From a virus: a DNA stretch of 64,000 bases. Shown piece after piece: positions 1 through 64,000 of this stretch (the first letter of the stretch is position 1; every line of letters begins with the position of its first letter). The DNA is taken from IMG/VR virus record IMGVR_UViG_3300030399_000348. One strand, written 5' to 3'. The notes under the pieces were generated by a model, which worked only from the letters and a program-made list of their open reading frames with translations, was not told the origin of the DNA and searched no databases. The translations under genes were made by a program, and so were the position numbers.

Positions 1-576
1 CACTCCCCAAGCATCGGTGTACAGATTAGAGAGCCCTGAATCAAGCTGATTGTTTCCGATAGCCATGGAGGGGTTAGATGTGGGTTCAGCCGTTTCGCCC
101 GAAGTCCCGCCATCGACAAGCTGTGCGACTACTATGAGTTCCCCCGAATTCGTTTCCATTACTTTCGTAGTAAGGGCGTTTCCCGCATTCGTTCCAGTTC
201 CCACGGCATACTTGTCGAGGGTTGCGGAGCTAACACCACTAAATTCATACAACCCCAAAAACTCGATGCCATTCGCTCCTGTACTCGCCGCAGCGGTCAC
301 GATTGTATTTCCTGTGGTCGCACTTGCCACGTACCACATCGTGATAGAGTAAGTGCTTTCACCCGAAGTAGTGGGAAGCTGGACTGAGCCCACCTTCGTG
401 TAGGTATTGCCGATGTTGTCCGATATCGTAGCGGTAGGGGTAGCTCCACTATTGCCTACCGCGACTGCGAAAGCGACCAGCATATTGCCTGTGGCGGGGT
501 GAGAGGCGTATGTTGCGGAGAGACTCGACGTAATCGGATCGATGTAGGCGACTGTGTTCTGTACTTTAGTTGGCAT
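1..576 (-). CDS. 5' part of a Thr/Ala/Gly-rich beta-strand virion/fibre-like protein (runs off left edge; missing from ORF track)
   Basis: ATG at 576 preceded by AGGGGG SD. No stop in this frame down to position 1. Starts MPTKVQNTVAYIDPITSSLSATYASHPATGNMLVAFAVAVG. Confidence 0.75.
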   Translation of the reverse strand, partial: MPTKVQNTVAYIDPITSSLSATYASHPATGNMLVAFAVAVGNSGATPTATISDNIGNTYTKVGSVQLPTTSGESTYSITMWYVASATTGNTIVTAAASTGANGIEFLGLYEFSGVSSATLDKYAVGTGTNAGNALTTKVMETNSGELIVVAQLVDGGTSGETAEPTSNPSMAIGNNQLDSGLSNLYTDAWGV

Positions 577-628
577 GAAACCCCCTATGGTTTAATACTG
601 TAATCAAGTTGCAAGATTTTGCAAATTT

Positions 629-1264
629 TCATCTTACTTCCAGCCCGTACACTGCGGGTTTCGGTTCAAAAAATAGTAATCCCTTTACTGCGGCCCACCG
701 TTTACGGACACACCAAGAGTTGAACTCGGGGGTTCGGTGTTTATGAGCCTCGGACATCTTCCTTCTTGTATTTAACGAAGCTTTTCTATCAACCGCCCAC
801 AGTCGAATTTTCTCTCTGGCTGCGTCAGATGGACGCCCCGGAATAAACGCTCCTTGCTTAAGAGCTAGGAATCCGTTTTTCTGTAAATTGCTACGTCCTT
901 CTGGGGTTTGAACACGCCGTTTGGCTGATGCGGACATATTGCGTTTAGCCTCATCGGACTTGTCCCTGTTAAGCCCCTTTTGGTTAATCCAATCGAACCC
1001 ACCCTTACCGCCTTTTCGCAAATTGTAACATAGCGGGTTGTCCCTATGCTGCTGGACGACCTCTTCTTCTTTATGGAAGGCGGATTCCGCATCTTCGAAG
1101 GTGAAAAGGATTTCTTTTTGAAAATTACTCACCCCGTATTTCGCTACCGCTCTACGAATCAACGTTCCCGAACCGAGGTAGGCATCATGGGGGTTACTGG
1201 TGCGATGAACACCGATGTAGTATCGATTCGTCACGGCATTCGTGATTTTATAGACTGTATACAT
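629..1264 (-). CDS. GIY-YIG homing endonuclease with NUMOD3-like basic tail
   Basis: YTVYKITN...YYIGVH...YLGSG motif, YNL..GG.GG, and RKMSEAHK-type repeats. Confidence 0.9.
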   Translation of the reverse strand: MYTVYKITNAVTNRYYIGVHRTSNPHDAYLGSGTLIRRAVAKYGVSNFQKEILFTFEDAESAFHKEEEVVQQHRDNPLCYNLRKGGKGGFDWINQKGLNRDKSDEAKRNMSASAKRRVQTPEGRSNLQKNGFLALKQGAFIPGRPSDAAREKIRLWAVDRKASLNTRRKMSEAHKHRTPEFNSWCVRKRWAAVKGLLFFEPKPAVYGLEVR

Positions 1265-1266
1265 GG

Positions 1267-2322
1267 CTAAAGAGTGATTTTCCCCGCGTTCTCGTCCTGA
1301 CCACCCTCAGGTTCTAATACGCCGTTTTCGTCGCTTTCCTCGGGCTCTTCGGGTTCAGGATCAGGAATATCCCCCTCGCTTAGAAGGTGCCAACGGTAAC
1401 GATTCTTCGGGATGGGGTAATTCAAATAGCGCAACGAGGCGATATTCGGACGCCCGGGGAATGGTCCGACGATCCGTCCGTCCATGAGCTTTACCAGCCA
1501 GTCGCCAACGTCTCCCGAGTAAAGAGCGGTATCCTTCCCCGCCGTAGCCGAGGGTCTGTAAATACGACCGTCGATTGTAATCGTGCCGGGGATGCCGTCT
1601 ACCGCGAGGTAACGCATCTCGTGCTCATTGTCCAGCGTGACCGCGTTGGTGAATTCTGCGGAGCCCTGCTTCTTGACCAAATTGAGCAGCTTGTTCTTGA
1701 ACTGTGGACCGAGTGGGAGCGTGCCCGAAGGCCGACCCACCTGATCGTATACCACAACGAACAGCGGCTTGGGCTGCGTCTTGAGCGAGCGACCCCTGTA
1801 CTGACGGATTACCCGAGCCACATCGCTTGTCGTGGCTTTCGGCGGTTTGTCCACTGAGAGATCGATCTTGCGATACTTCGGCGGACGCTTAATCGTCTTG
1901 CCTGCGGTGACCACGCGGTTCTGAGTTTCATTCACGAACGACTGCGGGAGGTTGAAAGTGCCCGCATACGTCTTGATGAAATCGTCCTCGGTCAACTCCC
2001 CCGTGGTCTTGTCAGTGTCCGTCTCTCTACTCATCCCTTTGTAACAGTTGAGCACCGTGCTGTACGTCTGGACGATCACTTCCTGCTGGTAATCCATCAC
2101 GAGCATGAAGTGAGCAACCTCATCGCAGAGGACGTGAATCGCTTCTGCCAAGAGTTCTGACATCGCCTTGGGCTGATTCTCCACCAGCGGCAAGGTCATG
2201 GAAAACACAGTAAAATTGGGAATTCCGAGGTCTAGATTCAGGGTCACACGAGGGTTCTGGTCACGAATGACGTTGAGTTCCAACACTCCTTGTGGCGGCG
2301 AAATGTATCCCGTTTTTTCCAT
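1267..2322 (-). CDS. hypothetical protein in virion operon
   Basis: 351-aa ORF tightly packed between neighbours, acidic C-terminus. Confidence 0.7.
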   Translation of the reverse strand: MEKTGYISPPQGVLELNVIRDQNPRVTLNLDLGIPNFTVFSMTLPLVENQPKAMSELLAEAIHVLCDEVAHFMLVMDYQQEVIVQTYSTVLNCYKGMSRETDTDKTTGELTEDDFIKTYAGTFNLPQSFVNETQNRVVTAGKTIKRPPKYRKIDLSVDKPPKATTSDVARVIRQYRGRSLKTQPKPLFVVVYDQVGRPSGTLPLGPQFKNKLLNLVKKQGSAEFTNAVTLDNEHEMRYLAVDGIPGTITIDGRIYRPSATAGKDTALYSGDVGDWLVKLMDGRIVGPFPGRPNIASLRYLNYPIPKNRYRWHLLSEGDIPDPEPEEPEESDENGVLEPEGGQDENAGKITL

Positions 2323-2325
2323 CTG

Positions 2326-5001
2326 TTAAGTCTCTTGGAAGATGAAGTATTGGTCGCCTCCGCTGACCTCCCACACTTGGTCGAGGCGAGGAGCGAGCAA
2401 GCCCATCTGATGCGTCTGATCCCAGTTGGCGACTTCACCAGTAACCACCAAGTTCACCTCGTTCGGCACTGTGGCGATGTTGGCTACAATCTCTATCCAG
2501 TTTGACGGAGGGCTGAGGACTGGTGTAACTCCGAGGTACGGCGGAAGCGAAGCTGGCGGTGACACGAGCAACTGATAATTTCCGTACTGGAGCGTCCATG
2601 CCGATTGAAGCAACGGAGCAACATTGCCAGAAGCAGTCTGCGGGGTCGATGCAATCACGTTGGGGTTTGGGATCGAGAACGTGGTACTCGTCACGTCATT
2701 GATCTTGGCGGTGCCGTTTAAGAGGTCGCGGGCAGGCGAGCCCACTAACGCGCAACCGCTGATGGTGACGAGTTCTCCCTCATGCAGTTGCAACTCGGGA
2801 GGAGAAAGAGGTGCCGTGCTGGAGAGCGCCGTGTACGTATACGTCGCATTGTCACCGTCCGAAACGACATTCGTAATTATGAAAGTGATCGCTGGCAATG
2901 CCGCCCACTGTGCGGGCGTGAGCTTCGGTCCCGTCGTAACCTTGGTGAGATTTGGATCGGGCGGCAGGGATAGCCTGTAGCCCCATGCCGCTAGTGTAGT
3001 CGTGGGCTCGACGCCAAACAGCGTGTTCTTCACTTCGTTATTCCACTCAACAAGCTCGGCTGGGGTGAGGATGCCTGCCATCGCAGATGCCCCTAAGACA
3101 GGGGCTTGAATCAGCATTGGAGCGAATGGCGGCTGTTCGATCTCACGAATGATGATGCGAAGCGTATCAGTGATACCCACAGGCACAGGCGAACACTTCT
3201 CAGGATTGAGCGGGCCCGACAGATAATCGGGGCAGCAATTGTTGACGTACTGCGCTTGATACAAGGTTTGGAACTGGGCTGACAACGCCTGATACTGGGC
3301 GATGGATATCGAGGTAGCTGGGAAGTACGCGACATTACCTATATCGGACGTGAGCGGGTAGTCGGTCACCGCCGCTGTACCAGAGTCAGCCGTGGACGGG
3401 TAGTCGGCTGGCGGGGAGCCATACGAGAACGTAGCCGTGAATCCGATAGGGGCAACTGGTGAACCGCCGTACAGGATAGTGTCCGCAATCACTGACTGCC
3501 CATTCAAGAAAGTCGCGTCAAGTAGACCCGAGAATTCGATGGTCATACCGGACTGGAAATTATTAGCGCACAATACGGTGAGCGTCGTTCCTTCGATCTG
3601 GACGTTGGTGACGTATGCGTTGCTCACGTAAGTCGCGGTGAACCCCGTGGGGCTCGCTGAGAGTACCGTCACCTGTTGTCCATTAAGGAACGCTGCGTTG
3701 CCCAGACCCACGAACTTGATCGTCTGCGGAGCAGGTGTAATTGGAAGCAGCGTGTTGTTCGCCGTCACTGTCAGCAAATTGTCCACAATCTGAACATCCG
3801 CGACGGCAGAAGAGATGTTCGTCCACGTGACGTTACCATCAACCGTGATGCCGCCAGCGGTAAGATTCCAGACTGGTCGCGTTGCTCCGCTCTCGCCATT
3901 GCCAGTGATCGCGGTGACCATCTGGAGATTGCCATTCGAGTCCGTAATGACGAGCCCCAGCCCGTTTGTTTGATTGGGGTTGACGAACGATGTGGTGGGT
4001 TTCCAGAACAGAATCGGGTTGATCGCCACGTAACCATTCAGGTTGTAGTACGCCTGCGATGTGGCTGTGAGGGTATTGTACTGCTGTTGCGTCACATACA
4101 TCGGACTTATCAGACAGTCCAAATCTTCGCCCTCACCGAAGACCGTGGTAAACTCAAGTCCCACGTGTGCGGCCTTCGCGAGGTCGATGGCTCCGTAAAG
4201 GCTTTGGATAATCGCCTGTAGCTGGATCAAACTGGTGAGGGACTGCAACGAATTGGTGCCGCCGACGTTAACGCTGACCTTGATCGCGTTCCGGTCGGAT
4301 TGGTCGTAGAAACCATCTCCGATGAACTGGTATAACTGTTCAACGACGATGTTGATGCCTGTATAGGCGAAGATCACGTCCTGAATTCCGACCGCCGTGG
4401 AGCCCATTCTATAAGCAGCAATCAGGTCCACGAGCATCGTTTTGAAATTGAGATCGAACTGCGTAGGGCTGGGCCAGTAAGCACTCACGTACAGCGGATC
4501 AGCCCAACGGCGGCGAATATCGGGCGGCGTCAAGTAGGACGGGACTTTGTTAATGAGATCGTAGGCGTAGAAGTATTCGAGCCGCGACAATTCCTGTGCA
4601 ATCGCTCGGAGACAGTTGCCCCATGTGCTCTGATCGTTGCGGGTCATGTAGAAATTTGCAACGGCTTGAATCAATGAGTTGAAACGTGCGTCTTCATAAG
4701 GAAGCAAGTTCTCTCGCGGCTGGAGGTACAACTGGTCCGGGGCTGGGGTCTGAACCATGTACACTGTCGCGTTGCCCGTCTCCGCGACCGGAGGCTGAGG
4801 ACCATTCACTGTAGGGTCGGCGAACACCAGAGAGGTGTCGGTCGTACCAGCTAGAAGAGTGACGAGTCGCCCGTTCAACCACCAGCCAGTGGTCAATCCC
4901 CACAATTGGACGACGTTGCCAACCGCGAACGTGCCCCCGCTGGTGACGGAGAGGGTGACAACGCTACCCGCTGTCTCGACAATGTTAGTTATTGTCGGCA
5001 T
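2326..5001 (-). CDS. baseplate wedge/tail-associated protein with repeated beta modules
   Basis: Follows the baseplate J-like gene. Helical segment (LIAAYRMGSTAVGIQDVIFAYTG...AKAAH) typical of wedge partners, plus repeated FLNGQ.VTV modules. Confidence 0.6.
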   Translation of the reverse strand: MPTITNIVETAGSVVTLSVTSGGTFAVGNVVQLWGLTTGWWLNGRLVTLLAGTTDTSLVFADPTVNGPQPPVAETGNATVYMVQTPAPDQLYLQPRENLLPYEDARFNSLIQAVANFYMTRNDQSTWGNCLRAIAQELSRLEYFYAYDLINKVPSYLTPPDIRRRWADPLYVSAYWPSPTQFDLNFKTMLVDLIAAYRMGSTAVGIQDVIFAYTGINIVVEQLYQFIGDGFYDQSDRNAIKVSVNVGGTNSLQSLTSLIQLQAIIQSLYGAIDLAKAAHVGLEFTTVFGEGEDLDCLISPMYVTQQQYNTLTATSQAYYNLNGYVAINPILFWKPTTSFVNPNQTNGLGLVITDSNGNLQMVTAITGNGESGATRPVWNLTAGGITVDGNVTWTNISSAVADVQIVDNLLTVTANNTLLPITPAPQTIKFVGLGNAAFLNGQQVTVLSASPTGFTATYVSNAYVTNVQIEGTTLTVLCANNFQSGMTIEFSGLLDATFLNGQSVIADTILYGGSPVAPIGFTATFSYGSPPADYPSTADSGTAAVTDYPLTSDIGNVAYFPATSISIAQYQALSAQFQTLYQAQYVNNCCPDYLSGPLNPEKCSPVPVGITDTLRIIIREIEQPPFAPMLIQAPVLGASAMAGILTPAELVEWNNEVKNTLFGVEPTTTLAAWGYRLSLPPDPNLTKVTTGPKLTPAQWAALPAITFIITNVVSDGDNATYTYTALSSTAPLSPPELQLHEGELVTISGCALVGSPARDLLNGTAKINDVTSTTFSIPNPNVIASTPQTASGNVAPLLQSAWTLQYGNYQLLVSPPASLPPYLGVTPVLSPPSNWIEIVANIATVPNEVNLVVTGEVANWDQTHQMGLLAPRLDQVWEVSGGDQYFIFQET

Positions 5002-8000
5002 TTATGATCCCGTCGTAGAGGTTGGCGTTACATAGTTGATGACAATGTTGCCTGTCGTCAGGTATTCGGTGGACGACACGGTGATGTCGCTTGCACCCGT
5101 CTCATCGTAAACCTGATAGGTAACAAAGTAGCTGTACAAACCGGGGTTGGTAACGTCCAACGGCACCACGATTGCGATCTTGCCGACGTAGGCCGAAGTC
5201 GTCGTACCGTTGATAGCATCGTTCTCACCGAAGATATAGAACGACCCGGGTACGGCGGTGCTGGCGAGATGCTGTGCCGCTGGGCTGTTTGCCAAGAAGT
5301 CTGCGACCGACGATGCTCGACGGAATAGCTGTCCTTGGTAGAACAGGTCAACTACTGCGTTGGCTTGCCCACCAGATGGAATGGTGGTGTCTGGCAGGAC
5401 ATCCAGCGATGTAATAAAGCTGTTTGCAGGCAAAGCACCAGCGCCCAATGGGGCGAACAGCGGGTCTTGAACCAATGGAATCCACACGGTATCCGTGGGG
5501 ATGACAACTCCGATATCATACGAACCATCGGCCTTTGCACAGCGGAGCAGTGGCAACGAAACGCTGGTGACACCTGTAATCGCCTGAACCTGACTGACGA
5601 GTTCCGACTGGTAAAGCGTACCCTGTGCGTTGTCGAGCACGATGCTGATAGCCGTGCGAATCTGGGGATCAACCACCTCAGTCGAAGCGTTCGCCTGAAG
5701 TGTAACGGTCATCGTGATGTCCACTGGGCTCGCGACCATCGCTTTGATAATCACGTCTGCCGCCGCAGATTTGGTGATTGCGATCTCGTTGGCGAGAACC
5801 TGCACGTAAGCGGGGTACTCGGTGCTGATCGTGAAATTTTCTGTAGCGAAATAAGAAACCGTAACGGTTCCCCCATCTGGGATGCCGCCCGTGCCGATAC
5901 GAGTCAATTCCCATGCATTCGTAACCGGGTCTTGGCTGAGCGTAAAGTCGATGTTCTCACGCATGACCAGATTGAACTGACCTTGGTTATAGGTGACTTT
6001 GATGTAGCGGTTGAGGTACGGAACTTGGGCACCCACCAAGGTCGTATACCCGATGGTAACGCCGTCCACTATGGCGGCCGATGCCGCAGCCGAACCCGTG
6101 ATATCCAACCCACCGTCCGTAGCGTTGTACAGACCGTCCCAGCCGTCGAGCGTGAGCGTGTGGTACTGATCTGGCGGGTAAATTGGTACACCCGGAGCAT
6201 AGCTCTCGGGCAACCAGATATTGTCCACGAAGCTGAAGGCGTTGTTTAACGGTGTCGGTATCACCCCGTTGAGGACCTGTTGCTCGCCTGTGATGAGGGA
6301 TGGACGCTCGTACACCGTAAATTGGTTGTACGTGACCACCACCTGCTCGAAGTTCTGGATGGCGGACCCAGTGACAAAGCCCGAATCTGGAGCCGACGCA
6401 TAATCTGCGCTCGAATAAGCCGCCGTAAATTGCGACGGGGAAGCTGTGGCGATGATAACGATTTGACCACTCAGGAATGTGGCGACCCCAAGCTGGCTTA
6501 AGGTGACACTCGCACCCTGACCAAAATTATTCGGAGTAGTTACCGTCAGCACGTCGCCTGAAATCTCGATGTTAGTGATCGGCGTTGAGGAGGTCAGCAG
6601 GTTCAATCCGTAGGTGTGGTAGGTGTCTAGTGGAACGATGGTGTAATCAACGCCCCAAGTGTAGGAGGTCGAAAGGTCGGTGCTCAACACCGACAAGATG
6701 TTCTGCGGCACGCCAGTGGCACTGAGCGGCACGTCCATGGCGATGTCGATAATGGCGGGGGTTGCCGTACTCGCCGTGATTGTCTTGGTAACGGGGGCAC
6801 TCGTTGTCGCCGATACGTTAACCTCATCTCCCGCCTCGTTCGAGCCTCCGAGCAACAGGAAATCTGAAGTGTGAATGAGTTCAACCAGATTGCTATTTAC
6901 AATCCCCGTCTCCCCGGTCTGACCCACAACCGAGTCTATGGAGATGATAGGCTGAAGCGGCGGGGTGTAAAGCAGCGACGACTGAAGTCGTGCGAATAGC
7001 CCGAAAGTATAGGAGCCCGAAGCACTCGCGAGAGCGGCAACGGCAACTTTGTTGGTCGCTGGAATACCGTTGATAAGCTGCGGAACCTTAGCCGTGGTAG
7101 CCCCCGAGCCTACATACTGATAGCACAGATCGTTCGGGTTGACAAAGACATTCCCGCCCACGTTATCGATTTGAGCGCGTTCAATGCCGAGGTAGAAAGT
7201 GCTCGATCCTCGGGTCACGGCAAGTTCTACGGCCGTGTAGATAGGGGAAGTCAGGGTGCTGAACGATGGAATGTTGAAACGGATCAACTGCGGATCGCTC
7301 AACGTGAGAGGCAGGTACGTCGGTAGGTTGCCATAGGTCCCCACGTTTCCGTATGTGAATGTGACGCTGTTGTTCTGCTGGGTAAGCGTCGTGCCCCGAG
7401 TGTAGATATCCACACAACCATAAACATGCTTCTGGCGGATTGGGTCCCAATCACGGATCATGTCCAGATCGCCAGCCGCCACGATGATAGCCGATATGAT
7501 ACCCGGCGTCTGTAGGGCAGCTACGAGGTAACCGTGGCGTGTGCTTGAGTCGATACCAGTAACGAGACGCGCTTGAATCAAAGCGGCAAACTGCGAGTTG
7601 GACTGTTGGTCGGAACCGTATTGAGCCGCCACGAGATTCGTAACGTTGATGCCCGCAGGAAGACCGTTTACAATCGAGCGAATCGTACCCGCACCGACGT
7701 TGCCTACGGAGCCTGCTGTGGTGCACTCCGCTGGTACGGTCACCGCCCACCAACCCTGCACCGCGTTGTAATAGGAGTTCAGGTTAGCGACGTTGAGCAC
7801 CGCCGACCCACGGGTGATGAAGTTCAAAGCGGGCGTGCTGGCATCTGCGATGGTTGCGACCGTCGCGTTTTCAGGAATCGTAATGCTCTGCGTGGGCTGT
7901 GTGTACGTGAAGAACGTCAGGATTGTGGTGGAGTCGGTCGCCCCGCCGCGAGTCAAACCAGCCTGCTCGCCGAGGATATTGAACTGGGTGTCGATCAGGG

Positions 8001-9294
8001 TTTGAGTGTTGCTGGCGTTCAAACCGTAGGCACGAGCGATCTGCTGTTTGTACGGGCTGGTGTTGAATGGATCAGATACTCCGTTGCCACTTGCATTGTC
8101 AATCTGGCTGATAGCCGAGATGGACGTGGAGCAGCGAGAGAACCACTCACGAACGCTCATGTTCGACAGTTCTACAGCGACCGGATCGACAATCGCGTCA
8201 CGAATTTCGGAACGCGGCGACAGGTCTAGGTTCGGCTGTTGTCGCAAAATTTGAGCTATGATTCGACCCGCGATGTCCTGCTGACGTTGGAGCACGGGGA
8301 AATCCGTGGGGCTGACTACCTGAAGATTCACGAACCCGCAAGTCAGAGGACCGTTCTGCTGAGATTCATAGATGGTGGTTGAGTTGGGGTTGGTCTCCTG
8401 AATGACCGTGGAGAACATCGCGTAAAACTCTGGGGCAGCGCCAAAGAACGACGAGGGCACATCCACCGTACTGTAATTCGTCGGCATCGTCGTCGAAGAG
8501 GTGGTGGTAACGGTCGTGTTGCCGACCGTGGATGTAGTCGTTTCAGAATCAATCACCGTGTTGACGGAGCTTGAAATGTCCTGCACCAGATCGCCGAATT
8601 GAACGAATGGCGGATTGATGCCTGCGGGGTCCGTCGAAAGCAGAACTCGCACCCCGACAAGGCTGATGTTCGGGGTTGTAAACGACGGAGTGACCCACTG
8701 AAGGGTGCAATCTGTCTGATCCTTGAATGCCTGAATACCAGATGGCGGGCCGAACTGGACGGCGAGGTTGCTCTGGAAAAAGATCAGCGAGAACTTGATG
8801 GTTGCGGAAACCGCAAGAGGTCCGAGGTTCGTCCACGTGATTATTGTGAGACCGCTGCCATCGGAAGTGGTTCCAGCCAATGCTAAATTCCACGTGGGCT
8901 GGTTTGCACCAGTCACGCCGCCGACTGTGGCGACCTGCACATTACCGTTGGGGTCAACGAAAGTGTATCCTGTTGGGATCGCGGTCAGGGAAGCCCACAC
9001 ACCGTAGGGATTGTAGTTTCGCCCGACGATCTGAATTGTGGTTTCTTCAACCGTAGGAACCAAAGGCACGCTAAAGGAGAACGTGTTTTGAGTCACCCCA
9101 TTGACCGTCGCGGAAGTAAATGTCGTCACCGCGTAGGTCGTGTTGTAGGCGGATATTTCAATACGAGTTGTATTCACGTCGGCGATAACCGTGACCGGGA
9201 GCACCGATGAGTCTACGGAGATCGTCTGAACGTTCGTGGGAAGTTGCGGCGTCACCAACGTAAGTGGGGTCAAGCTAGTGATCGGTGTAGGCAT
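5002..9294 (-). CDS. baseplate wedge protein (baseplate J / T4 gp6-like)
   Basis: DLSPRSEIRDAIVDP, ITIPENATVAT, VPAECTTAGSVGNVGAGTI, VTNLVAAQYGSDQQSNSQFAALI and GCVDIY segments match the Baseplate_J pattern. Confidence 0.85.
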   Translation of the reverse strand: MPTPITSLTPLTLVTPQLPTNVQTISVDSSVLPVTVIADVNTTRIEISAYNTTYAVTTFTSATVNGVTQNTFSFSVPLVPTVEETTIQIVGRNYNPYGVWASLTAIPTGYTFVDPNGNVQVATVGGVTGANQPTWNLALAGTTSDGSGLTIITWTNLGPLAVSATIKFSLIFFQSNLAVQFGPPSGIQAFKDQTDCTLQWVTPSFTTPNISLVGVRVLLSTDPAGINPPFVQFGDLVQDISSSVNTVIDSETTTSTVGNTTVTTTSSTTMPTNYSTVDVPSSFFGAAPEFYAMFSTVIQETNPNSTTIYESQQNGPLTCGFVNLQVVSPTDFPVLQRQQDIAGRIIAQILRQQPNLDLSPRSEIRDAIVDPVAVELSNMSVREWFSRCSTSISAISQIDNASGNGVSDPFNTSPYKQQIARAYGLNASNTQTLIDTQFNILGEQAGLTRGGATDSTTILTFFTYTQPTQSITIPENATVATIADASTPALNFITRGSAVLNVANLNSYYNAVQGWWAVTVPAECTTAGSVGNVGAGTIRSIVNGLPAGINVTNLVAAQYGSDQQSNSQFAALIQARLVTGIDSSTRHGYLVAALQTPGIISAIIVAAGDLDMIRDWDPIRQKHVYGCVDIYTRGTTLTQQNNSVTFTYGNVGTYGNLPTYLPLTLSDPQLIRFNIPSFSTLTSPIYTAVELAVTRGSSTFYLGIERAQIDNVGGNVFVNPNDLCYQYVGSGATTAKVPQLINGIPATNKVAVAALASASGSYTFGLFARLQSSLLYTPPLQPIISIDSVVGQTGETGIVNSNLVELIHTSDFLLLGGSNEAGDEVNVSATTSAPVTKTITASTATPAIIDIAMDVPLSATGVPQNILSVLSTDLSTSYTWGVDYTIVPLDTYHTYGLNLLTSSTPITNIEISGDVLTVTTPNNFGQGASVTLSQLGVATFLSGQIVIIATASPSQFTAAYSSADYASAPDSGFVTGSAIQNFEQVVVTYNQFTVYERPSLITGEQQVLNGVIPTPLNNAFSFVDNIWLPESYAPGVPIYPPDQYHTLTLDGWDGLYNATDGGLDITGSAAASAAIVDGVTIGYTTLVGAQVPYLNRYIKVTYNQGQFNLVMRENIDFTLSQDPVTNAWELTRIGTGGIPDGGTVTVSYFATENFTISTEYPAYVQVLANEIAITKSAAADVIIKAMVASPVDITMTVTLQANASTEVVDPQIRTAISIVLDNAQGTLYQSELVSQVQAITGVTSVSLPLLRCAKADGSYDIGVVIPTDTVWIPLVQDPLFAPLGAGALPANSFITSLDVLPDTTIPSGGQANAVVDLFYQGQLFRRASSVADFLANSPAAQHLASTAVPGSFYIFGENDAINGTTTSAYVGKIAIVVPLDVTNPGLYSYFVTYQVYDETGASDITVSSTEYLTTGNIVINYVTPTSTTGS

Positions 9295-10086
9295 TTAGTT
9301 TACCGCCATCTGGAACGACAGGGGAACTGACGTGCCGCTGAAAGTCGTAATCATGGCCGCAACCTGTATGGTTGTCGGATCGTCCGTGGCAACCTGTGCC
9401 GTCACGTATTGGATGTCTTTAATCATTTCCAGTGGGTCGAGCGTCTGAACCGTGTTCTGAGCCTGTTGCACCTGTTGCATCGTGTTCAAGGCGGTCTGCA
9501 CCGCATTCTGAATGTCGGTGTCTGTTAATTGAATACCCAATTTCTTGCCCACATAACTCTTAAGCGGGCAAACAAATGTGGGGTAGAAGGTGCACTGAGA
9601 GGTCAAAATCCACTTGAGCCCCTTCTGCGCCAGTTTCGTCTGCTGGGTGACGTGCAAAAAGCTCCCGTTGGCTGCATTTTTGAAATCGTTTAGGAAACCC
9701 ATTGCGCTACACTTCAGGCAGTACCCCTGTATGGTTAGGTACGACACCTCGATCAGCGGCACAACGAAACGAACGGGCTTAAGGAACTCTATTTTGTAGA
9801 ACACGTCGGTCGAGTTGACGGCATCGATTCGGTCAGGGTCGATAAGGAGTTGCCAGCCATACGTGGGGTCGTTCTGCTGAACCTCTTCTCCTGAAATCCA
9901 CATCTGAACCATGGCTTGACCGTTGATCGGAGCCCGCATGTTTAACGCGGTGTTCCCCGCGTAGTGCAACGTCTTAAAATCATTGAAATCCACGACATAC
10001 CGCTCGAAGCTCTGCTGATGGTCGCAGGCACCGATGGGCTGTTGCGTCGTCGGATCAATCACCAAAACGTTGTAGTCGAATGACAT
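9295..10086 (-). CDS. baseplate wedge subunit, gp25-like C-terminal domain
   Basis: Directly upstream of the J-like gene. KLAQKGLKWILT...DDPTTIQVAAMITT resembles gp25/GPW. Contains CxxC. Confidence 0.6.
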   Translation of the reverse strand: MSFDYNVLVIDPTTQQPIGACDHQQSFERYVVDFNDFKTLHYAGNTALNMRAPINGQAMVQMWISGEEVQQNDPTYGWQLLIDPDRIDAVNSTDVFYKIEFLKPVRFVVPLIEVSYLTIQGYCLKCSAMGFLNDFKNAANGSFLHVTQQTKLAQKGLKWILTSQCTFYPTFVCPLKSYVGKKLGIQLTDTDIQNAVQTALNTMQQVQQAQNTVQTLDPLEMIKDIQYVTAQVATDDPTTIQVAAMITTFSGTSVPLSFQMAVN

Positions 10087-10090
10087 AAAT

Positions 10091-11383
10091 TTAACCAGTT
10101 GCGGGTTGTGGCGTCTCCTTCAAGTCAACTGGACCGCCCGGGAGCGCACGTCCGTGTTGTTCCAGTTCGAAGGTCGTCGGGTTGTCAAGCTCGTGAACTC
10201 GATACCGAGGCGTGGTGCTGCCCGCTGGGTACACGTCCGTTTGATCCTTCACTAAAACAGGGGCGTATTGCGGAAGAGCAAAATAGCCGTTTATTTGAGA
10301 AATCAAGTTGGGGACCTGCGTCTTGGCATCAAACTGGTATTGCGCCTTATCTTCAACCTTTTCAATGATATTGCGGGCATGGTTCATGTGGAAAACCGAA
10401 TCATCCTGACGTTGTAGCCGTTCCTTCAGGTAGGTCTTGATTTGCCCCATCACGACCATCGGAAGCTGGTCATCGCGGTGGGCGTACTGGAAATACCCCG
10501 TCTGTGGCGGCTGCCATGCGGCTTTTGCGAACGTGGGGGCGAGAGTATCATCATTGAGCGTCTGGTAATACTGCTCCAAGGCCCCTGCGGTCTTGCGTAG
10601 CTGCTGGGCACGAATCTGGTAGTGAAGCTGGGTAGTCATCGCCCCGGCACCACCAGCGGCGTTGGCGGCGTTGATGGTCGGAGTGCCTGAGTTGCTCAGG
10701 ATGACGCCCGTACTGAAAAGCATCTGCTCTTGCATTCGCCGTGCAACCAACGAATTGTTCACCTGACCATTGGCGTACACCCAGTTGTTAAACTGGGCTG
10801 ATGCCGCTGCCGTGTTGCCGCTATTGAGATCGGCAACCAGCGTCGAATTTTTGAAAGCGGTTCCGCCGATGTTGTATGCCAGTGAAGTCAGAGCCGCCAT
10901 CTGGTTCGGCTCCAAAGGTGCTGTCACGGAATTGTTGACGGTGTTAATTGACGCTTGCAGATCGGACATCAAGAACGTGTTCGCTTGATCCATCGTCACC
11001 ACCGATGACGTAGAAAGTCCGTCACCCGGGACAATCTGGTGACCGTACCCAATGGAGTACGTCTTCGTCTGTCCCGCAGGATCGGGGTACGCAGTTGCGC
11101 TGAACCCCTCGAACGCCTTGACTGTGGTCGCAGCCAAAGTCGCAGCGTTGGTGGTTGACGAATTCGACTGTGGGGTTATGGGCGTGGTGGTTCCCATGCT
11201 CGGCGAGGGCGCGGGGTTTGTGCTTGTACTCCCGGTTGAAGAGGGGGTGGATGTCGCGGGCGCACTGATCTTTAACGCTGTGTACCAATCTTGGAAAGCT
11301 TTGAACTGAGTCTCGGAGACGTGCCCGAGCCAGTTGAACGGAGGCCCTTTGTAGGCATACGTGTATGGGTATGTGGCAGCCAT
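10091..11383 (-). CDS. virion protein with GH24 phage-lysozyme domain
   Basis: VKAFEGFSATAYPDPAG..YSIGYGH, NQMAALTSLAYNIG..AFKNSTLV, WVYANGQVNNSLVARRMQE. Confidence 0.9.
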   Translation of the reverse strand: MAATYPYTYAYKGPPFNWLGHVSETQFKAFQDWYTALKISAPATSTPSSTGSTSTNPAPSPSMGTTTPITPQSNSSTTNAATLAATTVKAFEGFSATAYPDPAGQTKTYSIGYGHQIVPGDGLSTSSVVTMDQANTFLMSDLQASINTVNNSVTAPLEPNQMAALTSLAYNIGGTAFKNSTLVADLNSGNTAAASAQFNNWVYANGQVNNSLVARRMQEQMLFSTGVILSNSGTPTINAANAAGGAGAMTTQLHYQIRAQQLRKTAGALEQYYQTLNDDTLAPTFAKAAWQPPQTGYFQYAHRDDQLPMVVMGQIKTYLKERLQRQDDSVFHMNHARNIIEKVEDKAQYQFDAKTQVPNLISQINGYFALPQYAPVLVKDQTDVYPAGSTTPRYRVHELDNPTTFELEQHGRALPGGPVDLKETPQPATG

Positions 11384-11391
11384 GTCTCCCC

Positions 11392-14199
11392 TTATTTCGG
11401 AACAATCGGTTGAAGGTTGTGGGTGTAGATGTACTTGCCGCGAGTCACACCCGCCGCGAAGTTACGTCCGCCGCAGTACAAACGTGCCACACGTCGCATA
11501 CCCACGCATTCCGCCGTGGTAAGCTGAGACCATTCTGGACCGTTTCCGACATCGGTAATGACATGCATTCCAACACGAATTTCGTTGGCGTAAGCGGCAA
11601 TTTCACAAGTCTCCATGCCATCTGCGAGCGATTCAATCGACTCACGTGAAGGCACTGGCGTGCTGCCCGATACGATGACTTCAGCGCCGTTCTCCGCGAC
11701 AAAGTGGTAGCAAACTTCGGTGCTGTAGTCCATCCACTGAACTGCTTCTGAAACTGACGCAGACGGCAGACTGTTCGCATACTCAGGGGTTTCGTCGGGC
11801 AACGTGTCGAGGAGGACACCAACCATGCAGTCGCTAACCTGCATAGAGTCGTTGATCCACATCTCAACCGCAGGGCATCCACCGCCGCCTCCACCGCCGC
11901 CCGGGGCTGCGTTGCCGTTGTTATACGTGTTCGAGTCGGTGTAGCTGACACTCAGACCGCTCAGCGAATCCGTTGCTGTGTACCCAAGGCTAAGGGGCGT
12001 TCCCCAAGCATAGGCACTGACGGTCGTGAGAGCTATGGTGGTGTGGTAGCCGCCAGTGACGGGAGTTGGGCCGGACACCAACGTGCCTGCGGCTATCGTT
12101 GTTTTTGTAGCACTGTGGATACGGAAGAAACTGTTGCTTCCGGGAGCCGTCACAAATGAGCCATTATCCGTGCTGAATATTACCGCTGTCAGCGTGATGC
12201 TTCCAGTGATCGTGTAGTTCGGTGCCGTACCCGTTCTGCCGCCACTGACCACAAAAGAGTAGTTCGTGGGGGCGGTGTAGTTATTGCCCGTCGTGGCGAT
12301 AGTGGCGAGTGGGGTGGAGCTTGAAATGTACGTGACGGTGCCCGTCGTGAACGAGGTGCCGTTCAGATACGTGAGCGTGCCCGTAACGCCGAAGGTCAGT
12401 TGGAAAGAGCCGCTAGAGGAACTCGCGGGCACGTGAACTTTCATAGTCCACCCCGTGAGCCATCCGCTGCCGTTCAGAACTGGGGAAGGTGGGGTAGTAA
12501 CGGTGACGCCGCCTGAAAGCGAGACCGTTGGGGCATTAACCGTATCGCCCGTACCGTACAGCCCTTGTTGTTCGGGACTCATCGGCTTAGGTAGGTTGAC
12601 GTTAAGCGTCTGATCCGAGCCATTAGCAGGCATCGATGACGGGGTAACCGTAATGCCAGCCCGATCCGGCATGACCATGTACGCTACTTGAATTGGGTAC
12701 TGCAAATCCCCGCCGCTGGACGGTGTGAATAGATCGAGACTGAGATCGGTGCTGTCGAACCAAGCGATGTCGTCTGCCGTGATTATCAAATTGGTAACAT
12801 CCACACCTGATACCACGGAGCCGCCATTGAACGCCAGTACGCCATGTCCAGTGGGGTTGACACCGCTGTAGCTGAGGCTGAACAATCCCTGCCAAGCCGT
12901 GTTGTCCCCTGAGAGGCTTATCGCCCCCGCTGCGAGGGCCGGGGCAGCCAAGCCAGTTACCGACTGTCCGCCGTAATTCTGACCGCCGAAATTGAAAACG
13001 CTTCCGGTGTCGTACAAGAAAACACTACCAGCGACAGTTTCCAAGACGGGGATGTATGGAATGGTGGTGTAAGCTATGGGGACGGCGTTGCCGACTGTCA
13101 AGTACAAGTCTTGGGTTGTGCCCTGAAGTTCTAGTTCGGTTGTGGGGGAGGTTGGTGTAGCAACTCCCGAGGCGACCGACAATTGCAGTTGGCGTGAGCC
13201 CACCGACCCCTGCGCTGGAGGAGTGGTGAGAGAGACGGGCTGGAACGTCGGTCCCGTGGCGGTGAGGTTTCCTTCTTGATTGTATTGAGTACCTGACCCC
13301 GCGACATAGGTCAGTTGCCAGTACCCGTTGTTGTCGCCGCTGAACTGAACTGGGTTGCGCTGGTTGTAGTACGCTTCAAACGGATACTTGCCTGCCGCTG
13401 GAAAACTGATATAGCAAGTGCGGGTGCCGCCGTATAATCCGGGATTCACGTTGTTCGCGAGAGCGAGATGACTGGTGGTAGGAGTCTGAGCATTCCAGAA
13501 AGCCGTGTTCGGTCCCGTCGCTGGGAATGGATTTGCGCCCGTGTTGTTACCGTTAGTGTATGTGACGGATGCCCCATTGCCAACCCAAAAGGCGCTCTGG
13601 CTGACGTTTGCGAACTGCATGTAGAAAGTGTAGACGCCCGGGGTAGCAACGACGAAGTACCCCGTCATGTCCACCACGACTGGGTTGCCTGTGCTGCCTG
13701 AACCCGAGCCGGGGATTGCGGTCTTGCTCGCATACGCCTGACCCGTGTTCTGCTGTTGCAAGATGTACAGCGGAATCTCCTTGTAACCGCCGCCGCAAGA
13801 GGAGACGTTGTTCTGAGCGCAGAAAGGGCTGAGAGGGTAATTCTGAATGACTTCGTTAATGACCAGCGAGTTTGAGGTGATAGAGCCCTGAAACGCCCCG
13901 CCGAACCCGACGTAGCCCGCAGTTTGAGATGAGTTTGCGTACACATTTACTGTGACGGGCGATATGGCAATCGATAAGTTTGTGGCCTGCCATGCGATTT
14001 CCGCTGTATTTGACGTGAGCGAGTGTGAGGGCATCGTCGCCACGATCTGGTCAGTGCCAGCGTTTGTGCCCGTATAGGAGATGGTGAGCGGATTACCCAC
14101 GGCATCGCCTGTGGTGGTATCCACAAGAATAGAATAATTCTTCGTTTGCGGGTTCACACCCGTTACGGTTACGACGATTGTCTCTGATACGGTAGCCAT
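11392..14199 (-). CDS. tail fibre/receptor-binding-like protein with PA14-like region and C-terminal Hint domain
   Basis: MTGYFVVATPGVYTFYM (PA14-like). Poly-Gly linker, then CPAVEM... ending YTHN (Hint hallmarks). Confidence 0.7.
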   Translation of the reverse strand: MATVSETIVVTVTGVNPQTKNYSILVDTTTGDAVGNPLTISYTGTNAGTDQIVATMPSHSLTSNTAEIAWQATNLSIAISPVTVNVYANSSQTAGYVGFGGAFQGSITSNSLVINEVIQNYPLSPFCAQNNVSSCGGGYKEIPLYILQQQNTGQAYASKTAIPGSGSGSTGNPVVVDMTGYFVVATPGVYTFYMQFANVSQSAFWVGNGASVTYTNGNNTGANPFPATGPNTAFWNAQTPTTSHLALANNVNPGLYGGTRTCYISFPAAGKYPFEAYYNQRNPVQFSGDNNGYWQLTYVAGSGTQYNQEGNLTATGPTFQPVSLTTPPAQGSVGSRQLQLSVASGVATPTSPTTELELQGTTQDLYLTVGNAVPIAYTTIPYIPVLETVAGSVFLYDTGSVFNFGGQNYGGQSVTGLAAPALAAGAISLSGDNTAWQGLFSLSYSGVNPTGHGVLAFNGGSVVSGVDVTNLIITADDIAWFDSTDLSLDLFTPSSGGDLQYPIQVAYMVMPDRAGITVTPSSMPANGSDQTLNVNLPKPMSPEQQGLYGTGDTVNAPTVSLSGGVTVTTPPSPVLNGSGWLTGWTMKVHVPASSSSGSFQLTFGVTGTLTYLNGTSFTTGTVTYISSSTPLATIATTGNNYTAPTNYSFVVSGGRTGTAPNYTITGSITLTAVIFSTDNGSFVTAPGSNSFFRIHSATKTTIAAGTLVSGPTPVTGGYHTTIALTTVSAYAWGTPLSLGYTATDSLSGLSVSYTDSNTYNNGNAAPGGGGGGGGCPAVEMWINDSMQVSDCMVGVLLDTLPDETPEYANSLPSASVSEAVQWMDYSTEVCYHFVAENGAEVIVSGSTPVPSRESIESLADGMETCEIAAYANEIRVGMHVITDVGNGPEWSQLTTAECVGMRRVARLYCGGRNFAAGVTRGKYIYTHNLQPIVPK

Positions 14200-14208
14200 T
14201 CGTTTTCC

Positions 14209-17200
14209 TTAGTTCGGTGTAGTCAGCTTGACTGGGAACGAACCCGTCTGCGGTGCCAGCCGCAGCGCCCCGTCATCGTAGACCACCCATGTAAAAGTCT
14301 TCGTAGCCGTAACACCAGAATCCGTCACCGAAATGGACAAGGTGTTGTTTCCGAGACTGCCCGACGCGAACGGCCCAGTCAACGGGATTTTTGCCACGCC
14401 GCCAGAGATGGTCACAGTTCCAACGGTGAATCCCCCGCTGACGATTATTCCGAGTAAAGCTGGGTTTGTGGTAATCACGTTCGTCCCAATTACGTAGAAC
14501 GACAGATTTGTGCGTGGTGAGATAGAAACCACGTTCCCTTTGTCCACGTATCCGAGGATGTTGTACGAAGTCGAATCTGTGTAATCGATCCCAGTATGCA
14601 GTACCAATCCCGAGGCGACTGTAAGAGGGAAAGTTCTGTCGAAATATGCGCCATTGTTGGGCCCACCCACGTCTGTCACGCGGAACGTGACGGGAGGAAG
14701 CCCAATTTGAATTGTGGTGCCTACGATGTTAACTGTCGCGCCTGTCGTGGACGACAACGAAAGCCCCGAAGGTAGAGCCCCACCCACAATAGACCACGTT
14801 GGAGTTCCTAATGCCCCTGTTTCTGTCAACGGGGCTGAGTACGCAACTCCCGCTGTGATGGCAGGCAAAGACACCGTGGTGATGGTCAGCGCCGATGTCT
14901 GCGAAGCAAACGTCGTAGTGACCGAGGCTGTGTTAGGCGGCGTGAGGGTGTCCGCTACCACGAAAGTGACACTTTGACTGAATTGAGTATTGGCTGAACC
15001 CGTGAGTACGCCCGCCGACGAGAGCGAAATTCCATGGAGCGGGAAGTTTACGGATGTCCAACTGTACTGATTGTACCCGTTCGGCAACACACCTATCGGT
15101 ACACCGCCAGTTGCGACGAGTTGAATACCTGAGGCACTCCCGTTGTAGTAAGTGGCTCCGATAACGGCGTTGGGCAGCGGGAACGGCTGGATGCCAATGT
15201 GCAAGAGCGGATCAGCGTAATCCCACCCGACGATGGTCAAGTCTGTGCCCGTGGTGAACGGTACAATGATTTCTGCTGTGTCACCGAGACTATCGACTGC
15301 AAGTATTCTGACCTGCCAAGGGTGGGCTCCAGACGCACCAGTCAAGGGACCGCCTGAATATGTACCCGCAATTGTTGCCGTTGCTCCTATACCGTTAACC
15401 TGTAGCGACAGGCCTGCGGGGAGGAGGTCTGGGTAACCCGAGGTTGGCGCAACCTGCCACTGTATCGGTGGGGTCATGCACAACGTCGCCACGAGCGTTC
15501 CTTGGTACACTTCGCCACGCGGCACAATGCCTACTCCACTGTCGTTGATAGCTCCCGTCAAAACGCTGACTGTCTGTATGGTGAACGACACGGGGCCTGT
15601 TGAGCCCGCGACACTATCCGTCGCGGTGACGGTGATGGGGAAATTCAACCCCGTAGCGCCTGAATAAGTGCCTGAAAACACGCCCGTGCTGGTGTTAAAC
15701 GTGATACCCGTTGGTAATGCACCGACTTCAGCCCATGTGTACGGATTAGGACCACCGAAAGGCGTGCCGCCCGCAGCCTGCATCTGGAACGAATAACCGT
15801 TAGGATCGTCGGTAACAGTCGCTATGCCCACGCCGAGGATGTTTGGAGTGGGACCTGTCACGATTCGCAAACTGCTGTTGTAATTCAACGTCAGTATTGC
15901 AGAGACGGAGGAGCCTGCACCGCGAGTATCGGCCAGCGTGACCGTAATGGGAATGGCGGTTGTGCCCGAAACATAGTTGGTTGGGGGTCCTTCCCACGCG
16001 AAAGCGGGAGCACTCAATACGCCTGTGTTTTGATTCAGCACGAATCCCGGAGGCAAGCCCGTAGCCGTCCAGCCGTTCGGCGTCGTGTAGGGTGGGAATC
16101 CGCCGAAGCCCTGCAATGGGTACGAATAGATCGAATCACTGAATGGCGGCAATAGCGTAGTAACAATCGTCAGTGGGGCGGCAAAGTCGATAGAGAGACG
16201 GTGATACAAATATGCCGTGCCTGTGCTCGCGACTATTTGGAACCAAACGTCAAAGTACCCACTCTCTGTAGGTGTACCTGTGATGTAGAAATTTTGACCC
16301 GTTGGGGTGGAGTCTAGGGTCAGACCCGCAGGAAGTGTCCCCGAAGAAGACCCCCTTGCGTAGTAAACAGACGCCGAGATCGGCGTAACGCTGGCGGGTA
16401 CAGTGATGTAGCTGGTGTTTGTCAGCGCCGTACCAAGCGACACGCTGTCTTGGATATTGTCAATCGGCGAAAAAGCACTCGCTACGGTGTTCCAAGCGAT
16501 TGTCACTGTGCCATGAATTGTGCCCGAAGTACCCACGTACTGGATGACGCTGGTGAAACTTGCGCTCACCGTGCCTGTAAGCGTTCCGTAGATTAACCCC
16601 GTGTGTGCATCGAGCGAAAGACCGGGCGGTAGCGTATTGGTCACGCCCTGCACCGTGGCGGGCACCGTGGCGATCCACGGAGCATCGCTTGGTACGGGAC
16701 TCGTTGGAGTGATCGAGGGGACGAAAGGAGAATTGTAATACGGTTGACGCGGATTCAGGCCGACCACTTCTCCAATGATGTAGGGGCGTGTGTTCGTGTT
16801 TATCGTACCGATGTCCACACCCGGCACCCAACCAAGAGACGCCGCATCATCATGCGTCAATATCGTGTATGCCTGTGATGCTGTAGCTTCGGTGATACCC
16901 TGCAACTGGAGCAGGAGAGGCAACATGTACTGTACGTTGCCATAAACACCCGATGGAGGTCCGCTGATTTCTACTTCTGGAATCACTGGATCGATAGCAA
17001 CCACGATGCCGTCCGACAGAACAGCGCCCGCCTGCACTTGCAACGCCTTTGCTGCCAGTTGTGCAGCTACCGCTCCTTGAGTAGCTGTGGCGGACGGGGG
17101 GCTGCCAGCGGCGTAGTCGATGGTGGGTGAGCCGTTGGAATTCTCCAAAATCAATTGGCTCGACGTGTTGGACACAACGGCAAAGGTGCCATCGTTTCCA

Positions 17201-20200
17201 AGATAGTCAAATCCGCTCACTGTAATGGGGCTGCCGACCGTAAGAGCGGGGAACGTAAATGGCGCGGCGGTGTAAATTGTGGTCGAGGGGGAGCCACTTC
17301 CAGCCGATGCTGTGATGGTGACGGTGCCGGAAATAGTGACTGGACCCGTGGTGACGAGGGCACGACCGTTTAAGGTCATGAGGGAGATGCTGTTCAGCGT
17401 AATGGCGGAAGTTGCGAGAATGTTCCCGGCCCATACATGGTCGTGAGCATCGAAAGTCGCTGCGCTGCCAACCACCCAAACCACGTTCGCGGCCGTAGCG
17501 CCGTTAATCAAAGCGATGGTGGTTGCGGCGGTCGTGACATTCAAAGCCGAACCAACTTGGAAGACGAACACTGGGTTTGTGAGTCCAGCACCGTCAAGCG
17601 TAATCGTGCCGCCCGTGAAGAGCAGCGTGCTGGAAGCAAAGCCGACGAAGCCGGGTCCGCCGTTGTAACCCGTTGGGGTTGCGGTAAAAGTGTGTGTAGC
17701 GTAGGATGCGCTGATCGCCGTCGAGGTCAAGCCATTGAAGAACACGAATGCCGCAGTCAAGTCTGTCTGGTTCTGTGCGACGGCGACGACTTGCTGTGCG
17801 GGTGGGGTGTAATTGAAAGTGCCCGTTATCGTGTTGGTCGGGACTGAACCTACATTGCCGCCAGCAACGTTAGCTATGGTAGCGGACGAGACGACAGCCG
17901 CAGCGAGGATGGCGTAAGTTGCCGCTGTGCCCAACTCCGTAGTAACGATAGACCCCGAGGCAGACCCGCTGATTGCTGAAACTAGCGAGTACGTACCGCT
18001 GGGGGCGGTTGCGGTCGTGCCATTCGGATTGCTCAGTATCAACTGCAAATGCGTAGAGTCTACGCAGTAGAACGTGCCGTTATTGACGGACTGATTAAAG
18101 CCCGAAACAGTGAACTGTTGTCCGATGAGGGCATTTTTCGCCGCACTCGGCTGACTTGTGGCGAATGTATATGTCGTTGTTGGCGCAAACGGAGCGACAG
18201 GGCTCGAAAGCGTACCCGTGGAGCCCGCTGGAAGAGGTGTAGGAAAGGCTTGGGTGAGCGAAGAGATGTAACCGAGCACGGGTACGGTTTCCGCTACGGG
18301 TGTCGCGTTCAGCAGGGTTAACGAGTTCGCAGTGGACGAGAAGCACAAAAACGTGCCGTTATTTGCGGCGTTCTGAAATCCCGAAACAATGAAAGTCAAA
18401 CCCGCGTAGGCATTGTCGCCGCCGCCACTGCAAAATCCTAATGTATCCGTGTACAAAGCGGCAGGCGAAGGCGACGGGTTGTTTACGACTGTGGGAGCGA
18501 CGGAACCCAAGCTGACGTAGGTCCCACCAAGGGTGAATCCTGCGAGGTTTCCTGTTATGGCGAACGGAGTTGCTTTGAACGTGTCTGCAAAGTTCCACAC
18601 GTGATCCACGAAGGCGGGGACAAGGATGGGATCGCTGATCGCGGGCTCAACAGTGATGGTGAACTGCGTTGAGATCATCGTGTTGGGCGATGCGCTGTCA
18701 CGAAGTACGAGTATGAATGAGTACGAGCCCGCCGTGGGGAAGTTTACATCAAACTCAATCTGCCCGTCTACGAGAGTAGCTGGTCCGTAATAGCTGCTGT
18801 TGCCGAAAGGGGCCAAGCCCAGAAACGTGTAGGGGAATACTCCACCGAAAACTGGAACCATCATCCCGAATTGCTGCCCCGCGTAGATGGTTGGTTGATC
18901 GAGAGAACCGAATTGCAATGCTTGGGGCACCAACGTCATCGTGTACGTCTGTGTGGCGATGGCACCGATAGCATCCGTCACCTGAACAACTGCCGAGAAC
19001 GTCTTGGTGAAATCGGAAGTCGAATTGTACGTGCTTGGGGTGCCTGAAATCAGCCCAGTGTTGGGGTTGATGCTGAGACCGATAGGCAGGTTGCCTGCTG
19101 GGATGCTCCACGTATACGGCGGCAAGCCTCCCGGAATGGGGTTGGCGGGATTGACATTTCCCACCTCCATTTGCACTGAGTACGGCGTACCAACTTGTGC
19201 AATGCCGAGCGAAGTTCCCAATTGCGTCAGTACGTTGCCCTTGGCGTCAGTCTGACCTAATGCGATCTCGACCAGCAGATCGGTGCTTACCGTGATGGAG
19301 AATGCCGCTTCAGCGATGAAGAACGGCACGCTGGAATCCTGTACGGCGAAGTTGATGGAGTAGGTCCCCAAGGCCAGCGGGGTCCCACTCAATACGCCGT
19401 TGATGCTCAGCTTCAAACCTGCGGGTAAACCATCCGTGTACCAAGCATACGGCGGGGTGCCGCCTGATGCCGCCATCTGGAATTCCTGCATCGCCTTACC
19501 GACGTAAATGGTCGTCGGTAATTGCGTCGTCGTGATAGTCACGGGGATCGAAGACGTGAGAGCGTTGAAACTGTTCTCATAGACGGGTACGATCAATTCC
19601 TTGGACTTCGGACGGCCTTCGATGGGGAATACGTCGATACCCATCGTGCCAAGCAGGGACGAGGCGTTGGAGAAACGAGTCGTTGCGATTCCAAGCTTGA
19701 TTTCGTTGGTCAGCGTATCGCGCACGAGGAAACGAGCGATCACTTCCCAAGGGTTGGCGGTTGACGCCACGCCCGTAGCGCCTGTAATCTCGAATCCTTG
19801 CTGACCACCGATGCCCAACGTGCCTGTCAAGGAGGTCGAGGTTGTGGTTGTTCCCGTGAACTGCTGATCGACCACGAATATCCCCACCGTAAGCTGACGC
19901 ATCAAAACAACGGACGGACTATAGATGGACGAGTTGTACAACTTGCGGGTCTGGATTACAACGTCCAGCGGACCCGAGATCGAAAACTGCTTGGTCAAAA
20001 GTGACGCGGAGAGCGGCAACCACCCCGTGCTTGAACCATCAGGCCAGAGAACCTGCCACTGGTCGGCGTTCACATACGCGGGTGCAAGCTGGAGCGTTAG
20101 AGGCTGTCCGAGTTGAAGCGTGGTGCTACTGAATACAACGTCTGCTGAAACGATGGCGTCGGGGAAAGCGAGCCCGGATGGTGTCAGCGAAGAAACATTG

Positions 20201-20505
20201 TTCCAGATGTTGGGGACGGGGGTATTGTACACTTCCCAATCGAATGACGCGGGCGGACTGCCCGCGAGGTTGGTCTGCATGTCCATCCGATACGAGCCTG
20301 TGGACAGTTGGGTCGTGTAAAACCGTGGCGTACCTGTGTACGGGTTTGGTGCGGGTATGGAGGCGGCGGGAAGCCCGTTGAGAATGATTTCCCAGCCCGT
20401 GTAGGCGGGACCAGCAGGCGGCAACCAGTTAACGGTCAGGACGTTGTTGTTGTCAATCGTCGCTGACGTTGAGCCCACAAAACCGAGATTTGGAGGATTA
20501 AGCAT
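14209..20505 (-). CDS. giant Ig-like (He_PIG-type) repeat virion protein containing an ice-binding DUF3494-like domain
   Basis: Many GGTPPY.W...LPAGL.L...G.ISGTP repeats. Internal LGTAATYAILA...VFVFQVGSAL...NGATAANVVWVVGSAAT..GNILATSAITL...LNGRAL segment. Confidence 0.85.
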   Translation of the reverse strand: MLNPPNLGFVGSTSATIDNNNVLTVNWLPPAGPAYTGWEIILNGLPAASIPAPNPYTGTPRFYTTQLSTGSYRMDMQTNLAGSPPASFDWEVYNTPVPNIWNNVSSLTPSGLAFPDAIVSADVVFSSTTLQLGQPLTLQLAPAYVNADQWQVLWPDGSSTGWLPLSASLLTKQFSISGPLDVVIQTRKLYNSSIYSPSVVLMRQLTVGIFVVDQQFTGTTTTSTSLTGTLGIGGQQGFEITGATGVASTANPWEVIARFLVRDTLTNEIKLGIATTRFSNASSLLGTMGIDVFPIEGRPKSKELIVPVYENSFNALTSSIPVTITTTQLPTTIYVGKAMQEFQMAASGGTPPYAWYTDGLPAGLKLSINGVLSGTPLALGTYSINFAVQDSSVPFFIAEAAFSITVSTDLLVEIALGQTDAKGNVLTQLGTSLGIAQVGTPYSVQMEVGNVNPANPIPGGLPPYTWSIPAGNLPIGLSINPNTGLISGTPSTYNSTSDFTKTFSAVVQVTDAIGAIATQTYTMTLVPQALQFGSLDQPTIYAGQQFGMMVPVFGGVFPYTFLGLAPFGNSSYYGPATLVDGQIEFDVNFPTAGSYSFILVLRDSASPNTMISTQFTITVEPAISDPILVPAFVDHVWNFADTFKATPFAITGNLAGFTLGGTYVSLGSVAPTVVNNPSPSPAALYTDTLGFCSGGGDNAYAGLTFIVSGFQNAANNGTFLCFSSTANSLTLLNATPVAETVPVLGYISSLTQAFPTPLPAGSTGTLSSPVAPFAPTTTYTFATSQPSAAKNALIGQQFTVSGFNQSVNNGTFYCVDSTHLQLILSNPNGTTATAPSGTYSLVSAISGSASGSIVTTELGTAATYAILAAAVVSSATIANVAGGNVGSVPTNTITGTFNYTPPAQQVVAVAQNQTDLTAAFVFFNGLTSTAISASYATHTFTATPTGYNGGPGFVGFASSTLLFTGGTITLDGAGLTNPVFVFQVGSALNVTTAATTIALINGATAANVVWVVGSAATFDAHDHVWAGNILATSAITLNSISLMTLNGRALVTTGPVTISGTVTITASAGSGSPSTTIYTAAPFTFPALTVGSPITVSGFDYLGNDGTFAVVSNTSSQLILENSNGSPTIDYAAGSPPSATATQGAVAAQLAAKALQVQAGAVLSDGIVVAIDPVIPEVEISGPPSGVYGNVQYMLPLLLQLQGITEATASQAYTILTHDDAASLGWVPGVDIGTINTNTRPYIIGEVVGLNPRQPYYNSPFVPSITPTSPVPSDAPWIATVPATVQGVTNTLPPGLSLDAHTGLIYGTLTGTVSASFTSVIQYVGTSGTIHGTVTIAWNTVASAFSPIDNIQDSVSLGTALTNTSYITVPASVTPISASVYYARGSSSGTLPAGLTLDSTPTGQNFYITGTPTESGYFDVWFQIVASTGTAYLYHRLSIDFAAPLTIVTTLLPPFSDSIYSYPLQGFGGFPPYTTPNGWTATGLPPGFVLNQNTGVLSAPAFAWEGPPTNYVSGTTAIPITVTLADTRGAGSSVSAILTLNYNSSLRIVTGPTPNILGVGIATVTDDPNGYSFQMQAAGGTPFGGPNPYTWAEVGALPTGITFNTSTGVFSGTYSGATGLNFPITVTATDSVAGSTGPVSFTIQTVSVLTGAINDSGVGIVPRGEVYQGTLVATLCMTPPIQWQVAPTSGYPDLLPAGLSLQVNGIGATATIAGTYSGGPLTGASGAHPWQVRILAVDSLGDTAEIIVPFTTGTDLTIVGWDYADPLLHIGIQPFPLPNAVIGATYYNGSASGIQLVATGGVPIGVLPNGYNQYSWTSVNFPLHGISLSSAGVLTGSANTQFSQSVTFVVADTLTPPNTASVTTTFASQTSALTITTVSLPAITAGVAYSAPLTETGALGTPTWSIVGGALPSGLSLSSTTGATVNIVGTTIQIGLPPVTFRVTDVGGPNNGAYFDRTFPLTVASGLVLHTGIDYTDSTSYNILGYVDKGNVVSISPRTNLSFYVIGTNVITTNPALLGIIVSGGFTVGTVTISGGVAKIPLTGPFASGSLGNNTLSISVTDSGVTATKTFTWVVYDDGALRLAPQTGSFPVKLTTPN

Positions 20506-20514
20506 TTTTGATCC

Positions 20515-23500
20515 TTATAACTGCGTTACTATCTCCGAGGAAGCGTCTTCTACGACGCCGCCGAGGAACGAAATGGTTGCGGTTTGAGCCAGAACCGAGT
20601 TCGCCTCAAGCACGCAGCTTCCCTGAGTTATAAAATCTGCCGTGACCGTGACGCTGCTGTTCAATTCCGCCTGAGCCACAATCGCAAATGGGGGCGCTAC
20701 TGGAAATCCGCTTTCCTGCAACCCAGTCGTATTGTGTGTTTGAAGCGTCAAGTTCGATCCACGTTCCACAACGAAAAACGGAGCGATGCTCGTAGCCAGC
20801 GGGTCGATAGCGAGGTTTACACCCGTGGCACTGATGCTTGTTCCGCCCGTACCGATCATCTGACCGAGGCCGGAGTTACTCATGGTGATGGTGCCTCCAT
20901 CAATAACCACGCCACACGCTTCCTCAAAAGACCCCGCTTGAAGGTTGTCCGTCCAACTGCAATTCACAAATTGAACATCGGCGTTTCTCGCCTTAATCGC
21001 AGTGCCTTGGAACCCCTTGAACAGGATGCCGTTAAAGATCACGCGACTCGTATCGGTGTAGAACGCATACGTCGGCCCTGTCCCTGTGCCCGCGAATCCC
21101 GTAGCATCAATGACCGCCTGATCTGTCGCTCCCGATTGAATCGAGATAACCAAACGACCCTCACCCTGAATCACGCGGGACAGATTAGCCAAGGCGAACG
21201 CGAAGAGACTTTCGCTCACACCATCTCCAAGCGTAATTTCTTCCAACCCACCTGCGCTTTGAATGTTGGTGACGTTGTACGCCACTCCCGTATCCGCAAG
21301 CTCAATAACGCATGGGAAGCTGAGGACAGGCGGTAATTCGTTCATCGCGGACAGAATTGTCAGCTTCGCCGTCGCCAACGAGAGACCGCTGTTGCTGTCG
21401 AGACCCGTGACGTTGTTGACATACAGCGTGATGGGGGCGGTGGTGGCCTGTAAGTTCACGCCCAGCACGGAGCGGGCGGTCGGCGGGGCGATGGCAAAGC
21501 CCAGATGTGGGACTGCCGTTGCGAATCCCCTACCGCCAGTGGATACGGCTATGAAACGCACCGACTTACGGATATCCTTGTTGATTGGCGGAATGAAGTC
21601 ATTGGTGTGCATCGGAGCCAAAAACGTGTGCTCGACGTTGTTCACCCGCATCGCCACGAAATTTGAATCGAAGAATGTTTCGAGCGCGGCGTTGGCGAGC
21701 GTAGCATCGCTCCAGCCCGGTTGTGCTGGCATCATGATCGTAATCGGCAATTCGCGATTGTACGGGTAGATATCCTGCAACCCAACGATAGGAGCAGCGC
21801 CCGTACCGTTGGTTGTGATGAGGGCGTTGTCTTCGGCGTGCACGAATTCATAGTCGCGGTTCAACACACCTTCGCCTTGATATGGGATGTAGTGCATCTC
21901 GACGATCAGACTTGAGGCGGGGTCGAATGCGGGGAGAATTGATCCGACGAAGAAGAACTGAGACGTTGCGTAATTACCCGGAACAATCAAGGTGATGACG
22001 CCGTTGTTGATGGTGATGTTGGTCGCTGGAATACTCACAGCAGTGAGGTTGGGCGTAGGTGTCGCACCATCGGAAACCCAGATGAATCGAGTTCCGGTAT
22101 CGTCTCCCGCAATGCCTTTGATGCTGCACCCCGTGGATAAAGTCGTAATGACTGGCTGTTGAGCCGCCAAGACAATCGTGGTGGTGGGGTTTGTGAGCGA
22201 GTTATTGTACGTGTTGGAAACCACCTGCACACGTTGATCCATCGTAAAGAAAGGTCCGCTGTAGTTGCCAAACAGAACCGTTTCCTCAATTTCAGTGACA
22301 CCCTTGACTGGGGCATTGTAGGCCAGTTGAGCGGTGTTCTGTGCGATGAAAGAGACGACCACTGTAGATGACGTGGAAACTGCCTTCTGAATTGTCAGAA
22401 CGTAGTTGTTTCCGCTTATCACGCGGTTTGAAATAGGGTAGGACACACCCGTCAATAAATCCCACGCAGTGACGCCGTACAGCCCGTTCACAGACTCATT
22501 GAGATCAAGGCGAGGGATAATGAACTGGGTGTACACTTGGCTGCCTAGCGTCTGCGGTATCCCCGAAGAGCCCGGGATTTGTACCCAGATTCGAGTGCCG
22601 AGAACCGTATCCGAATACTCGGGGTTGAGCGCCCAAACTTGATACGCCTGCAATGCAAGCTGCGATGACTGTACTTCATACTCCGAAACCCCATACACAG
22701 GCATCGTGATCCCCGTGGAGGCGTCAAACAACTGACCCCCATCGATCACATACGGAACATGGACAAGGCCGCTCCCACCTGCGGGGTATTGGACCCCGAT
22801 TGTGGCGTAGATGTTGTTCGCGCCGGGATCGAACGCAGTTCCACTCAGCGGATCGGTCAACTGTACGGTCACCGACTTGGAGCCCAAACCATTGATTGTT
22901 ACCTGCCCCTTCAACAAAGCGGCGGGTGAAATGGTGTTTGTCGATGGGTTGGTCACCAGTGCGGTTATGGCGACGGACTGAATAGTCGCCGACGAACTGG
23001 TGGGTAGGGTAATCGTGAATGCATCCCCCTGAGGTGGTCCGCTGACCCACGGCGTACCGTTGCTGCCGAGGGATTTGCTGCTGGTCGAAATTGCTATGGT
23101 CGAAGTAAAGGTGCGGAGGTCACTGCTGAAGCCGTTTGAAAATCCGTCCCACGCACCAATCGTGTTAGTGTTGATGATGCCTGCGGGAGCCACAGAAACG
23201 TAGTAGTTCAACCGTGAGCCGACGTTTTCCGCCACGGTTGGGGAAACTGCCGCGTCTCCACGAGAGATCGCGAGTTGAGTTTCGCCTTGCACCAGATCAC
23301 CAAACCCGTAACGGCAGAGAGCGTCCATGTCGTAACCAGCGAGGTTGATAGTCGAGCGAGTGTCCACCACGTTGTCTTGGAAAATCTGATCGGCGAGACG
23401 GGAGTCGAACCGTCCCGAGATGCCCGAAGAAAGCAAGCCGTTGGTGCCTGACGTGATGGGGAAAGGTGGGTTGGCGTTCGCGCTGCCCCAAAAATTGTTA

Positions 23501-24417
23501 ACGATGTCGAAATTGCCCGAGTTCTTCACGAAGATGACAGCAAGTGGGAAAGCGTAGCTGTAGCCGTCCATGGTGCCGAGTGAGTTGAACACGTTGCCGT
23601 CGCCAGCACGCCATACGCCAGTGTCGCCGTTGAGCGAACCCATGTTCGTGTATGTGGCTGGGTTTCCACCAATCGTGGTGACGGGAGCCGATTGACCCGC
23701 CTGCGGGTACACCGCCATCGGAATGTTTGGAAATGCGGGGGTTGCCGACGACGGATCGAGGCCGAACTGGAACTGCGTGAAGTCGTAGTTGAGCCCCACC
23801 CGCTGAACGCTAATACGCCATTGAATCTGAGCACGCTCCGTGGTGAACAGCCCTTGGAAAGGATCGACCGAATCGTCGAGGAATTGCGCCAACGTAGCAT
23901 TCGTCGATACGGGATTGACCCCGCCATACGGATAGAAGTACCGCAGTCCCGTGGTCGGATCGGTGTAATATCCCTGCCCCGTCTGCGGGTTCAACGATTG
24001 ATACCAGACTTCGACAAATGCGATGTAGAGTCTTGCGTCCTCTTCCTGCGTGCCCGGAGACCACACCGGAGGGGTGGGCGGCGATACTGCGTTGAGCGTC
24101 AAGGCGGATGAGTTGCTGCCTTGGATCGTAATCACTTCGCCGTTGAAAAGGATATCGAAGGACGGAACATAGAACGTGTTCGAGACCAAAGGCGCAAACT
24201 GAAATGGGGTGTAGGTCAGACAGCCCGATGTGACTTGATCGTCGAGGAGTCGCTGGCGTTTGTAATCCTGAAGGTCCTGAATCAGGTTGATGTCGGCGTC
24301 AGTGATCTGACGGTCGTGCATACCAACGACGGTTACGAGGTTCTTCCCGGAAGGATCGAGGGTGCGCGAACAAACCGTTGGATACGTTTTTTGCCAATCG
24401 TATGTAGAAAAAGACAT
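20515..24417 (-). CDS. large tail/baseplate-associated structural protein with C-terminal beta-helix-like region
   Basis: 1300 aa. N-terminal DADINLIQDLQ motif. LYVNNVTGLDSNSGLSLATAKLTI segment typical of beta-helix starts in tail-spike proteins. Confidence 0.6.
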   Translation of the reverse strand: MSFSTYDWQKTYPTVCSRTLDPSGKNLVTVVGMHDRQITDADINLIQDLQDYKRQRLLDDQVTSGCLTYTPFQFAPLVSNTFYVPSFDILFNGEVITIQGSNSSALTLNAVSPPTPPVWSPGTQEEDARLYIAFVEVWYQSLNPQTGQGYYTDPTTGLRYFYPYGGVNPVSTNATLAQFLDDSVDPFQGLFTTERAQIQWRISVQRVGLNYDFTQFQFGLDPSSATPAFPNIPMAVYPQAGQSAPVTTIGGNPATYTNMGSLNGDTGVWRAGDGNVFNSLGTMDGYSYAFPLAVIFVKNSGNFDIVNNFWGSANANPPFPITSGTNGLLSSGISGRFDSRLADQIFQDNVVDTRSTINLAGYDMDALCRYGFGDLVQGETQLAISRGDAAVSPTVAENVGSRLNYYVSVAPAGIINTNTIGAWDGFSNGFSSDLRTFTSTIAISTSSKSLGSNGTPWVSGPPQGDAFTITLPTSSSATIQSVAITALVTNPSTNTISPAALLKGQVTINGLGSKSVTVQLTDPLSGTAFDPGANNIYATIGVQYPAGGSGLVHVPYVIDGGQLFDASTGITMPVYGVSEYEVQSSQLALQAYQVWALNPEYSDTVLGTRIWVQIPGSSGIPQTLGSQVYTQFIIPRLDLNESVNGLYGVTAWDLLTGVSYPISNRVISGNNYVLTIQKAVSTSSTVVVSFIAQNTAQLAYNAPVKGVTEIEETVLFGNYSGPFFTMDQRVQVVSNTYNNSLTNPTTTIVLAAQQPVITTLSTGCSIKGIAGDDTGTRFIWVSDGATPTPNLTAVSIPATNITINNGVITLIVPGNYATSQFFFVGSILPAFDPASSLIVEMHYIPYQGEGVLNRDYEFVHAEDNALITTNGTGAAPIVGLQDIYPYNRELPITIMMPAQPGWSDATLANAALETFFDSNFVAMRVNNVEHTFLAPMHTNDFIPPINKDIRKSVRFIAVSTGGRGFATAVPHLGFAIAPPTARSVLGVNLQATTAPITLYVNNVTGLDSNSGLSLATAKLTILSAMNELPPVLSFPCVIELADTGVAYNVTNIQSAGGLEEITLGDGVSESLFAFALANLSRVIQGEGRLVISIQSGATDQAVIDATGFAGTGTGPTYAFYTDTSRVIFNGILFKGFQGTAIKARNADVQFVNCSWTDNLQAGSFEEACGVVIDGGTITMSNSGLGQMIGTGGTSISATGVNLAIDPLATSIAPFFVVERGSNLTLQTHNTTGLQESGFPVAPPFAIVAQAELNSSVTVTADFITQGSCVLEANSVLAQTATISFLGGVVEDASSEIVTQL

Positions 24418-25184
24418 TACACGTTCGCCTTTAGCACGTTTTTGTTGTCACAGTGCTGAATGATTTTCCTTAGGTGAGCAAGAAAAGCTTCCGTAGACAT
24501 CACCCGTTTCATGGAATTACACACGAAACAGGCCGAGACTACGTTGCCCTCTACATATCCAATCGAATTGTTCAAACGATCAATTCCGTTATACACAAGG
24601 GTTCCCTTGCAATTCTTTATCCGAGCTACTTGAAGCGGCTCTACGCCACAAAAGTGACAGTTGCCGTGAATGAGTTCGTCAAAGCGGGCATCTGAAATTT
24701 CCCAGACCAACTCACGCTCTGCCGCACACTTCTTGTATTCCGAAAGCCGTGCATTTCGGACGGCTTGTCCAGCGGGTAGGTAGTTTTCACACCCGCAATT
24801 ATCTTTTCCTGCGCGTAGGTCCTTACCCATGACCTTGATGATCTTTCCGCAGTCACACTTGCATTCCCACACGGCATTAACGCCGCTCTGCCGTTCTTGG
24901 TCGCCGTACTTCTTAGACCCCGCCCGCCAAAGAACAAACAGACTGCCAAACCGTTGATTCACAAGGCTGAACCGTTTCTCCAGCTTTGCTTTACGGAATC
25001 TCTGAGTGGCACAACCACAACTCTTGACTCGACCATCGACTAGGCTGTCCTCTCGAACAGGCTTTACGGTGCCGCATGTGCAGCGGACAATCCATGTCTT
25101 GTGCTTGCCTTGGGGCTCCCCCGGACCTCTGACGATCAGTAGTCCAAACTGTTGATTCGTTAGGTTCCTGTTCAATGCCCGCAT
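24417..25184 (-). CDS. HNH homing endonuclease
   Basis: Two LTNQQFG.L.V...W..RC.CG...SCGC repeats, then CHFCG...NGIDRLNNSIGYVEGNVVSACFVCNSMK. Confidence 0.9.
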   Translation of the reverse strand: MRALNRNLTNQQFGLLIVRGPGEPQGKHKTWIVRCTCGTVKPVREDSLVDGRVKSCGCATQRFRKAKLEKRFSLVNQRFGSLFVLWRAGSKKYGDQERQSGVNAVWECKCDCGKIIKVMGKDLRAGKDNCGCENYLPAGQAVRNARLSEYKKCAAERELVWEISDARFDELIHGNCHFCGVEPLQVARIKNCKGTLVYNGIDRLNNSIGYVEGNVVSACFVCNSMKRVMSTEAFLAHLRKIIQHCDNKNVLKANV

Positions 25185-25280
25185 ATAGTCGCTCTGTCAA
25201 AGAGCAACGATAGTCGGAAAACTTCAAACTACCGACGCCACGAAAATTTCAGCCTTTGCTTCTCCTCTATAGGAGCACCC

Positions 25281-25910
25281 ATGCCGCCAGCGAATTACGA
25301 CTATCTCGATCAGAACATTGTCGCTACCTGTCTGATTCAGGCATACAATAACGACTCCTTCTACAACCCGACGACCAACAATCATTCTGGTTTCGCCGCT
25401 GATGGGACTTTTTACCTCAACGGGGTGCAGCAATTGGGTGACGGGTCGCCTCCGGGTCCGATCTACGCCTCGTGGTACACGGAGTTCTTCAGCCCAACGG
25501 CGAGCGGGCCCGAACCGTCGCGTGACTTTCGTGCAGCATTCCCCACCTATGGTGTAATACTGCTTTCCCCCGTGGCTATGACGATTTTAGATGAGAGTAC
25601 GCCCGTGCCACAGTCGAACGAATTGAAGCTGTGGATGCAGTTCGCTATCGCGGACGGCTACATGATGACCGACAACTACGTGTCAGCCTTGAACCCGCCT
25701 GTACTGGCGATTCAAGGATTCACCCCATCAGGGCTGTCGTATGCCGATGGAATCATCTCGATCACCTACACGCCCGACTCCGGTAACCAGCCGCCTGCTC
25801 TAGCGGGCAGTCCCGTGCCCGAGCCGCAACCGGGCGACTCCGCGCAATCCCACATGGTTGTAAGTATTGATTTCAGCCAAGATGCGGCTTACGTGGACGT
25901 GGCGCTCTAA
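25281..25910 (+). CDS. hypothetical protein (opposite strand to the virion operon)
   Basis: AGGAG SD, 209 aa, Pro/Ser-rich composition like the virion genes. Confidence 0.75.
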   Translation: MPPANYDYLDQNIVATCLIQAYNNDSFYNPTTNNHSGFAADGTFYLNGVQQLGDGSPPGPIYASWYTEFFSPTASGPEPSRDFRAAFPTYGVILLSPVAMTILDESTPVPQSNELKLWMQFAIADGYMMTDNYVSALNPPVLAIQGFTPSGLSYADGIISITYTPDSGNQPPALAGSPVPEPQPGDSAQSHMVVSIDFSQDAAYVDVAL

Positions 25911-25972
25911 TCGCAGAGTAAAACGAAGTTGAGCATGATTCCACTGATGTTAACTGTGATTTCAGTGGCGCT

Positions 25973-26767
25973 CTAATCGAGGATCGACGTGAAGTCCAGA
26001 TGGGCTTCGTGAACCACCCCACCCCGACACGCGATGGAGCCCCTGCGTGCCAAAGTATCCCATTGAAATTGAGCATTCGCGAATAGCGAACGGGCGTAGG
26101 CGTAATGCAGGAGAAGCTGTGCGAGGTTGTCGCCTGAGGAGTTCGTAGTCCAGATCGACGCACAGGCCGCGTCGTGCGTGCTGGCGAAGCTCATGGCGTC
26201 GGAGGTATCGGGGAGAGTCCCCACGGGGACTGGTGGAACCGTCTGATGTCCGACCGTCATGCCGCCCTCCTGCGTAACGAGATCAAAGAAGAACGCATAC
26301 GGACGGGAGCGGTCGGTGTAATCTGGGCAGTACGCCGCAACTTCGCGCTTGGCGTGACCGAGGACACCGTTGGTAGCCATCTGAATCTGAGCGTCGATGC
26401 TCTCGGGTTGATTTAGGAAGTTCACCCAACGAGCCTTCGCCCCGGGGTCGAGATTGGTGCTGCCTGTCGTGAGGTAGTGCTGCTGAACCCACGCGATGGC
26501 GGCGGTGGGTTGAAGTGAGGCGAACTGCTGGATGTCTGAGGAGAAGAACGTTTTGGCTTTGTCCCAGCCCGTGGCGGCGGCGATATTCTTGATGAGGGTC
26601 TGGAGGGTGCCTTGCCCTGCGTTCCATTGCAGGATGCCTGCGGACATGCCTTGTCCGTCGAAGTTGCCGCTCAAGTCGGCGTAGGAAGCGGCTCCGCGAG
26701 CCTCGAACTTCCCCGAGATGCCTAAACACAGTTCCAGCAAGCTTTTATCGTCTAGCATGACCTTCAA
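25973..26767 (-). CDS. putative endolysin, lysozyme-like fold
   Basis: FE....Y..LSGNFDGQGMSAGILQWNAGQGTLQ and AFFFDLVTQEGG motifs resemble peptidoglycan hydrolases. Start may be the ATG at 26758. Confidence 0.6.
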   Translation of the reverse strand: MKVMLDDKSLLELCLGISGKFEARGAASYADLSGNFDGQGMSAGILQWNAGQGTLQTLIKNIAAATGWDKAKTFFSSDIQQFASLQPTAAIAWVQQHYLTTGSTNLDPGAKARWVNFLNQPESIDAQIQMATNGVLGHAKREVAAYCPDYTDRSRPYAFFFDLVTQEGGMTVGHQTVPPVPVGTLPDTSDAMSFASTHDAACASIWTTNSSGDNLAQLLLHYAYARSLFANAQFQWDTLARRGSIACRGGVVHEAHLDFTSILD

Positions 26768-26797
26768 TCCCTCTATTTGAGGGATTTGAAAGCCGTT

Positions 26798-27070
26798 TTA
26801 GCGGTTCCACCATTGATGATAATGGATGGCACAGGCGTAGAAACTGCGGATCGTGGTGAACACGAAGAACAGAACGATTGGAGCCATGCAATAGGCGGGG
26901 ATCAAAGCGCCTCGGGTCGTGTTGGTGTGGTTCTTGACCAGCTTGATGAGTTTGAAGGTCCAGACCACCGCAAGGGCGGACAGACCGATGGTCAGGGTGT
27001 GGAGCGTGGCGTCAATCGCGATTGCCAGATGCAGATGGTGCAGTACCCAGAGGCGAAGGAAGGGCAGCAT
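26798..27070 (-). CDS. small membrane protein (holin candidate)
   Basis: Two hydrophobic segments, directly upstream of the putative endolysin. Confidence 0.45.
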   Translation of the reverse strand: MLPFLRLWVLHHLHLAIAIDATLHTLTIGLSALAVVWTFKLIKLVKNHTNTTRGALIPAYCMAPIVLFFVFTTIRSFYACAIHYHQWWNR

Positions 27071-27372
27071 TAGCAGTGCGGCGTCTCGTTGTTGTAGACG
27101 GCCTCGATGCCCGTGTCGGACGCAGGTGGGATGGCGGCTTCAACGTCGCCGCGTTGCAACGTGGAAACTCCGTCATTGGGCACACGTGACGGCGCGGCTG
27201 TGGCCTTCGCCATTTCGAGTTCGACAATCTGCGCTCGCTTGGCAACGAAATCATGCAGGTGGAAAAGGATCATCCCCTCTTCGGGGTCGATGCCTGCCGC
27301 CGAATACCGCTTGATGACGGTCGTTAGGTACTCATGCAATTCAGGTGGTAAATCAACGCGGATTACTTTCAT
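27070..27372 (-). CDS. hypothetical protein
   Basis: 100 aa. TATCAT 6 nt before the ATG suggests a leaderless mRNA. Confidence 0.6.
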   Translation of the reverse strand: MKVIRVDLPPELHEYLTTVIKRYSAAGIDPEEGMILFHLHDFVAKRAQIVELEMAKATAAPSRVPNDGVSTLQRGDVEAAIPPASDTGIEAVYNNETPHC

Positions 27373-27384
27373 ACTTCTATGATA

Positions 27385-27921
27385 CTAATTTTCCGCAAGA
27401 ATGGGAAGCACAATTCCCATGTTGGGGAGTTCGATCATCACGGAGGTCATGGGGACGGTCGGAGCCACGATCTCCTCAGGCGTGAAGTACGCCCGCAGGG
27501 TGGTGGTCGGCGGCACGCCGAGGGTCTTGCAAACGTTCTTCGACCAGAGCCGCCAGCCAGTAGCGTACACCTTGGCGACCTTGGTAATGGTCATGCTAGG
27601 GCCATAGAACTTGGAATCGCCCGAAGCCATCAGAAGCAGATTTGTTTCGAGAGCCGCGAAGCCAGCTTTGTCGTTCTTGAAGATCACGTACCCCTGATGG
27701 TTGAGGCCGATCTGACCCTTGTAGGCGTGTGGCAGGCGGCTGCGGATGTCGCCCGGGTTGTGGTAGCGAGTAGGGACGGTGCCCTTGACGCCGAAGCCCT
27801 CAGCCTTGGCGATAGCGACCGCCAGAGAGTGCACCTTGTCGGTGTCCACCGCCTGTGCCCGAGCGAAAATCGGGGTGATCGTCAGAACAGCGAGTACCAG
27901 AAGTGCTCGTATGTTTTTCAT
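27385..27921 (-). CDS. exported lysozyme-like protein (NPG motif family)
   Basis: SD-preceded start MKNIRALLVLAVLTITPIFARA (signal peptide). AIAKAEG...RYHNPGDIR...F.....GFAAL...YA. Confidence 0.65.
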   Translation of the reverse strand: MKNIRALLVLAVLTITPIFARAQAVDTDKVHSLAVAIAKAEGFGVKGTVPTRYHNPGDIRSRLPHAYKGQIGLNHQGYVIFKNDKAGFAALETNLLLMASGDSKFYGPSMTITKVAKVYATGWRLWSKNVCKTLGVPPTTTLRAYFTPEEIVAPTVPMTSVMIELPNMGIVLPILAEN

Positions 27922-28004
27922 AGTCGTCCCCTTTCCCTCGTTCCATTTTACTATCGCTCCCACTATTATACCAGCCCATAATCGGGAAAAGATAGGAATT
28001 TGAC

Positions 28005-28076
28005 GTTGAAAACAAAGGACTTACTGGTTTTGTTGAAAGGAAAGGACTTACCCACGTGTTGAAAACAAAGGGGTTA
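28005..28076. repeat. three direct copies of a 19-bp motif GTTGAAA(A/G)(C/G)AAAGG(A/G)(C/G)TTA
   Basis: Copies at 28005-28023, 28032-28050 and 28058-28076 (period 27 and 26). Confidence 0.9.
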
Positions 28077-28078
28077 GG

Positions 28079-31000
28079 TTAGAAGAAAGATGCGAACCGG
28101 GTCGGAATATGTGGCTCGTAGATGAACTCGGTCGCCGAGATCGCCCTGCCGACGCAGATGATCCAGCCTACGGGACCGACTGCGGCATTCGGTGAACCCG
28201 TTATGAGGCTCGTAAAATCTTGGGTGACAACGCCGCCCAGCCCCGCATAGAGAAGACCGCCGACTGTGAAGTTAGCCCCTGCGACCGAGAACAACCCGCC
28301 ATATTCGGTCGCCACGGGAACGGGGTACACGATGGGTGTGCCCTGTGCTGATCCCGATGGTGCGGTGGTAATGCCGTCCGGGAAGGGGGCGAGTACCACG
28401 CCCGTATTGTCGATGGCGTAGAGCACGTAACCCGTATCGGCGGTTGGGGTGTAATTGGCGTGCGTGTAGGTCGCAAACGTGGCGGTGATGTGAGTGGCGT
28501 CCGTGCCAATAGCCTGCACAGTTGCCGCCTGACCGTTAATGAACCCCGCTGTGAGCACGCCCGCGAACGTAATCAGGTCTCCCGCGACTGAATTGTGGGC
28601 GTTGACAGTGACGACAACGGTGTGCGGGCCTACGATTTGAACACTGGAAATCAGAGGGATGGTCGGGTCTATGGGGGCGACGGTTCCATCGGGCTGAACG
28701 CTGACCACCACCAAGGCGGCTATCGGAGCATCCGACGTGAACTGGTCTGCTTCATCCGTGACGACCAAAGCAGTCGTGGCGACGGGGGTTGCGCTCGTCA
28801 AAAGCATACTGAAATAGCTGGTCGGAAGGACGTTCTGATTGACTCCAGTGTTCTGAGAAGCCATCACCTGCACCACATCCCCCACTGCAAAGTTTCCCGT
28901 GAAGGAAAACGGAACTGTCAGCGGATCGGCGGGAGAAGCCGTAGGGTCGGTGGTGATGGTGTAAATCGGAGTCCCGTTCTGAAGTACGGTGATGGTGTAG
29001 TTGCCCATCGTAGTCGCGTCCCAGACGACTTGCCCAAATCCCGCATAATCTCCTGCGGCTTGAATGGTGTAAGTGGTCGCGTTGGTGACGTTCCCCGTCA
29101 TGTCAAAGTCGATTTGGTCAAACGCCACGGCAACTGGCACCGAGGTCGTTGGCGTCGTATCACTAACAGCGGTGACATGGAAGCCTAACTGCTGTGCCGA
29201 GGCGAGGATGCTCTGGGCATTGGCGATCTGGTTGTTGAATTCCGTGGTGGCCTGCTGTAAGAAAAGGTTCAGACCCGCGAAGCTGATGTTCGTCCGCAAC
29301 ATGGCTATCTGTGTGGGGATCGGAAGTGCCTGAATATCGGGACGCGCCAAGAATGCATTGGCATTCAATTCAGTCGTGCCTGTCCAACCATTGTTCGCGC
29401 TGGTCGGCGGAATGATGTCCGAGTAAGCAACTACAGGGGCGGTCGGGATATTCAATAGCGGTGTCCCGGGCGTCCAACTACGGTTGCGGCTTGCGGCGTC
29501 TGCCGATACGATGTTGTAGTCCGTGGGACTGCCTAGCGGGTCAATTGCTGAGTCCAACGCACCCTCATACGTTACAACAAACGACACGAGGTATGGGTCC
29601 TGAGCCAGCAGCGTCAGGAGGTTGTAATTGAAAGTCCGCCAGAATTGCGTAAACCTGTCTACGAGAGTTGCCGTGGCGAATTGGTCGTAGACGTACTTGA
29701 ACTTCGGATACGGTGACTGATACGTTGTGTTGTTTGCAATGTTGAGAGTCGCCTGTGCCACAACTTCATCGAACACCGCCTTGATCGAAGTCGGGATGAT
29801 GACCGATACTGGGTACGCTGCCGTACCTGATCCCAGAATTTCACTCGTCGTAGTCGTGCCAACGGTGGTAGGCTTGTAATCCAAATCAGTGCCAGTGAAG
29901 CTCGAAAGATAGAGCGAATCACCGCCGCCATCCCAGAGTGCCGTTCGAGTGTAACCCAGCAAGGACGCCTCAACGTAGGACAATTTCCACAGGATGTTCA
30001 ATTGAGCTTGCGTGCCCGCACCTGCGGCGGTAAGCACGTCGATCAGCGGTATGTCTGCGGGCGTGTTCTGGTACACGATACCTGTGGGGAGAGGGGTCTG
30101 CCAAACACCAACGGGACTGGTATCGGGTTCTGATGCCGTGTTTGCGACGAGGGCGATGTAGAATACGTCGTTGTAGACAACCACGTCCCCAGCTAGATAG
30201 TTCGCAGTAACAGTCCAAGCACCTTCGTAAAAATCACCCAAGCTGCCGAGAACGTTGTTCCACGGAACGGGGTTGTTCGCCAGCGAAGTCAAAGAGGGTA
30301 CGATGTATTGATTGTAGGCCGCTTGGAAATTTGTGATCCAATTGCCGCCACGCCCATTACGGCAGATTTGCAGATAGAACAACCACGCGGATGTGATAAA
30401 CGGATCGTAGTTCGAGGCAACCACCTGTTCCAGCGTAATGAAGTGCACCAAATCCTTGCGAAGGTTTGCCTGCCGAACAACCAAATTCGGGTTGGTGTAA
30501 TCGGGATCGGTCGGCTCTATGGTGTCGCCACGGAGAGCGGGCGTGATGCTCACGATGTTGCTCTGGTATGTCGCGGCAGGCATCTGGTAGTTCGAGATGA
30601 TCGTGTGGGGGTCAGGCACCGCACCCAGCATGGATGAGTTAGGATTGAACGTAGACCCGTAGACTGGCGGTGTGGTGACCGCATCCATCTGCGCCGGGGT
30701 CTCAGTCCCAGTCGCTATAGTGCCGCCCAGTGGCGGGGTGAACAACCCCGAGGGATTGATAATCAACCCACCCAACGTGGTGAGCGAATTCGGGTAGCTG
30801 GTGGGATTGTTAGCCAAGCTCAAAAGATTGCACTGGCTAAACGAGAAGTTGAAGTTGAAATTCGGCAAGTTGCCGATTGACTTCGCGAAAGCCTGTAACG
30901 GCGAAAACTGAAATCCGTTCCAGTTGAAGTGTCCGCCCAGCAACACGGGGAGGGATGGTAGTTTCGGGAGATTCCAGTTGCAGATGTTGTTCAACAGGTT

Positions 31001-31417
31001 CGCAAGGGCATTCAAGTTCGACTGAACCATCGAAGTCAGAGTGTTCTTCATCGTTAGAAGCAACGTGATGTTCATCTGAATAGCAGTGGCGAGGTTCGTC
31101 AACTGCGTCTGGTACATGTGGACTTGTTGCAGAAGCCGGATCGAGTCGGCAATGTATTTCGGTACGCGAGCGTGATGACCAAGTTGACCATCCACGGCGA
31201 GTTGGTTCATGCTTAGATAAGCATTGATCTCGCGGGTGATCGCCATCTTCTGTTCGAGGAGCCAATTGTTTGCATCCCCGACGCTGGCTTCGAGGAGCCT
31301 GCCATCCTCCATCGCCTTGTGGTAATACTGCTCGACGGTTGGGTCGCCCGCAGGGGTATGGCGGATGATTGCGCCCGGAACTGTGATCGGAAATAAACTA
31401 CCCGGTAAGCTTCCCAT
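28079..31417 (-). CDS. virion protein with CBM5/12-like and C1q-like modules
   Basis: WTVTANYLAGDVVVYNDVFYIAL (chitin-binding-like). VAFDQIDFD...YTIQAAGDY...F..GDVVQV (C1q-like). Confidence 0.6.
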   Translation of the reverse strand: MGSLPGSLFPITVPGAIIRHTPAGDPTVEQYYHKAMEDGRLLEASVGDANNWLLEQKMAITREINAYLSMNQLAVDGQLGHHARVPKYIADSIRLLQQVHMYQTQLTNLATAIQMNITLLLTMKNTLTSMVQSNLNALANLLNNICNWNLPKLPSLPVLLGGHFNWNGFQFSPLQAFAKSIGNLPNFNFNFSFSQCNLLSLANNPTSYPNSLTTLGGLIINPSGLFTPPLGGTIATGTETPAQMDAVTTPPVYGSTFNPNSSMLGAVPDPHTIISNYQMPAATYQSNIVSITPALRGDTIEPTDPDYTNPNLVVRQANLRKDLVHFITLEQVVASNYDPFITSAWLFYLQICRNGRGGNWITNFQAAYNQYIVPSLTSLANNPVPWNNVLGSLGDFYEGAWTVTANYLAGDVVVYNDVFYIALVANTASEPDTSPVGVWQTPLPTGIVYQNTPADIPLIDVLTAAGAGTQAQLNILWKLSYVEASLLGYTRTALWDGGGDSLYLSSFTGTDLDYKPTTVGTTTTSEILGSGTAAYPVSVIIPTSIKAVFDEVVAQATLNIANNTTYQSPYPKFKYVYDQFATATLVDRFTQFWRTFNYNLLTLLAQDPYLVSFVVTYEGALDSAIDPLGSPTDYNIVSADAASRNRSWTPGTPLLNIPTAPVVAYSDIIPPTSANNGWTGTTELNANAFLARPDIQALPIPTQIAMLRTNISFAGLNLFLQQATTEFNNQIANAQSILASAQQLGFHVTAVSDTTPTTSVPVAVAFDQIDFDMTGNVTNATTYTIQAAGDYAGFGQVVWDATTMGNYTITVLQNGTPIYTITTDPTASPADPLTVPFSFTGNFAVGDVVQVMASQNTGVNQNVLPTSYFSMLLTSATPVATTALVVTDEADQFTSDAPIAALVVVSVQPDGTVAPIDPTIPLISSVQIVGPHTVVVTVNAHNSVAGDLITFAGVLTAGFINGQAATVQAIGTDATHITATFATYTHANYTPTADTGYVLYAIDNTGVVLAPFPDGITTAPSGSAQGTPIVYPVPVATEYGGLFSVAGANFTVGGLLYAGLGGVVTQDFTSLITGSPNAAVGPVGWIICVGRAISATEFIYEPHIPTRFASFF

Positions 31418-33852
31418 TAACTATTCTCCCCTCCCGGCGCGGGCACCTGAGTTCCCTGCTGATTCACGATGTCTGGAGCCTGCGTAGTGTCGCGTGCCAA
31501 AGATGCGCTGAGGTTTTTCTGCTGCGTAAAGATTGTATCCGTCTTGCTGACGTGGTTCCACGTTACACATTCGGTTGTGAAATCGCCTGTGCTAAGGAAA
31601 CTGAAGTTCCCCTTCTGAACAATATCGATATCTCCCTGAAGTTCGATTTGAAGCGCCTTGCCGCTGTTGTTTGCCGCGATGGTGATCTGCACACCGCCGT
31701 CGAACGATGCTGTGACCGAACGCCCCTTGTTATCCTTACCGATAGTGGCTACCAGACCGCCTGCGGAATCGATCAGTATAGACTGTCCTGATACTGTGTT
31801 CTTTCCAACACGAACCAACAGGTCTCGCACCGAGTGGAAATCAAACGACAAGCCGTGCTGATCCATAGCCGAATTTGACAGGGCTGGGTTTGACGGGATA
31901 GGAGTGCCCAGCGATTGATAGGCTGCCAAGTTGTACGGAAGCATGTTTAGGGACGGTTGACCGGCCGTGGTCATATCGTGGAATGAGTATTTCGAATCCC
32001 CGCCGCCGTAGTTTGGGCGACCCACGGAATGAGAGTCCATGCGACCCGAATCCCCCACACCCCACGCTTGGACGCCGGGACCATCTATGTACCCGTTTAT
32101 CAGATGGCGACGTAATGCTGCTGGGTTACGAGCACCGAGACGAACAACCGCCGCACCATCGAATGCTGCTTGCAGCGAAATACTTTCAGCCCCCGTCTTG
32201 TTGTAGCCTGCGGCGTTGACCCCTGAATCTCCCGCGACCTTCAATCCAAGATGGTTAGAGTCCCAGTATTGCAACGTTCGGCTTGCTGGGGCATCGGATT
32301 TGCTACGAATCTGAGTCTGTACACTGCGGCGAGCGTCGGGCAACCCCTGATCGTCCGCTCCGAGGCGCACAACCACTTGTCCCAACGCCTGAAGATCGAT
32401 GGCTTCTTCCTCGTCGCGATTCTTACCGATGACCGCCTTGACACTGCCCACGAAATGAGCTTCCAGCGAACGACCCGCACCATGTGGGTGCTCATAACCG
32501 CCGCCGAATTGGTTGTTCTCCTTAGGAAGGGTGGAACCAATCTCCATGCTCGTGAATCCCTCTTTAGTCACATCGAGGCGAGTCGTGTTGTACTCATGCG
32601 GGAATCGGATTGCGAGAGCCGAGGCTGCAAGCCGAGCTTCAGCATGGTTAGGTGAATCCCCCACTGCCAGATAGCTCGAATCCACATCCGCACCGAAGCG
32701 GCCTTGTGATGTGTACGGGAATAGGACGGGCTTAAGCACATGTCCGTAGGTTCCCTTGTCGAAGCGGTTGTAGCCGACGAGCGTGCCTGCGACCTTCTCA
32801 ATAATAAACGCTCGACGTTGCGGAGTGGGTCCCTCATTCAGAGTCGGACCAACTGGTGTCGCTGTGGTGTCATACGGGTGGTCAACACCCTGCTTAATGA
32901 GGTACGTCTGATTATCAGCCAGAACGTTCGGAACGATAGCGGCGGTAGCGTTAGGGGCGGCAGCACTGGGGACCGGGGCTACCGCTTGCGTTACGGGGAG
33001 AGCACCAACGGATGTGCGAGTCCATGGCGACTGGGTAGTTCCGAGAAGTTGGTCGAACAGATCGGTCTGAAGAAGTTCCGCTGGCAGCGGGTAATCGAGG
33101 GCAAACTCCTGCGTGAGTTCCGTGTTTTCAACGAATGGAATTACGTCAGACTTGCCCGACACGTAACGGTCAGTCGGCTGCGACCCGGGAGCAAGATAGT
33201 ACACCCACTGGTAAGTCCCATCGGGGAGTACGGCGGAAATGATGTTGCTTGCATTCGGACGATTCACTGTGCCACGGAAGGACACGCCCGCGTCGGAATA
33301 CCCGACGTGCCGACCCGTGATCTGAGTCCATTGCCGACGTTCTGGGTCCAATCGATCACGACTGAAGTCATATCCGCCGCGATCCCAGCCTGTATCGATC
33401 TTCTCCGTGTAGCCGCCAGTGTAGGAGGCGGTCTTTTGTCCCGGATATGCCTTTCGATAGGTGCCGCGCAGACGGTCGGACTTTCCCTGAATCACTGAGC
33501 CCGAGACCGGGCGAGTGGCGATGGCGTCCAACGCTTTTGTGGCGTGACTGGTAATCCAGCTTATGATGGTGACTTCACTGAACCCCTGATTGTATACGGT
33601 GTGGCACGCCACGCATGTCGAGAACTGCTCGGGCATGTGGATGACCGTTCCCTCGACGGAGGAATGCTCACTCGGGAACAGGCTGACTTCCTTGTACGGG
33701 GTCTGGTCACGGATATCTTCAAGCGTCAGAACCATGCGCTCTTGGTCAACCGAGAGCACGCGACCGATGAAAAGCTCATACGTCATCTGTGCGCGTCCCC
33801 GCTTTAATGGGCCCGGGGAATAGAGGTTCGAGTTGTCCTGAACGTAATTCAT
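31417..33852 (-). CDS. baseplate spike/hub (gp5/VgrG-like) protein
   Basis: N-terminal IGRVLSVD OB-fold-like segment, C-terminal beta-repeats, located next to the hub gene. Confidence 0.55.
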   Translation of the reverse strand: MNYVQDNSNLYSPGPLKRGRAQMTYELFIGRVLSVDQERMVLTLEDIRDQTPYKEVSLFPSEHSSVEGTVIHMPEQFSTCVACHTVYNQGFSEVTIISWITSHATKALDAIATRPVSGSVIQGKSDRLRGTYRKAYPGQKTASYTGGYTEKIDTGWDRGGYDFSRDRLDPERRQWTQITGRHVGYSDAGVSFRGTVNRPNASNIISAVLPDGTYQWVYYLAPGSQPTDRYVSGKSDVIPFVENTELTQEFALDYPLPAELLQTDLFDQLLGTTQSPWTRTSVGALPVTQAVAPVPSAAAPNATAAIVPNVLADNQTYLIKQGVDHPYDTTATPVGPTLNEGPTPQRRAFIIEKVAGTLVGYNRFDKGTYGHVLKPVLFPYTSQGRFGADVDSSYLAVGDSPNHAEARLAASALAIRFPHEYNTTRLDVTKEGFTSMEIGSTLPKENNQFGGGYEHPHGAGRSLEAHFVGSVKAVIGKNRDEEEAIDLQALGQVVVRLGADDQGLPDARRSVQTQIRSKSDAPASRTLQYWDSNHLGLKVAGDSGVNAAGYNKTGAESISLQAAFDGAAVVRLGARNPAALRRHLINGYIDGPGVQAWGVGDSGRMDSHSVGRPNYGGGDSKYSFHDMTTAGQPSLNMLPYNLAAYQSLGTPIPSNPALSNSAMDQHGLSFDFHSVRDLLVRVGKNTVSGQSILIDSAGGLVATIGKDNKGRSVTASFDGGVQITIAANNSGKALQIELQGDIDIVQKGNFSFLSTGDFTTECVTWNHVSKTDTIFTQQKNLSASLARDTTQAPDIVNQQGTQVPAPGGENS

Positions 33853-36830
33853 TACTTAGTTCCCTGCTGGTTCGTGGTCGGGTACAAATCCTTTGGCGGT
33901 GACGAAGGACTAGATGTAAGCCCTATATTTGCAGTTGGATCGGGCGTTTGGCTGTCCGCCAGTGCTTCCATCGTCGCTTGCGTCGGAGAAATAGACCCAC
34001 TTACTAATACGGCGATTGCCTGCTGGGTGTTGGTGATGGTGCCCTGAAGTTTCTGGATAGCCGAGTTGACATCGGGCTGAGCAGTCGTCACCAAGCTGGA
34101 ATCGGACGGGCTGCTTTGCCCGCCAGAGTAGTTGAGGACGATGATGGTGGTATCGGGCGACACCGCCGTCAGGTTCATTGCCGTTTGCAACTGAGTGACC
34201 GTATCGCCCTGACCTGTGGGCGTAGCCAACCCCGCAGCGAGAAGCGCCTGCACCATATCCGGTGGGACGTAAGTGTCTGAAGAGGGTTGAGTTGGGGGAA
34301 TAATGTACCCCTCTTGAGTGAATTCTTTGAATGCTTGACGCAAGGTGATGTAGCGTCCCCATGGAAACGGTGAGACGACCTCGTAGCCCTTGGCGTCTGT
34401 GAATGGCATCGTGCGGCGGATGTCGTGGTAGTACCCAGAGTCCACGATTCGCTGGCTTACAAACACGCCTTTTTGATTAGTCTGTGAGTTCGGCACGTTC
34501 GGCTGACCGTAATTTCCCTGCTTACCCTGAGCGGCTTCAGCCGTTGTCGGCATTTCATACGCGCCGTAGGTGTCGTTTTGGATGCGGAAGCAGGCGGTCG
34601 CACTGTCCGTTTCTGTCCCCCACGAGCTTCCTATCTTGGTCTGTTGAAGTTTGAGCAAGGCCAATTCTTGGGTGGTCGGTGCTTGGTCCGGTGTCGTTGG
34701 AAGCGAAGCTGGAGTACCCACGGGGTTCGCTGGGGAATTTGGCGATGACGGAACAAGACAAGCGTTAGACGAGTTTGCGCTCAAAGAGGTAAACGGGCTC
34801 GACTGGGATGAACCGAGGGCGAGTTGGCTTCCTTGCGGGTACGTAGAATTTGACGTTGTGTTGGCTGACTGACCCGAGGTTGGCGGCGGGGGTGCGCTCG
34901 TCCATTGGAAAACCAGATTAGGCTGACTTGCAAAGACGGATATCGGGGCTCCCTTTGAATTCGTGCTTTGGGTCGGAATCAACGGTCTGCGACGGAGAGC
35001 GTCGAGGGTTACCGACATGGTTGCCTGTCCGCCCTGACTATACTGAATCTGAATCGACTTGATGTAGCCGTACATGTCTCGGTGCGGCAAAAACACAGGG
35101 AACCCCAGTTTGAGTTCTGGCCGCAGAGGGATCGTGCAGGTGTACGTGCGGTATCCACGATTGGCACGGACTGTTTCCGCCGCCGCATACGCGAACAAAC
35201 CCCACTTGTCCCCGTCGCGGAACCAACCGACAGATCGCGTAGGTTCCTCGCGAAGACCAAATTTCTGCAACTTCGGGATGTCGATGTATTCTACGGTCTC
35301 AAGGAAATCCTCGTTCCCGCCGAACTGAAATGACGGGCAGTAATTACCCCTTACCGTCATACGAGTGGTACGAACAGCCGCTTGATCTTCGGTTTCTTGC
35401 TCGTTGATGATTTCCGACAAGTAGAAGACGAACGGGTTGTTCGTGGCATTGATTTCGGTTATGGAGTTTGTCGGGTTGACGCCCACACTGGGGGTTGCCT
35501 TCGTACCCGAGTTAGGAATCGTGTTTCCCGCACTGCCGCTGCTCGCTGCGGGCGTAGTGTTGGTCGAAGTGCCGATGTTCGTTACATCCAGATTGTAGAG
35601 CGGTGGTTTGAAGATGATCTTACCATCGACATCCTGATACCCCTCGTACAGAAGGGTGTGGACAACCTGACGAACCTCGTCGAGACGGTTGACGATCTTG
35701 CTGTTCAAAAGCTGAACTGACGCAATTTCCATGTCTGGCAGGTATTGACGAATGGCAGGAAATGGGGTGTTAGAGCCGCCGATGCCTGCGGACAACGAGA
35801 AGTGCGCGAGTTGTGCGGCTTCACTATCCGTAGGGTACTTGTTGTCGCTGGCGGATCGTTTGTTTTGGTCCTGCGTGCCTTGGACATCCGAAATGTTGGT
35901 CAGAGCCAGCGTATTAGTCACGCCCGCATCCTTGTAGATAACTCCGTAAAGATGCACGTCCTTCTGAATGTTTTCCAGAATTTGCTGCCACTTCGGTGCG
36001 TAGCCCTGCACCACGGCGTCATGGTATGCGTCCGTTGGGTCTTTTATCAGTGGGCCGAATCCGGGACTGTTCTGGTTGACCGTGTGAACGTAGAAACCTT
36101 CCGTTGAAAGTCTCCGAATGAACATGTCGATAATCATCAGGTAGGGATTACAGTACGCCAAGTTCGTCTTTGTGGGCACCATTCCCATCGGAGAGTTCGA
36201 GATCGCAGCGGGAGCTAACTCCACCTGCATCAATTCGAGCATGTGAAGCGTGCCGTTACACTGCACTTGGATCGCGAGCATCTTGCCGTCATCGGTCACG
36301 GAGATGTGGCTGACCATCCCCTTAAACACTCGGCGAAGAAGCGTGGAACCATCGTTTCCGAAATAGTACCCCTTTGCGAAAACCTGCACCTGCATCATCG
36401 TCTGGATGAGGTTGTTTCCCCCCGGCATCTGGAAGAGGTGCTTAGCATGATTCGGCACGTTGATTTGAATGGAGGCGGACGGGACCAGATTCTCCGTGTC
36501 GTACCCGGCACTAAAGGCGGTGACGTAATCATTGAACCCCACGACGGTGTACGGGTTGTTCGTGTCGGGGTCGCCGATGAAGTAGTTAATCAGGTATGGG
36601 AACCCCTCAAAGTAGACGAGTAGATCAGGGGCCGTCTTGATGATCTCGCGCTCTTGAACTGTCTGCGAGATATTGCGAATCACCGATCCCGTGGGAGGAG
36701 GCGTGATCGTCCCCGCCGTTCCTGCGGGGGAATTACTGGACGGAGTAATCGCGTTCGGAAGCTCCGATGTTGTCGTCTGCACAGGACCCGTCGAATCGAT
36801 GATAGCCTGCTGCTCTGGTGTAAGAGGCAT
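33852..36830 (-). CDS. baseplate hub protein (gp27-like)
   Basis: RVFKGMVS, YQDVDGKIIFKPPLYN, KFGLRE and IPLRPELKLGFPV motifs of hub proteins. Confidence 0.7.
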   Translation of the reverse strand: MPLTPEQQAIIDSTGPVQTTTSELPNAITPSSNSPAGTAGTITPPPTGSVIRNISQTVQEREIIKTAPDLLVYFEGFPYLINYFIGDPDTNNPYTVVGFNDYVTAFSAGYDTENLVPSASIQINVPNHAKHLFQMPGGNNLIQTMMQVQVFAKGYYFGNDGSTLLRRVFKGMVSHISVTDDGKMLAIQVQCNGTLHMLELMQVELAPAAISNSPMGMVPTKTNLAYCNPYLMIIDMFIRRLSTEGFYVHTVNQNSPGFGPLIKDPTDAYHDAVVQGYAPKWQQILENIQKDVHLYGVIYKDAGVTNTLALTNISDVQGTQDQNKRSASDNKYPTDSEAAQLAHFSLSAGIGGSNTPFPAIRQYLPDMEIASVQLLNSKIVNRLDEVRQVVHTLLYEGYQDVDGKIIFKPPLYNLDVTNIGTSTNTTPAASSGSAGNTIPNSGTKATPSVGVNPTNSITEINATNNPFVFYLSEIINEQETEDQAAVRTTRMTVRGNYCPSFQFGGNEDFLETVEYIDIPKLQKFGLREEPTRSVGWFRDGDKWGLFAYAAAETVRANRGYRTYTCTIPLRPELKLGFPVFLPHRDMYGYIKSIQIQYSQGGQATMSVTLDALRRRPLIPTQSTNSKGAPISVFASQPNLVFQWTSAPPPPTSGQSANTTSNSTYPQGSQLALGSSQSSPFTSLSANSSNACLVPSSPNSPANPVGTPASLPTTPDQAPTTQELALLKLQQTKIGSSWGTETDSATACFRIQNDTYGAYEMPTTAEAAQGKQGNYGQPNVPNSQTNQKGVFVSQRIVDSGYYHDIRRTMPFTDAKGYEVVSPFPWGRYITLRQAFKEFTQEGYIIPPTQPSSDTYVPPDMVQALLAAGLATPTGQGDTVTQLQTAMNLTAVSPDTTIIVLNYSGGQSSPSDSSLVTTAQPDVNSAIQKLQGTITNTQQAIAVLVSGSISPTQATMEALADSQTPDPTANIGLTSSPSSPPKDLYPTTNQQGTK

Positions 36831-37972
36831 TATTTACTCCCAAAGGTCGGAGATGGAGTGGGGGTGTTCAAGATCGAGACTGGCGCAGCGCCCGGAGCAC
36901 CGCCAGTGGAGGGCACGCTCGTCGGTGTGTAATCGGATGTGTTCGGAGACGCAGACGGCAACGCGGGCACGGTTTGGGCGGTGGTTACCGATGGTGTGTT
37001 CGGATTTACGTTAGTGGTCGGAGGCGGTGCCAAGCCTACCACGTTGTCCAATGACGACGGTAGGCGGGACGAAGCTGGCAATCCCTGTGCGAGCACCTGA
37101 GGGTCGATAGCTTTTTGGTAGGCAGAATATGCGTTCCCACGTTGCACGTCGTTCTTGATCTGGTTGTTGTACGGCGAGGTGGGGCGGAAACGCTCCTTCC
37201 ACGCAATAAACGTGAGATTAAAATCTGCAAGAAACGGTGCGTCGGCGTTCTGAGAAATCTCTAGTTGCTCAAACATGCCGTACCAAACAAAGTTTCCAAC
37301 TGTGAGTTCCACGTCCTGATGCATCTTGATACGGCGGCGTGCGAAATTAGCGGCCAGTGGTCCCTCATTCGCCTGCTCGCCCTCGAACCAGTAACCGTTG
37401 TTCTCGAAAACTATCTGAAGCTGTTCCAGATTGCGGTAAGATTGACTGTACTGCTGATACCGATCCGTGATTCCAAACGCCCAGTATTGACCCGCCGTCT
37501 TTCCGTGGAGCGTGATCTGGACGGAATCCTCACCCCAGATACCGAACTGCCAGCCGGAACGAGCGAACGCCTGTGCGTCCAGCGTTGAGCGACTGACCTG
37601 AACCTCGCTCGGGTTGATGAGAAACCGATAGGTCGCGTTTGTGGATGAGTCTGGTGTCCCCGACGCCGACTGACCGCGATTGAGAATGCGAATCGTCACG
37701 TAATCCACATACGGGCGTAACGCAGCGTGAACATAAAAATCGTCATACTGGACAAGCTCAGTACGACCTGTATTTGCGTACCCCTTATCCTCAGGCGAAT
37801 CCATGCCTGATTGGTCATAAAGCTGCTCGAACTGATCGCTCATCGCGCTCGGATTTATTGGGACAGGGAGGATGCGCTTCTCACCGCGAATGGGGAGCGT
37901 CTTCGCCGAGTTGCTGGTGTTACCGCCCGCAGCCTGCGTCTGTACGTCGCTAATGTCGTTTGGATTTGGCAT
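36830..37972 (-). CDS. tail tube initiator/baseplate structural protein
   Basis: FLINPSEVQVS...RSGWQFGIWGEDSVQITLHGKT...WYGMFEQLEI..NADAPF pattern. Paralogous to the C-terminal half of the adjacent gene. Confidence 0.55.
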   Translation of the reverse strand: MPNPNDISDVQTQAAGGNTSNSAKTLPIRGEKRILPVPINPSAMSDQFEQLYDQSGMDSPEDKGYANTGRTELVQYDDFYVHAALRPYVDYVTIRILNRGQSASGTPDSSTNATYRFLINPSEVQVSRSTLDAQAFARSGWQFGIWGEDSVQITLHGKTAGQYWAFGITDRYQQYSQSYRNLEQLQIVFENNGYWFEGEQANEGPLAANFARRRIKMHQDVELTVGNFVWYGMFEQLEISQNADAPFLADFNLTFIAWKERFRPTSPYNNQIKNDVQRGNAYSAYQKAIDPQVLAQGLPASSRLPSSLDNVVGLAPPPTTNVNPNTPSVTTAQTVPALPSASPNTSDYTPTSVPSTGGAPGAAPVSILNTPTPSPTFGSK

Positions 37973-37973
37973 G

Positions 37974-39488
37974 TTATGATCCTGTTGACGGACCCGGAGG
38001 TGCGGGGCTCGGCAACGCTAGTGATGGCGTTTGGCGGCTGTTTAACGGAGCATTCGTCAGTGTGGGAACCGCTGGTGCGGACGGGATGTAGTACGCCGTG
38101 AGCGTGAGTTCTACTTGGAACACAAAGTTGAAGTTCCACTGAAACGGCTTCTCGGCATCCATCGTCCAAGAAAGCGACTTAAAGTACCCTTGGTACAAAT
38201 TGTTTCTGAACGCCATCACAACGTACCCCTTGGAACGTACTTCGTTGTTTTTGGAGTTCTGTTGAAAGTTGGTAGCGCCCGAATTTGTCTGCCACACGGC
38301 GGGTGCGACCTGCGATTGACTCAACTGGTTGGAGTCGGTCGTCGTGGCTCCCGTGTACCACACGTTGCCGTTCATCTGGAACAGCTTCAGGAACTCGACG
38401 AAAGCGTCTTGAGCCGCCACACGATACGCTTCTGGGTTCTGTGCAACCGCCATCTCCACATCGGGGTCGTTGCTAAACGCCATGCCGACCTTCGTGGCGA
38501 TGTCATCTGTGGTGTTGGCGGTGCTGAAATAGTCCGTGATTCCGAACTGATTCATGAAAACGCCCGTGGAAGCCGTCCCAGTGATGGTGTCGGCAGCCAT
38601 ACCCCAAAAAGTGATGTGCATTCCCGTGCGCGTGGGCTGGCGATTGAAGATGTGCTTGCTCAGAATGTTGTAGTTCGTCAACGAGGCGTTCAACTGCACC
38701 GTGATTGGACTAAGTGTGGTGGGGTTCAGCAACAGGGAGTTGCTTGACTGGCTCAAATAAACTTGAAACGACACGGGGAGTACGAGCCTCCCGTTAGCCA
38801 AATTGCCCGTGCTGTTGCGAACGCGCTGGTTGCCCGTGAGCAAGTTGTAATCGCTGTACCACGGAATCGCGCTCATGCTGGCATCGGTGATCTGAAGATT
38901 CTGAGAAATGGCAGTGGCTTGCACGGCCTGCGGACTATAAACGGTCGCACCTGCGACGGGCGTTGCAGCACCGACGTTGAAGCCGAGCGGGGCGGGCACG
39001 GTGTTGCCCGCCGAAGCTGCGTCGGTCGGCTGTACTTGTCCCGGCAGGGTTCCCTGTAGCGTCAGCTTATTGGCTGGTAGAATCTGAAGAGCGGGGGTGA
39101 CGAGGACGGCTCCACTGGCGATCATCCCGAGTCTCGTGGATGGATTAACGCCCAGTGACGCCGCGACGTTCTTTATCCAAGTCGTGTCATTCGGCACGAG
39201 GATCGGTCCTATGACGCTCAGCGGAGTCTTGTTGGGATTGTAACTGAAAGTGCTGTTATCCCCATTCAGGATGTGGGCGGCTTGAGCTTGCAATGCCGCA
39301 TTCCCCATTTGAGGCGTCCCATAGATGGTATTTCCCATGCTGTCCACACCAAAACCCACATCGCCGTTTTTCAAGTTGCCCGGATTGTTGTTAGAGTTCG
39401 GTATGGAGCCCACAACGTTGTACCCGTTCGCCAAAGCAATAGCATTAGCGAGAGAGACCACAATCGGGTTGGAAGATAGAATCGGCAT
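37974..39488 (-). CDS. tail structural protein with N-terminal NNNPGNL lysozyme-like domain
   Basis: AIALANG...NNNPGNLK at the N-terminus. C-terminal TRTGMHITFWG...YQGYFKSLSWTMDAEKPFQWNFNF. Confidence 0.6.
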   Translation of the reverse strand: MPILSSNPIVVSLANAIALANGYNVVGSIPNSNNNPGNLKNGDVGFGVDSMGNTIYGTPQMGNAALQAQAAHILNGDNSTFSYNPNKTPLSVIGPILVPNDTTWIKNVAASLGVNPSTRLGMIASGAVLVTPALQILPANKLTLQGTLPGQVQPTDAASAGNTVPAPLGFNVGAATPVAGATVYSPQAVQATAISQNLQITDASMSAIPWYSDYNLLTGNQRVRNSTGNLANGRLVLPVSFQVYLSQSSNSLLLNPTTLSPITVQLNASLTNYNILSKHIFNRQPTRTGMHITFWGMAADTITGTASTGVFMNQFGITDYFSTANTTDDIATKVGMAFSNDPDVEMAVAQNPEAYRVAAQDAFVEFLKLFQMNGNVWYTGATTTDSNQLSQSQVAPAVWQTNSGATNFQQNSKNNEVRSKGYVVMAFRNNLYQGYFKSLSWTMDAEKPFQWNFNFVFQVELTLTAYYIPSAPAVPTLTNAPLNSRQTPSLALPSPAPPGPSTGS

Positions 39489-39492
39489 TTAT

Positions 39493-42400
39493 TTAACCAT
39501 TCGGCGGTGCGGTGGGAATCCGTCGCCCTCGAACAGTCGTCGGCGCTGCTGTCGGTGACGGTGCACCTGTTTCCACCGCCTTCCGAGTGTCGTCCAACGT
39601 CCCCGTCTGCATGTTCGTATCGTGAGAATACTGCGTGATGTGAACGGTGTAGCTAACTGGGGCACCCTGTGCATCATTGTTCGCGGTTACCGGACCGCCC
39701 AACTTGGCTCCAGACGCTTCGAGCATCTTCTGTTGCTGAACGTATTGGTCGGGGGTTAAGACGAAATCTCCCGCCGTGTCCATCTGGTCATTCATTTCCT
39801 TTAGCGCGTCGGTGAGGGGTTGCTGTCCGCCTTGGATTTCTCCCCTTGCTATGTCCGCCAAGTTAGCCGCGTCGTATTGAGACAACCCGGAACCTGCGCC
39901 AAACTTTGTCCTCGTCGCCAACGCCTCTTTCTTAGACTGCTCATCCCTTAGTTGTTTTTCGAGATCGGCCTTCTTCTGGGTATCATTTGGATCGACCCCC
40001 TCAAGTTGCCTGTTAATGTCCGCGATTCGGAGATCGTTGTCGGCAGCGGCTTGGTTGAGCTTAGCCAAATCCTTTTTAACTGATGCCGCGCCCTCAAGCT
40101 CCATATCTTCCGACACGCCGCCGAACCACTTCGAGTGGGCGAAGTACAACCGAATTTTTTCGAGGACGTTCACCACCTCAGTGAAGTAGTAGCTAAATGC
40201 ATTGGCAAAAATGTCTGCCGTGGTTTGCGTCACTCTGCCAGCCGAGCGTGCGGCTTCTTCAATACGATCTTTTTCCGCCTTTAATTTGTCGTCGTCCATC
40301 CCCTTTGCGAGAGTATCGTTTGTGGAGTACGCCGCCTCAATCCCCTCGTCCTGACCTCGGAGGAGTGCTTGGAACTTTCCACCGAAGCCGCCCGCCGTTT
40401 TCTCCTTAGTCCACCGTTCGAGGGCTTCCTTGTAAGTTTCCATCGTTCCGTCAGATTTCTTTTGTAGCTCAGCGCCCGGCCCGAGCTTATCCTTGAACGC
40501 ATTAAATACGGCTTCCGACTGCTCGGGGGTGCTCAGTGCGACCTTGTACCTAGCCTGACCCTGTTGCTGTAATTGCAACTGCTGATCGCGAAGGAACGTG
40601 GGAGAAAGACCAGCCATCGTCGATGCCTGCTCGAACAACTGGGTATTCGCTGCCCCGCCTTCCTCGTACAACTTGTTGGGATTGATACCCGCCAACTTCA
40701 TGACCATTTTTGCGGACGCCAAGTTCTCATTTGCCTGAGACTGTGGACTCTTTCCGAGACCTGTCGTAATGGCTTGCATTTCGACATCCGATATCTTTCC
40801 CTTCGACCACTGATCCAACGCCTGTGCTCTTTGCGTCTCAACCGCTGCGGTGCTGAGAGCCCCTTGAGCGGAAATAAATTTCCTAGCGTCAACTCCGGGG
40901 TGGTTGGCTTGGAAGGTCGTTATCATCGTATTCAATTGTTCGCGACCACCCGGCTGTTGCAGCATTGACTTAACAGTGTCCTTGTCCAAATCCATACCGA
41001 GACCACCCGGTCCAGCCAAGGCTTTGAAAGCGTTGGTTGCCTGTCGGTCTGCAATGTCGTTTTGCTGTTTGGCACTCACAGCCGCCTGACTTGGACCGCC
41101 GCCCTCTCCGGGCTGCTTCATCATGGAGTTGAGGAATATCTGCATACCCACGTCGCGTTTAGGATCACCAAGAATCATCTTCATGTTTGCTTGAAGGTCT
41201 TCCGCTGTGCTACGTCCGGTCATGCTGAGGGCACGCAAGACTCCCGAGGTCTGATCGATGGACTTATTCATACGGTCAAACTGTCCCGTGACTTCTTCAA
41301 GAATCGAAACGTACTTTGCTACGGAAAGTCCAGCCATGCGAAAATCTTTATTGATGTTCACCATGAAGGTGTTCATACCCTCCATCGACTCGCGGTACTG
41401 TGTGAGCAACTTCATGCCCATCTGAACCGACGACGCATCGCCCATGCCTGACACACGTCCCGTTGTAGCGGCCATCTTCTGGACTTCGCCGAAAGTTCCC
41501 GGAGCGAAGTCTCCCTTCTTATCCCCAAACACCCCGCCTTGCCCGATTTCTTCTATGCCGTAACCAGATTCGATAACCGACTGCGCCATCTTGATGTTTC
41601 GGTCGTAATTGAGCCCTAGAGCACTGACGCCATAAGCTGGCATCAAATTCGAACGAGCCGCGAGGAATGTATCCGCAGCGGACTTGCCGCCCGGTCCACC
41701 AGCGCCCGCGAGCAGACCGCCGCCTGACAGCGTTTCCGCTTGCTTGTTCATCTCGGCATTCTTGTCGATGAGAGCCACGATCAAGTCCTTGACCGCTTCG
41801 GCAATCGCCAGAGGGAGGGCGAACTTACCTGCCAACTCCGCTCCCGTACCTACCGCGCTCTCTACGAGCCCGCCGCCGCCAGTTAGCTTCCCCATGAGAC
41901 CACCCTTGGGGGCTGCGCCCGCTTGTTGAAGCAGGTTCATCGTGGTCCCCAAGTCTCCCGTCCCACCCGCACCGCCTGCCTTCGCCATTTTCTTACGATC
42001 CGACGCCATCTTTGCCCAATCGACGCCACCATCGGCGGAACGCGCCAACTTGATATGACCCTTCTTCTCCAAGTCCTCCACCGCTGCCCGAGCCATGTCG
42101 CGTCTGCCCATGAAGTCGCCACGGTTTGCTTCTCGCTTTGCTTTGGCGGCCTCTTTCAACTTAATTCCCGCCTCGCCCATAGCCGTCCACTTCTCGAATC
42201 TACCCGCTTTCATGATGCCCGCGTCGATCAGAGCTTTCCTTGTGTCTCCAACGTATGTGCCGATCTTACCCATTTTCAGATTGCTGACAGCCGCGCCTAA
42301 ACGGGTCGTTTCCTTCGCTGCCGCCGCGATGTTTTTTGTAACCTCTACCCAACCGTCCGCAGCCTTGAATACTTCCTCGGCCTTGTCGCCGTATTGTTCG

Positions 42401-42870
42401 GTTACTTTGGACAACCGCTGTTCTGCCGCTGTCAGATTGGCAATCTGGCGATTAAACCCAGCAACCAGTTTTGAGTTTTCTTTGTTTCGAACGGCCATCT
42501 CTCGGAGGTTCAGGATCAAACCCTGATATGCCGTCTTAGCAGCGCCCAGCCCCTTGTTTTGGGCGAAGTTTCTGGCGAGTTCCTTCGTCTGATCGCTCAT
42601 CACCTTCAAGGCTTCGGTGGTATTGTCGGCAATGAGGATACTGCCGCGTAGGTTGTCCCTGAATTTTAGGATTTTCTTGTCGGCGGTCTCTACCTTCAGA
42701 CCCAATGTGTCAAGACCCTGAGCGATCTTGTCTAAGACTTTGGCGGCGTTCGATGATTCAATTGAATCACCCAAGTCGCGCATGACGTTAAATTCAGACG
42801 GAGGATTCCCGCCCCCTCCTGCTGGAGGGGCACCACCACCGCCCGGAGGTACTCCACCGAATCCACCCAT
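39493..42870 (-). CDS. tape measure protein
   Basis: 1125 aa, Ala/Gly/Lys/Met-rich helical composition, between chaperone-like and baseplate genes. Confidence 0.75.
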   Translation of the reverse strand: MGGFGGVPPGGGGAPPAGGGGNPPSEFNVMRDLGDSIESSNAAKVLDKIAQGLDTLGLKVETADKKILKFRDNLRGSILIADNTTEALKVMSDQTKELARNFAQNKGLGAAKTAYQGLILNLREMAVRNKENSKLVAGFNRQIANLTAAEQRLSKVTEQYGDKAEEVFKAADGWVEVTKNIAAAAKETTRLGAAVSNLKMGKIGTYVGDTRKALIDAGIMKAGRFEKWTAMGEAGIKLKEAAKAKREANRGDFMGRRDMARAAVEDLEKKGHIKLARSADGGVDWAKMASDRKKMAKAGGAGGTGDLGTTMNLLQQAGAAPKGGLMGKLTGGGGLVESAVGTGAELAGKFALPLAIAEAVKDLIVALIDKNAEMNKQAETLSGGGLLAGAGGPGGKSAADTFLAARSNLMPAYGVSALGLNYDRNIKMAQSVIESGYGIEEIGQGGVFGDKKGDFAPGTFGEVQKMAATTGRVSGMGDASSVQMGMKLLTQYRESMEGMNTFMVNINKDFRMAGLSVAKYVSILEEVTGQFDRMNKSIDQTSGVLRALSMTGRSTAEDLQANMKMILGDPKRDVGMQIFLNSMMKQPGEGGGPSQAAVSAKQQNDIADRQATNAFKALAGPGGLGMDLDKDTVKSMLQQPGGREQLNTMITTFQANHPGVDARKFISAQGALSTAAVETQRAQALDQWSKGKISDVEMQAITTGLGKSPQSQANENLASAKMVMKLAGINPNKLYEEGGAANTQLFEQASTMAGLSPTFLRDQQLQLQQQGQARYKVALSTPEQSEAVFNAFKDKLGPGAELQKKSDGTMETYKEALERWTKEKTAGGFGGKFQALLRGQDEGIEAAYSTNDTLAKGMDDDKLKAEKDRIEEAARSAGRVTQTTADIFANAFSYYFTEVVNVLEKIRLYFAHSKWFGGVSEDMELEGAASVKKDLAKLNQAAADNDLRIADINRQLEGVDPNDTQKKADLEKQLRDEQSKKEALATRTKFGAGSGLSQYDAANLADIARGEIQGGQQPLTDALKEMNDQMDTAGDFVLTPDQYVQQQKMLEASGAKLGGPVTANNDAQGAPVSYTVHITQYSHDTNMQTGTLDDTRKAVETGAPSPTAAPTTVRGRRIPTAPPNG

Positions 42871-42874
42871 TTAC

Positions 42875-43552
42875 TTACTTCTTTTCTTCAGTGGGAAGCG
42901 CCCCGTCAATCTCTGGGTCGTATAGCTTCGCCACGGACTCTTGGATGATCTGCTCTGTCGCCGCGTCGATCTGCTGTCGCGCTTGTTCCATCAGGCGAGA
43001 CTCGACTTCGGTCATGAGAGCGGATTCCGGCAAGCTCAACTTCAATCGATCCTCAATGCTCTGAGAGTGAGTCATGAGAATCTTCCAGAGAACTTCAACG
43101 ATTTCTTCCCCCCACCCCTTAAGAAGGTTTCGGAAGACGACCTGAATATCCCGGATCGCCTTGATCGGCTTTCCATCGTCGTCTTTGGCGGTCGGGTCGG
43201 TTACGAGCCGCTGTTCGGGCGTCAGGTTGCGAAGGCTTCTTCCATTGACCCAAGAAATGGCTCGGGACAGAATTTCGATCTTCACCGACTTGACCCAGAT
43301 GTAGCCCTTTTGCCCCTCCACCGCCAGCAACGACTGCATTTCGTCGGTCGTTGGGATGTTTGAGACGCGAAGATCGACCTTCTTGCCGTTCTTCATCTTG
43401 ATCGTGATGATCTCTTCGAGGTCCTCGATCCCGAACCCTTTTAGATCAGCGACGATATCGTCCAAAGAAAGAAGACTTTCTTCTGAATGAGAGACAATTT
43501 CGGCCTGTGCTTGTGTGACTTGCTCAGCCTGTTGCTTAATTTGCTCTTCCAC
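42875..43552 (-). CDS. putative tail assembly chaperone
   Basis: Acidic 225-aa helical protein directly upstream of the tape measure gene. Confidence 0.5.
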   Translation of the reverse strand: MEEQIKQQAEQVTQAQAEIVSHSEESLLSLDDIVADLKGFGIEDLEEIITIKMKNGKKVDLRVSNIPTTDEMQSLLAVEGQKGYIWVKSVKIEILSRAISWVNGRSLRNLTPEQRLVTDPTAKDDDGKPIKAIRDIQVVFRNLLKGWGEEIVEVLWKILMTHSQSIEDRLKLSLPESALMTEVESRLMEQARQQIDAATEQIIQESVAKLYDPEIDGALPTEEKK

Positions 43553-43566
43553 AAAACGCTCCTAAG

Positions 43567-43758
43567 TTACTGGTTATTCGACTGGTTAGTCGAGTTTTGA
43601 TTTTGGACTTGCTCTTCGAGCTTCTGCATCACCTGCTCGTGCTTATCCGTGCCGTCAAGGTAGCCCTGAAGCTCCTTCAGGTCCTCCTTGACTGTCGTGC
43701 TTTCGAGGGCGTGACCCCACCCATCGTCCTGCGTGACCGTACATTTGCTCGTTGGCAT
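43567..43758 (-). CDS. small protein duplicating a module of the upstream 384-aa protein
   Basis: CAGGAGG SD before the ATG at 43758. DDGWGH...GTDKHEQVM matches DDGWAH...GDKHERVM. Confidence 0.65.
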   Translation of the reverse strand: MPTSKCTVTQDDGWGHALESTTVKEDLKELQGYLDGTDKHEQVMQKLEEQVQNQNSTNQSNNQ

Positions 43759-43808
43759 GACTGCCTCCTGATAATCCAACCCGCAGGTTGAAACTTGAGA
43801 ATCGCTGT

Positions 43809-44963
43809 TTAATTTCTGTACCTACGGAGCTTAGAAACATTGGTTTCAACAGTTTCCCGGCGTTCGCGCTCCTTGATGCGCTCTTTGACTGGGGGTAGTT
43901 TCCCCGCTTTGAGGGCGGCCTGACGTTCGCGCATCTCCGCTTCGGTGAAATACTCCACACGCTCGTCAACTACACCAGCGCGTCCGGTAGTGTTGCGCTC
44001 CTTACGAACCTCGTCGATCTTCTTCAGTCGTTTTTCCTCTTCAGCTTCCATCTGTACCCCCCATGCGTCCATAACCCTTTCGTGTTTGTCGCCCCTAATC
44101 ATGGCGTTCATTTCTCGCAGCAACTCTTCCATTGACGAACCGCCGCCGTGCGCCCACCCATCGTCCGTTTTCTTCTCTTCGTTCTTGACGATTCGAGCCC
44201 ACGGGTCCATGGAGTCCGTTTCCAAAGTTCGGGCGACACGCTTCAGGTCCGCCACTACTGGCTCGGCACCCTTACCCACTTGTGGGCGGACGATGAGCAC
44301 GGCATTCCAGTTCTCATCCAGCCGCTTCTTCGCTTGCTCACGGTAGGTACAGAGGCTCGCCCACGTTCGCACCTGATCGGGTGGGTTGGCGATTTGTATC
44401 CGCTTGCCATCGGGCATGGTTATTGTTCGGTTTTCGTAGTTGGTGAGCTTTACCCCTTTGCTAAACCACAAGGTCTCCGACATCTGAGTGCAAGAAAACG
44501 CGGATATGTACGGCGATAGGGACATGTCGTAATCGGTCATCTTACGGATGATCTCGATCAACTCATACACCTCAACGGAAGACATCATCTCGACCTCCGG
44601 GGCAGAGAAGGAGGTGCCCAACAGGATCATGTTGAGGATGAAATCGTCTGGGTTCTTGATCCAGCGTTTAAGCTGCTTGCGCTCCGATGGGTGGACCCCC
44701 CTCACCCAACCGATTTGTCTATCCCCGTTCATCAAGGGGCGTATGCGGGCCCCCATCTCAAGAAGCTCTTCGATATTTTCCGACACCTGCTTTCGCACGG
44801 CGTCAAGATATTCCGTGGGGGCGGGCTTATACTCCCCGCTCTGAATTCGATCCAGCATCTCCTTACCCGTGGGCAAGGAACGGCGCAGGTTTGGTGGTCG
44901 GCGTTTGGGGGCGGCTTCAAACTGACCCCCCATCACCGCTCGGTTAACCTTTTCGGCGGCCAT
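43809..44963 (-). CDS. hypothetical protein (tail assembly region)
   Basis: 384 aa, charged, overlaps the upstream gene. Confidence 0.7.
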   Translation of the reverse strand: MAAEKVNRAVMGGQFEAAPKRRPPNLRRSLPTGKEMLDRIQSGEYKPAPTEYLDAVRKQVSENIEELLEMGARIRPLMNGDRQIGWVRGVHPSERKQLKRWIKNPDDFILNMILLGTSFSAPEVEMMSSVEVYELIEIIRKMTDYDMSLSPYISAFSCTQMSETLWFSKGVKLTNYENRTITMPDGKRIQIANPPDQVRTWASLCTYREQAKKRLDENWNAVLIVRPQVGKGAEPVVADLKRVARTLETDSMDPWARIVKNEEKKTDDGWAHGGGSSMEELLREMNAMIRGDKHERVMDAWGVQMEAEEEKRLKKIDEVRKERNTTGRAGVVDERVEYFTEAEMRERQAALKAGKLPPVKERIKERERRETVETNVSKLRRYRN

Positions 44964-45468
44964 TGATTTCCTCGTCGCTAGGATCGGGTGTGGCTCTCGT
45001 AGCTCCGCGCAGCTTCGACCCCTTCAAGATCGCCGCCTCAAGCTCCCGGGTCTCCCGAAGTTCTTCCTTACCATATTTATTTTCGAGCAACTCTTCGGCA
45101 CGACGGAACGCCTCGTCTTCTTGATTTCTAATTTCCTGCTCGACGCGACGGGAATATTTGAGAGGCTCCGGGGCTCTGTACAACCCCATGGTTTTGAAAA
45201 TGCAAGGGGCTGGTAGGCTGCCTTTGTACACCGTAAAAATGCGGTCGATGATCGATACCGGGATGGCGGCGAACACCTTGATCGCTTCTGCCATGTTGTT
45301 GATTTTCAATCTGGTTTTCGCTACGGATATCTCCGCTAAAGCGTAGGCGAGGAGTTGTCTCCTGCGGTCGAGTTTGGGGTCTGCTTTGATCCCGAATTCT
45401 TCACGCCAGTGAATAGGCCGGAACCAGAACTGGTACTTGAGAACCTTGACCTCGACTGTGTTGTCCAT
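44944..45468 (-). CDS. hypothetical protein, first gene of the minus-strand operon
   Basis: Probable start MDNTVEV with AAAGGT SD. Confidence 0.65.
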   Translation of the reverse strand: MDNTVEVKVLKYQFWFRPIHWREEFGIKADPKLDRRRQLLAYALAEISVAKTRLKINNMAEAIKVFAAIPVSIIDRIFTVYKGSLPAPCIFKTMGLYRAPEPLKYSRRVEQEIRNQEDEAFRRAEELLENKYGKEELRETRELEAAILKGSKLRGATRATPDPSDEEINGRRKG

Positions 45469-45694
45469 ATACCTTTCAAACGCAAAGCGCAAATGGGTGA
45501 AATCATCACCAGTAGTTTAATACGCCGAACTTGCTCCGAAAAGCTGGTATTAAGCAAGTACATGCGTCTCGGTCTGATGGTTGATGACCGAGTTCGTGGG
45601 GGGTGGTTACCGTCCCTTTCCACCCCCACTTTTTCGAAAAAGGACGGTGTTCTCGCTAAAAACCCGAAACCGCTAAATTCGGTTGTAAAAGGAC

Positions 45695-47347
45695 GTGTTT
45701 GTGAACGAAGTAAAAATCGACGTATTGGTATACCGCCTTCTCTCTGGGGATCAATCCCTGCTCGATACCCTCCGCAAAAACATTAAACCTCTAAAGAAAA
45801 TTTGCAACTGGACAAAACAGGACGATGACGAGTGCTACAAGATTCTCGACATCATCATCCAATACTCGGAACGCTTTCACCAACTCCCACCAAACAAAAA
45901 CGCTCTCCGCGATTTCGTAAAAACATCCGAAGAACACGAGCTTCGAATGGGTTGGTCGGAGACTTTAGTCGCCGCGCTTAAAGGCCTGAACGACATCGAC
46001 GAGACCCGCTTGAAGTCCATCTCCGACATCAACATCCTGATCGAAAACGTCATCAAGGAAGCTGAGAAAGATCATTACCGTTTCCTCGGACAGCACTTCG
46101 AGGGAATCGTCAACTCAGGTCCGACGAAGCAGGTCGGGAAGTTCAAGGACCCCAGCGGAACAAAAGACGCAAAAGCCATGATGCTCAAAGCACTCATGGA
46201 TGATGTCTACACCGAGACCGAAATCGAGTCTGGCTGGCTGCATGAACACATCGACAGTGTTGCTGACTCCCTAGACAAGCGGTTGGTGGGAGAATCCACC
46301 GCAACCCGCATGAAAACATTGATGCCCCACGTAGATAAAGCGTGCATCATCGGACCGCAAAACCTAAGCTTTGTCGGCATCGCCGGAATGAGTGGTGATG
46401 GTAAGACCACCGTCCTCAACACCATTGTTTACAATTGGTTGAAGCAGGGGTTTAACGGGCTCTACATCAGCTTCGAACATGCGCCTCTCGAAATCTGGGA
46501 GTTCATGGCGTTCCTACACGCTTCACACGAAGACTACGAGGATTGTGGCATCGAGCTACCCTCATTGTCGGACTGGGATTTGGCACGAGATGATGAGTCG
46601 GGTATCGTAATCTCACCCGAGGTCCGAGCGCACATGGCTCGCATCCTACGGGAAATGAAAACAAACGTCAATCTCCCGGGGCATCTCGACGTGCAAGCCA
46701 GTGTGAACATCAACTCGTTCGAGGCATTCGTCAGCTACTTGGAGGCATTCGCCGACCAAGGGAACTACCAGTTTGCAGTGATCGACTATCTTGCCCGATT
46801 TGCTTCGGTGGGGGATTCCCGCTTTCGCGATCAGGAAACTAAAGACACCATCCACAAGACGCAGATTCTCACTCGTAACTACCACAACGGCCGAGGGCTT
46901 GTGGTCGTGACACCAATGCAGGTCAACCGTGAAGCGAACAAAGCGGCGAAAAAAGCAGCTTCGGAGAAAGAAAACGACGCCAAAGGGGAGGGTAGCAGTG
47001 CGAACAAAAGCGTGAGCACATTCTACGATCTCAACGCCATCGCCAATTTTTCCGAGTATCAACACGATATGGATTACATCTTTTCGGTGTATTCCGATGA
47101 AACGATGAAATGGAAGTTCGAGCTTTACATGGAGACTCTCAAGGTGAGAAAAGGTAAACGCCCACCTATGGCACTCATGGAGATTCTTGCGGGGTCTGGT
47201 CGAGTGGTTCAAAAACTTGGCTCAGATTCCAATTCAGATAACACCCCCAAAGAGCGGTTCATGGCGGATGACGAGACCTCCCACACCGGGGCGACTCCCA
47301 CCACAAGAAGCGAAATCATCGACGTTGGGTTGGAAGATGAGAGCTAA
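45695..47347 (+). CDS. DnaB-like replicative helicase
   Basis: Walker A GMSGDGKT, LYISFEH, AVIDYL, VVVTPMQVNR and K.RKG motifs of SF4 helicases. Confidence 0.85.
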   Translation: MFVNEVKIDVLVYRLLSGDQSLLDTLRKNIKPLKKICNWTKQDDDECYKILDIIIQYSERFHQLPPNKNALRDFVKTSEEHELRMGWSETLVAALKGLNDIDETRLKSISDINILIENVIKEAEKDHYRFLGQHFEGIVNSGPTKQVGKFKDPSGTKDAKAMMLKALMDDVYTETEIESGWLHEHIDSVADSLDKRLVGESTATRMKTLMPHVDKACIIGPQNLSFVGIAGMSGDGKTTVLNTIVYNWLKQGFNGLYISFEHAPLEIWEFMAFLHASHEDYEDCGIELPSLSDWDLARDDESGIVISPEVRAHMARILREMKTNVNLPGHLDVQASVNINSFEAFVSYLEAFADQGNYQFAVIDYLARFASVGDSRFRDQETKDTIHKTQILTRNYHNGRGLVVVTPMQVNREANKAAKKAASEKENDAKGEGSSANKSVSTFYDLNAIANFSEYQHDMDYIFSVYSDETMKWKFELYMETLKVRKGKRPPMALMEILAGSGRVVQKLGSDSNSDNTPKERFMADDETSHTGATPTTRSEIIDVGLEDES

Positions 47348-47349
47348 CA

Positions 47350-48324
47350 ATGGGTAGACCGTATCGACCATTCTATAGTGATCGTGAGGAATGTTTCCTC
47401 ATGCCCCCAGCCGCGTTCAAAATCTGGATGTATCACTATAAATGTGAGGGTAAGGATCGACGAGAGTCGTGGCCTAGCATCGAGACGTTGATGGAAAAGT
47501 GTGACCTAAGTCGGAACACCATCAAAGCAAACCGTAAGTGGCTGACGGATAACGGTTGGTTGGTTCTGGTGAGGAAGAAAAGAACCCCACACGGACATTT
47601 CTCCGTCCCCGTCTTTAAGGTACGTCGTGGTTCGGTTCCGAGTCAAATTTTGGTCTCCCGTAAGGACCCGACCGTGGACCTAAATATGGGTCTCGGTGAA
47701 GGACCCGTAGACCAAGAATTGGGCTACGGTACGCCTACCGAGGACCAAAAATTGGACTGCGGTGTCATCGAACACCGTAGCCCGATTATTACCCCCCCGT
47801 CGCAGGCCGAAAATTGGGTTCCCGACGCGGGCCAAAAAATAGCCCCAGAAGTAATGTCAATAATACAAGACCCTAATGAATGTCAGGGTGAAGGAATGTT
47901 ACGAGTGAGTGAGTTAGTGAGTAATGCTGGGGCTAACGCCCCCGACGACACCGACTCGTCAAGTTCGCTCTCGGACGAAACGAAGGAAGAGTTTTTGGCA
48001 TTCCTGTTAGCCCTGATGCCATCCACCCCTGTCGTTAAATTGAGGAGACAGTTCCAAGCCCTGACCCTGCTTCAGGACCGCAACCTCAACATCAGGGACA
48101 TTGAAGAATTTTGGTATTGGAATCAGACCCATAAAATGGGGAAGTTCCGTTGGTTCAGCATGAACGACATGCTTAAGGGTTTCGACTCCGACTCCGACCG
48201 AGGGGCTTTTGAGCAATGGCAGAAGTGCAGGACCTACCCCTGCTCTAAATGTTCCACCATCGAGCACCCCTACACGAGTTCGCGGGTTGGTATTAGTCCT
48301 TATGTGGTTCAGGGGGAAAAATGA
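47350..48324 (+). CDS. HTH-containing replication initiator (lambda O/DnaD-like)
   Basis: SWPSIETLMEKCDLSRNTIKANRKWLTDNGWL winged-HTH, internal iteron-like repeats, followed by a loader ATPase. Confidence 0.75.
   Translation: MGRPYRPFYSDREECFLMPPAAFKIWMYHYKCEGKDRRESWPSIETLMEKCDLSRNTIKANRKWLTDNGWLVLVRKKRTPHGHFSVPVFKVRRGSVPSQILVSRKDPTVDLNMGLGEGPVDQELGYGTPTEDQKLDCGVIEHRSPIITPPSQAENWVPDAGQKIAPEVMSIIQDPNECQGEGMLRVSELVSNAGANAPDDTDSSSSLSDETKEEFLAFLLALMPSTPVVKLRRQFQALTLLQDRNLNIRDIEEFWYWNQTHKMGKFRWFSMNDMLKGFDSDSDRGAFEQWQKCRTYPCSKCSTIEHPYTSSRVGISPYVVQGEK
47636..47850. repeat. iteron-like quasi-palindromic repeats (putative replication origin)
   Basis: ACCGTGGACCTAAATATGGGTCTCGGT (47671), CCCGTAGACCAAGAATTGGGCTACGGT (47704) and ACCGAGGACCAAAAATTGGACTGCGGT (47737), period 33, plus degenerate flanking copies. 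Confidence 0.7.
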
Positions 48325-48752
48325 CGCTTAACGACAAATGGTGCGAGACCTGCGGGTTCCTGCCTTGCCGTTGCGAAAAAGTAGCGGTTAAAAGACCTCT
48401 TACCCCAGCCGAGAGGTTAGCCGTCAAGTTCGCGGGTTTCCTGAATCTCTCGGGTGTGGATGTTTCCACGGGGCGGACATGGGCAGCTAAGCTGGAACCG
48501 CTCCTTGTCAATCGGGATTACGATGTAATTCTTCGAGTTATGGAATATGGCTGTACCCACAGTCCGTTTTGGGCCCGAGTCATATCGGGCTACAACCCTA
48601 AAGGGACACTGGATGTGATGGGATTTTTCGTGAAGAAGTTCGAAGTTATCGAGGGGCAGATGAAGGGTGATGAAAAGTACAAGTTTTTGGAAGAGCGAAG
48701 GAAAAAGAGGATTGTCCACGTTCCCAACGCTGTTGAACACGAGGAAATTTAA
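48321..48752 (+). CDS. hypothetical protein in replication module
   Basis: ATGA-coupled to the initiator gene. N-terminal CxxC...CxC. Confidence 0.7.
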   Translation: MTLNDKWCETCGFLPCRCEKVAVKRPLTPAERLAVKFAGFLNLSGVDVSTGRTWAAKLEPLLVNRDYDVILRVMEYGCTHSPFWARVISGYNPKGTLDVMGFFVKKFEVIEGQMKGDEKYKFLEERRKKRIVHVPNAVEHEEI

Positions 48753-49414
48753 TGGCTGACGATAGGATGCAATACTACTTGGACACGATCTCGGAGCCTG
48801 ACCGCCACGTGTTGGCGGATTTGAAGCCAAGCCCCATGGTCACGCCCTTTCTAGCTGATAAACGCCAGCAGAAGCTACTGGCACTTGTACAGAGCGACCC
48901 CGCAGGTAGTTTCGCTATCTTTGGTCCGAGTGGGTGCGGTAAGAGCACCATCATGTCCGCCCTCTTCCGCGAAGCGGTGTTTCGTCACCCCGCCAATTCC
49001 TTTGGCTATGCTCAACGCAGGTATGTCCCGGGGTACACACCCGTCATTTACGTGAACGCTTCCGAGTTGATGGATCAAATCGAACGGTTCAAGTACCACG
49101 ACGGTCCCATCCCCATCCTCACCGTAAGGAAGATTGAAGCGATGATCGCTGACGAGGTGTTCTTCACCGTTATCATCGATGAATTCGAGAAGGTTAGAAA
49201 AACCCCGTTCCGCATGGAGGAGTCGTACAACATCTTGAACGCAATTTACAAAGCTCGCGGCAAGTGCCAATTCTGCATTGCAGGCAACCTGAGGAAGGAA
49301 GACCTTGAGGCTGCTAACCTCTACGCCGAGGGGACTCGACGCCGCATCGAAGCGTTGGTCACCCCAGCGGCCGGTAAAGCCCGTTTCTTGGACTTGAATC
49401 CGAAGATTGAATAA
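48752..49414 (+). CDS. DnaC/IstB-like AAA+ helicase loader
   Basis: GPSGCGKS Walker A, VIIDEF Walker B, YVNASELMDQI. Confidence 0.8.
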   Translation: MADDRMQYYLDTISEPDRHVLADLKPSPMVTPFLADKRQQKLLALVQSDPAGSFAIFGPSGCGKSTIMSALFREAVFRHPANSFGYAQRRYVPGYTPVIYVNASELMDQIERFKYHDGPIPILTVRKIEAMIADEVFFTVIIDEFEKVRKTPFRMEESYNILNAIYKARGKCQFCIAGNLRKEDLEAANLYAEGTRRRIEALVTPAAGKARFLDLNPKIE

Positions 49415-49572
49415 ATTTCCCAACACCACTGCGAAAACGAAAAAACGCCTCAACGAAAAACCCATTAACACAGGCTAAATGAAAAACGCCTGTGAACCCG
49501 TTCACCCAATCTCGAAAGCTAATACATCGAGTAAACAATTTTAAGCCGCAGCCGACCTCGTAAGGAACCTTC

Positions 49573-51486
49573 ATGACGCCGTACCAACAGTATATTCATA
49601 AGTCTCGCTATGCCCGCTGGATACCAGAACTAAACCGAAGAGAAAACTGGGACGAAACAGTTCATCGCTACATCAACTTCTTCACGCCCCGCATTCCCAA
49701 GCCCGACCGCGAAGCAACCGCCGCAGAACTAGAGCGAGCCATCTTTGACATGGAAGTCATGCCGTCCATGCGAGCCCTCATGACCGCAGGCGAGGCTTTG
49801 GAGAAGGACAACTGCGCTGGTTACAATTGCTCCTATATCAACGTCGATGATCCTAGAGCTTTCGACGAGGCGATGTACATCAGTATGTGCGGCACTGGCG
49901 TCGGCTTCAGCGTTGAACGCCAACACGTCAACAAACTGCCCGAGATCGCCGAGATTTTTTACCCCACCGACACCATCATTAAGGTTCGGGATTCCAAGAT
50001 CGGGTGGGCGTCGTCGCTTCGCCAACTCATCAGCTTGCTGTACGGCGGACTGATCCCTACGTGGGACCTATCCGCCGTGCGACCCGCAGGCTCAATTCTG
50101 AAGACTTTTGGCGGGCGAGCGAGCGGCCCGGAGCCCCTCGATAGGCTCTTCAGATTCACCGTAAAGGTCTTTCAGAACGCCGCTGGTCGTAGGCTTAACT
50201 CATTGGAATGCCACGACTTAATGTGCATGATCGCCGACGTGGTGGTCTGTGGCGGCGTGCGGCGGTCGGCTATGATCTCGCTCTCAAACCTGAGTGATGA
50301 CCGTATGCGTAACGCCAAGAACGGGCGTTGGTATGATGACGATGCAACTCCGTGGCGTCGGCTTGCAAACAACTCCGTTGCCTACACGGAAAAGCCCGAC
50401 GTGGAAGTTTTCATGAAGGAATTTCTCACCCTGATCGAGTCGAAGTCTGGCGAGCGTGGGTTGTTTAACCGCGAGGGTGCCCGCAAGCACGTGGCGAAGA
50501 ACGGTCGCCGTGCGGTCAAAGACGAGAAGGGGAATTACTACGATTTCGGATTGAACCCGTGCGCTGAAATTCTTCTGCGTCCCAAAGGCTTCTGCAACCT
50601 GACCGAAGTGGTCTGCCGTCCATACGACACCAAAGAAACCATCAAGCAAAAGATTCGCCGCGCTGTCATTCTTGGCTGCCTTCAGTCCACGCTGACTGAG
50701 TTCCGCTACTTACGCAAGGAATGGCAAAAGAACGCCGAGGAGGAGCGGCTCCTCGGCGTCAGTTTGACTGGCATCATGGACAACCAGATGATGAGCACGA
50801 ACGGCCCAGCACTGGAAGCACTGCTCGATGAGCTTCGTTTGTATTCCATCGAAGTAGCCACAGAGTGGGCGGGCAAGCTCGGCATCCCTGTGCCAGCAGC
50901 GATCACCTGCGTGAAACCCAGCGGCACCGTGAGTCAGCTTGTCGATTGTTCGCCCGGGATTCACACTCGCTACTCGCGTTACATTTGGCGAGGCGTCCGC
51001 GAGGACAGGAAGAATCCGGTAGGCACGTTCCTGAAGGCGATGGGTGTTGTCAACGAACCCGAAAAAGACAAGCCGAACGATGTGGATATCTTCTACTTCC
51101 CGTTGGAAGCTCCAGCCTCGACCCTCTGCCGGAATGATCTCAACGCAATCCAGCAACTCGAATTGTACCTCACGTACAAACAGCACTGGACAGAGCACAA
51201 CCCCTCATGTACAATTTATGTGAGGCAGCACGAGTGGATAGACGTGTGTGCTTGGGTCTACGGTCACTTCGATGTGATGGGCGGCGTGAGCTTCCAGCCC
51301 CACTCCGATCACATCTACAAGCAGGCCCCGAACACGGAAATCACCGAAACTGAGTATCAAAAACACAGGGAGAAAATGCCCGTCCTCGATTGGGCGCTTC
51401 TTCCCAGCTACGAAACAGAAGACATGACTACGGGCACGCATGAACCCGCCTGTGCTGGAGGGGCTTGCGAGCTTAGCATGAATTAG
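49573..51486 (+). CDS. nrdJ: class II (adenosylcobalamin-dependent) ribonucleotide reductase
   Basis: RRENWDETVHRY, MPSMRALMTAG, YNCSY, NPCAEI, TCVKPSGTVSQL, C-terminal CAGGAC. No beta subunit nearby. Confidence 0.92.
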   Translation: MTPYQQYIHKSRYARWIPELNRRENWDETVHRYINFFTPRIPKPDREATAAELERAIFDMEVMPSMRALMTAGEALEKDNCAGYNCSYINVDDPRAFDEAMYISMCGTGVGFSVERQHVNKLPEIAEIFYPTDTIIKVRDSKIGWASSLRQLISLLYGGLIPTWDLSAVRPAGSILKTFGGRASGPEPLDRLFRFTVKVFQNAAGRRLNSLECHDLMCMIADVVVCGGVRRSAMISLSNLSDDRMRNAKNGRWYDDDATPWRRLANNSVAYTEKPDVEVFMKEFLTLIESKSGERGLFNREGARKHVAKNGRRAVKDEKGNYYDFGLNPCAEILLRPKGFCNLTEVVCRPYDTKETIKQKIRRAVILGCLQSTLTEFRYLRKEWQKNAEEERLLGVSLTGIMDNQMMSTNGPALEALLDELRLYSIEVATEWAGKLGIPVPAAITCVKPSGTVSQLVDCSPGIHTRYSRYIWRGVREDRKNPVGTFLKAMGVVNEPEKDKPNDVDIFYFPLEAPASTLCRNDLNAIQQLELYLTYKQHWTEHNPSCTIYVRQHEWIDVCAWVYGHFDVMGGVSFQPHSDHIYKQAPNTEITETEYQKHREKMPVLDWALLPSYETEDMTTGTHEPACAGGACELSMN

Positions 51487-51493
51487 AGGTTTT

Positions 51494-51793
51494 ATGGAAA
51501 TCAAACTGACGTTCCTCATCACCAGAGTGGATGGTGAGACAGAAACTCAAGAGATCACTGCTCCCTACGTAAACGACCCCAACATCACACTCGAACAGCA
51601 GCAAATGCTTGTGATGCAGCGTATGCTCAACCAGTATGCACAGGTGGGTATGCTTCGTCAACCGGATAAGGGCAAGTTCATCCTGCTCTGTCCGAGCCAG
51701 ATCATGTTCGTGGAGTGTGAACTGCCGTCCGTCCTGATCGCGAACGCTTTGGATGTGCCGCCCACGCCTCGCGGGGGCCTAGTGAGTGGTTGA
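51494..51793 (+). CDS. hypothetical protein
   Basis: GAGG SD, 99 aa. Confidence 0.7.
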   Translation: MEIKLTFLITRVDGETETQEITAPYVNDPNITLEQQQMLVMQRMLNQYAQVGMLRQPDKGKFILLCPSQIMFVECELPSVLIANALDVPPTPRGGLVSG

Positions 51794-52126
51794 TTCGGGG
51801 GCGTCCCACTGCATTAGCGGGAGCATTTCCTTAGCCATCTCGAAATACACGGAGAAAAACGGTACGGGCTTCGTCCAATCGCCGAAGGAATAGTGCCATT
51901 GCAGGGCGATGATATGAGCCAGCCCCGTCTCACCCACCCGCCCCCGTCCGTTATGCACCCAACCCTCGGCAATTCGTCGGGAAATCGGGTCGTATTCGTC
52001 TCCCGGAGCCCCAACCTTTAGTAACATTTCGGGGTCAGTGCGGTCGGTTACCTTCTTCACAACCGCAAATACCCTGTTTTCAAGGGCTTCCAGTCGTAGG
52101 GCGTACTCTTTGCGTTGGTCTGTCAT
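51779..52126 (-). CDS. hypothetical protein (GAPxDEYD motif, DUF1871-like)
   Basis: Start MTDQRKEY at 52126. The longer ORF-track version overlaps the divergent gene. Confidence 0.6.
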   Translation of the reverse strand: MTDQRKEYALRLEALENRVFAVVKKVTDRTDPEMLLKVGAPGDEYDPISRRIAEGWVHNGRGRVGETGLAHIIALQWHYSFGDWTKPVPFFSVYFEMAKEMLPLMQWDAPESTTH

Positions 52127-52183
52127 ACCAGATAATACCCAAATTCCTAGCGATTTCAACGAGTTTCGGGGTATAATAGGGGT
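52127..52183. promoter_or_regulatory. compact bidirectional promoter
   Basis: TATAAT at 52172-52177 (+) and TATTAT at 52137-52132 (-). Contains ATTCCTAGCGATT, shared with 53144. Confidence 0.65.
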
Positions 52184-53137
52184 ATGATTAACACAGACAA
52201 AATCACGGTGACCTTCAGCACCCCCTACATCCGTTCCGCCTTCACGCAGGGCGACCGTTTCGTAGCCGCCCTCGCGACTCTGGAAGCTGGACTCGCCGCT
52301 GGCGAAATCTACAACCAAGAATTCATCAATGCGAAGTCCTACGTTTCGAGCGGTTGTGAGCACGCGCAGCACATTTCCGCTGACGACGCACTGCCCCGCG
52401 AAATCCGCCGCGAACTGCCTTCGTCCGATCCCCGCCACGACATCGGTTACGCTTTCAGCATGAACCAAGCCGCCAAGCTGTCACGCCGCTTGAAGAAGCT
52501 GCCCATCGCCGATCAGACTGCCGGCCTCGTGAACTACATTGAGACCCTCGACAAGATCAACGAGTTGTTCCAGTTCTTGAAGTCTTTCAAGCCGATCATC
52601 AAGAAGGGTCGCAAGCCGAACGTCACCAATAAGACCGCCGCGCAGATCGCGGAAGAGATCGCCAACACGGGCATCTGCACCATCTGCCAGAACCGCCAGA
52701 AACTCACCGCCGAGCAGCAGATGGTTCACCACGGTTACCAGATGTCGGAATACAACCACGCTGGCTACCGCATCGGTAGCTGCTTCGGTTGCGCGTTCCT
52801 GCCCTACGAGTTCTCGTGCGAAGGCAACAAGCAGTGGTTGGCGCAGTACCTTCGCCCCGCGCTCAAGTCCGCACAGCAATACCTGAAATCGTTGAAGAAC
52901 AGCACCATGCCGACCCTCGAACGCACGAAGGAAACCTATCAGGGCTATGGTAAGAAGCCGCTGGTCACCACCGAGACGTTCGACAAGGGCACCCGCGAGT
53001 ACAACGAAATCCGCGAGAACGAAATGGACCGCACCGAGTTCAAGATCAGCAGCCTCAAGGGTGACATCCAGTTCCACGACGCACTGGTCGCGAACTGGAA
53101 GTTGACCCCGCTGGCGGACGGCACCACGAAAAAATAG
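52184..53137 (+). CDS. hypothetical Zn-binding protein
   Basis: 317 aa with GICTICQ...MVHHGY...SCFG motif, strongly biased codon usage. Confidence 0.8.
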   Translation: MINTDKITVTFSTPYIRSAFTQGDRFVAALATLEAGLAAGEIYNQEFINAKSYVSSGCEHAQHISADDALPREIRRELPSSDPRHDIGYAFSMNQAAKLSRRLKKLPIADQTAGLVNYIETLDKINELFQFLKSFKPIIKKGRKPNVTNKTAAQIAEEIANTGICTICQNRQKLTAEQQMVHHGYQMSEYNHAGYRIGSCFGCAFLPYEFSCEGNKQWLAQYLRPALKSAQQYLKSLKNSTMPTLERTKETYQGYGKKPLVTTETFDKGTREYNEIRENEMDRTEFKISSLKGDIQFHDALVANWKLTPLADGTTKK

Positions 53138-53143
53138 TTTCAG

Positions 53144-53178
53144 ATTCCTAGCGATTCGCCCCCGGGGTTTGGTATAAT
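53144..53178 (+). promoter_or_regulatory. promoter of RNA island
   Basis: ATTCCTAGCGATT-N14-GGTATAAT, same architecture as 52143-52177. Confidence 0.65.
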
Positions 53179-53184
53179 GGAATC

Positions 53185-53665
53185 GTTGATAGCCCCCGCG
53201 TAAGCACAAGCCCTGACGATCTCCGAGAGCGAGAAAAACTCGACTGGAGGCTATCTAGGGGACATGGTGGAGCGGGGTATAAGTAACAGGCGCGGTGTCG
53301 CACGGCTTGTGAAATTACCGACATAGGCGACAGCGTAACCATCTGAGGGGTGGACACAATGGGCACGAACTGAACGACTCGACCTCTAATAGGCTACGGC
53401 CTCGGAAAGCACATTCAACTGGTCGGCAATCAACCGACCCACAACATTTGGGAGAAGCGACGGACGGGAGTCGGGTTCCCGGCCTTGTGATTAAGCGAGG
53501 CAGCTAGTGTTGGCGCTTCGTCGCTTCTCCCGCCCTCCCCACACTTTGATTTACTAGCAGCGGTCTACAGGACCAAGGCGTCACGTGAGTAGGCTAGGCC
53601 AGCCTCCATTACTCGCGGACAAGGTGGGAGCGTGAAGTCCCTGTGATCGCCGCCAGTCAATCAAA
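53185..53665 (+). ncRNA. unassigned structured RNAs (three successive domains)
   Basis: About 480 nt with no plausible plus-strand ORF after a TATAAT promoter. Long stems 53450-53531 and 53545-53665. Confidence 0.55.
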
Positions 53666-53947
53666 ATGGACACTGGAATCAATCTCGGGCAGTTGATCGA
53701 ACAGGTGGAGGCTCTCAAGGCTCGCGTCGAGCGCGGAGAACTTTCCCCAGAGACGCCAGTCCTTCGCGGCGATGCCGAATGGGGGCCGCGTCCAGTACGA
53801 GACATTCGCGTGACCAAGGTCCGCGATAACAAGCTGTGGAACGGTCGTGAAGACGACACACATTGGGAACGCGAGGATTGGAACGACACGGACGAGCCCG
53901 GAGAGAACAATTGGGCTGAGGTCGTTCTCTTCGCAAATGTTCCCTAA
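53666..53947 (+). CDS. hypothetical acidic protein
   Basis: 93 aa with phage-like composition. Confidence 0.7.
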   Translation: MDTGINLGQLIEQVEALKARVERGELSPETPVLRGDAEWGPRPVRDIRVTKVRDNKLWNGREDDTHWEREDWNDTDEPGENNWAEVVLFANVP

Positions 53948-54113
53948 CGGTCGGCGGGGATGCGTGACACGTCTGGCAGAAACCAGCGTGCCCCAAAGTT
54001 CGGGTTAGCGGCGGGTGTAACCGTCGCTGTAAAGCGTAGGGCTGAAATCTTACGCTTCCCATCGGTCGGCGGGGACTCACGCCGCTCTGGATGAAACCAG
54101 AGTGCCCCAAAGT
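53948..54113 (+). ncRNA. duplicated structured motif flanking a three-way junction
   Basis: CGGTCGGCGGGGA...CTGG..GAAACCAG.GTGCCCCAAAGTT at 53948-54000 and 54063-54113. Confidence 0.6.
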
Positions 54114-54129
54114 TTAGACAGGAGAACCA

Positions 54130-54306
54130 ATGACTATCGGCGAGCGGCGAGAGGAACTGACAGCGATGACCTTCCGCAAACTCCGCAGGCTGTTTCGGCG
54201 GGTTGAGCGGCAGTACAACGTCGATTGGGCAGATCGCCGCAAGCGGGTAGATTTGGTTCAGGCGATCATCAACTACGAAGTCGGCGCAGGAGGTAAAGTC
54301 GGATGA
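54130..54306 (+). CDS. small basic protein (Rho N-terminal/HeH-like)
   Basis: AGGAG SD. MTIGERREELTAMTFRKLRRL...RKRVDLVQAII, 58 aa, below the ORF-track cutoff. Confidence 0.65.
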   Translation: MTIGERREELTAMTFRKLRRLFRRVERQYNVDWADRRKRVDLVQAIINYEVGAGGKVG

Positions 54307-54473
54307 AGTTTGTCGCATGGTTCGTAGTGCTCGCCGCGTACCTGACGTTTCGGTGCTGGCAGGGCGGCATGTTCGACACGGGACTGGAGCGCCTGTTCGG
54401 TTGGACGCCCGCCCGCGAGGACGACTCTTGGTTGCTGGACGAACTGAATCGCGACTTAGCGGGGGACGTATGA
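54303..54473 (+). CDS. small membrane protein
   Basis: ATGA overlap and GGAGG SD. MKFVAWFVVLAAYLTFRCWQGG..., 56 aa. Confidence 0.6.
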   Translation: MKFVAWFVVLAAYLTFRCWQGGMFDTGLERLFGWTPAREDDSWLLDELNRDLAGDV

Positions 54474-54715
54474 AGAGCGACAAAATTTACATCAACCTGT
54501 TGGTCTACAACTACGACGCTTCGCCGCGCCATGAGTACGTGCGGCACACATGCGGTGACGAGAAGAAGGCCCGCACGCTGGCGCTTCGGCTGCACAAGTT
54601 GATGGACGCCCGCAAGGGCAACCAGACGACTCGCTGGCTGGAGCAGCACACAGGCATCAGCGGATTCGTTGAGCGAATAGACGGCATCTACAAAGAAGTC
54701 ACGACCCGCTTGTAA
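54470..54715 (+). CDS. hypothetical protein
   Basis: ATGA overlap and GGGGGA SD. Starts MKSDKIYINLLVYNY. Confidence 0.65.
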   Translation: MKSDKIYINLLVYNYDASPRHEYVRHTCGDEKKARTLALRLHKLMDARKGNQTTRWLEQHTGISGFVERIDGIYKEVTTRL

Positions 54716-54738
54716 AAATGCCCAGACTACGGTATTGT
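54710..54738 (+). promoter_or_regulatory. sigma70-type promoter
   Basis: TTGTAA-N17-TATTGT. Confidence 0.65.
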
Positions 54739-54901
54739 ATTAGTGTATGCCTGCGGTTTACCGCTGCTCAGCCGAAAGGCGATAGGGCGTGACAGCCTTA
54801 GAGTATGTCCCGCAGACCCCCGACCACAGGCACGTGTCACCGTCCTGAGGGATGCGAATGAATTGGGGGATTTGTTGCATGTTGAAAGACTTGCAACGTC
54901 T

Positions 54902-54977
54902 GGGCCTGTAGTTCAGTTGGGAGAACGCTTCCTTTGCAAGGAAGAGGTCATCGGTTCGAGCCCGTTCAGGTCCACCA
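54902..54977 (+). tRNA. tRNA-Ala(TGC)
   Basis: Cloverleaf, loop TTTGCAA, G3-U70, encoded CCA. Confidence 0.95.
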
Positions 54978-55153
54978 AGTTTCGCCGATGCAGTTGGCGC
55001 TCATCCGCCTGATGAAGCTGCACTGGCAAGGGAGCCGATAAGCGAACGGGGATCATGCCCTCGCGTTAGGTCGGTCGGAGACGGCGTTTGTCCGCTTAGT
55101 TTTCCCGCAAGGGTGCAGGACATAGGCTCTAGCTCTTTTCTGAAAAATAGTTG

Positions 55154-55182
55154 TTGCAAGTTTCCTGAATACCGAGTATTGT
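55154..55182 (+). promoter_or_regulatory. sigma70-type promoter of leader/tRNA operon
   Basis: TTGCAA-N17-TATTGT. Confidence 0.75.
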
Positions 55183-55196
55183 AAATAGAGACGCTT

Positions 55197-55328
55197 ATGA
55201 ACTCCATTCTCCAAAACGCAGGTGTTATCGTGACGGTCGCCGCTTGTAGCGCAGCCGAACGCGGTACTGTCGCCGCTGGCGCGGCGGCGGTAGGAGATAT
55301 GGTGTCCTCGGGAGGGTTTGGAGAGTAA
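55197..55328 (+). CDS. putative attenuator leader peptide (43 aa, GNN-codon rich)
   Basis: MNSILQNAGVIVTVAACSAAERGTVAAGAAAVGDMVSSGGFGE. 26 GNN codons. The 3' end overlaps the antiterminator strand. Confidence 0.7.
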   Translation: MNSILQNAGVIVTVAACSAAERGTVAAGAAAVGDMVSSGGFGE

Positions 55329-55352
55329 CAACTTCCAAATCAACGGTTTCCG

Positions 55353-55385
55353 AGGACGCTCAAGCAGAGCGTCCTTTTTGTTTTT
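55353..55385 (+). terminator. intrinsic terminator (attenuator) upstream of the tRNA cluster
   Basis: AGGACGCTC-AAGCA-GAGCGTCCT followed by TTTTGTTTTT. Confidence 0.85.
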
Positions 55386-55397
55386 GCGGTAAAATTT

Positions 55398-55473
55398 GCG
55401 CGGGTAGCTTAGCGGCTAAAGCATCGCCCTTACAAGACGACTATCGTGGGTTCGAGTCCCACCCGGCGCACCA
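55398..55473 (+). tRNA. tRNA-Val(TAC)
   Basis: Cloverleaf, loop CTTACAA, CCA. One mismatch each in the acceptor and anticodon stems. Confidence 0.85.
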
Positions 55474-55489
55474 AGATTGGATTGAAAGA

Positions 55490-55717
55490 ATGAAACGCAA
55501 CAGATCACGCATCATAAAACTGGTCACGACCGTAGAGGTTGAGAAACAGGATTGGGGCTTCCAAGCATGGCACCCCACGTTGGGATTAGTTGCGACTGCC
55601 GACACCGAGGATGAAGTCCTCGACAAGATGGACAAGATGGTGGTTCGGCAATTAGAGTTTGATCTGACTCACGGCACGTTGAAGAGTGTCGCGAAGCCAG
55701 CAAAAATGGGCCGGTAG
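55490..55717 (+). CDS. HicB-like small protein
   Basis: VEVEKQDWGFQAWHPTLGLVATADTEDEVLDKM resembles the HicB N-terminal fold. Stop codon lies inside the next tRNA. Confidence 0.55.
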   Translation: MKRNRSRIIKLVTTVEVEKQDWGFQAWHPTLGLVATADTEDEVLDKMDKMVVRQLEFDLTHGTLKSVAKPAKMGR

Positions 55718-55782
55718 CATAACTGGGAATGCATCTCGCTTGCAACGAGAAAGAAGGAGTTCGAATCTCCCCGTGTCCACCA
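55708..55782 (+). tRNA. tRNA-Ala(TGC), slightly irregular acceptor/T stem
   Basis: Loop CTTGCAA, G3-U70, CCA. Confidence 0.8.
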
Positions 55783-55795
55783 ATTTTAGAAAGAT

Positions 55796-55870
55796 AGCGG
55801 CGTAGCCAAGTGGTAAGGTCGAGACCTGCAACGTCTTTATTCGCGAGTTCGATTCTCGCCGCCGCTTCCA
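55796..55870 (+). tRNA. tRNA-Cys(GCA)
   Basis: Loop CTGCAAC, U73, CCA. Confidence 0.9.
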
Positions 55871-55888
55871 AGTTTTGTTTTGTAATGC

Positions 55889-55967
55889 GGGGCCGTGGTG
55901 TAGCCCGGTCTAACATGCTTCCCTGTCACGGAAGAGATCGCGGGTTCAAATCCCGTCGTCCCCGCCA
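55889..55967 (+). tRNA. tRNA-Asp(GTC)
   Basis: Loop CTGTCAC, G73, CCA. Confidence 0.9.
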
Positions 55968-55973
55968 AATTTT

Positions 55974-56050
55974 GGTGACGTACCATAACTGGCTAATGGG
56001 CTCCCCTGTCACGGGAGAATATAGGGGTTCAAATCCCCCCGTCACCGCCA
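55974..56050 (+). tRNA. tRNA-Asp(GTC)
   Basis: Loop CTGTCAC, G73, CCA. Confidence 0.9.
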
Positions 56051-56057
56051 AGTTTTT

Positions 56058-56133
56058 GCATCCGTGGCGAAACGGGAACGCGGTGGTCTGCAAAACCACT
56101 ACTGAGTCGGCTCGACACCGACCGGGTGCTCCA
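56058..56133 (+). tRNA. tRNA-Cys(GCA), atypical T-loop
   Basis: Loop CTGCAAA, U73, CCA. T-loop CTCGACA. Confidence 0.8.
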
Positions 56134-56209
56134 AGATTAAAGCCTAGTATATTGGGCTTTAGAGGCAGAAAGTCAGCTTTCGCATTGTATATTAGGTCTT
56201 TGAAAATTT

Positions 56210-56585
56210 GTGTTGAACTGGACGACCGCCGCTGCGTAGATATACGTCCTGTGCTTGGAAGCGTTGGCGAAAGCCTTCCCAACCAAGTCCGGTGTTGAGC
56301 GCAGGGGAGGAAGTTCGGGACTGCAAAGAACAGCGTGCCAGCTAACGGCTGGGCGGCACCCGCAAGGGTGTTGACGATTAGAGCTACAGAGACGAGCCGA
56401 TTCAGTTCGGGTGAAACGAGCAATCTCCACGTGCAGCAAGCCCAAATAGGCTGAGCAGGATTGTGTTCGATCCGTTCGCTTCGCAAGAGGCGGGTAATCA
56501 GCGGGTAGGGTGCTTGAGCGTTGTAGCGATGCAACGCCTAGAGGAATGGTCGTCCGCGACAGAATCCCGGCTATAGGTTCAACAC
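56210..56585 (+). ncRNA. rnpB: RNase P RNA (type A-like, reduced S-domain)
   Basis: P1 GTGTTGAAC/GTTCAACAC and P2 GGACGACC/GGTCGTCC. CR-I GAGGAAGTTCGGGA pairs with CR-V ACAGAATCCCGGCTA (P4). ACAGAGACG, GGTGAAAC, GAGGAAT and a P18 hairpin are present. Confidence 0.9.
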
Positions 56586-56727
56586 GAATAAGTTGTGTGA
56601 TCCGCGTGGACACGAAAGTGAAAAACGCTGTAGCTGCGGCTGCGAGACTCGATCCCCGACAGGGGCGTTGGTTCCGGGAAACCCGAATCAATTGTGGCGA
56701 AAGCCGACCGACTGGGACACACGTAGT

Positions 56728-56802
56728 GCGGACATAGTTCAGTGGTAGAACGCATCCTTGCCAAGGATGAGGTCGCGGGTTCGAGCCCCGCTGTCCGCTC
56801 CA
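56728..56802 (+). tRNA. tRNA-Gly(GCC)
   Basis: Loop TTGCCAA, U73, CCA. Confidence 0.95.
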
Positions 56803-56906
56803 AGATTAACATCTGCCTATAAGCCAAGCGGCGAAAGCCGGGGCAGAGACCGACCGAAAGGCGTCCATGCATGAATGGACATAGTGAAGAGTTCTTGGCG
56901 TTGTTC

Positions 56907-56981
56907 GCGGGCGTAGTTCAGCGGAAGAATGCGTGCTTCCCAAGCATGAGGTCACGGGTTCAAATCCCGTCGCCCGCTCCA
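56907..56981 (+). tRNA. tRNA-Gly(CCC)
   Basis: Loop TTCCCAA, U73, CCA. Confidence 0.95.
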
Positions 56982-57014
56982 AGCTTTAACGCAAAAGATT
57001 TTGAGTGGTAAGTT

Positions 57015-57090
57015 GGGCCTATGGCGCAGTTGGGAGCGCGTTTCCATGGCATGGAAAAGGTCGTGAGTTCAAATCTCACTAGGTCCACCA
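57015..57090 (+). tRNA. tRNA-Ala(GGC)
   Basis: Loop ATGGCAT, G3-U70, CCA. Confidence 0.93.
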
Positions 57091-57101
57091 AATTTTATTG
57101 T

Positions 57102-57177
57102 GGCGTTGCCGTCTATCGGTTTGGACCTTGCACTCTCAATGCAATGACGGTGGGTTCGACTCCCATCAACGCTACCA
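57102..57177 (+). tRNA. tRNA-Glu(CTC)
   Basis: Loop CTCTCAA, CCA. Confidence 0.88.
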
Positions 57178-57184
57178 AGTTTGA

Positions 57185-57260
57185 GCACTTTTAACTCAGC
57201 GGCCAGAGTACCACTTTCACACGGTGGGAGTCGCAGGTTCGAATCCTGCAAGGTGCACCA
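57185..57260 (+). tRNA. tRNA-Val(CAC)
   Basis: Loop TTCACAC, A73, CCA. Confidence 0.92.
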
Positions 57261-57279
57261 AGTGTGGTAGAATAGAGCG

Positions 57280-57684
57280 ATGAATAGCTCAAAAGCAGGA
57301 AACGTGGCTGTAGCCGCTGTGCTGGCTGCGTTAGTGAAGAACGATGAGAACGTTTTGATCCCATTCGGGGACGCCCAGCGGTACGATCTGGTGACCTTGA
57401 ATGACAACGGTAGCGTTACGCGGATTCAGGTGAAGAAGGGGCGGTTGAGCAAGAACCGCACGGTTATTCGGTTCAACACCTGTAGTCAGTCACGAAATTG
57501 CCCGCGTAAGAGTTATCGAAACGACGCGGAGATGTTTGCGGTGCACGTTGCGGAACTCGGGAAGATTTATTTCGTCCCCGTAGCCGATGCACCAGAGGCG
57601 GGATGCCAATTACGTTTGACGCCGCCAAAGAACAGCCAACGTGAAGGCGTCCGTTGGGCGAAAGATTACGATTCGGGCCTGTAG
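57280..57684 (+). CDS. PD-(D/E)XK homing-type endonuclease in the tRNA cluster
   Basis: VLIPFGDAQRYDLV...RIQVKKG...Y....EMFAV pattern. TAGAAT just upstream. Stop codon overlaps the next tRNA. Confidence 0.85.
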   Translation: MNSSKAGNVAVAAVLAALVKNDENVLIPFGDAQRYDLVTLNDNGSVTRIQVKKGRLSKNRTVIRFNTCSQSRNCPRKSYRNDAEMFAVHVAELGKIYFVPVADAPEAGCQLRLTPPKNSQREGVRWAKDYDSGL

Positions 57685-57750
57685 CTCAGTTGGGAGAGCG
57701 CACCGTTCGCAACGGTGAGGTCAGGGGTTCAACTCCCCTTAGGTCCACCA
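57675..57750 (+). tRNA. tRNA-Ala(CGC)
   Basis: Loop TTCGCAA, G3-U70, CCA. Confidence 0.93.
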
Positions 57751-57753
57751 GAT

Positions 57754-57831
57754 GTTGGCTTTAGCTCAGGAACAGAGCACTCCCATTAACGGGGGAGGGG
57801 TCGGACGTGAAATGCAGTCCAAGCCACACCA
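57754..57831 (+). tRNA. degenerate tRNA-like gene (anticodon possibly AAC)
   Basis: TAGCTCAG...GAGC D-arm, CTCCC/GGGAG stem with 8-nt loop ATTAACGG, non-canonical T-loop, ends in ACCA. Confidence 0.5.
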
Positions 57832-57942
57832 AGGTTACCGAGTTTAGGGAGTTTATCAAAACTTCATAAACTCATGGGTGGGTTGCCGCGATCATGAGGC
57901 GGTGTAAAATCCTTGCCGGGGTTTCCTTTCCACCAAGTTTTT

Positions 57943-58034
57943 GTGCCTGTAGCTCAACTGGCAGAGCGGCTTCCATCAGCCTCGAAAGAGGCGCGTGGAG
58001 CAGGTCGGAGGTTCGATCCCTCTCGGGTACACCA
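57943..58034 (+). tRNA. tRNA-like RNA with Ala identity and a hairpin replacing the anticodon loop
   Basis: Normal acceptor, D and T arms and CCA. The anticodon stem encloses 23 nt including GCCTC-GAAA-GAGGC. Confidence 0.7.
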
Positions 58035-58036
58035 GT

Positions 58037-58112
58037 GCGCTGTTAGATTAGCGGCTAAATCGCTACCATGACAAGGTAGAGACCGTTGGTTCGAGTCCAA
58101 CACGGCGTACCA
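58037..58112 (+). tRNA. tRNA-Val(GAC)
   Basis: Loop ATGACAA, A73, CCA. Confidence 0.9.
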
Positions 58113-58286
58113 AGATTAGGGGCAATGCCTCTAGGCTGGCAGGAAATACGGCAAATACCTGTGATGCTCGCACAGCAACGCCTGCAAGCGTGAAGTGTGT
58201 GGGTTTTGGTACAGCCAAGTCCCAAAGCGGTTGAAGGTCGCTGTCCTTGCAGGGATTGTGGACAACAACCGCAGAGTTTAAGCTGT

Positions 58287-58362
58287 GGGGTATCCGTCTA
58301 TCGGTTTGGACCTCTGACTTTCAATCAGATGACGAAGGGTTCGACTCCCTTATACCCTACCA
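58287..58362 (+). tRNA. tRNA-Glu(TTC)
   Basis: Loop CTTTCAA, CCA. Confidence 0.9.
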
Positions 58363-58366
58363 AATT

Positions 58367-58576
58367 TTATCGCTTGGTTTTGGCATTCCCGAGAATTGAG
58401 CGGTAGAAACGGGACGTGCCAGCGGCGAATGAGCCCCAGTTGCGGGTGCCCCGCCGTCCAGCCATCGTCCGAGCCTTGAACTGCGGGCAAGCGGATGTCA
58501 TCTTGCAGCATCTAGGCTGCTCTCTCCCACCCCCGTACTTGGCTTCCCGACCGCAACCCATCCAGCATAGCGTCAT
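58367..58576 (-). pseudogene. possible truncated homing-endonuclease N-terminus
   Basis: LCWMGCGREAKY....RCC....ACP resembles Zn-binding N-termini of phage HNH proteins. No nuclease domain follows. Confidence 0.35.
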
Positions 58577-58650
58577 ACCTATGATTCCTATAGTTGAAAT
58601 CCGACTTTCATTTCTATATGTTATGCGCTACAATCATATAGAGTTCTTTT

Positions 58651-59283
58651 ATGACCAAGACCTGTACGAAATGTAAAACCCCAAAAGAATTGGCCGAATT
58701 CTATGACGATCCCCGAGGTCGGTTTGGGAAGCAGTCCCGCTGTAAACTATGTCAGGGCGAAAGTACAAAACAATGGCGGGCAGAAAGTACCGATGCCGCT
58801 CGAATGAGTCAAAGGAAGACCGCCAGAAAGTATAAAGCCTACTGGCGTACCCACAATCCCTATGATGAAACAAAATTTCGGCATTGTCCTCATTGCAATC
58901 TCAACAAACCCAGTTTAGATTTTGATGAGTGTCATTCAGTAGCGGACGGCTTGCAATCATGGTGTCGGGGATGCAGTGGCTCACGAAGCTCCATCACTAC
59001 AATGCTGACTTGGACTCGGGCAAGGGCGAAGAAGAACGGTATGGAATTTTCTCTCGCTAAGGAAGACATCACCATACCCGAAACATGCCCCGTTCTCGGG
59101 ATTCCGCTATACAAAATGAAAGGACGTGCAGGCTCCAATTCCCCCTCGTTAGACCGTATTAGAAGTAGTGAGGGGTATGTGCCCAACAACGTCAGAGTTA
59201 TCTCATACCGAGCAAATTTCTTGAAAAACAATGCGACAGTCGAAGAGCTAGAAAAGGTTCTGGTTTATATGAGGTCTTCGTGA
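58651..59283 (+). CDS. HNH homing endonuclease
   Basis: Two CxxC...C..C Zn modules. IPETCPVLGIPL...SPSLDRI....GYVPNNVRVISYRAN..KN. Confidence 0.9.
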   Translation: MTKTCTKCKTPKELAEFYDDPRGRFGKQSRCKLCQGESTKQWRAESTDAARMSQRKTARKYKAYWRTHNPYDETKFRHCPHCNLNKPSLDFDECHSVADGLQSWCRGCSGSRSSITTMLTWTRARAKKNGMEFSLAKEDITIPETCPVLGIPLYKMKGRAGSNSPSLDRIRSSEGYVPNNVRVISYRANFLKNNATVEELEKVLVYMRSS

Positions 59284-60026
59284 AATTACAAATTTGTTCG
59301 GATTTACACACCGAGTTCTATGACATGCCGCTGTCCGTTCTCAAGCGGATGGACTTCGCCCCCGATCTGGATTTCCTCGCCCTACCCGGAGATATCGTCG
59401 TTCCTTGTCGCCAGAATGGGAAGATCGTTCAGCAGGTGTTGGCCTTCCTAAGCACGAAGGCGCGGCACGTTCTGTACACCACGGGCAACCACGAATACTA
59501 CGGCGGCACCCGCGAGAGGGCGGAATTCGTCCTCAGGTCGTACATGCCGAAGAACTTCGTCTGGTTGCAAAACAGCGACGTGACCCTCGACGGCGTGCAT
59601 TTCTTTGGCGGCACGCTGTGGTTTCCCGATCAGCCCTTGAACCAGTTGTATGAGAGTTCTATGTCGGATTTCAGCGTAATTAAGGACTTTCGTGAGTGGG
59701 TGTACGTGGAGAATGCGGCGTTCCGCGAGGCCGCGATGCGGTTGGTGACGCCCCAGACTGTGGTGCTGAGCCATCACTTGCCGCATCCACGCAGCACGCC
59801 TCCACAGTTTGTCAACAGTCCGCTCAACCGTTTTTTCACATCGGATGAGACGGCAGTGATCGAGGCCAAGCAACCGAGATACTGGTTTCACGGGCACACG
59901 CACGGGATGGCGGAATACTTTCTTGGAGAAACGCACGTAGTGTGTTATCCGTTCGGCTACCCGCACGAGCGACTGAACATGGGTCCGAGACAGCAAGAAT
60001 ACAAAGCAGAGGTCTTCGATGTCTGA
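59280..60026 (+). CDS. calcineurin-like metallophosphoesterase
   Basis: SDLH, GDI, GNHE, SHH and HGHTH motifs. Confidence 0.92.
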   Translation: MKLQICSDLHTEFYDMPLSVLKRMDFAPDLDFLALPGDIVVPCRQNGKIVQQVLAFLSTKARHVLYTTGNHEYYGGTRERAEFVLRSYMPKNFVWLQNSDVTLDGVHFFGGTLWFPDQPLNQLYESSMSDFSVIKDFREWVYVENAAFREAAMRLVTPQTVVLSHHLPHPRSTPPQFVNSPLNRFFTSDETAVIEAKQPRYWFHGHTHGMAEYFLGETHVVCYPFGYPHERLNMGPRQQEYKAEVFDV

Positions 60027-60432
60027 TGAATTGAAATGGTGCCCGCACTGTGAATCAGACAAATCGGTTGACGACTTCCATAAGAACAGGGCCGCTTACG
60101 GTGGGCGACAGGGCTACTGCAAGGAGTGCAAATATAAGGCGGATCGGGAGTGGATGTTGCAACGAAGAAAGGAAAACTACGGAAACGTGGCGATCTATCT
60201 TCGGAGCCATCCTTGCGTCGGCTGCGGTGAGGCGGACATTATCGTTCTGGATTTTGACCACCAAGGGGACAAGGTAAAGAGCATCTCCGATATGTGCAAT
60301 CAGGGCTGTCCGTGGTCGAAAATTGAAGCCGAGATTGCAAAATGTGAGGTTGTGTGTAAGAATTGTCATTACAGGCGTACCGTGAAGCAACAGAATCACC
60401 CACGCCACAGAATGGTCGAGGAGATGGTATGA
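60019..60432 (+). CDS. HNH endonuclease
   Basis: CVGCGE.DIIVLDFDH...EIAKCEVVCKNCH. Confidence 0.88.
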   Translation: MSDELKWCPHCESDKSVDDFHKNRAAYGGRQGYCKECKYKADREWMLQRRKENYGNVAIYLRSHPCVGCGEADIIVLDFDHQGDKVKSISDMCNQGCPWSKIEAEIAKCEVVCKNCHYRRTVKQQNHPRHRMVEEMV

Positions 60433-60653
60433 GAGAAAAAAGCGTAGTGGAACATCGCGGTGATGGCGCACGCAAGGCAGCACGTCGGCAATTTCGCCAC
60501 AAACTTCTGAACGAGAAGATCAAGGAGTTTCGCAACCCCAAGTACAACCTGAGCCCCGCAGGTGCTCGCTTCCACGCTCGCGTAGCGGTGGATGTCCTGT
60601 TGTCCCAAGGCGCGACTGATGTCAATACCCATGGTCGGGGGTTAATGCGATGA
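60429..60653 (+). CDS. small basic hypothetical protein
   Basis: ATGA-coupled start MREKSVVEHR. Confidence 0.6.
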   Translation: MREKSVVEHRGDGARKAARRQFRHKLLNEKIKEFRNPKYNLSPAGARFHARVAVDVLLSQGATDVNTHGRGLMR

Positions 60654-60949
60654 GCGGCGACGAGATCAGAGCATACGTCCTCCTCGGCTGCCTAATCGCA
60701 GTCTACCCCGTTTTCGCAGGCGTCAAAGCCATCGAGAAGGCAATCGGCCCAGAAGTTGTGACCTACGATGGCTGCGACTACAAGGTCGAGAACCTGAACA
60801 GCTACGGGGACACTAAGGTCATTCGTCCCTTGGATAAAGATGCGGAAGCCTGCATCGCGAAGCAAAAGAAAGACAACGACGATAACGCCGTGTTCAATTA
60901 CCAGCAGGCTCATCGGAAACACAAATCGGGAGATGAGGTCAATCAGTAA
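60650..60949 (+). CDS. hypothetical membrane-anchored protein
   Basis: N-terminal hydrophobic segment, ATGA overlap. Confidence 0.65.
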   Translation: MSGDEIRAYVLLGCLIAVYPVFAGVKAIEKAIGPEVVTYDGCDYKVENLNSYGDTKVIRPLDKDAEACIAKQKKDNDDNAVFNYQQAHRKHKSGDEVNQ

Positions 60950-61110
60950 TGGCGAGCGCACACGCGAAAATTAGTTATGTCAAGAGCGGTGTCAGAATTC
61001 TTGGGTACGGCTGTCTGTTCCTCGTAGATCACCACCCCGCCGTGTACGCCGCCGCAGGGCTCCTCATCATCGCCGAGATTATCGGCATCGTCGAGGAGAT
61101 CGGTTATTAA
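60949..61110 (+). CDS. small two-TM membrane protein
   Basis: TAATG coupling. MASAHAKISYVKSGVRILGYG...LLIIAEIIGIVEEIGY, 53 aa. Confidence 0.7.
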   Translation: MASAHAKISYVKSGVRILGYGCLFLVDHHPAVYAAAGLLIIAEIIGIVEEIGY

Positions 61111-61129
61111 CCAAGACCCTCTAGCTGCG

Positions 61130-61390
61130 TTGGGGTTGCTCATCCGCAAGTTCGGTCATAGGATCGACGGCGGCTATGAGGTCTTCATTCCTGAGGGGGT
61201 GCTTCAGGACTTGGGGTCGCGTGCCCAGATTCAAGTGGAGCCCGATTTCCAACGCAAGGGTTTCAAGTTCAGGGTTTTTCTCAACACGATTGTCAATGGA
61301 ACGTGGAGTGAAGTTAAGGAAGAAAATGGTAGCGTCAGCGGCAGTAGACCCGACCAACTTGCCAAAACGGATGAGCCGCCCGCAGCTTGA
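61130..61390 (+). CDS. hypothetical protein
   Basis: 86 aa, start uncertain. Confidence 0.5.
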   Translation: MGLLIRKFGHRIDGGYEVFIPEGVLQDLGSRAQIQVEPDFQRKGFKFRVFLNTIVNGTWSEVKEENGSVSGSRPDQLAKTDEPPAA

Positions 61391-61961
61391 GTGGTGGATT
61401 CTTTTCGGTATCTGTGTGGCAGGCAAGAGCGCGAAGGGCACCGAGAAGAAAGTCCAAGCCTTCATGGAATTCCCCTACACCAACATGGGGAGCAACAAAC
61501 CCATGTCGCCGTTCGAGCGCGTGCGGTTCATGATCCGCCACAAGAAGCTCGCCATCGCCCTGAAGCACGTCAAGATGGGCAAGTACGCCCTGTTCAACAA
61601 AGCCTTCCGTGCCGCCGTCAACATCGACCTCGACAATATCTCCGTCGTAGCCCTCGAAAAAGTTCCGGGCATTGGTCCTAAAACCGCCCGCATGACCGCC
61701 ATGTACGGGTTCCCCGATACGGCAGGCGAGGTTGCAGTTCTCGACACGCACATCCTGAAGTGGCTTCGACTGAAGGGCTATGACGCCCCGAAGAGCACGC
61801 CACAGGCTGGCAAGCGGTATCTCCAATTGGAGCAGGCGTTTATCGCCGAAGCTAAGAAGCGGGGCAAGACCGCCCGCGAACTCGACACCGAAATTTGGCA
61901 GTCCTACACCGCAAATCCCGTCTTTACCGATAATCCAGTCCTCGCCAATCCCATTTCCTAG
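61326..61961 (+). CDS. HhH-GPD DNA glycosylase-like protein (OGG/Nth superfamily)
   Basis: LEKVPGIGPKTARM HhH motif with Lys, VAVLDTHILKWLR with Asp, YLQLEQAF...ELDTEIW. Confidence 0.8.
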   Translation: MVASAAVDPTNLPKRMSRPQLEWWILFGICVAGKSAKGTEKKVQAFMEFPYTNMGSNKPMSPFERVRFMIRHKKLAIALKHVKMGKYALFNKAFRAAVNIDLDNISVVALEKVPGIGPKTARMTAMYGFPDTAGEVAVLDTHILKWLRLKGYDAPKSTPQAGKRYLQLEQAFIAEAKKRGKTARELDTEIWQSYTANPVFTDNPVLANPIS

Positions 61962-61994
61962 ACTTTCAAAGGCTTATGTTAGGAGACATAAGCC

Positions 61995-62426
61995 ATGCGA
62001 ACCTGTCGCGTTTGTGACCAACCAAAAGAGTTAACCGAAAAATATTTCCGCATCAATTCCACTGGGAGAGGCTTTCGTTGGCGCTGTCGTCAATGTGAGG
62101 TCGATCAACACATGAATTGGGTGCGTGAAAATCGTTCCAAGGATATGCTCCAATCCGCTCGGCGTAGAGCAAAAAGAGCGGTTGTCCCATGCACGATATC
62201 CTTCGAAGATATAGTAATCCCAGAAATTTGCCCCGTTTTCGGGCACAAACTAGAGCGCGGAACGCGGTCTTCCCACGATTGGGCACCTAGTCTTGACCGA
62301 AACAAACCGGAACTTGGGTATGTGCGGGGCAACGTGCGGGTCATCTCCAATAAAGCCAACAGGTTGAAGAGTGACGCTTCACTCGATGAGCTTCGACAGC
62401 TAGTCGCCTACCTAGAAAGACTTTAG
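61995..62426 (+). CDS. HNH homing endonuclease
   Basis: IPEICPVFG...APSLDR..PELGYVRGNVRVISNKANRLKS. Paralogue of 58651..59283. Confidence 0.9.
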   Translation: MRTCRVCDQPKELTEKYFRINSTGRGFRWRCRQCEVDQHMNWVRENRSKDMLQSARRRAKRAVVPCTISFEDIVIPEICPVFGHKLERGTRSSHDWAPSLDRNKPELGYVRGNVRVISNKANRLKSDASLDELRQLVAYLERL

Positions 62427-62446
62427 GGCTCTTTTAATGAGCCCCT

Positions 62447-63112
62447 ATGCCGATACGCCTCCCAATCTCCAAGCTCGCTGCTTCAGCGGTAGCCCCGCTG
62501 CAAACCTCTCCACGTTTCACGAACGACCTGCTTCAATCGGGGGTAACGTGGCCGCAGGATGTGAATTACCTAAGAGATACGTACATGGAAATTTACGCTC
62601 TCTGGGATCGATTGAAAGACCCCGCACAGGACGCCGAGTTGTTTCAAGCAACGGAACCTCTCCTTCGCGAACTCCTCGTCGGTTTGGGGGATGTCTCCAA
62701 AGAACTCTCTACTCGAAGGGATATTCTTCGCGATGTAACGAACGCTGGTCACGACGCTGATGTCGCTCAGTCGTATGGGCGGGCAGGTGATTTTGGGATG
62801 GGCACAGTGTATCAATCATATTCTGCGATGAAGCTCCATCGAGTGCTCGACACACTGACTCTGGATGCCAACAAGAAGCGTGGGTCTCAGCAAAAACTAG
62901 CCTACGGATACGATGTTAGTGGGGAAGTCCACGAGCAAGGCGGCACCAGCGGAAACGATAAAGCACAGGACGATCTGGGAAACTCTCCCAAATTTGAACA
63001 CACTCCACCGAACCCCGTTGCCGTGGCACAAGACTACGAGGCAGAGGAAGAATTTCCTGAGTTAGCGGAGATCAAGCACAAGCGAGTCGAGTGGCCTCAG
63101 AGGAACAGATAA
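62447..63112 (+). CDS. hypothetical protein
   Basis: 221 aa, acidic and helical. Confidence 0.7.
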   Translation: MPIRLPISKLAASAVAPLQTSPRFTNDLLQSGVTWPQDVNYLRDTYMEIYALWDRLKDPAQDAELFQATEPLLRELLVGLGDVSKELSTRRDILRDVTNAGHDADVAQSYGRAGDFGMGTVYQSYSAMKLHRVLDTLTLDANKKRGSQQKLAYGYDVSGEVHEQGGTSGNDKAQDDLGNSPKFEHTPPNPVAVAQDYEAEEEFPELAEIKHKRVEWPQRNR

Positions 63113-63115
63113 AAC

Positions 63116-63685
63116 ATGAAAATAGATACCAAAATCGGAGAGACGTTCGGCAGGCTGAAAGTGCTTGCTCGGGTATCGGGTAAGCGGGAGCCCGCTAAAT
63201 ACTCATGTGAATGTGCTTGTGGAACCCTGACTGAGGTTTTTGGAACTAACTTAGGGAGAAAGGGGACACGACCCAATACTGAAAGCTGCGGGTGCTTGCA
63301 GCGAGAGCGTGCTTCGGAAGCCAAACGCAAGGCTTTCCGTCCGTTCGAGCACATCTACAATGCCCTTGTTCATCGCACACGTAAAAAAATCAGAGTTGTT
63401 GATTTATCGTTTGAAGAATTTTTAGAGTTCACGAAAATCAATGAATGCCATTATTGCGGGGTTCCCATCACATGGATGCCTTACAGCAATAGACAAACCT
63501 ATGGAAGATACTATCTTGACCGCAAGAATAATGATTTGGAGTATGTCAAAAACAACCTCGTTGTTTGTTGCGGAGTTTGCAACCACGGTAAAGCGCATCG
63601 TTACACCTACGAAGAGTGGGTTTGCATGACAGCGGCGTTGAAGCGGTTTAGAGCAAACAAGTTGAGTTTTGCGGAGGCGAAGTAA
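63116..63685 (+). CDS. HNH homing endonuclease
   Basis: GETFGRLKV...CECACG...SCGC and CHYCG...LDRKNNDLEYVKNNLVVCCGVCNHGK. Paralogue of 24417..25184. Confidence 0.9.
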   Translation: MKIDTKIGETFGRLKVLARVSGKREPAKYSCECACGTLTEVFGTNLGRKGTRPNTESCGCLQRERASEAKRKAFRPFEHIYNALVHRTRKKIRVVDLSFEEFLEFTKINECHYCGVPITWMPYSNRQTYGRYYLDRKNNDLEYVKNNLVVCCGVCNHGKAHRYTYEEWVCMTAALKRFRANKLSFAEAK

Positions 63686-64000
63686 TGGCGAACGGACCCA
63701 CTCGCGTGTGCGTTTTTAACGTTAAGGCGAACCAACAGTTTGCGCCCCCCGTCGTGCCCAATCAGACGGGATCGAATCTGATTGACATCGTGACGGGTTG
63801 CGACGGCGTGGTCGTGTCTTCGCTCGGAGCCGCGTCGTATGGCGTGCCAGTAGTTCTGAATCCGAATGGCGTCATTGATCCCTCATTGCTGAACACAGGC
63901 GTCTCCGCTGTCGCGAGTGTGAATCTCTCCTTGGGAGCCCCGCTCGTCCATCTCTACAGTGTCGGCGGCGTCCTGACGGCAGAGCTTGCTGAAGCTGGCA
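63685..64000 (+). CDS. 5' part of a hypothetical (probably virion) protein, truncated by the window edge
   Basis: TAATG coupling and GGAGG SD. Starts MANGPTRVCVFNVKANQQFAPPVVP. Confidence 0.6.
   Translation, partial: MANGPTRVCVFNVKANQQFAPPVVPNQTGSNLIDIVTGCDGVVVSSLGAASYGVPVVLNPNGVIDPSLLNTGVSAVASVNLSLGAPLVHLYSVGGVLTAELAEAG

Follow-up and report, generated by a model that had tools for sequence, protein, structure and literature searches.

The tRNA array at positions 54902–58362 can be read, with a probability of about 0.7, as an attenuator-gated tRNA regulon, one of about six in an uncultured peat phage of ~450 kb. That the block forms a self-regulating tRNA unit, one among some six, is more probable than that the entire tRNA set is sorted by codon row. 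This reading is carried by the anatomy of the block, its conservation, the covariation of its antiterminator, the match between leader codons and tRNAs, and the match between leaders and clusters, all of which are directly observed. We infer ribosome stalling as the signal, and likewise the direction of the response. Most discussions of phage tRNA genes treat them as passive codon-usage helpers or as spares against tRNA-cleaving defences, and to our knowledge little is known about their control. Our literature search found no paper on a leader-gated phage tRNA system of this kind.

The tRNA gene set

In the window, by which we mean the whole 64-kb stretch of DNA that was analysed, ARAGORN and the Rfam tRNA model concordantly identify 15 canonical tRNA genes at 54902–58362, all on the + strand. 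Each scores above the Rfam gathering score of 29 bits (46–74 bits), forms a cloverleaf with a 7-nt anticodon loop, carries U33 and a purine at position 37 (A37 in all 15), as canonical elongator tRNAs do, and encodes its CCA end. Thirteen decode GNN codons and the remaining two are Cys(GCA). Identity elements, chosen by the established E. coli tRNA identity rules, agree with the anticodons: G3-U70 in 4/4 Ala, U73 in Gly and Cys, G73 in Asp and A73 in Val.

The array opens with tRNA-Ala(UGC) #1 (54902–54977; Rfam 64.5 bits; G3-U70, A73, CCA), which lies upstream of the attenuator described below. Beyond the attenuator come Val(UAC) (55398–55473), Ala(UGC) #2 (55708–55782; 47.3 bits), Cys(GCA) #1 (55796–55870), Asp(GUC) #1 (55889–55967), Asp(GUC) #2 (55974–56050) and Cys(GCA) #2 (56058–56133). 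These are followed by Gly(GCC) (56728–56802; 73.5 bits), Gly(CCC) (56907–56981), Ala(GGC) (57015–57090), Glu(CUC) (57102–57177), Val(CAC) (57185–57260), Ala(CGC) (57675–57750), Val(GAC) (58037–58112) and Glu(UUC) (58287–58362). ARAGORN found no further tRNAs at 1–54901 or 58363–64000, and no tRNA genes were found in the 28 kb past the right end of the window.

An earlier note on this DNA had listed the same 15 tRNAs, with coordinates and anticodons that both methods confirm. It had also described a nearly complete GNN row with Gly(TCC) absent, which proved correct: every relative has Gly(UCC), immediately 3′ of an RNase P RNA gene, and comparison with them places a clean deletion in the window between 56589 and 56595. 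The divergent bodies that it reported for duplicated isoacceptors were borne out as well, with identities of 68% (Ala), 60.5% (Cys) and 73% (Asp) between same-anticodon copies. The relatives have a separate orthologue for each copy and, judged by sequence comparison, the divergence is real and old.

Two RNA genes within the array were missing from the earlier note's list. The first, at 56210–56589 (+), is by its match to RF00010 a full-length bacterial class A RNase P RNA and a predicted ribozyme (175 bits against a gathering score of 100, model positions 1–367); in the alignment the P12–P14 region is shortened and P19 is missing. Its position in the array is identical in five related lineages, and RNA-library contigs, which carry no information on RNA ends, span 56206–56589 at at least 99%. 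The second is a tRNA-like gene at 57943–58034 (+), the 17th match to the Rfam tRNA model (43.5 bits over 57943–58031), with G3-U70, A73 and CCA. Its 23-nt anticodon loop contains a GCCTC-GAAA-GAGGC hairpin and no anticodon, and an equivalent match is present in one relative, L006.

Two ORFs also lie between the tRNA genes on the + strand. One, of 75 aa (55490–55717), has no Pfam family at E ≤ 0.01. The other, of 134 aa (57280–57684), matches the PD-(D/E)XK endonuclease family PF11645 (E 2e-29) and is probably a mobile nuclease.

A codon-matched leader and a predicted two-state switch

Two promoter-like sites on the + strand precede the array, P1 (TTGTAA-N17-TATTGT, 54710–54738) upstream of tRNA-Ala #1 and P2 (TTGCAA-N17-TATTGT, 55154–55182), of the same form, upstream of a short leader ORF. 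The pattern has only three matches across the 64-kb window. The leader ORF (55197–55328, +; 43 codons, MNSILQNAGVIVTVAACSAAERGTVAAGAAAVGDMVSSGGFGE) starts 15 nt downstream of P2 and has the layout of a leader attenuator: it has a start codon, lies between promoter and regulated genes, and is enriched in regulatory codons. GNN or Cys codons make up 27 of 42 against a background of ~0.34 (binomial P 7e-5), and of the 17 codons that the array's tRNAs can read it contains 15, Cys as a single codon. In 9/9 related D-leader sequences examined (D being the letter of this array among the relatives' clusters) the leader ORF is retained, each time with a Cys codon.

Roughly one leader codon in three has no cognate tRNA in the array. 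The leader also retains three GGA codons despite the loss of tRNA-Gly(UCC) in this phage. Since tRNA-Ala #1 sits upstream of the leader in the window, it is outside the gate.

The leader is separated from the regulated genes by a predicted intrinsic terminator (55352–55386, +), a GC-rich 10-bp hairpin (55352–55376; −17.5 kcal/mol) followed by a U-run, which ends 12 nt upstream of tRNA-Val(UAC); the hairpin is predicted in 9/9 related sequences. Overlapping its 5′ arm is a predicted antiterminator (55301–55360, +; −31.8 kcal/mol), in which the leader's final codons, forming an arm accessible to the ribosome, base-pair with the terminator's 5′ arm and the sequence just 5′ of it (55304–55311 with 55349–55356). 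Left free, the RNA is predicted to fold into the antiterminator. The full terminator appears only when nucleotides up to 55341, 13 past the stop codon, are blocked as a stand-in for a ribosome at the leader stop codon.

The same two-state fold is predicted in 8/9 related sequences, the exception (L015) keeping the terminator in both states. The predicted antiterminator is supported by covariation. Its 8-bp outer helix is 100% paired across nine sequences, with compensatory double changes in 5/8 pairs; this covariation was matched by 0/500 shuffles, and slid controls were 32–58% paired.

Organisation of tRNA genes in related phages

Genome-wide statements rest on relatives of this phage, two of which are complete (G003 and G004, 456 and 463 kb). 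The relatives carry complete sets of 61–68 tRNA genes for all 20 amino acids in 5–7 clusters, lettered A–F, the window array corresponding to cluster D. The membership of cluster D is retained in six lineages (RNR identity 67–96%) while its gene order is shuffled, and the membership of clusters E and F is likewise conserved. In the complete relatives, which have 65 and 60 tRNAs, all C36 tRNAs (13/13 and 14/14) fall in a single cluster of 15–16 genes (hypergeometric 6e-12). Counted by amino-acid family, the five GNN families would all share one cluster by chance with a probability of 3.4e-4. The C36/GNN enrichment of the array exceeds chance.

The remaining clusters follow no such rule. In the complete relatives they mix T-, C- and A-starting codons, grouping Ser with Leu-UUA, Tyr with Leu, Pro with Met and Phe, and Thr with Ile and Gln, and placing Trp, His, Arg, Asn, Gln and Lys in another. 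With cluster D removed, neighbouring tRNA families share their first codon base no more often than in shuffles (P 0.68 and 0.34). Genome-wide sorting by first codon base is thereby rejected, and the G-row purity of the array is the membership of a single regulon, mirrored by its leader down to Cys.

The earlier note had suggested co-regulated modules organised by codon row. Co-regulation is supported, most clusters in the relatives having their own promoter, codon-matched leader and terminator; row specificity holds for cluster D and fails elsewhere.

Most clusters in the relatives share a common plan, namely a promoter, a leader ORF in which codons read by their own tRNAs are overrepresented and, mostly, a terminator/antiterminator switch. 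TTGACA/TTGCAA-N17-TATTAT sites lie upstream of leaders A, B, C, D and E. In both G003 and G004 each of the six clusters has an upstream leader enriched 1.7–5.4 fold in its own codons, and the true leader-to-cluster assignment ranks first of 720 permutations, a rank somewhat favoured because composition and position partly guided the choice of leaders B and F. A composition-free genome-wide scan for a short ORF plus terminator recovered leaders A, C, D and E; leader B has a promoter and a terminator, and no clear terminator was found for leader F in G003.

The match extends to single codons. The Ser-cluster leader uses a single Leu codon type, TTA, whose tRNA sits in the Ser cluster, and the Tyr/Leu-cluster leader of G003 uses the remaining five Leu codons. 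A leader rich in Thr and Gln codons lies upstream of Thr and Gln tRNAs in a further relative (G007). The cluster-E leader of G003 fits the codons of the Ser cluster slightly better than its own.

Alternative explanations

The grouping could be a historical accident, a cluster inherited through local duplication and rearrangement whose G-row purity has no function and whose leader drifted or adapted to the genes downstream. We regard this as unlikely. Row purity is indeed limited to cluster D, and the conserved membership of the other clusters is what would be expected if local rearrangement outpaced long-range moves. However, tRNA bodies of different amino acids are no more alike within the cluster than between clusters (0.56 vs 0.53 in G003; 0.51 vs 0.50 in G004), which disfavours the view that the genes recently arose by duplication followed by a switch of anticodon. 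The low family-level probability given above also speaks against accident, as does the fact that the leader follows the membership, Cys included, in six lineages. An accidental grouping would be compatible with a real attenuator, and disputes only selection on the grouping.

Very unlikely, in our view, is class-specific counter-defence, in which the array would replace host C36 tRNAs destroyed by a host or phage nuclease, with the divergent duplicates as escape variants. Phage tRNAs can indeed counter immune systems that target tRNAs (PMC12409363). The duplicates are 60–73% identical with every copy conserved, and a leader that senses depletion would fit. Against this, the complete 20-amino-acid tRNA sets of the relatives are arranged alike, so the C36 class is not singled out, and the Cys tRNAs break the C36 rule. 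We know of no nuclease specific for C36 anticodons. Accordingly, nothing specific supports the earlier note's suggestion of compensation for a host activity directed at this class.

Least probable of all is compensation for codon usage, the usual account of phage tRNAs (PMC11924767), in which GNN codons (33% of all codons across long ORFs of the window) would be in high demand and ill served by the host: the relatives carry all isoacceptors of every amino acid rather than a selected subset, and demand leaves the physical grouping, the Cys members and the leaders unexplained.

Proposed mechanism and significance

In the attenuator-gated regulon that we favour, the promoter at 55154–55182 would drive the 43-codon leader, which consists largely of GNN codons and contains one Cys codon. 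The leader's last codons would act as the 5′ arm of the antiterminator, whose 3′ arm shares bases with the terminator's 5′ arm. A ribosome reading smoothly to the stop codon would cover the antiterminator arm, the terminator would form, and transcription of the tRNA block, RNase P RNA included, would be off. When charged GNN or Cys tRNAs are scarce, the ribosome would stall within the leader, the antiterminator would form and the block would be transcribed; an untranslated leader would have the same outcome. The system would amount to multivalent leader-peptide attenuation applied to tRNA genes, a homeostat of tRNA supply. Extra tRNA would be of no help where the amino acid, and not the tRNA, is limiting.

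More speculatively, the partition of the tRNAs may itself be functional, each leader detecting the loss of one class of charged tRNA and the phage replacing only the class that is failing. We hold this to be a minority possibility. The losses might be caused by host anticodon nucleases, tRNA-targeting immunity or nutrient shortage, and the G-row module, together with the module made up of exactly the six amino acids whose side chains contain nitrogen, could conceivably mirror the insults met in peat bacteria.

If the attenuator reading is true, a clade of very large phages gauges decoding speed per codon class by means of miniature test genes, and turns on the corresponding tRNA block along with the ribozyme for maturing its tRNAs. 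Attenuation of the trp type would then reach beyond amino-acid supply to the supply of tRNA. It would also explain the sorting of tRNA genes by amino acid in these genomes, and offer a compact, directly testable sensor of how fast particular codons are translated. That the G-row membership is complete would be a striking by-product, which raises the matter of what decides how amino acids share a sensor.

Comparison with known systems

T-box riboswitches resemble the proposed system in sensing tRNA charging and in placing a terminator/antiterminator switch upstream of translation-related genes. Unlike the phage leader, a T-box makes direct contact with uncharged tRNA and works without a leader ORF. 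Identity as a T-box was rejected, as no T-box or other cis-regulatory Rfam family matches 54000–59000 at E ≤ 1 in covariance-model searches.

Among cultured phages the best DNA match is the Tunturiibacter phage Tunturi_5 (PP885688; PMC11924767), which covers 6% of the array region at 82.5% identity. Like the phage studied here and its relatives, it has a large, near-complete tRNA set in few clusters, with isoacceptors adjacent and tRNA-processing functions encoded close by. Its GNN decoders, unlike those of the window array, are mixed with other tRNAs over two clusters. No RNase P RNA was found in the 42 kb of Tunturi_5 examined, and a scan for codon-matched leaders found none.

The closest parallels are the multivalent attenuators of enterobacterial amino-acid operons, such as thrL (Thr, Ile) and the ilvGMEDA leader (Ile, Leu, Val), together with hisL, trpL and pheL. 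Aminoacyl-tRNA synthetase genes are also attenuated, as in pheST and in trpS and leuS of Streptomyces (PMC1262725), and pheL works through ribosome stalling on hungry codons (PMC3082878). The phage leader shares with these systems a short ORF rich in regulatory codons, a Rho-independent terminator, an antiterminator that excludes the terminator and has its 5′ arm within the leader coding region or immediately past it and, presumably, stalling on hungry codons as the signal. No region 1 that would force termination without translation was found in the phage leader fold, so the default state looks, in the folding model, to be ON.

The phage system differs from these attenuators in that one leader covers six amino acids and 15 codons, in the ~six parallel copies per genome, each fitted to its own tRNA block, and in its regulated genes, which are tRNAs and an RNase P RNA rather than biosynthetic enzymes or synthetases.

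Composition of the tRNA array

The array holds exactly 15 tRNA genes at 54902–58362, all on the plus strand, as found by ARAGORN over the whole 64-kb window and confirmed one by one with the Rfam tRNA model (46 to 74 bits each). The ARAGORN list is identical to the set of anticodons given in the earlier note. Thirteen genes decode GNN codons and the other two are tRNA-Cys(GCA). All 15 cloverleafs have a 7-nt anticodon loop with U33 and A37 and an encoded CCA end, and the identity marks match the anticodons, with G3-U70 in all four Ala tRNAs, U73 in Gly and Cys, G73 in Asp and A73 in Val.

tRNA-Gly(UCC), already noted as missing, is indeed absent from the window. In all relatives (loci L003–L005 and the IMG/VR relatives G002–G004) this gene directly follows the RNase P RNA, and the window alone is without it; on the sequence evidence, the gene was lost through a clean deletion at 56589–56595 relative to all relatives. 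The 138 nt after the deletion point (56590–56727) are 97% conserved in G002 and have a strong predicted fold (−50.8 kcal/mol).

A full-length class-A RNase P RNA lies within the array (56210–56589, plus strand; Rfam, 175 bits), and is found at the same position of the block in five related lineages. RNA-library contigs from peat span 56206–56589 at ≥99%, and in them 56589 runs on into 56206 again, a sign that the RNA may be an abundant, separate species some 384 nt long. The related locus L015 carries in its GNN tRNA block a tmRNA instead of RNase P RNA (18797–19160; Rfam, 124 bits; tag AEPLSMYAMA by ARAGORN), and an Rfam search of its 22-kb locus found no RNase P RNA.

The array also includes a tRNA-like gene (57943–58034, plus strand; Rfam match 57943–58031, the 17th match to the tRNA model). 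Its acceptor, D and T arms are normal and it has G3-U70, A73 and CCA, while the anticodon stem encloses a 23-nt loop with a GAAA-capped hairpin, GCCTC-GAAA-GAGGC. With this hairpin in the loop, no anticodon is presented. Relative L006 has an equivalent Rfam match. ARAGORN with introns allowed returned only implausible Ser calls: the first needs an intron of 2668 nt, and the second reads the gene at 57943 as a Ser tRNA with a 7-nt intron. Two further stretches, 57753–57830 and 57835–57940, end in tRNA fashion in ..CCACCAAG, and no model matches either.

Two plus-strand ORFs are interspersed among the tRNA genes. One, at 57280–57684, encodes a PD-(D/E)XK endonuclease (Pfam PF11645, E 2e-29), probably a mobile nuclease, and the spacer that carries it varies in length between relatives. 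For the other, a 75-aa ORF at 55490–55717, a Pfam search gave no family at E ≤ 0.01. The neighbouring genes in the window include a DnaB-like helicase, a B12-type ribonucleotide reductase (RNR), an endolysin and very long minus-strand ORFs, which point to a large tailed phage as the source. The RNR-like protein shares less than 60% identity with any phage in the cultured-phage comparison collection. DNA nearly identical to the array region (54700–58700) is present in 18 or more metagenome runs from peat, dated 2019–2025, so the phage is widespread in peat; the sample of origin may be among these runs.

A leader ORF, terminator and predicted antiterminator near the start of the array

Between the first tRNA-Ala gene, which lies outside the gate, and tRNA-Val, a promoter-like site, a short ORF and a terminator follow one another. 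We consider it probable, at roughly 70%, that these elements exert ribosome-mediated attenuation on the tRNA genes, a reading carried by their anatomy, conservation, covariation and codon matching.

The promoter-like site (55154–55182, plus strand) is one of three matches in 64 kb to a pattern derived from the relatives, another of which precedes the first tRNA-Ala; a simple sigma-70 scan gave 4 sites against 2.9 expected from shuffles, i.e. no enrichment. The leader ORF (55197–55328, plus strand) has 43 codons and is conserved in nine related sequences. After the start codon, 27 of its 42 codons are GNN or Cys (background 0.34, P 7e-5), and 15 of the 17 codons read by the array's tRNAs are present, one Cys codon among them. 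A Cys codon is retained in the leader of every lineage, though Cys makes up only about 1% of these proteomes. The leader also retains three GGA codons in a phage that lacks tRNA-Gly(UCC).

The terminator (55352–55386, plus strand) consists of a 10-bp hairpin and a U-run, and ends 12 nt before tRNA-Val. In the predicted antiterminator (55301–55360), the last leader codons pair with sequence just 5′ of, and within, the 5′ arm of the terminator, with predicted energies of −31.8 kcal/mol for the antiterminator and −17.5 kcal/mol for the terminator. The free RNA is predicted to fold into the antiterminator; when the RNA is blocked as far as 13 nt beyond the stop, mimicking a terminating ribosome, the predicted fold contains the full terminator. 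The same two-state behaviour is predicted for eight of the nine related sequences; the exception is L015, for which the folds give no switch.

All nine sequences keep the outer helix of the antiterminator paired, with compensatory double changes in five of its eight pairs, a result reached by none of 500 shuffles; slid controls were 32–58% paired. The terminator was judged by per-sequence folds, as MAFFT had shifted the register of its helix in some alignment rows. Inside the leader, just before the antiterminator arm, lies a conserved hairpin, GUCGCCGC-UGGC-GCGGCGGC (55266–55291), also found in G003 and G004, which might be an RNA polymerase pause site coupling transcription to leader translation.

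Under attenuation, smooth translation of the leader to its stop codon would lead to termination of transcription, while ribosomes stalled at the block's own codons would allow the antiterminator to form, so that the tRNAs and the RNase P RNA would be made. Stalling as the signal and the direction of the response are what we infer by analogy with the classical attenuators. Against the reading stand the first tRNA-Ala outside the gate, the three retained GGA codons, the missing switch in L015, and the part that composition played in choosing two of the leaders in the relatives (clusters B and F, below). The peat RNA libraries, being available as contigs only, carry no RNA ends and barely cover the leader region; one 748-nt contig of a related strain covers 55367–56050, which DNA carry-over could account for.

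Clusters and leaders across related genomes

Relatives were recovered by exact-word and protein searches, with G002, G003 and G004 taken whole from IMG/VR. G002, a contig of 103 kb, is collinear with the window and about 82% identical to it in nucleotide sequence. Genome-wide statements rest on G003 (463 kb) and G004 (456 kb), both judged complete, rather than on the window's own genome. ARAGORN found 68 tRNA genes in G003 and 61 in G004, arranged in five to seven clusters. Cluster A has four Ser tRNAs and Leu(UAA); B has Trp, His, Arg, Asn, Gln and Lys (G003 87720–94583; G004 283827–290590); C has Gln, Thr and Ile; D, the counterpart of the window's array, has all GNN decoders and two Cys; E has Tyr and the remaining Leu isoacceptors; and F has Pro, Met and Phe. 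The window shows cluster D alone because the next cluster, as placed in G002, lies about 3–13 kb past its left end; the 28 kb to its right in the identical IMG/VR contig contain no tRNA.

Just upstream of cluster C is a small group (C2) of tRNAs with a CUA anticodon, joined by Lys in G003. These amber suppressors number two to three per relative (G002 100290–100461; G003 238747–239065; G004 25852–26052), and TAG may be recoded in the reading of some genes; in the window, the standard code leaves the long ORFs open. Cluster B comprises exactly the six amino acids with side-chain nitrogen, and its leaders list the same six, a pattern seen post hoc.

When G003 and G004 were scanned, blind to composition, for short ORFs with a terminator behind them, leaders emerged immediately ahead of clusters A, C, D and E. 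For B and F the leader was located from its position and conservation, a choice partly guided by composition; B has both promoter and terminator, and F has no clear terminator in G003. Every leader favours its own cluster's codons, with an enrichment of 1.7- to 5.4-fold, and among all 720 ways of pairing the six leaders with the six clusters the true one ranks first in both genomes. The leader of the Ser cluster has the full set of six Ser codons in G003 and five in G004, together with TTA, the sole Leu codon whose tRNA is in that cluster, and the Tyr/Leu leader of G003 uses the remaining five Leu codons. The Thr/Ile/Gln leader sits ahead of exactly the Thr, Ile and Gln tRNAs. In G002 and G003 the CUA tRNAs lie upstream of this leader, and so outside it; G004 has them in a separate cluster. 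More distant lineages retain clusters E and F, and in one of them, G007, a leader rich in Thr and Gln precedes Thr and Gln tRNAs, all with matching content.

Origin of the grouping

All tRNAs with C at position 36 fall inside cluster D, 13 of 13 in G003 and 14 of 14 in G004 (hypergeometric 6e-12). As duplication alone could cluster isoacceptors, each amino acid was also counted as one unit; on that count the five GNN families would all land in a single cluster with a chance of 3.4e-4. With cluster D excluded, a shared first codon base between neighbouring families is no commoner than in shuffled orders (P 0.68 and 0.34 in G003 and G004), which rejects first-base sorting of the other clusters and limits the row rule to this one block. 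The earlier note's proposal of co-regulated modules by codon row thus survives as to the modules, whose leaders match their own clusters, and fails as a general rule of codon rows.

The grouping of these six amino acids in one block may be purely historical, a possibility that does not conflict with an attenuator. Cluster D comprises only Ala, Val, Gly, Asp, Glu and Cys in six lineages, whose RNRs are 67–96% identical to the window's, and its gene order is heavily shuffled from lineage to lineage. Between tRNAs for different amino acids, body similarity within cluster D is not clearly above that between clusters, and we therefore reject recent in-situ duplication with anticodon change as the source of the block.

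Compensation for codon usage would leave the grouping, the Cys members and the leaders unexplained. There is no support for the suggestion that the array compensates for a host activity, or defence, directed against C36 tRNAs, given that the relatives' tRNA sets are complete and built alike, and that the Cys tRNAs break the C36 rule.

Comparison with known systems

A search of the literature, incomplete in coverage and hence no proof of absence, returned nothing relevant on leader-peptide control of tRNA genes or on phage-encoded RNase P RNA. The cultured Tunturiibacter phage Tunturi_5 (PP885688) was rejected as a model: it lacks a G-row cluster and codon-matched leaders, and the 42 kb read from it contain no RNase P RNA.

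The nearest known counterparts of the attenuation proposed here are multivalent leader-peptide attenuators, both those that control amino-acid operons and those of pheST, trpS and leuS. Attenuation at pheL serves as the model for stalling (PMC3082878), and attenuators ahead of synthetase genes are known (PMC1262725). The defining structural features of leader-peptide attenuators were looked for in the array and are present. The phage block differs from the classical cases in that the regulated product is a set of tRNAs and a ribozyme, that a single sensor spans six amino acids and 15 codons, and that six parallel copies occur in one phage.

Follow-up and report, generated by a model that had tools for sequence, protein, structure and literature searches.

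The question raised by this locus is what a short ORF and an intrinsic terminator are doing between a promoter and a viral operon of tRNA genes. In the window, that is, the whole 64,000-nt stretch of DNA that was analysed, the operon extends from 55398, the start of its first tRNA, to 58362 (+ strand, as for all features described here). It comprises 14 tRNAs (Val UAC/CAC/GAC, Ala UGC/GGC/CGC, Gly GCC/CCC, Asp GUC twice, Glu CUC/UUC and Cys GCA twice) and a bacterial class A RNase P RNA (56210-56589; RF00010, 175 bits), together with a 75-aa ORF of no known family located 3' of tRNA-Val (55490-55717) and kept in the clade, and an inserted PD-(D/E)XK endonuclease gene (57280-57684; PF11645). 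Viral genes include an endolysin; head-decoration and tail-tube matches were weak, a search for Terminase_6N gave no match, and BLAST against cultured phages returned isolated tRNA matches only. The relatives of the window are IMG/VR records of up to 455.7 kb. BLAST of the RNase P RNA against four Acidobacteriota MAGs gave no match, and the host is therefore not confirmed by it. Our results support the notion that the operon is controlled by leader-peptide, ribosome-coupled transcription attenuation, which would supply tRNAs and RNase P RNA on demand, and we give this reading a probability of about 85%.

The predicted sigma70-type promoter (55154-55182) consists of TTGCAA (55154-55159), a 17-nt spacer and TATTGT (55177-55182), with an A/T-rich stretch upstream. 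It has 8 of 12 consensus matches, which is under the cut-off of the promoter scanner; its position is kept in 12/12 aligned homologues, and the homologues L150 and L183 carry TTGACA as -35. The leader ORF of 43 codons (55197-55328) follows, and recomputation returned the same positions as the original prediction for promoter, leader, terminator and first tRNA. A recount also bore out its description of the codons: 26 of codons 8-43 are GNN, ten of them consecutive, 15 of the 16 GNN types are present (GAC being the absent one) and there is one TGT. This richness exceeds the background (26/42 GNN vs 33%, p=1.4e-4), and none of 4892 windows of 36 codons from long ORFs of the 64-kb window had more than 24 GNN, whereas the coverage of 15/16 types is by itself a weak signal (p ~0.06 given 26 draws). 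With a 5' UTR of some 8 nt and no clear Shine-Dalgarno sequence, ribosome loading on the leader is an assumption.

The leader is also maintained in a manner expected of a codon sensor. Frame, bias toward the G row, Cys codon and compensatory antiterminator pairs are kept in 12/12 G-type homologues while the peptide drifts, and none of these homologues retains the terminator after losing the frame or the GNN bias, a combination that had been named in advance as speaking against attenuation. Net length differences among the G leaders range from -30 to +21 nt and are all multiples of three. In counts pooled over the 12 leaders, which are related by descent and therefore not independent, G occupies 59% of first codon positions vs 22-24% of second and third positions; a Cys codon occurs in every one of the 12, vs a background of 0.66% per codon.

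The proposed switch lies at the end of the leader. The intrinsic terminator (55352-55385) was computed as a 10-bp stem (55352-55376) and a T-run (55377-55385). The antiterminator (55301-55360) pairs the last 10 codons of the leader with a 23-nt spacer and the terminator 5' arm, and the leader stop codon forms its apex. The pairing of the leader 3' end with the terminator arm, exclusive with the terminator, had been claimed from inspection and is supported here by folding, shuffling and covariation. Indeed, the predicted energies are -31.8 kcal/mol for the antiterminator and -17.7 kcal/mol for the terminator (antiterminator z -3.5; 0/200 shuffles), the outer helix is 91.5% paired across the 12 homologues with three pairs changed on both sides, and compensatory changes are present in both helices. 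Computed folding and covariation thus indicate that the antiterminator excludes the terminator and that a ribosome at the end of the leader masks the antiterminator. Within the leader, a GC-rich hairpin computed at 55265-55292 is a candidate RNA polymerase pause site; it stops short of 55301 and does not overlap the antiterminator. A hairpin of changed sequence stands at this position in 12/12 G-type leaders (segment energies of -14.7 to -24.8 kcal/mol) and is weak in most other leader types. No protector (1:2) hairpin that would block the antiterminator in the untranslated state was present. In the absence of such a hairpin the RNA without ribosome is predicted to fold as antiterminated, that is, 'on', opposite to trp.

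Folding was extended to 20 units of the window and its relatives. In 7/20 units the finished terminator is favored at full equilibrium wherever the ribosome stands, which implies that the switch must rely on co-transcriptional folding. Because equilibrium folding served poorly for many units, transcripts ending at the terminator loop were folded instead. With these, the antiterminator forms without a ribosome in 18/20 units, and two units gave no contrast between no ribosome and a ribosome at the stop. Antiterminator z values lie between -2.3 and -4.6 in all 20, and the stop-to-terminator distance is 19-25 nt in 19 of them (exactly 23 in 13). According to computed folding, a ribosome stalled beyond codon 33 of the leader would already disrupt the antiterminator. 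Since GAG, GAT and GGG occur in the leader only 3' of this codon, the sensing zone (approximately codons 8-33) contains 12 of its 15 GNN types plus Cys. The proposal that stalling on any GNN codon opens the operon can thus be retained for the zone and not for the last 10 codons, which cannot sense. In the four non-G leader types, the cognate codons end where a ribosome would begin to disrupt the antiterminator (80/149 in the zone that spares it vs 5/71 past it).

The match between leader and tRNAs is exact for amino acids and incomplete for anticodons: the tRNAs had been said to read exactly the leader codons, yet tRNA-Gly(UCC) is missing from this copy of the operon, deleted relative to the relative G001, and the leader has three GGA codons. 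Two further points count against attenuation along with this missing tRNA. A second tRNA-Ala(UGC) (54902-54977), found at the same position in eight relatives, lies 5' of the attenuator and outside its control, behind a predicted upstream promoter (54710-54738). Moreover, the endonuclease gene has an extended -10 element inside the operon (57263-57273), a possible internal promoter that may drive the last three tRNAs independently of the attenuator.

Other tRNA blocks were examined in relatives, including the complete 456-kb genome G003, and there the expectation that leader codons co-vary with cluster anticodons holds. G003 has five tRNA blocks, each with its own leader and terminator and each leader written in the codons of its block; the true leader-to-block pairing ranks first of 120 permutations. 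The match extends into split codon boxes: TTA is present in the leader of the Ser block, which contains Leu(UAA), and absent from the Tyr/Leu leaders, and the G003 leader of the Gln(UUG) block has CAA, that of the Gln(CUG) block CAG. The peptides of these leaders are unrelated to each other and track the tRNAs of their block. A sixth leader (Pro/Met/Phe), found post hoc and without U-tract, brings the set to all 20 amino acids. Among relatives, a matched leader and terminator accompany each first-position tRNA block except an amber-suppressor/Lys(UUU) block, for which no leader was found. A blind promoter-ORF-terminator scan recovered this unit as the only one in the whole window and, in the relatives, units only directly 5' of tRNA blocks; a sequence pattern for the terminator-tRNA junction returned one already known locus only. 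Sorting of the blocks according to the first letter of the codon was rejected as a general rule, as it is true of the G block only, the others being mixed. Within the clade, the sequences show five or six units that split the genetic code among them.

In the mechanism that we propose, host sigma70 RNA polymerase would start about 8 nt 5' of the leader ATG; the lack of an RNA polymerase beta match in G003 is consistent with use of the host enzyme. A ribosome would load and trail the polymerase, which a pause at the hairpin might facilitate. When charged tRNAs for Val, Ala, Gly, Asp, Glu and Cys are ample, it would pass codon 33 and cover the 5' strand of the antiterminator, and computed folding predicts that the terminator then folds and transcription stops 5' of the tRNAs. 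If the ribosome is slow on any codon for these amino acids or never loaded, the antiterminator would form first, and read-through would yield tRNAs for the sensed codons together with the RNase P RNA needed for their maturation. The whole circuit would be a negative feedback on decoding capacity. As for the trigger, phage protein synthesis might run short of amino acids or tRNAs, or host tRNAs might be cleaved.

Since the antiterminator forms without a ribosome in nearly all units, any translation failure is predicted to open the operon, and the unit might be a general sensor of initiation failure, antibiotics or ribosome loss in which codon identity has little practical weight. Two known cases point this way: translational stress induces the Anabaena trn operon (PMC8421152), and in Streptomyces coelicolor a comparable prediction failed experimentally, mutations in the candidate control codons of ilvB being without effect (PMC1262725). 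The latter case also counts against codon-specific attenuation at the present locus. However, this explanation does not account for five unrelated leaders that match their own blocks down to split codon boxes, nor for cognate codons that end at the antiterminator boundary. We consider it improbable as a replacement for codon-specific attenuation, with which general translation sensing is compatible as a second input. A small functional peptide, with a terminator that merely ends its transcript and tRNAs made from other promoters or by leak-through, would agree with the hydrophobic product, its 63-95% identity among close relatives and the fact that other assemblies of this sequence annotate the ORF as a gene. 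Yet changes at second codon positions are almost as frequent as those at third positions (55 vs 65, against 38 vs 92 in a control ORF), lengths vary from 33 to 50 codons, only composition survives in distant homologues, the peptide has no Pfam or PHROG match, and unrelated peptides at other blocks track the tRNAs; such a role is very unlikely.

The alternative structures are real and conserved. This would also be the case if RNA alone or a protein worked the switch and the ORF were incidental, for instance by binding of tRNA as in a T-box or through an antiterminator protein of the phage. T-box riboswitches share antitermination dependent on tRNA charge with this unit and have been predicted 5' of tRNA-Ala genes in some clostridia. 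In contrast to the ORF used here, they bind uncharged tRNA directly; Rfam gave no match at this locus to a T-box (Stem I specifier loop, antiterminator bulge) or a riboswitch at gathering or E-value thresholds, and the G bias is limited to codon position 1 in a frame that survives indels. This explanation is equally hard to credit. Finally, a GC-rich hairpin region might by chance yield a G-rich ORF next to an ordinary terminator. Among 121 decoy terminators on unrelated viral contigs, taken from an unspecific terminator-motif scan, 48 are accompanied by a short ORF at a similar distance, and 10 show some compositional bias (p<0.01). None of the 121 precedes tRNAs, however, and block match, fixed spacing and conservation would be left unaccounted for; the permutation test and the homologues refute this possibility.

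In the thrL, ilvL, ivbL, trpL, hisL, pheL and leuL leaders, a stall at control codons favors an antiterminator exclusive with the terminator and leads to read-through. The present unit has in common with multivalent attenuators of the thrL/ilvL/ivbL type the short control-codon leader and the antiterminator exclusive with an intrinsic terminator. It differs from amino-acid operon attenuators in that it would control tRNAs and RNase P RNA, that six amino acids and most of their synonymous codons are sampled, and that it is found in a phage-like genome, where it is part of a set spanning the whole code. Of the classical features, also set out in PMC1262725, a codon-enriched leader right after the promoter, an intrinsic terminator, an exclusive antiterminator and control-codon placement were found; a protector hairpin and target genes for amino-acid biosynthesis or tRNA synthetases were not. 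Synthetase attenuators (E. coli pheST; Streptomyces trpS and leuS candidates) likewise sense charged tRNA via translation and target part of the translation machinery, but control the charging enzyme of one amino acid rather than tRNA genes (PMC1262725). As in mgtL and corL, which precede mgtA and corA, full leader translation would switch the unit off and inefficient translation on, whereas those leaders act through Rho and sense Mg2+ via Pro and acidic codons instead of using an intrinsic terminator and tRNA-matched codons (PMC11552253). The Anabaena trn operon is also a mobile tRNA array silent until translation is impaired, but TrcR acts on initiation as a repressor bound to promoter repeats, with one switch for the whole array that is not codon-specific (PMC8421152, PMC10272220). 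Phages T5 and SP15 share the idea that phage tRNAs replace host tRNAs depleted by anticodon nucleases; there, supply is ascribed to a strong promoter and the word 'attenuation' is absent (PMC11555353). In agreement with the original prediction that no leader-peptide attenuator of a phage tRNA array had been described, our literature search, whose coverage left out most subscription journals, found no paper on such control of tRNA genes.

To conclude, with these leaders tRNA genes and RNase P RNA would become a new target class of ribosome-mediated attenuation, and the attenuator units would account for the sorting of tRNA genes into blocks. It has long been asked why phages have tRNA genes, and these leaders make the question testable by spelling out in sequence the shortages to which the phage would respond; they may also serve as ready-made sensors of codon-specific decoding capacity or anticodon-nuclease activity. 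More tentatively, and with less than even odds, the six tRNA blocks of the clade, each with a codon-matched attenuator of its own and together reading 59/61 sense codons, might form a genome-wide decoding monitor in which a lost tRNA, including one cleaved by a host anticodon nuclease, opens only the block that replaces it. If true, the phage would have a counter-defence that is both inducible and target-specific and is made of nothing but RNA and the ribosome.

The original prediction, a leader-peptide attenuator ahead of the phage tRNA operon, was supported with small corrections, and the feature is real. The promoter-like hexamers, the 43-codon leader ORF (55197-55328), the intrinsic terminator (55352-55385) and an operon starting at 55398 were confirmed on the sequence. 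The operon contains a class A RNase P RNA and 14 tRNAs, all reading G-starting (GNN) codons or Cys. GNN codons account for 26/42 in the leader versus a 33% background (p=1.4e-4), and the maximum in 36-codon windows from the window's long ORFs was 24. The reported coverage of 15 of the 16 GNN types was correctly counted but is weak by itself (p about 0.06). Twelve GNN types and Cys fall inside the sensing zone, the stretch where a stalled ribosome would leave the antiterminator intact (about codons 8-33), whereas GAG, GAT and GGG come later. The leader 3' end is computed to pair with the spacer and terminator 5' arm at -31.8 kcal/mol, and the terminator folds at -17.7 kcal/mol. When sequences were scanned blindly for a promoter followed by a short ORF and a terminator, no other unit was detected in the window, and every unit detected in the relatives' loci preceded tRNAs.

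Twelve G-type units (with tRNAs for G-starting codons and Cys) were gathered with flanking genes and not the leader as the entry point, from phages with helicase identity down to 36%. All 12 have a leader of 33-50 codons between promoter and terminator, with net length differences in multiples of three, a 1.6- to 2.0-fold enrichment of block codons and one or more codons for Cys. The enrichment in G is restricted to codon position 1 (59% versus 22% and 24%). Leaders differ from that of the window at 55 second and 65 third positions, compared with 38 and 92 for the neighbouring 75-aa gene; this similar rate at both positions, unlike that of the gene, suggests that selection acts on codon class and RNA structure instead of the peptide. 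The antiterminator outer helix is 91.5% paired, with both sides changed in three of its pairs and in four terminator pairs. The sequences are related, and these counts should not be read as probabilities. In G003, G006, L183 and L185, three-way changes can be seen that span both leader strands and the terminator. At locus L182, a 225-aa gene is inserted between the terminator and the first tRNA, and the leader upstream is intact. The 75-aa protein (55490-55717, +), of no known family, is found solely beside tRNA-Val in the clade (17 homologues) and would be co-regulated with the tRNAs.

The decisive test of the match between leader and block came from G003, a related genome whose tRNAs are sorted into blocks. 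Five of these are each headed by a leader and terminator: Val/Gly/Ala/Cys/Asp/Glu; Ile/Thr/Gln(UUG); Tyr/Leu; Ser with Leu(UAA); and Trp/Gln(CUG)/His/Arg/Asn/Lys. The five peptides are mutually unrelated and each is written in the codons of its own block, the true pairing ranking first of 120 permutations. Split boxes are also respected: TTA occurs solely in the leader of the Ser block, where Leu(UAA) sits, and CAA and CAG occur in the Gln(UUG)- and Gln(CUG)-block leaders, respectively, although the Ile/Thr/Gln leaders of G001 and G002 also hold one or two CAG. The Ile/Thr/Gln and Tyr/Leu types recur in G001, G002 and G005. Searching for Pro/Met/Phe composition located a sixth leader ahead of Pro/Met/Phe tRNAs, conserved between G002 and G003 (L014 6696-6773, +; L018 reverse strand 6387-6458, reverse-complement count). 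It is modestly enriched in these codons (p 0.06 and 0.01), its alternative hairpins have no U-tract, and it is possibly a Rho-dependent or degenerate unit. Counting it, each of the 20 amino acids is represented in the G003 leaders, and the tRNA blocks together read 59/61 sense codons. No leader was found ahead of the amber-suppressor block; in L012, L020, L022 and L023 this block holds one or two suppressor tRNAs with the anticodon CUA, alongside tRNAs whose anticodon loops have 8 nt. A short ORF that has a GC hairpin and a conserved LDLFT motif runs right up to a tRNA-Phe pair in both G002 and G003 (L014, immediately ahead of 13413, +; L018 reverse strand, immediately ahead of 12570) and is possibly another leader. 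The rare codon CGA (0.5% background) appears once or twice per Ile/Thr/Gln, Tyr/Leu, Trp-block and Pro/Met/Phe leader (counted in L011, L014, L016, L018, L020, L022 and L023), and may be a built-in slow codon.

The stop codon, which typically occupies the tip of a long hairpin, lies 19-25 nt upstream of the terminator stem in 19/20 units, and exactly 23 nt in 13. Transcripts were folded up to the terminator loop, with bases as far as 9 nt beyond the A site masked by the ribosome. The computed boundary is sharp: in the window, the terminator arm is sequestered with the ribosome on codons 1-33 and free afterwards. With z from -2.3 to -4.6, the antiterminator beats shuffled controls in 20/20 units. 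Cognate codons make up 80/149 inside the boundary versus 5/71 outside in the four non-G types; the contrast is small in G leaders (254/397 versus 57/102) because the antiterminator strand is itself G-rich. Biased short ORFs are not rare before decoy terminators (10 of 121 at p<0.01), and none of these decoys precedes tRNAs. In 7 units the completed terminator prevails at equilibrium whatever the ribosome position, so kinetics matter.

The unit combines conserved parts, matched codons and mutually exclusive structures, and we put the probability that it is an attenuator at roughly 85%. By analogy with established attenuators, the ribosome would follow the polymerase along the leader, completion would lead to termination, and slowing on cognate codons would allow read-through. 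Since the upstream hairpin and the antiterminator share no bases, and the antiterminator is computed to form without a ribosome in 18/20 units, failed leader translation is predicted to open the operon too. In this it would resemble mgtL (PMC11552253) and differ from trp. The unit works like thrL/ilvL/pheST-type attenuators, without two of their defining features, the target genes and the protector hairpin. For a tRNA array, the known form of stress control acts through a repressor (PMC8421152, PMC10272220), and the counter-defence known for phage tRNAs relies on a strong promoter (PMC11555353); no leader-peptide attenuator for tRNA genes was found in the literature searched, which included few subscription journals.

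Several caveats apply to the attenuator reading. For S. coelicolor ilvB, a comparable prediction did not hold up (PMC1262725), and the 5' UTR of the window leader is very short. The tRNA-Gly(UCC) behind the RNase P RNA is deleted relative to G001 (window 56590-56727 versus L001 3320-3474), an endonuclease inserted in the operon possibly brings an internal promoter, and one tRNA-Ala(UGC) lies upstream of the attenuator. This tRNA and a second promoter (together 54710-54977, +) are kept in eight relatives, with no terminator detected between them and the leader.

Other RNA elements accompany the tRNAs. A tRNA-like gene (57943-58031, +; Rfam tRNA 43.5 bits), with a similar element at the same place in G001, has a GAAA-capped hairpin in place of the anticodon loop and is possibly a decoy or non-decoding tRNA. 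A degenerate tRNA-like cloverleaf, in which the anticodon loop has 8 nt and the T arm is atypical (57752-57833, +), received no call from ARAGORN or Rfam. Four structured non-coding stretches on the plus strand (54745-54900, 79% conserved in G002; 54985-55125; 56600-56727; 58118-58286) have no credible Rfam match and are candidate unknown RNAs.

The window encodes a DnaB-like helicase, a ribonucleotide reductase, HNH-type endonucleases, an endolysin and a 2098-aa protein that contains Ig-like and ice-binding-like domains (14209-20505, -). No terminase match was found; the genome is likely that of a phage. Its relatives are IMG/VR records, the longest of which, G003 (rated complete), has 455.7 kb. 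A search of G003 for RNA polymerase beta was negative, consistent with sigma70-type promoters that the host enzyme reads. Helicase relatives at 36-57% occur in Acidobacteriota MAGs, a weak pointer to the host. Upstream of ilvB in an Acidobacteriaceae MAG (L192, about 1150-1330), a short Leu/Ile/Val-containing ORF is followed by a terminator, which suggests that the probable host phylum also employs leader attenuators. As for the selected signal, extra tRNA genes would help if tRNAs are limiting or destroyed, and less if an amino acid is missing; this favours tRNA shortage as what the leaders would sense.

Follow-up and report, generated by a model that had tools for sequence, protein, structure and literature searches.

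A bacterial type A RNase P RNA encoded among the tRNA genes of large phages from peat

A bacterial type A RNase P RNA, of a natural subtype that lacks helices P13 and P14, is encoded inside the tRNA array of a phage on the 64,000-nucleotide stretch of DNA analysed here (IMG/VR record IMGVR_UViG_3300030399_000348, hereafter the window). Taken as a whole, the evidence makes it likely that the RNase P RNA gene is functional and belongs to tailed peat and soil phages of ~300-460 kb, and the product is predicted from its sequence to remove the 5' leaders of pre-tRNAs. To our knowledge, RNase P is regarded as a universal cellular enzyme; phage tRNAs were classical substrates in its discovery. A full-text literature search, which included a 2024 review of RNase P, found no description of a virus-encoded RNase P RNA, and a phage-borne form is apparently unpublished. 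The phage RNA is full-sized and of a cellular subtype that can be traced; its P4 is re-paired, one of its modules is movable, and it is seen directly at the RNA level. It extends the list of translation parts carried by huge phages to a catalytic RNA, and it is of a kind that standard phage annotation (tRNAscan, ARAGORN and protein families) misses.

Identity and fold of the phage RNA

The RNA matches the RF00010 model (RNaseP_bact_a) over its full length (cmscan; window positions 56210-56589, + strand; model positions 1-367), with a score of 175.2 bits compared to a gathering score of 100 (E = 7.2e-55). An initial annotation, made from the letters of the window, had recognized an RNase P RNA at 56210-56585 and named a covariance-model search as the way to check it; the significant RNaseP_bact_a match upholds the identity and the placement of the RNA, while the 3' end is corrected to 56589. 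Contigs from peat RNA suggest a mature RNA that is slightly longer at the 5' end (Table 1), and these ends add four A/U-rich pairs (AUUU/GAAU) to P1, making P1 blunt.

The structure was examined in the cmscan alignment and through a manual mapping of the pairs in every helix. All window pairs of P1, P2, P4-P12 and P15-P18 are standard, the one exception noted by hand mapping being a G-G in P3. Both checks agree with the earlier assignment of P1, P2, P4 and P18, and P4, which had been described as diverged but still paired, indeed forms eight standard pairs from non-consensus bases around one bulged U. The P6 pseudoknot joins J5/7 to the loop of P17, a feature of type A and not of type B. The stacked helices P13 and P14, typical of type A, are missing: 43 model positions of the P13/P14 block are deleted, GGGUGAAA leads by way of CG to AGCAAUCUCCAC, and the core of the specificity domain includes the direct junction CG-AGCAAUCUC. 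P12 forms a hairpin of only 4 bp. Also absent is the optional J2/4 (P19) stretch, which is unremarkable in a type A RNA, and several relatives do have a hairpin there. Thus, the tiny P12, the missing P13/P14, the missing P19 and the long P3 of the initial annotation are all seen in the cmscan alignment. The P15-P16 internal loop carries CGGGUAGG at 56501-56508, which includes the GGU motif and is conserved in the phage family. In bacterial type A RNAs, the L15 GGU motif pairs with the 3'-CCA of tRNA.

Table 1. Features of the phage RNase P RNA and of the array that encloses it (window coordinates)
Feature	Position	Strand	Pairing, basis or remark
tRNA array, 15 ARAGORN tRNAs and one odd tRNA-like RNA	54902-58362	+	encloses the ribozyme gene
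Probable mature phage RNase P RNA, 384 nt	56206-56589	+	cmscan; ends from peat RNA contigs
P1, 5' strand	56210-56219	+	pairs with 56576-56585; fully paired
P2, 5' strand	56220-56227	+	pairs with 56548-56555; fully paired
Elongated P3, 9-pair base helix and 59-nt extension	56229-56307	+	cmscan insert; fold
P3 module, GCUUGG-AAGCG-[GGC GAAA GCC hairpin]-CCCAA-CCAAGU	56253-56287	+	fold
P4, 5' strand, AGU(U)CGGGA with the U bulged	56312-56320	+	pairs with UCCCGGCU, 56565-56572
P6 pseudoknot, 5' strand, GAACA	56328-56332	+	pairs with UGUUC, 56464-56468, in the P17 loop
Specificity-domain core: P10, P11, J11/12 (ACAGAGACGAG), P12, J12/13 (GGGUGAAA)	56376-56427	+	
P15-P16-P17 arm	56440-56511	+	P15, P16 and P17 covary
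Additional GCAA-capped hairpin after P17	56477-56492	+	within the P15-P17 arm
L15 GGU motif	56503-56506	+	GGGU invariant or nearly so in the phage family
P18 hairpin, 8 pairs and GCGA loop	56518-56537	+	7 of 8 pairs doubly changed in the family

The RNA belongs to a family of phage RNAs. RF00010 matches of 139-167 bits are found on contigs with DnaB proteins 83%, 49% and 36% identical to that of the window, and in these relatives the RNA lies ~10 kb downstream of dnaB inside a tRNA array. A search of IMG/VR with the P13/P14-less junction gave 14 viral contigs in all, and 12 distinct phage RNAs of 295-418 nt were aligned and scored on the structure of the window RNA. Standard pairs fill 92.7% of the cells, compared to 35-43% after a shift of the 3' partners by 1-3 columns; both sides of the pair have changed in 62 of the 101 pairs, and none of 500 shuffles reached the observed pairing values. 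Covariation is seen in P1 (both-side changes in 8 of 10 pairs), P2 (5 of 8), P5, P7, P8, P15-P18 and the P6 pseudoknot, the latter occurring as GAACA/UGUUC, GGAU/AUCC, GGACA/UGUCC and GAGCA/UGCUC. The CR-II and CR-III sequences, in J11/12 and J12/13 respectively, which make up the module for recognition of the tRNA elbow (T-loop), are invariant across the 12 RNAs. For the relative G002, the 5' end set by cmscan is ~70 nt inside the real one, and the P1/P2 strands are found upstream of a longer P3 insert. In G001 (L003), one C of J5/15 is missing (GCAG-AAG) opposite window position 56437; RNA contigs with G001 alleles keep this C, and the gap may be an assembly error or represent a further strain.

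The P13/P14-less subtype of bacteria and the origin of the RNA

The initial annotation took the reduced specificity domain to be a trait of the phage; this part was not upheld, as the same architecture is that of the sole rnpB of many bacteria. The junction motif matched at least 120 bacterial contigs, and an RNase P RNA was found in 96 of 120 among the matches listed. Among these listed matches, 74 are Burkholderiales as labelled (Polaromonas, Hydrogenophaga, Variovorax, Acidovorax, Rhodoferax, Roseateles, Aquabacterium and others), and the others are mostly unclassified Betaproteobacteria, with five Alphaproteobacteria, three Omnitrophota and one Planctomycetia. The bacterial junction-bearing RNAs have the same deletion and the same tiny P12 (cmscan). 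A P13/P14-less RNA is the single RF00010 match in five Burkholderiales isolate genomes, in four Omnitrophota/Planctomycetia metagenome-assembled genomes (MAGs) and in five alphaproteobacterial MAGs of 0.6-0.9 Mb; in 20 of the 30 Omnitrophota sampled, the junction is one base longer. No paper describing a P13/P14-less type A rnpB subtype of bacteria was found in the literature search, and the subtype, as it occurs in Burkholderiales and Omnitrophota, is useful for annotation by itself.

Across 121 Burkholderiales genomes, the RF00010 scores fall into two classes of ~290-344 and ~190-260 bits; thus, the modest score of the phage RNA reflects its subtype and not decay. The P13/P14-less bacterial rnpB examined as loci (L032, L061, L085, L063, L041, L062, L075, L077 and L185-L214) score ~150-260 bits.

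The phage RNA appears to have been taken long ago from a cell with this subtype. Each of three trees gave the phage clade a different sister group: uncultured Burkholderiales/Sutterella (SH-aLRT 89), Omnitrophota with a Planctomycetia MAG (96/92), and the tiny Alphaproteobacteria together with phage L030 (94/98). Since long branches meet, neither a donor nor a host is named. A blastn search with the RNA gave no match in 5,426 E. coli genomes. One Burkholderiales genome, which has a normal rnpB of 319 bits, yields in addition a weak RF00010 match of 139 bits from a very small contig (G082:C243:129-533); this additional match may be a phage or mobile copy.

Features particular to the phage RNAs

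The features observed in the phage RNAs alone are substitutions of P4 pairs and a structural module located in P3 or P9. The 5' strand of P4 has the core G-U-CCGG in 100 of 103 bacterial comparators and is variable in the phage clade, where it takes the forms GUUCGGG, GUUCGGA, AGUCGGGG, AGUCGGAG, GUUCAGG and CUUCGGC. The 3' strands always match: P4 is paired in 100% of the cells of the 12 phage RNAs, with double changes at five of its eight pairs. In the window RNA, if the second U is bulged, P4 has its normal layout of three pairs, the bulge and five pairs, and substitutions affect the two pairs preceding the bulge and the second of those following it. In E. coli numbering, these replacements presumably correspond to A67-U to G-C, G68-C to U-G and C71-G to G-C, and we take A67, G68 and C71 to surround the catalytic metal site. 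A P4 substituted at metal-ion sites could have an altered chemistry.

The module is an internal-loop element in which a variable GNRA-capped hairpin is held between GCUUGG-AAGCG and CCCAA-CCAAGU; it may act as a tertiary strut or as a protein site. It is located in P3 of the window RNA and of the G001 and G002 RNAs and in P9 of G004 and L027 (on the minus strand in L027; in L014 it lies at about 1612-1641). The module of G004 and that of the window differ at a single base, and the remainder of the two RNAs is ~75% alike. The module was found nowhere else in the window; further IMG/VR contigs and the ~130 bacterial rnpB sequences compared contain no copy of it. A loose look-alike is present downstream of the RNase P RNA of G005 (L013 2043-2086). 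Optional GNRA hairpins occur after P17 and at the P19 site of phage RNAs.

Relation to known RNase P RNAs and phage ribozymes

The phage RNA shares with bacterial class A RNAs (RF00010), of which we take E. coli M1 RNA (rnpB) and the Thermotoga maritima RNA of PDB 3Q1R to be examples, the helices P1-P12 and P15-P18 with the pseudoknots P4 and P6, the conserved regions CR-I to CR-V, the GGU motif of L15, and P9 and P18 helices capped by GNRA loops. It differs from them in being encoded by a virus, within a tRNA array and without rnpA, in lacking P13/P14, in having P4 pairs substituted around the bulged U, and in carrying the P3 extension and the extra hairpin after P17. Close counterparts are the P13/P14-less rnpB of Burkholderiales such as Diaphorobacter, Hylemonella, Hydrogenophaga, Roseateles and Curvibacter, of Omnitrophota and of tiny Alphaproteobacteria, which have the same S-domain architecture with the junction GGUGAAACGNGCAAUC (one base longer in most Omnitrophota), a tiny P12 and similar RF00010 scores. 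Unlike the phage gene, these are single chromosomal housekeeping copies, outside tRNA arrays where checked, with an invariant G-U-CCGG core of P4 and no P3/P9 module.

The type A RNase P RNA of archaea is also without P13/P14 (PMC4919922); by contrast, P18 is present in the phage RNA, and the match to the bacterial model is full-length. Archaeal type A RNAs lack P18 as well, and need four or five proteins.

Theta (HDV-like) ribozymes located beside the tRNA genes of gut phages are proposed to mature phage tRNAs (PMC10879173), and are similar to the RNA described here as phage-encoded ribozymes with a proposed role in maturing the phage's own tRNAs. The theta ribozymes, however, are small, self-cleaving, and act in cis on 3' trailers, whereas RNase P RNA, which originates from cells, works in trans as a 5' endonuclease with multiple turnover; RNase P is treated solely as a cellular enzyme in the theta-ribozyme paper (PMC10879173). 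The gene also resembles the tmRNAs, tRNA synthetases and further translation genes of huge phages (PMC7162821), which are likewise imported parts of the translation apparatus. Of RNAs, only tRNAs and tmRNAs are annotated in that survey, and the term 'RNase P' is absent from its text (PMC7162821).

The phage RNAs offer natural experiments on RNase P, in the form of pair swaps in the P4 metal helix, the absence of P13/P14, interchangeable peripheral struts and a possible circular form.

Expression in peat and a possible circular form

A discrete and abundant RNA is present in peat RNA libraries of two studies. Six peat metatranscriptome runs contain part of the stretch, and four were mapped onto 55400-57300 as assembled contigs, not raw reads. 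Run X18 gave no contig there, and uncovered parts of the stretch are not evidence of silence. The sole contig of run X16 covers 56206-56589 at a depth of 151. In run X19, from another study, a contig covers 56371-56589 joined to 56206-56292 at a depth of 121. In run X15, pieces of 56349-56570 reach k-mer depths of 3900-7900, compared to 24 for a contig over the tRNAs at 55400-56050. The spacers on both sides of the RNA have no cover in the RNA runs mapped; thus, DNA carry-over is not the explanation of the signal. The RNA contigs carry the G001 alleles at 56293 and 56527, two bases off the window, and their source is therefore a near-identical strain and not the window itself.

Two further observations concern these runs. 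A contig of X15 (depth 24, ~96% identical) joins 56050 to 56763 and skips 712 bases with the tRNA-Cys and the RNase P RNA, and is either from a related phage without the segment or a chimera formed via similar tRNA ends. In two RNA runs, each from a different study, position 56570 in the 3' strand of P4 is followed by Illumina adapter sequence, and fragments may preferentially end here, at the metal-binding helix.

The X16 and X19 contigs both join 56589 to 56206, a junction that may derive from circular molecules or may have formed by ligation or by template switching on an abundant RNA whose two ends are close together. Native isoforms in which the RNase P RNA is circular are described from E. 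coli (circM1), fungi and human cells (preprint 10.1101/2025.06.30.662392). An unlikely alternative to an RNA that works with the host protein is that the RNA is active in a manner unlike the host enzyme, as a largely protein-independent and/or covalently circular ribozyme, in which the altered P4 and extra GNRA-capped struts would replace P13/P14 and the stabilisation by RnpA. The recurrence of the junction in two studies, the E. coli circM1 of the same preprint, the blunt extended P1 formed by the ends, the phage-only modules and extra GNRA hairpins in P3/P9, P17.1 and P19, and the failure to find a phage rnpA are in line with this alternative. Against it, the junction may arise during library preparation, the share of circles is not readable from contigs, and the regions known to contact RnpA (P2, the base of P3, J18/2 and J2/4) are conserved. 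The related proposal that the RNase P RNA maintained by one lineage of huge phages has diverged from the cellular enzyme, with a P4 free to vary, a portable P3/P9 module and a substantial circular fraction, is speculative and, on balance, doubtful. If true, the host protein could be dispensable to such an RNA or only loosely engaged by it, which would make the tRNA set of the phage independent of host RNase P, and phages that carry rnpB could spread the P13/P14-less subtype among unrelated bacteria.

The tRNA array, the partner protein and the proposed function

The reading favored here is that of an RNase P RNA that serves the phage together with a host protein. The gene sits between tRNA-Cys (56058-56133) and tRNA-Gly (56728-56802), all on one strand, and its earlier placement inside a tRNA operon agrees with the 15 same-strand ARAGORN tRNAs that surround it. 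All 15 tRNA genes of the window encode CCA; several spacers of the array are 6-18 nt, and the sequence before position +1 is U-rich. The tRNAs of the array are the presumed substrates. A scan for sigma-70-type promoters found nothing directly upstream of the RNase P RNA, and co-transcription of the ribozyme with the array is plausible.

The array includes other elements. In G001 and G002, a tRNA gene starts 7 bases after the RNase P RNA (L003 1422-1493; L004 1423-1494), and at this site (56590-56727) the window has no such tRNA gene and a 138-base spacer instead. Hairpins of the form GGC-GAAA-GCC recur in the inter-tRNA spacers of the window (56695-56704 and 56829-56838). A tmRNA gene (L024 4423-4727, minus strand; RF00023, 78.6 bits) lies ~700 bases from the RNase P RNA of L024 in the same array. 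A gene for a 134-aa PD-(D/E)XK endonuclease (57280-57684, + strand; PF11645, E = 2e-29) is located between two tRNAs of the window array, and an HNH/EndoVII nuclease gene (58651-59283) follows the array; both are probably selfish or homing elements. The 134-aa ORF was considered as an RnpA analogue and rejected, as it is the PD-(D/E)XK nuclease.

No rnpA was detected in the window by tblastn and hmmsearch with three bacterial RnpA sequences, as the initial annotation had stated, and no PF00825 (RnpA) match was found in the relatives G001, G002 and the CheckV-complete G004. Use of the host RnpA is proposed since no rnpA was found in the phage and bacterial RnpA proteins are interchangeable between species (PMC4919922). 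In the proposed mechanism, the RNA would be transcribed with, or next to, the phage tRNA genes, be excised as a 384-nt RNA whose ends form the blunt extended P1, and bind the host RnpA. The resulting enzyme would cut the 5' leaders off the pre-tRNAs of the phage, of which there are 49-64, CCA-encoding and closely spaced, thereby separating and trimming the polycistronic precursors, and RNase P capacity would be kept or raised during infection. According to one study (PMC7049720), E. coli depends on RNase P essentially for the separation of polycistronic pre-tRNAs. The parts that read the substrate (CR-II/CR-III and the L15 GGU) are intact, and the tRNAs look ordinary. The mechanism provides a testable reason why host RNase P might be limiting for phages whose tRNA genes number at least 50 and are tightly packed.

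A take-over role is unlikely. The RNA would, in this case, compete for the host RnpA or form a holoenzyme with changed preference, such that host tRNAs and other RNase P substrates are starved and phage precursors are served. The great abundance of the RNA relative to its neighbors in one metatranscriptome, the P4 substitutions at positions invariant in 100 of 103 bacterial comparators and the 49-64 tRNAs brought by the phage would fit such a tool. However, no changed specificity is visible in the sequence: CR-II/CR-III, the L15 GGU and J5/15 are as in bacterial RNAs, and the phage tRNAs look like ordinary CCA-bearing substrates.

Inheritance and selection in the phage clade

The RNA is inherited within a phage clade, and its fold is under selection. 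The three closest RNAs have 3 differing positions over ~270 core columns, and around them the flanking DNA is 74-80% identical and DnaB 83% identical. A single clade holds 11 of 13 phage RNAs (support 100/95 in two trees), with L024 and L030 outside of it on long branches; G036 (locus L170) was excluded from all trees. The covariation, the near-identical core and the single phage clade indicate that the RNA is neither a recent pick-up nor a relic.

It is very improbable that the gene is a host rnpB decaying as a passenger, acquired with tRNA genes and without function for the phage. Phage RNAs score 165-208 bits against RF00010, compared to 290-344 bits for full-type bacterial RNAs, and have large inserts in P3, P9 and P12, as a decaying copy might. 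The low score is, however, explained by the P13/P14-less subtype, which is at ~190-260 bits in bacteria too, and decay is contradicted by covariation in nearly every helix, including P4 and P6, by retention of the gene across phages with 36% DnaB identity, by a core that is near identical where the flanks are only 74-80% identical, and by the discrete RNA in the RNA libraries.

Phage nature of the carriers

The carrier of the gene is a phage molecule and not a cellular one, and no cellular alternative is seen. The window has genes for Baseplate_J and an endolysin, for a DnaB-type helicase and a replication initiator, and for a ribonucleotide reductase and an HNH/EndoVII nuclease; its DNA is present in at least 14 peat metagenome runs. 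Searches of IMG/VR with DNA and protein placed relatives on contigs of 50-463 kb. Baseplate_J is found in all five relatives tested, and no 16S rRNA is detected in five relatives, including three that are CheckV-complete at 332, 455 and 463 kb. Two CheckV-complete relatives, G004 and G135, have 64 and 49 tRNA genes, respectively. The Terminase_6N and Phage_sheath_1 Pfam models have no match in five relatives, and the TerL_ATPase match of G004 is weak (21.7 bits); the virion genes are, therefore, divergent. No PHROGs match was found for eight large ORFs of the window.

That the contig is cellular DNA or a chimera with an ordinary bacterial rnpB is scarcely credible: the IMG/VR and GenBank phage sets do include such errors, the sole matches in deposited phage records are bacterial and the eight large ORFs are without a PHROG match, but on one and the same contig the array is flanked by genes for Baseplate_J, endolysin and replication, the three CheckV-complete relatives (332-463 kb) are without 16S rRNA and G004 also without rnpA, and the comparator bacterial rnpB are not inside tRNA arrays, where checked.

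The matches in the deposited phage records (50,697) are two of 80 nt, and were rejected as phage genes, each being bacterial chromosome beside a prophage integrase. In L184 (CAKLQF020000022.1, 'Acinetobacter phage MD-2021a'), coaD, a ferredoxin gene, tRNA-Met, a LysR regulator gene and rnpB lie next to a prophage integrase.
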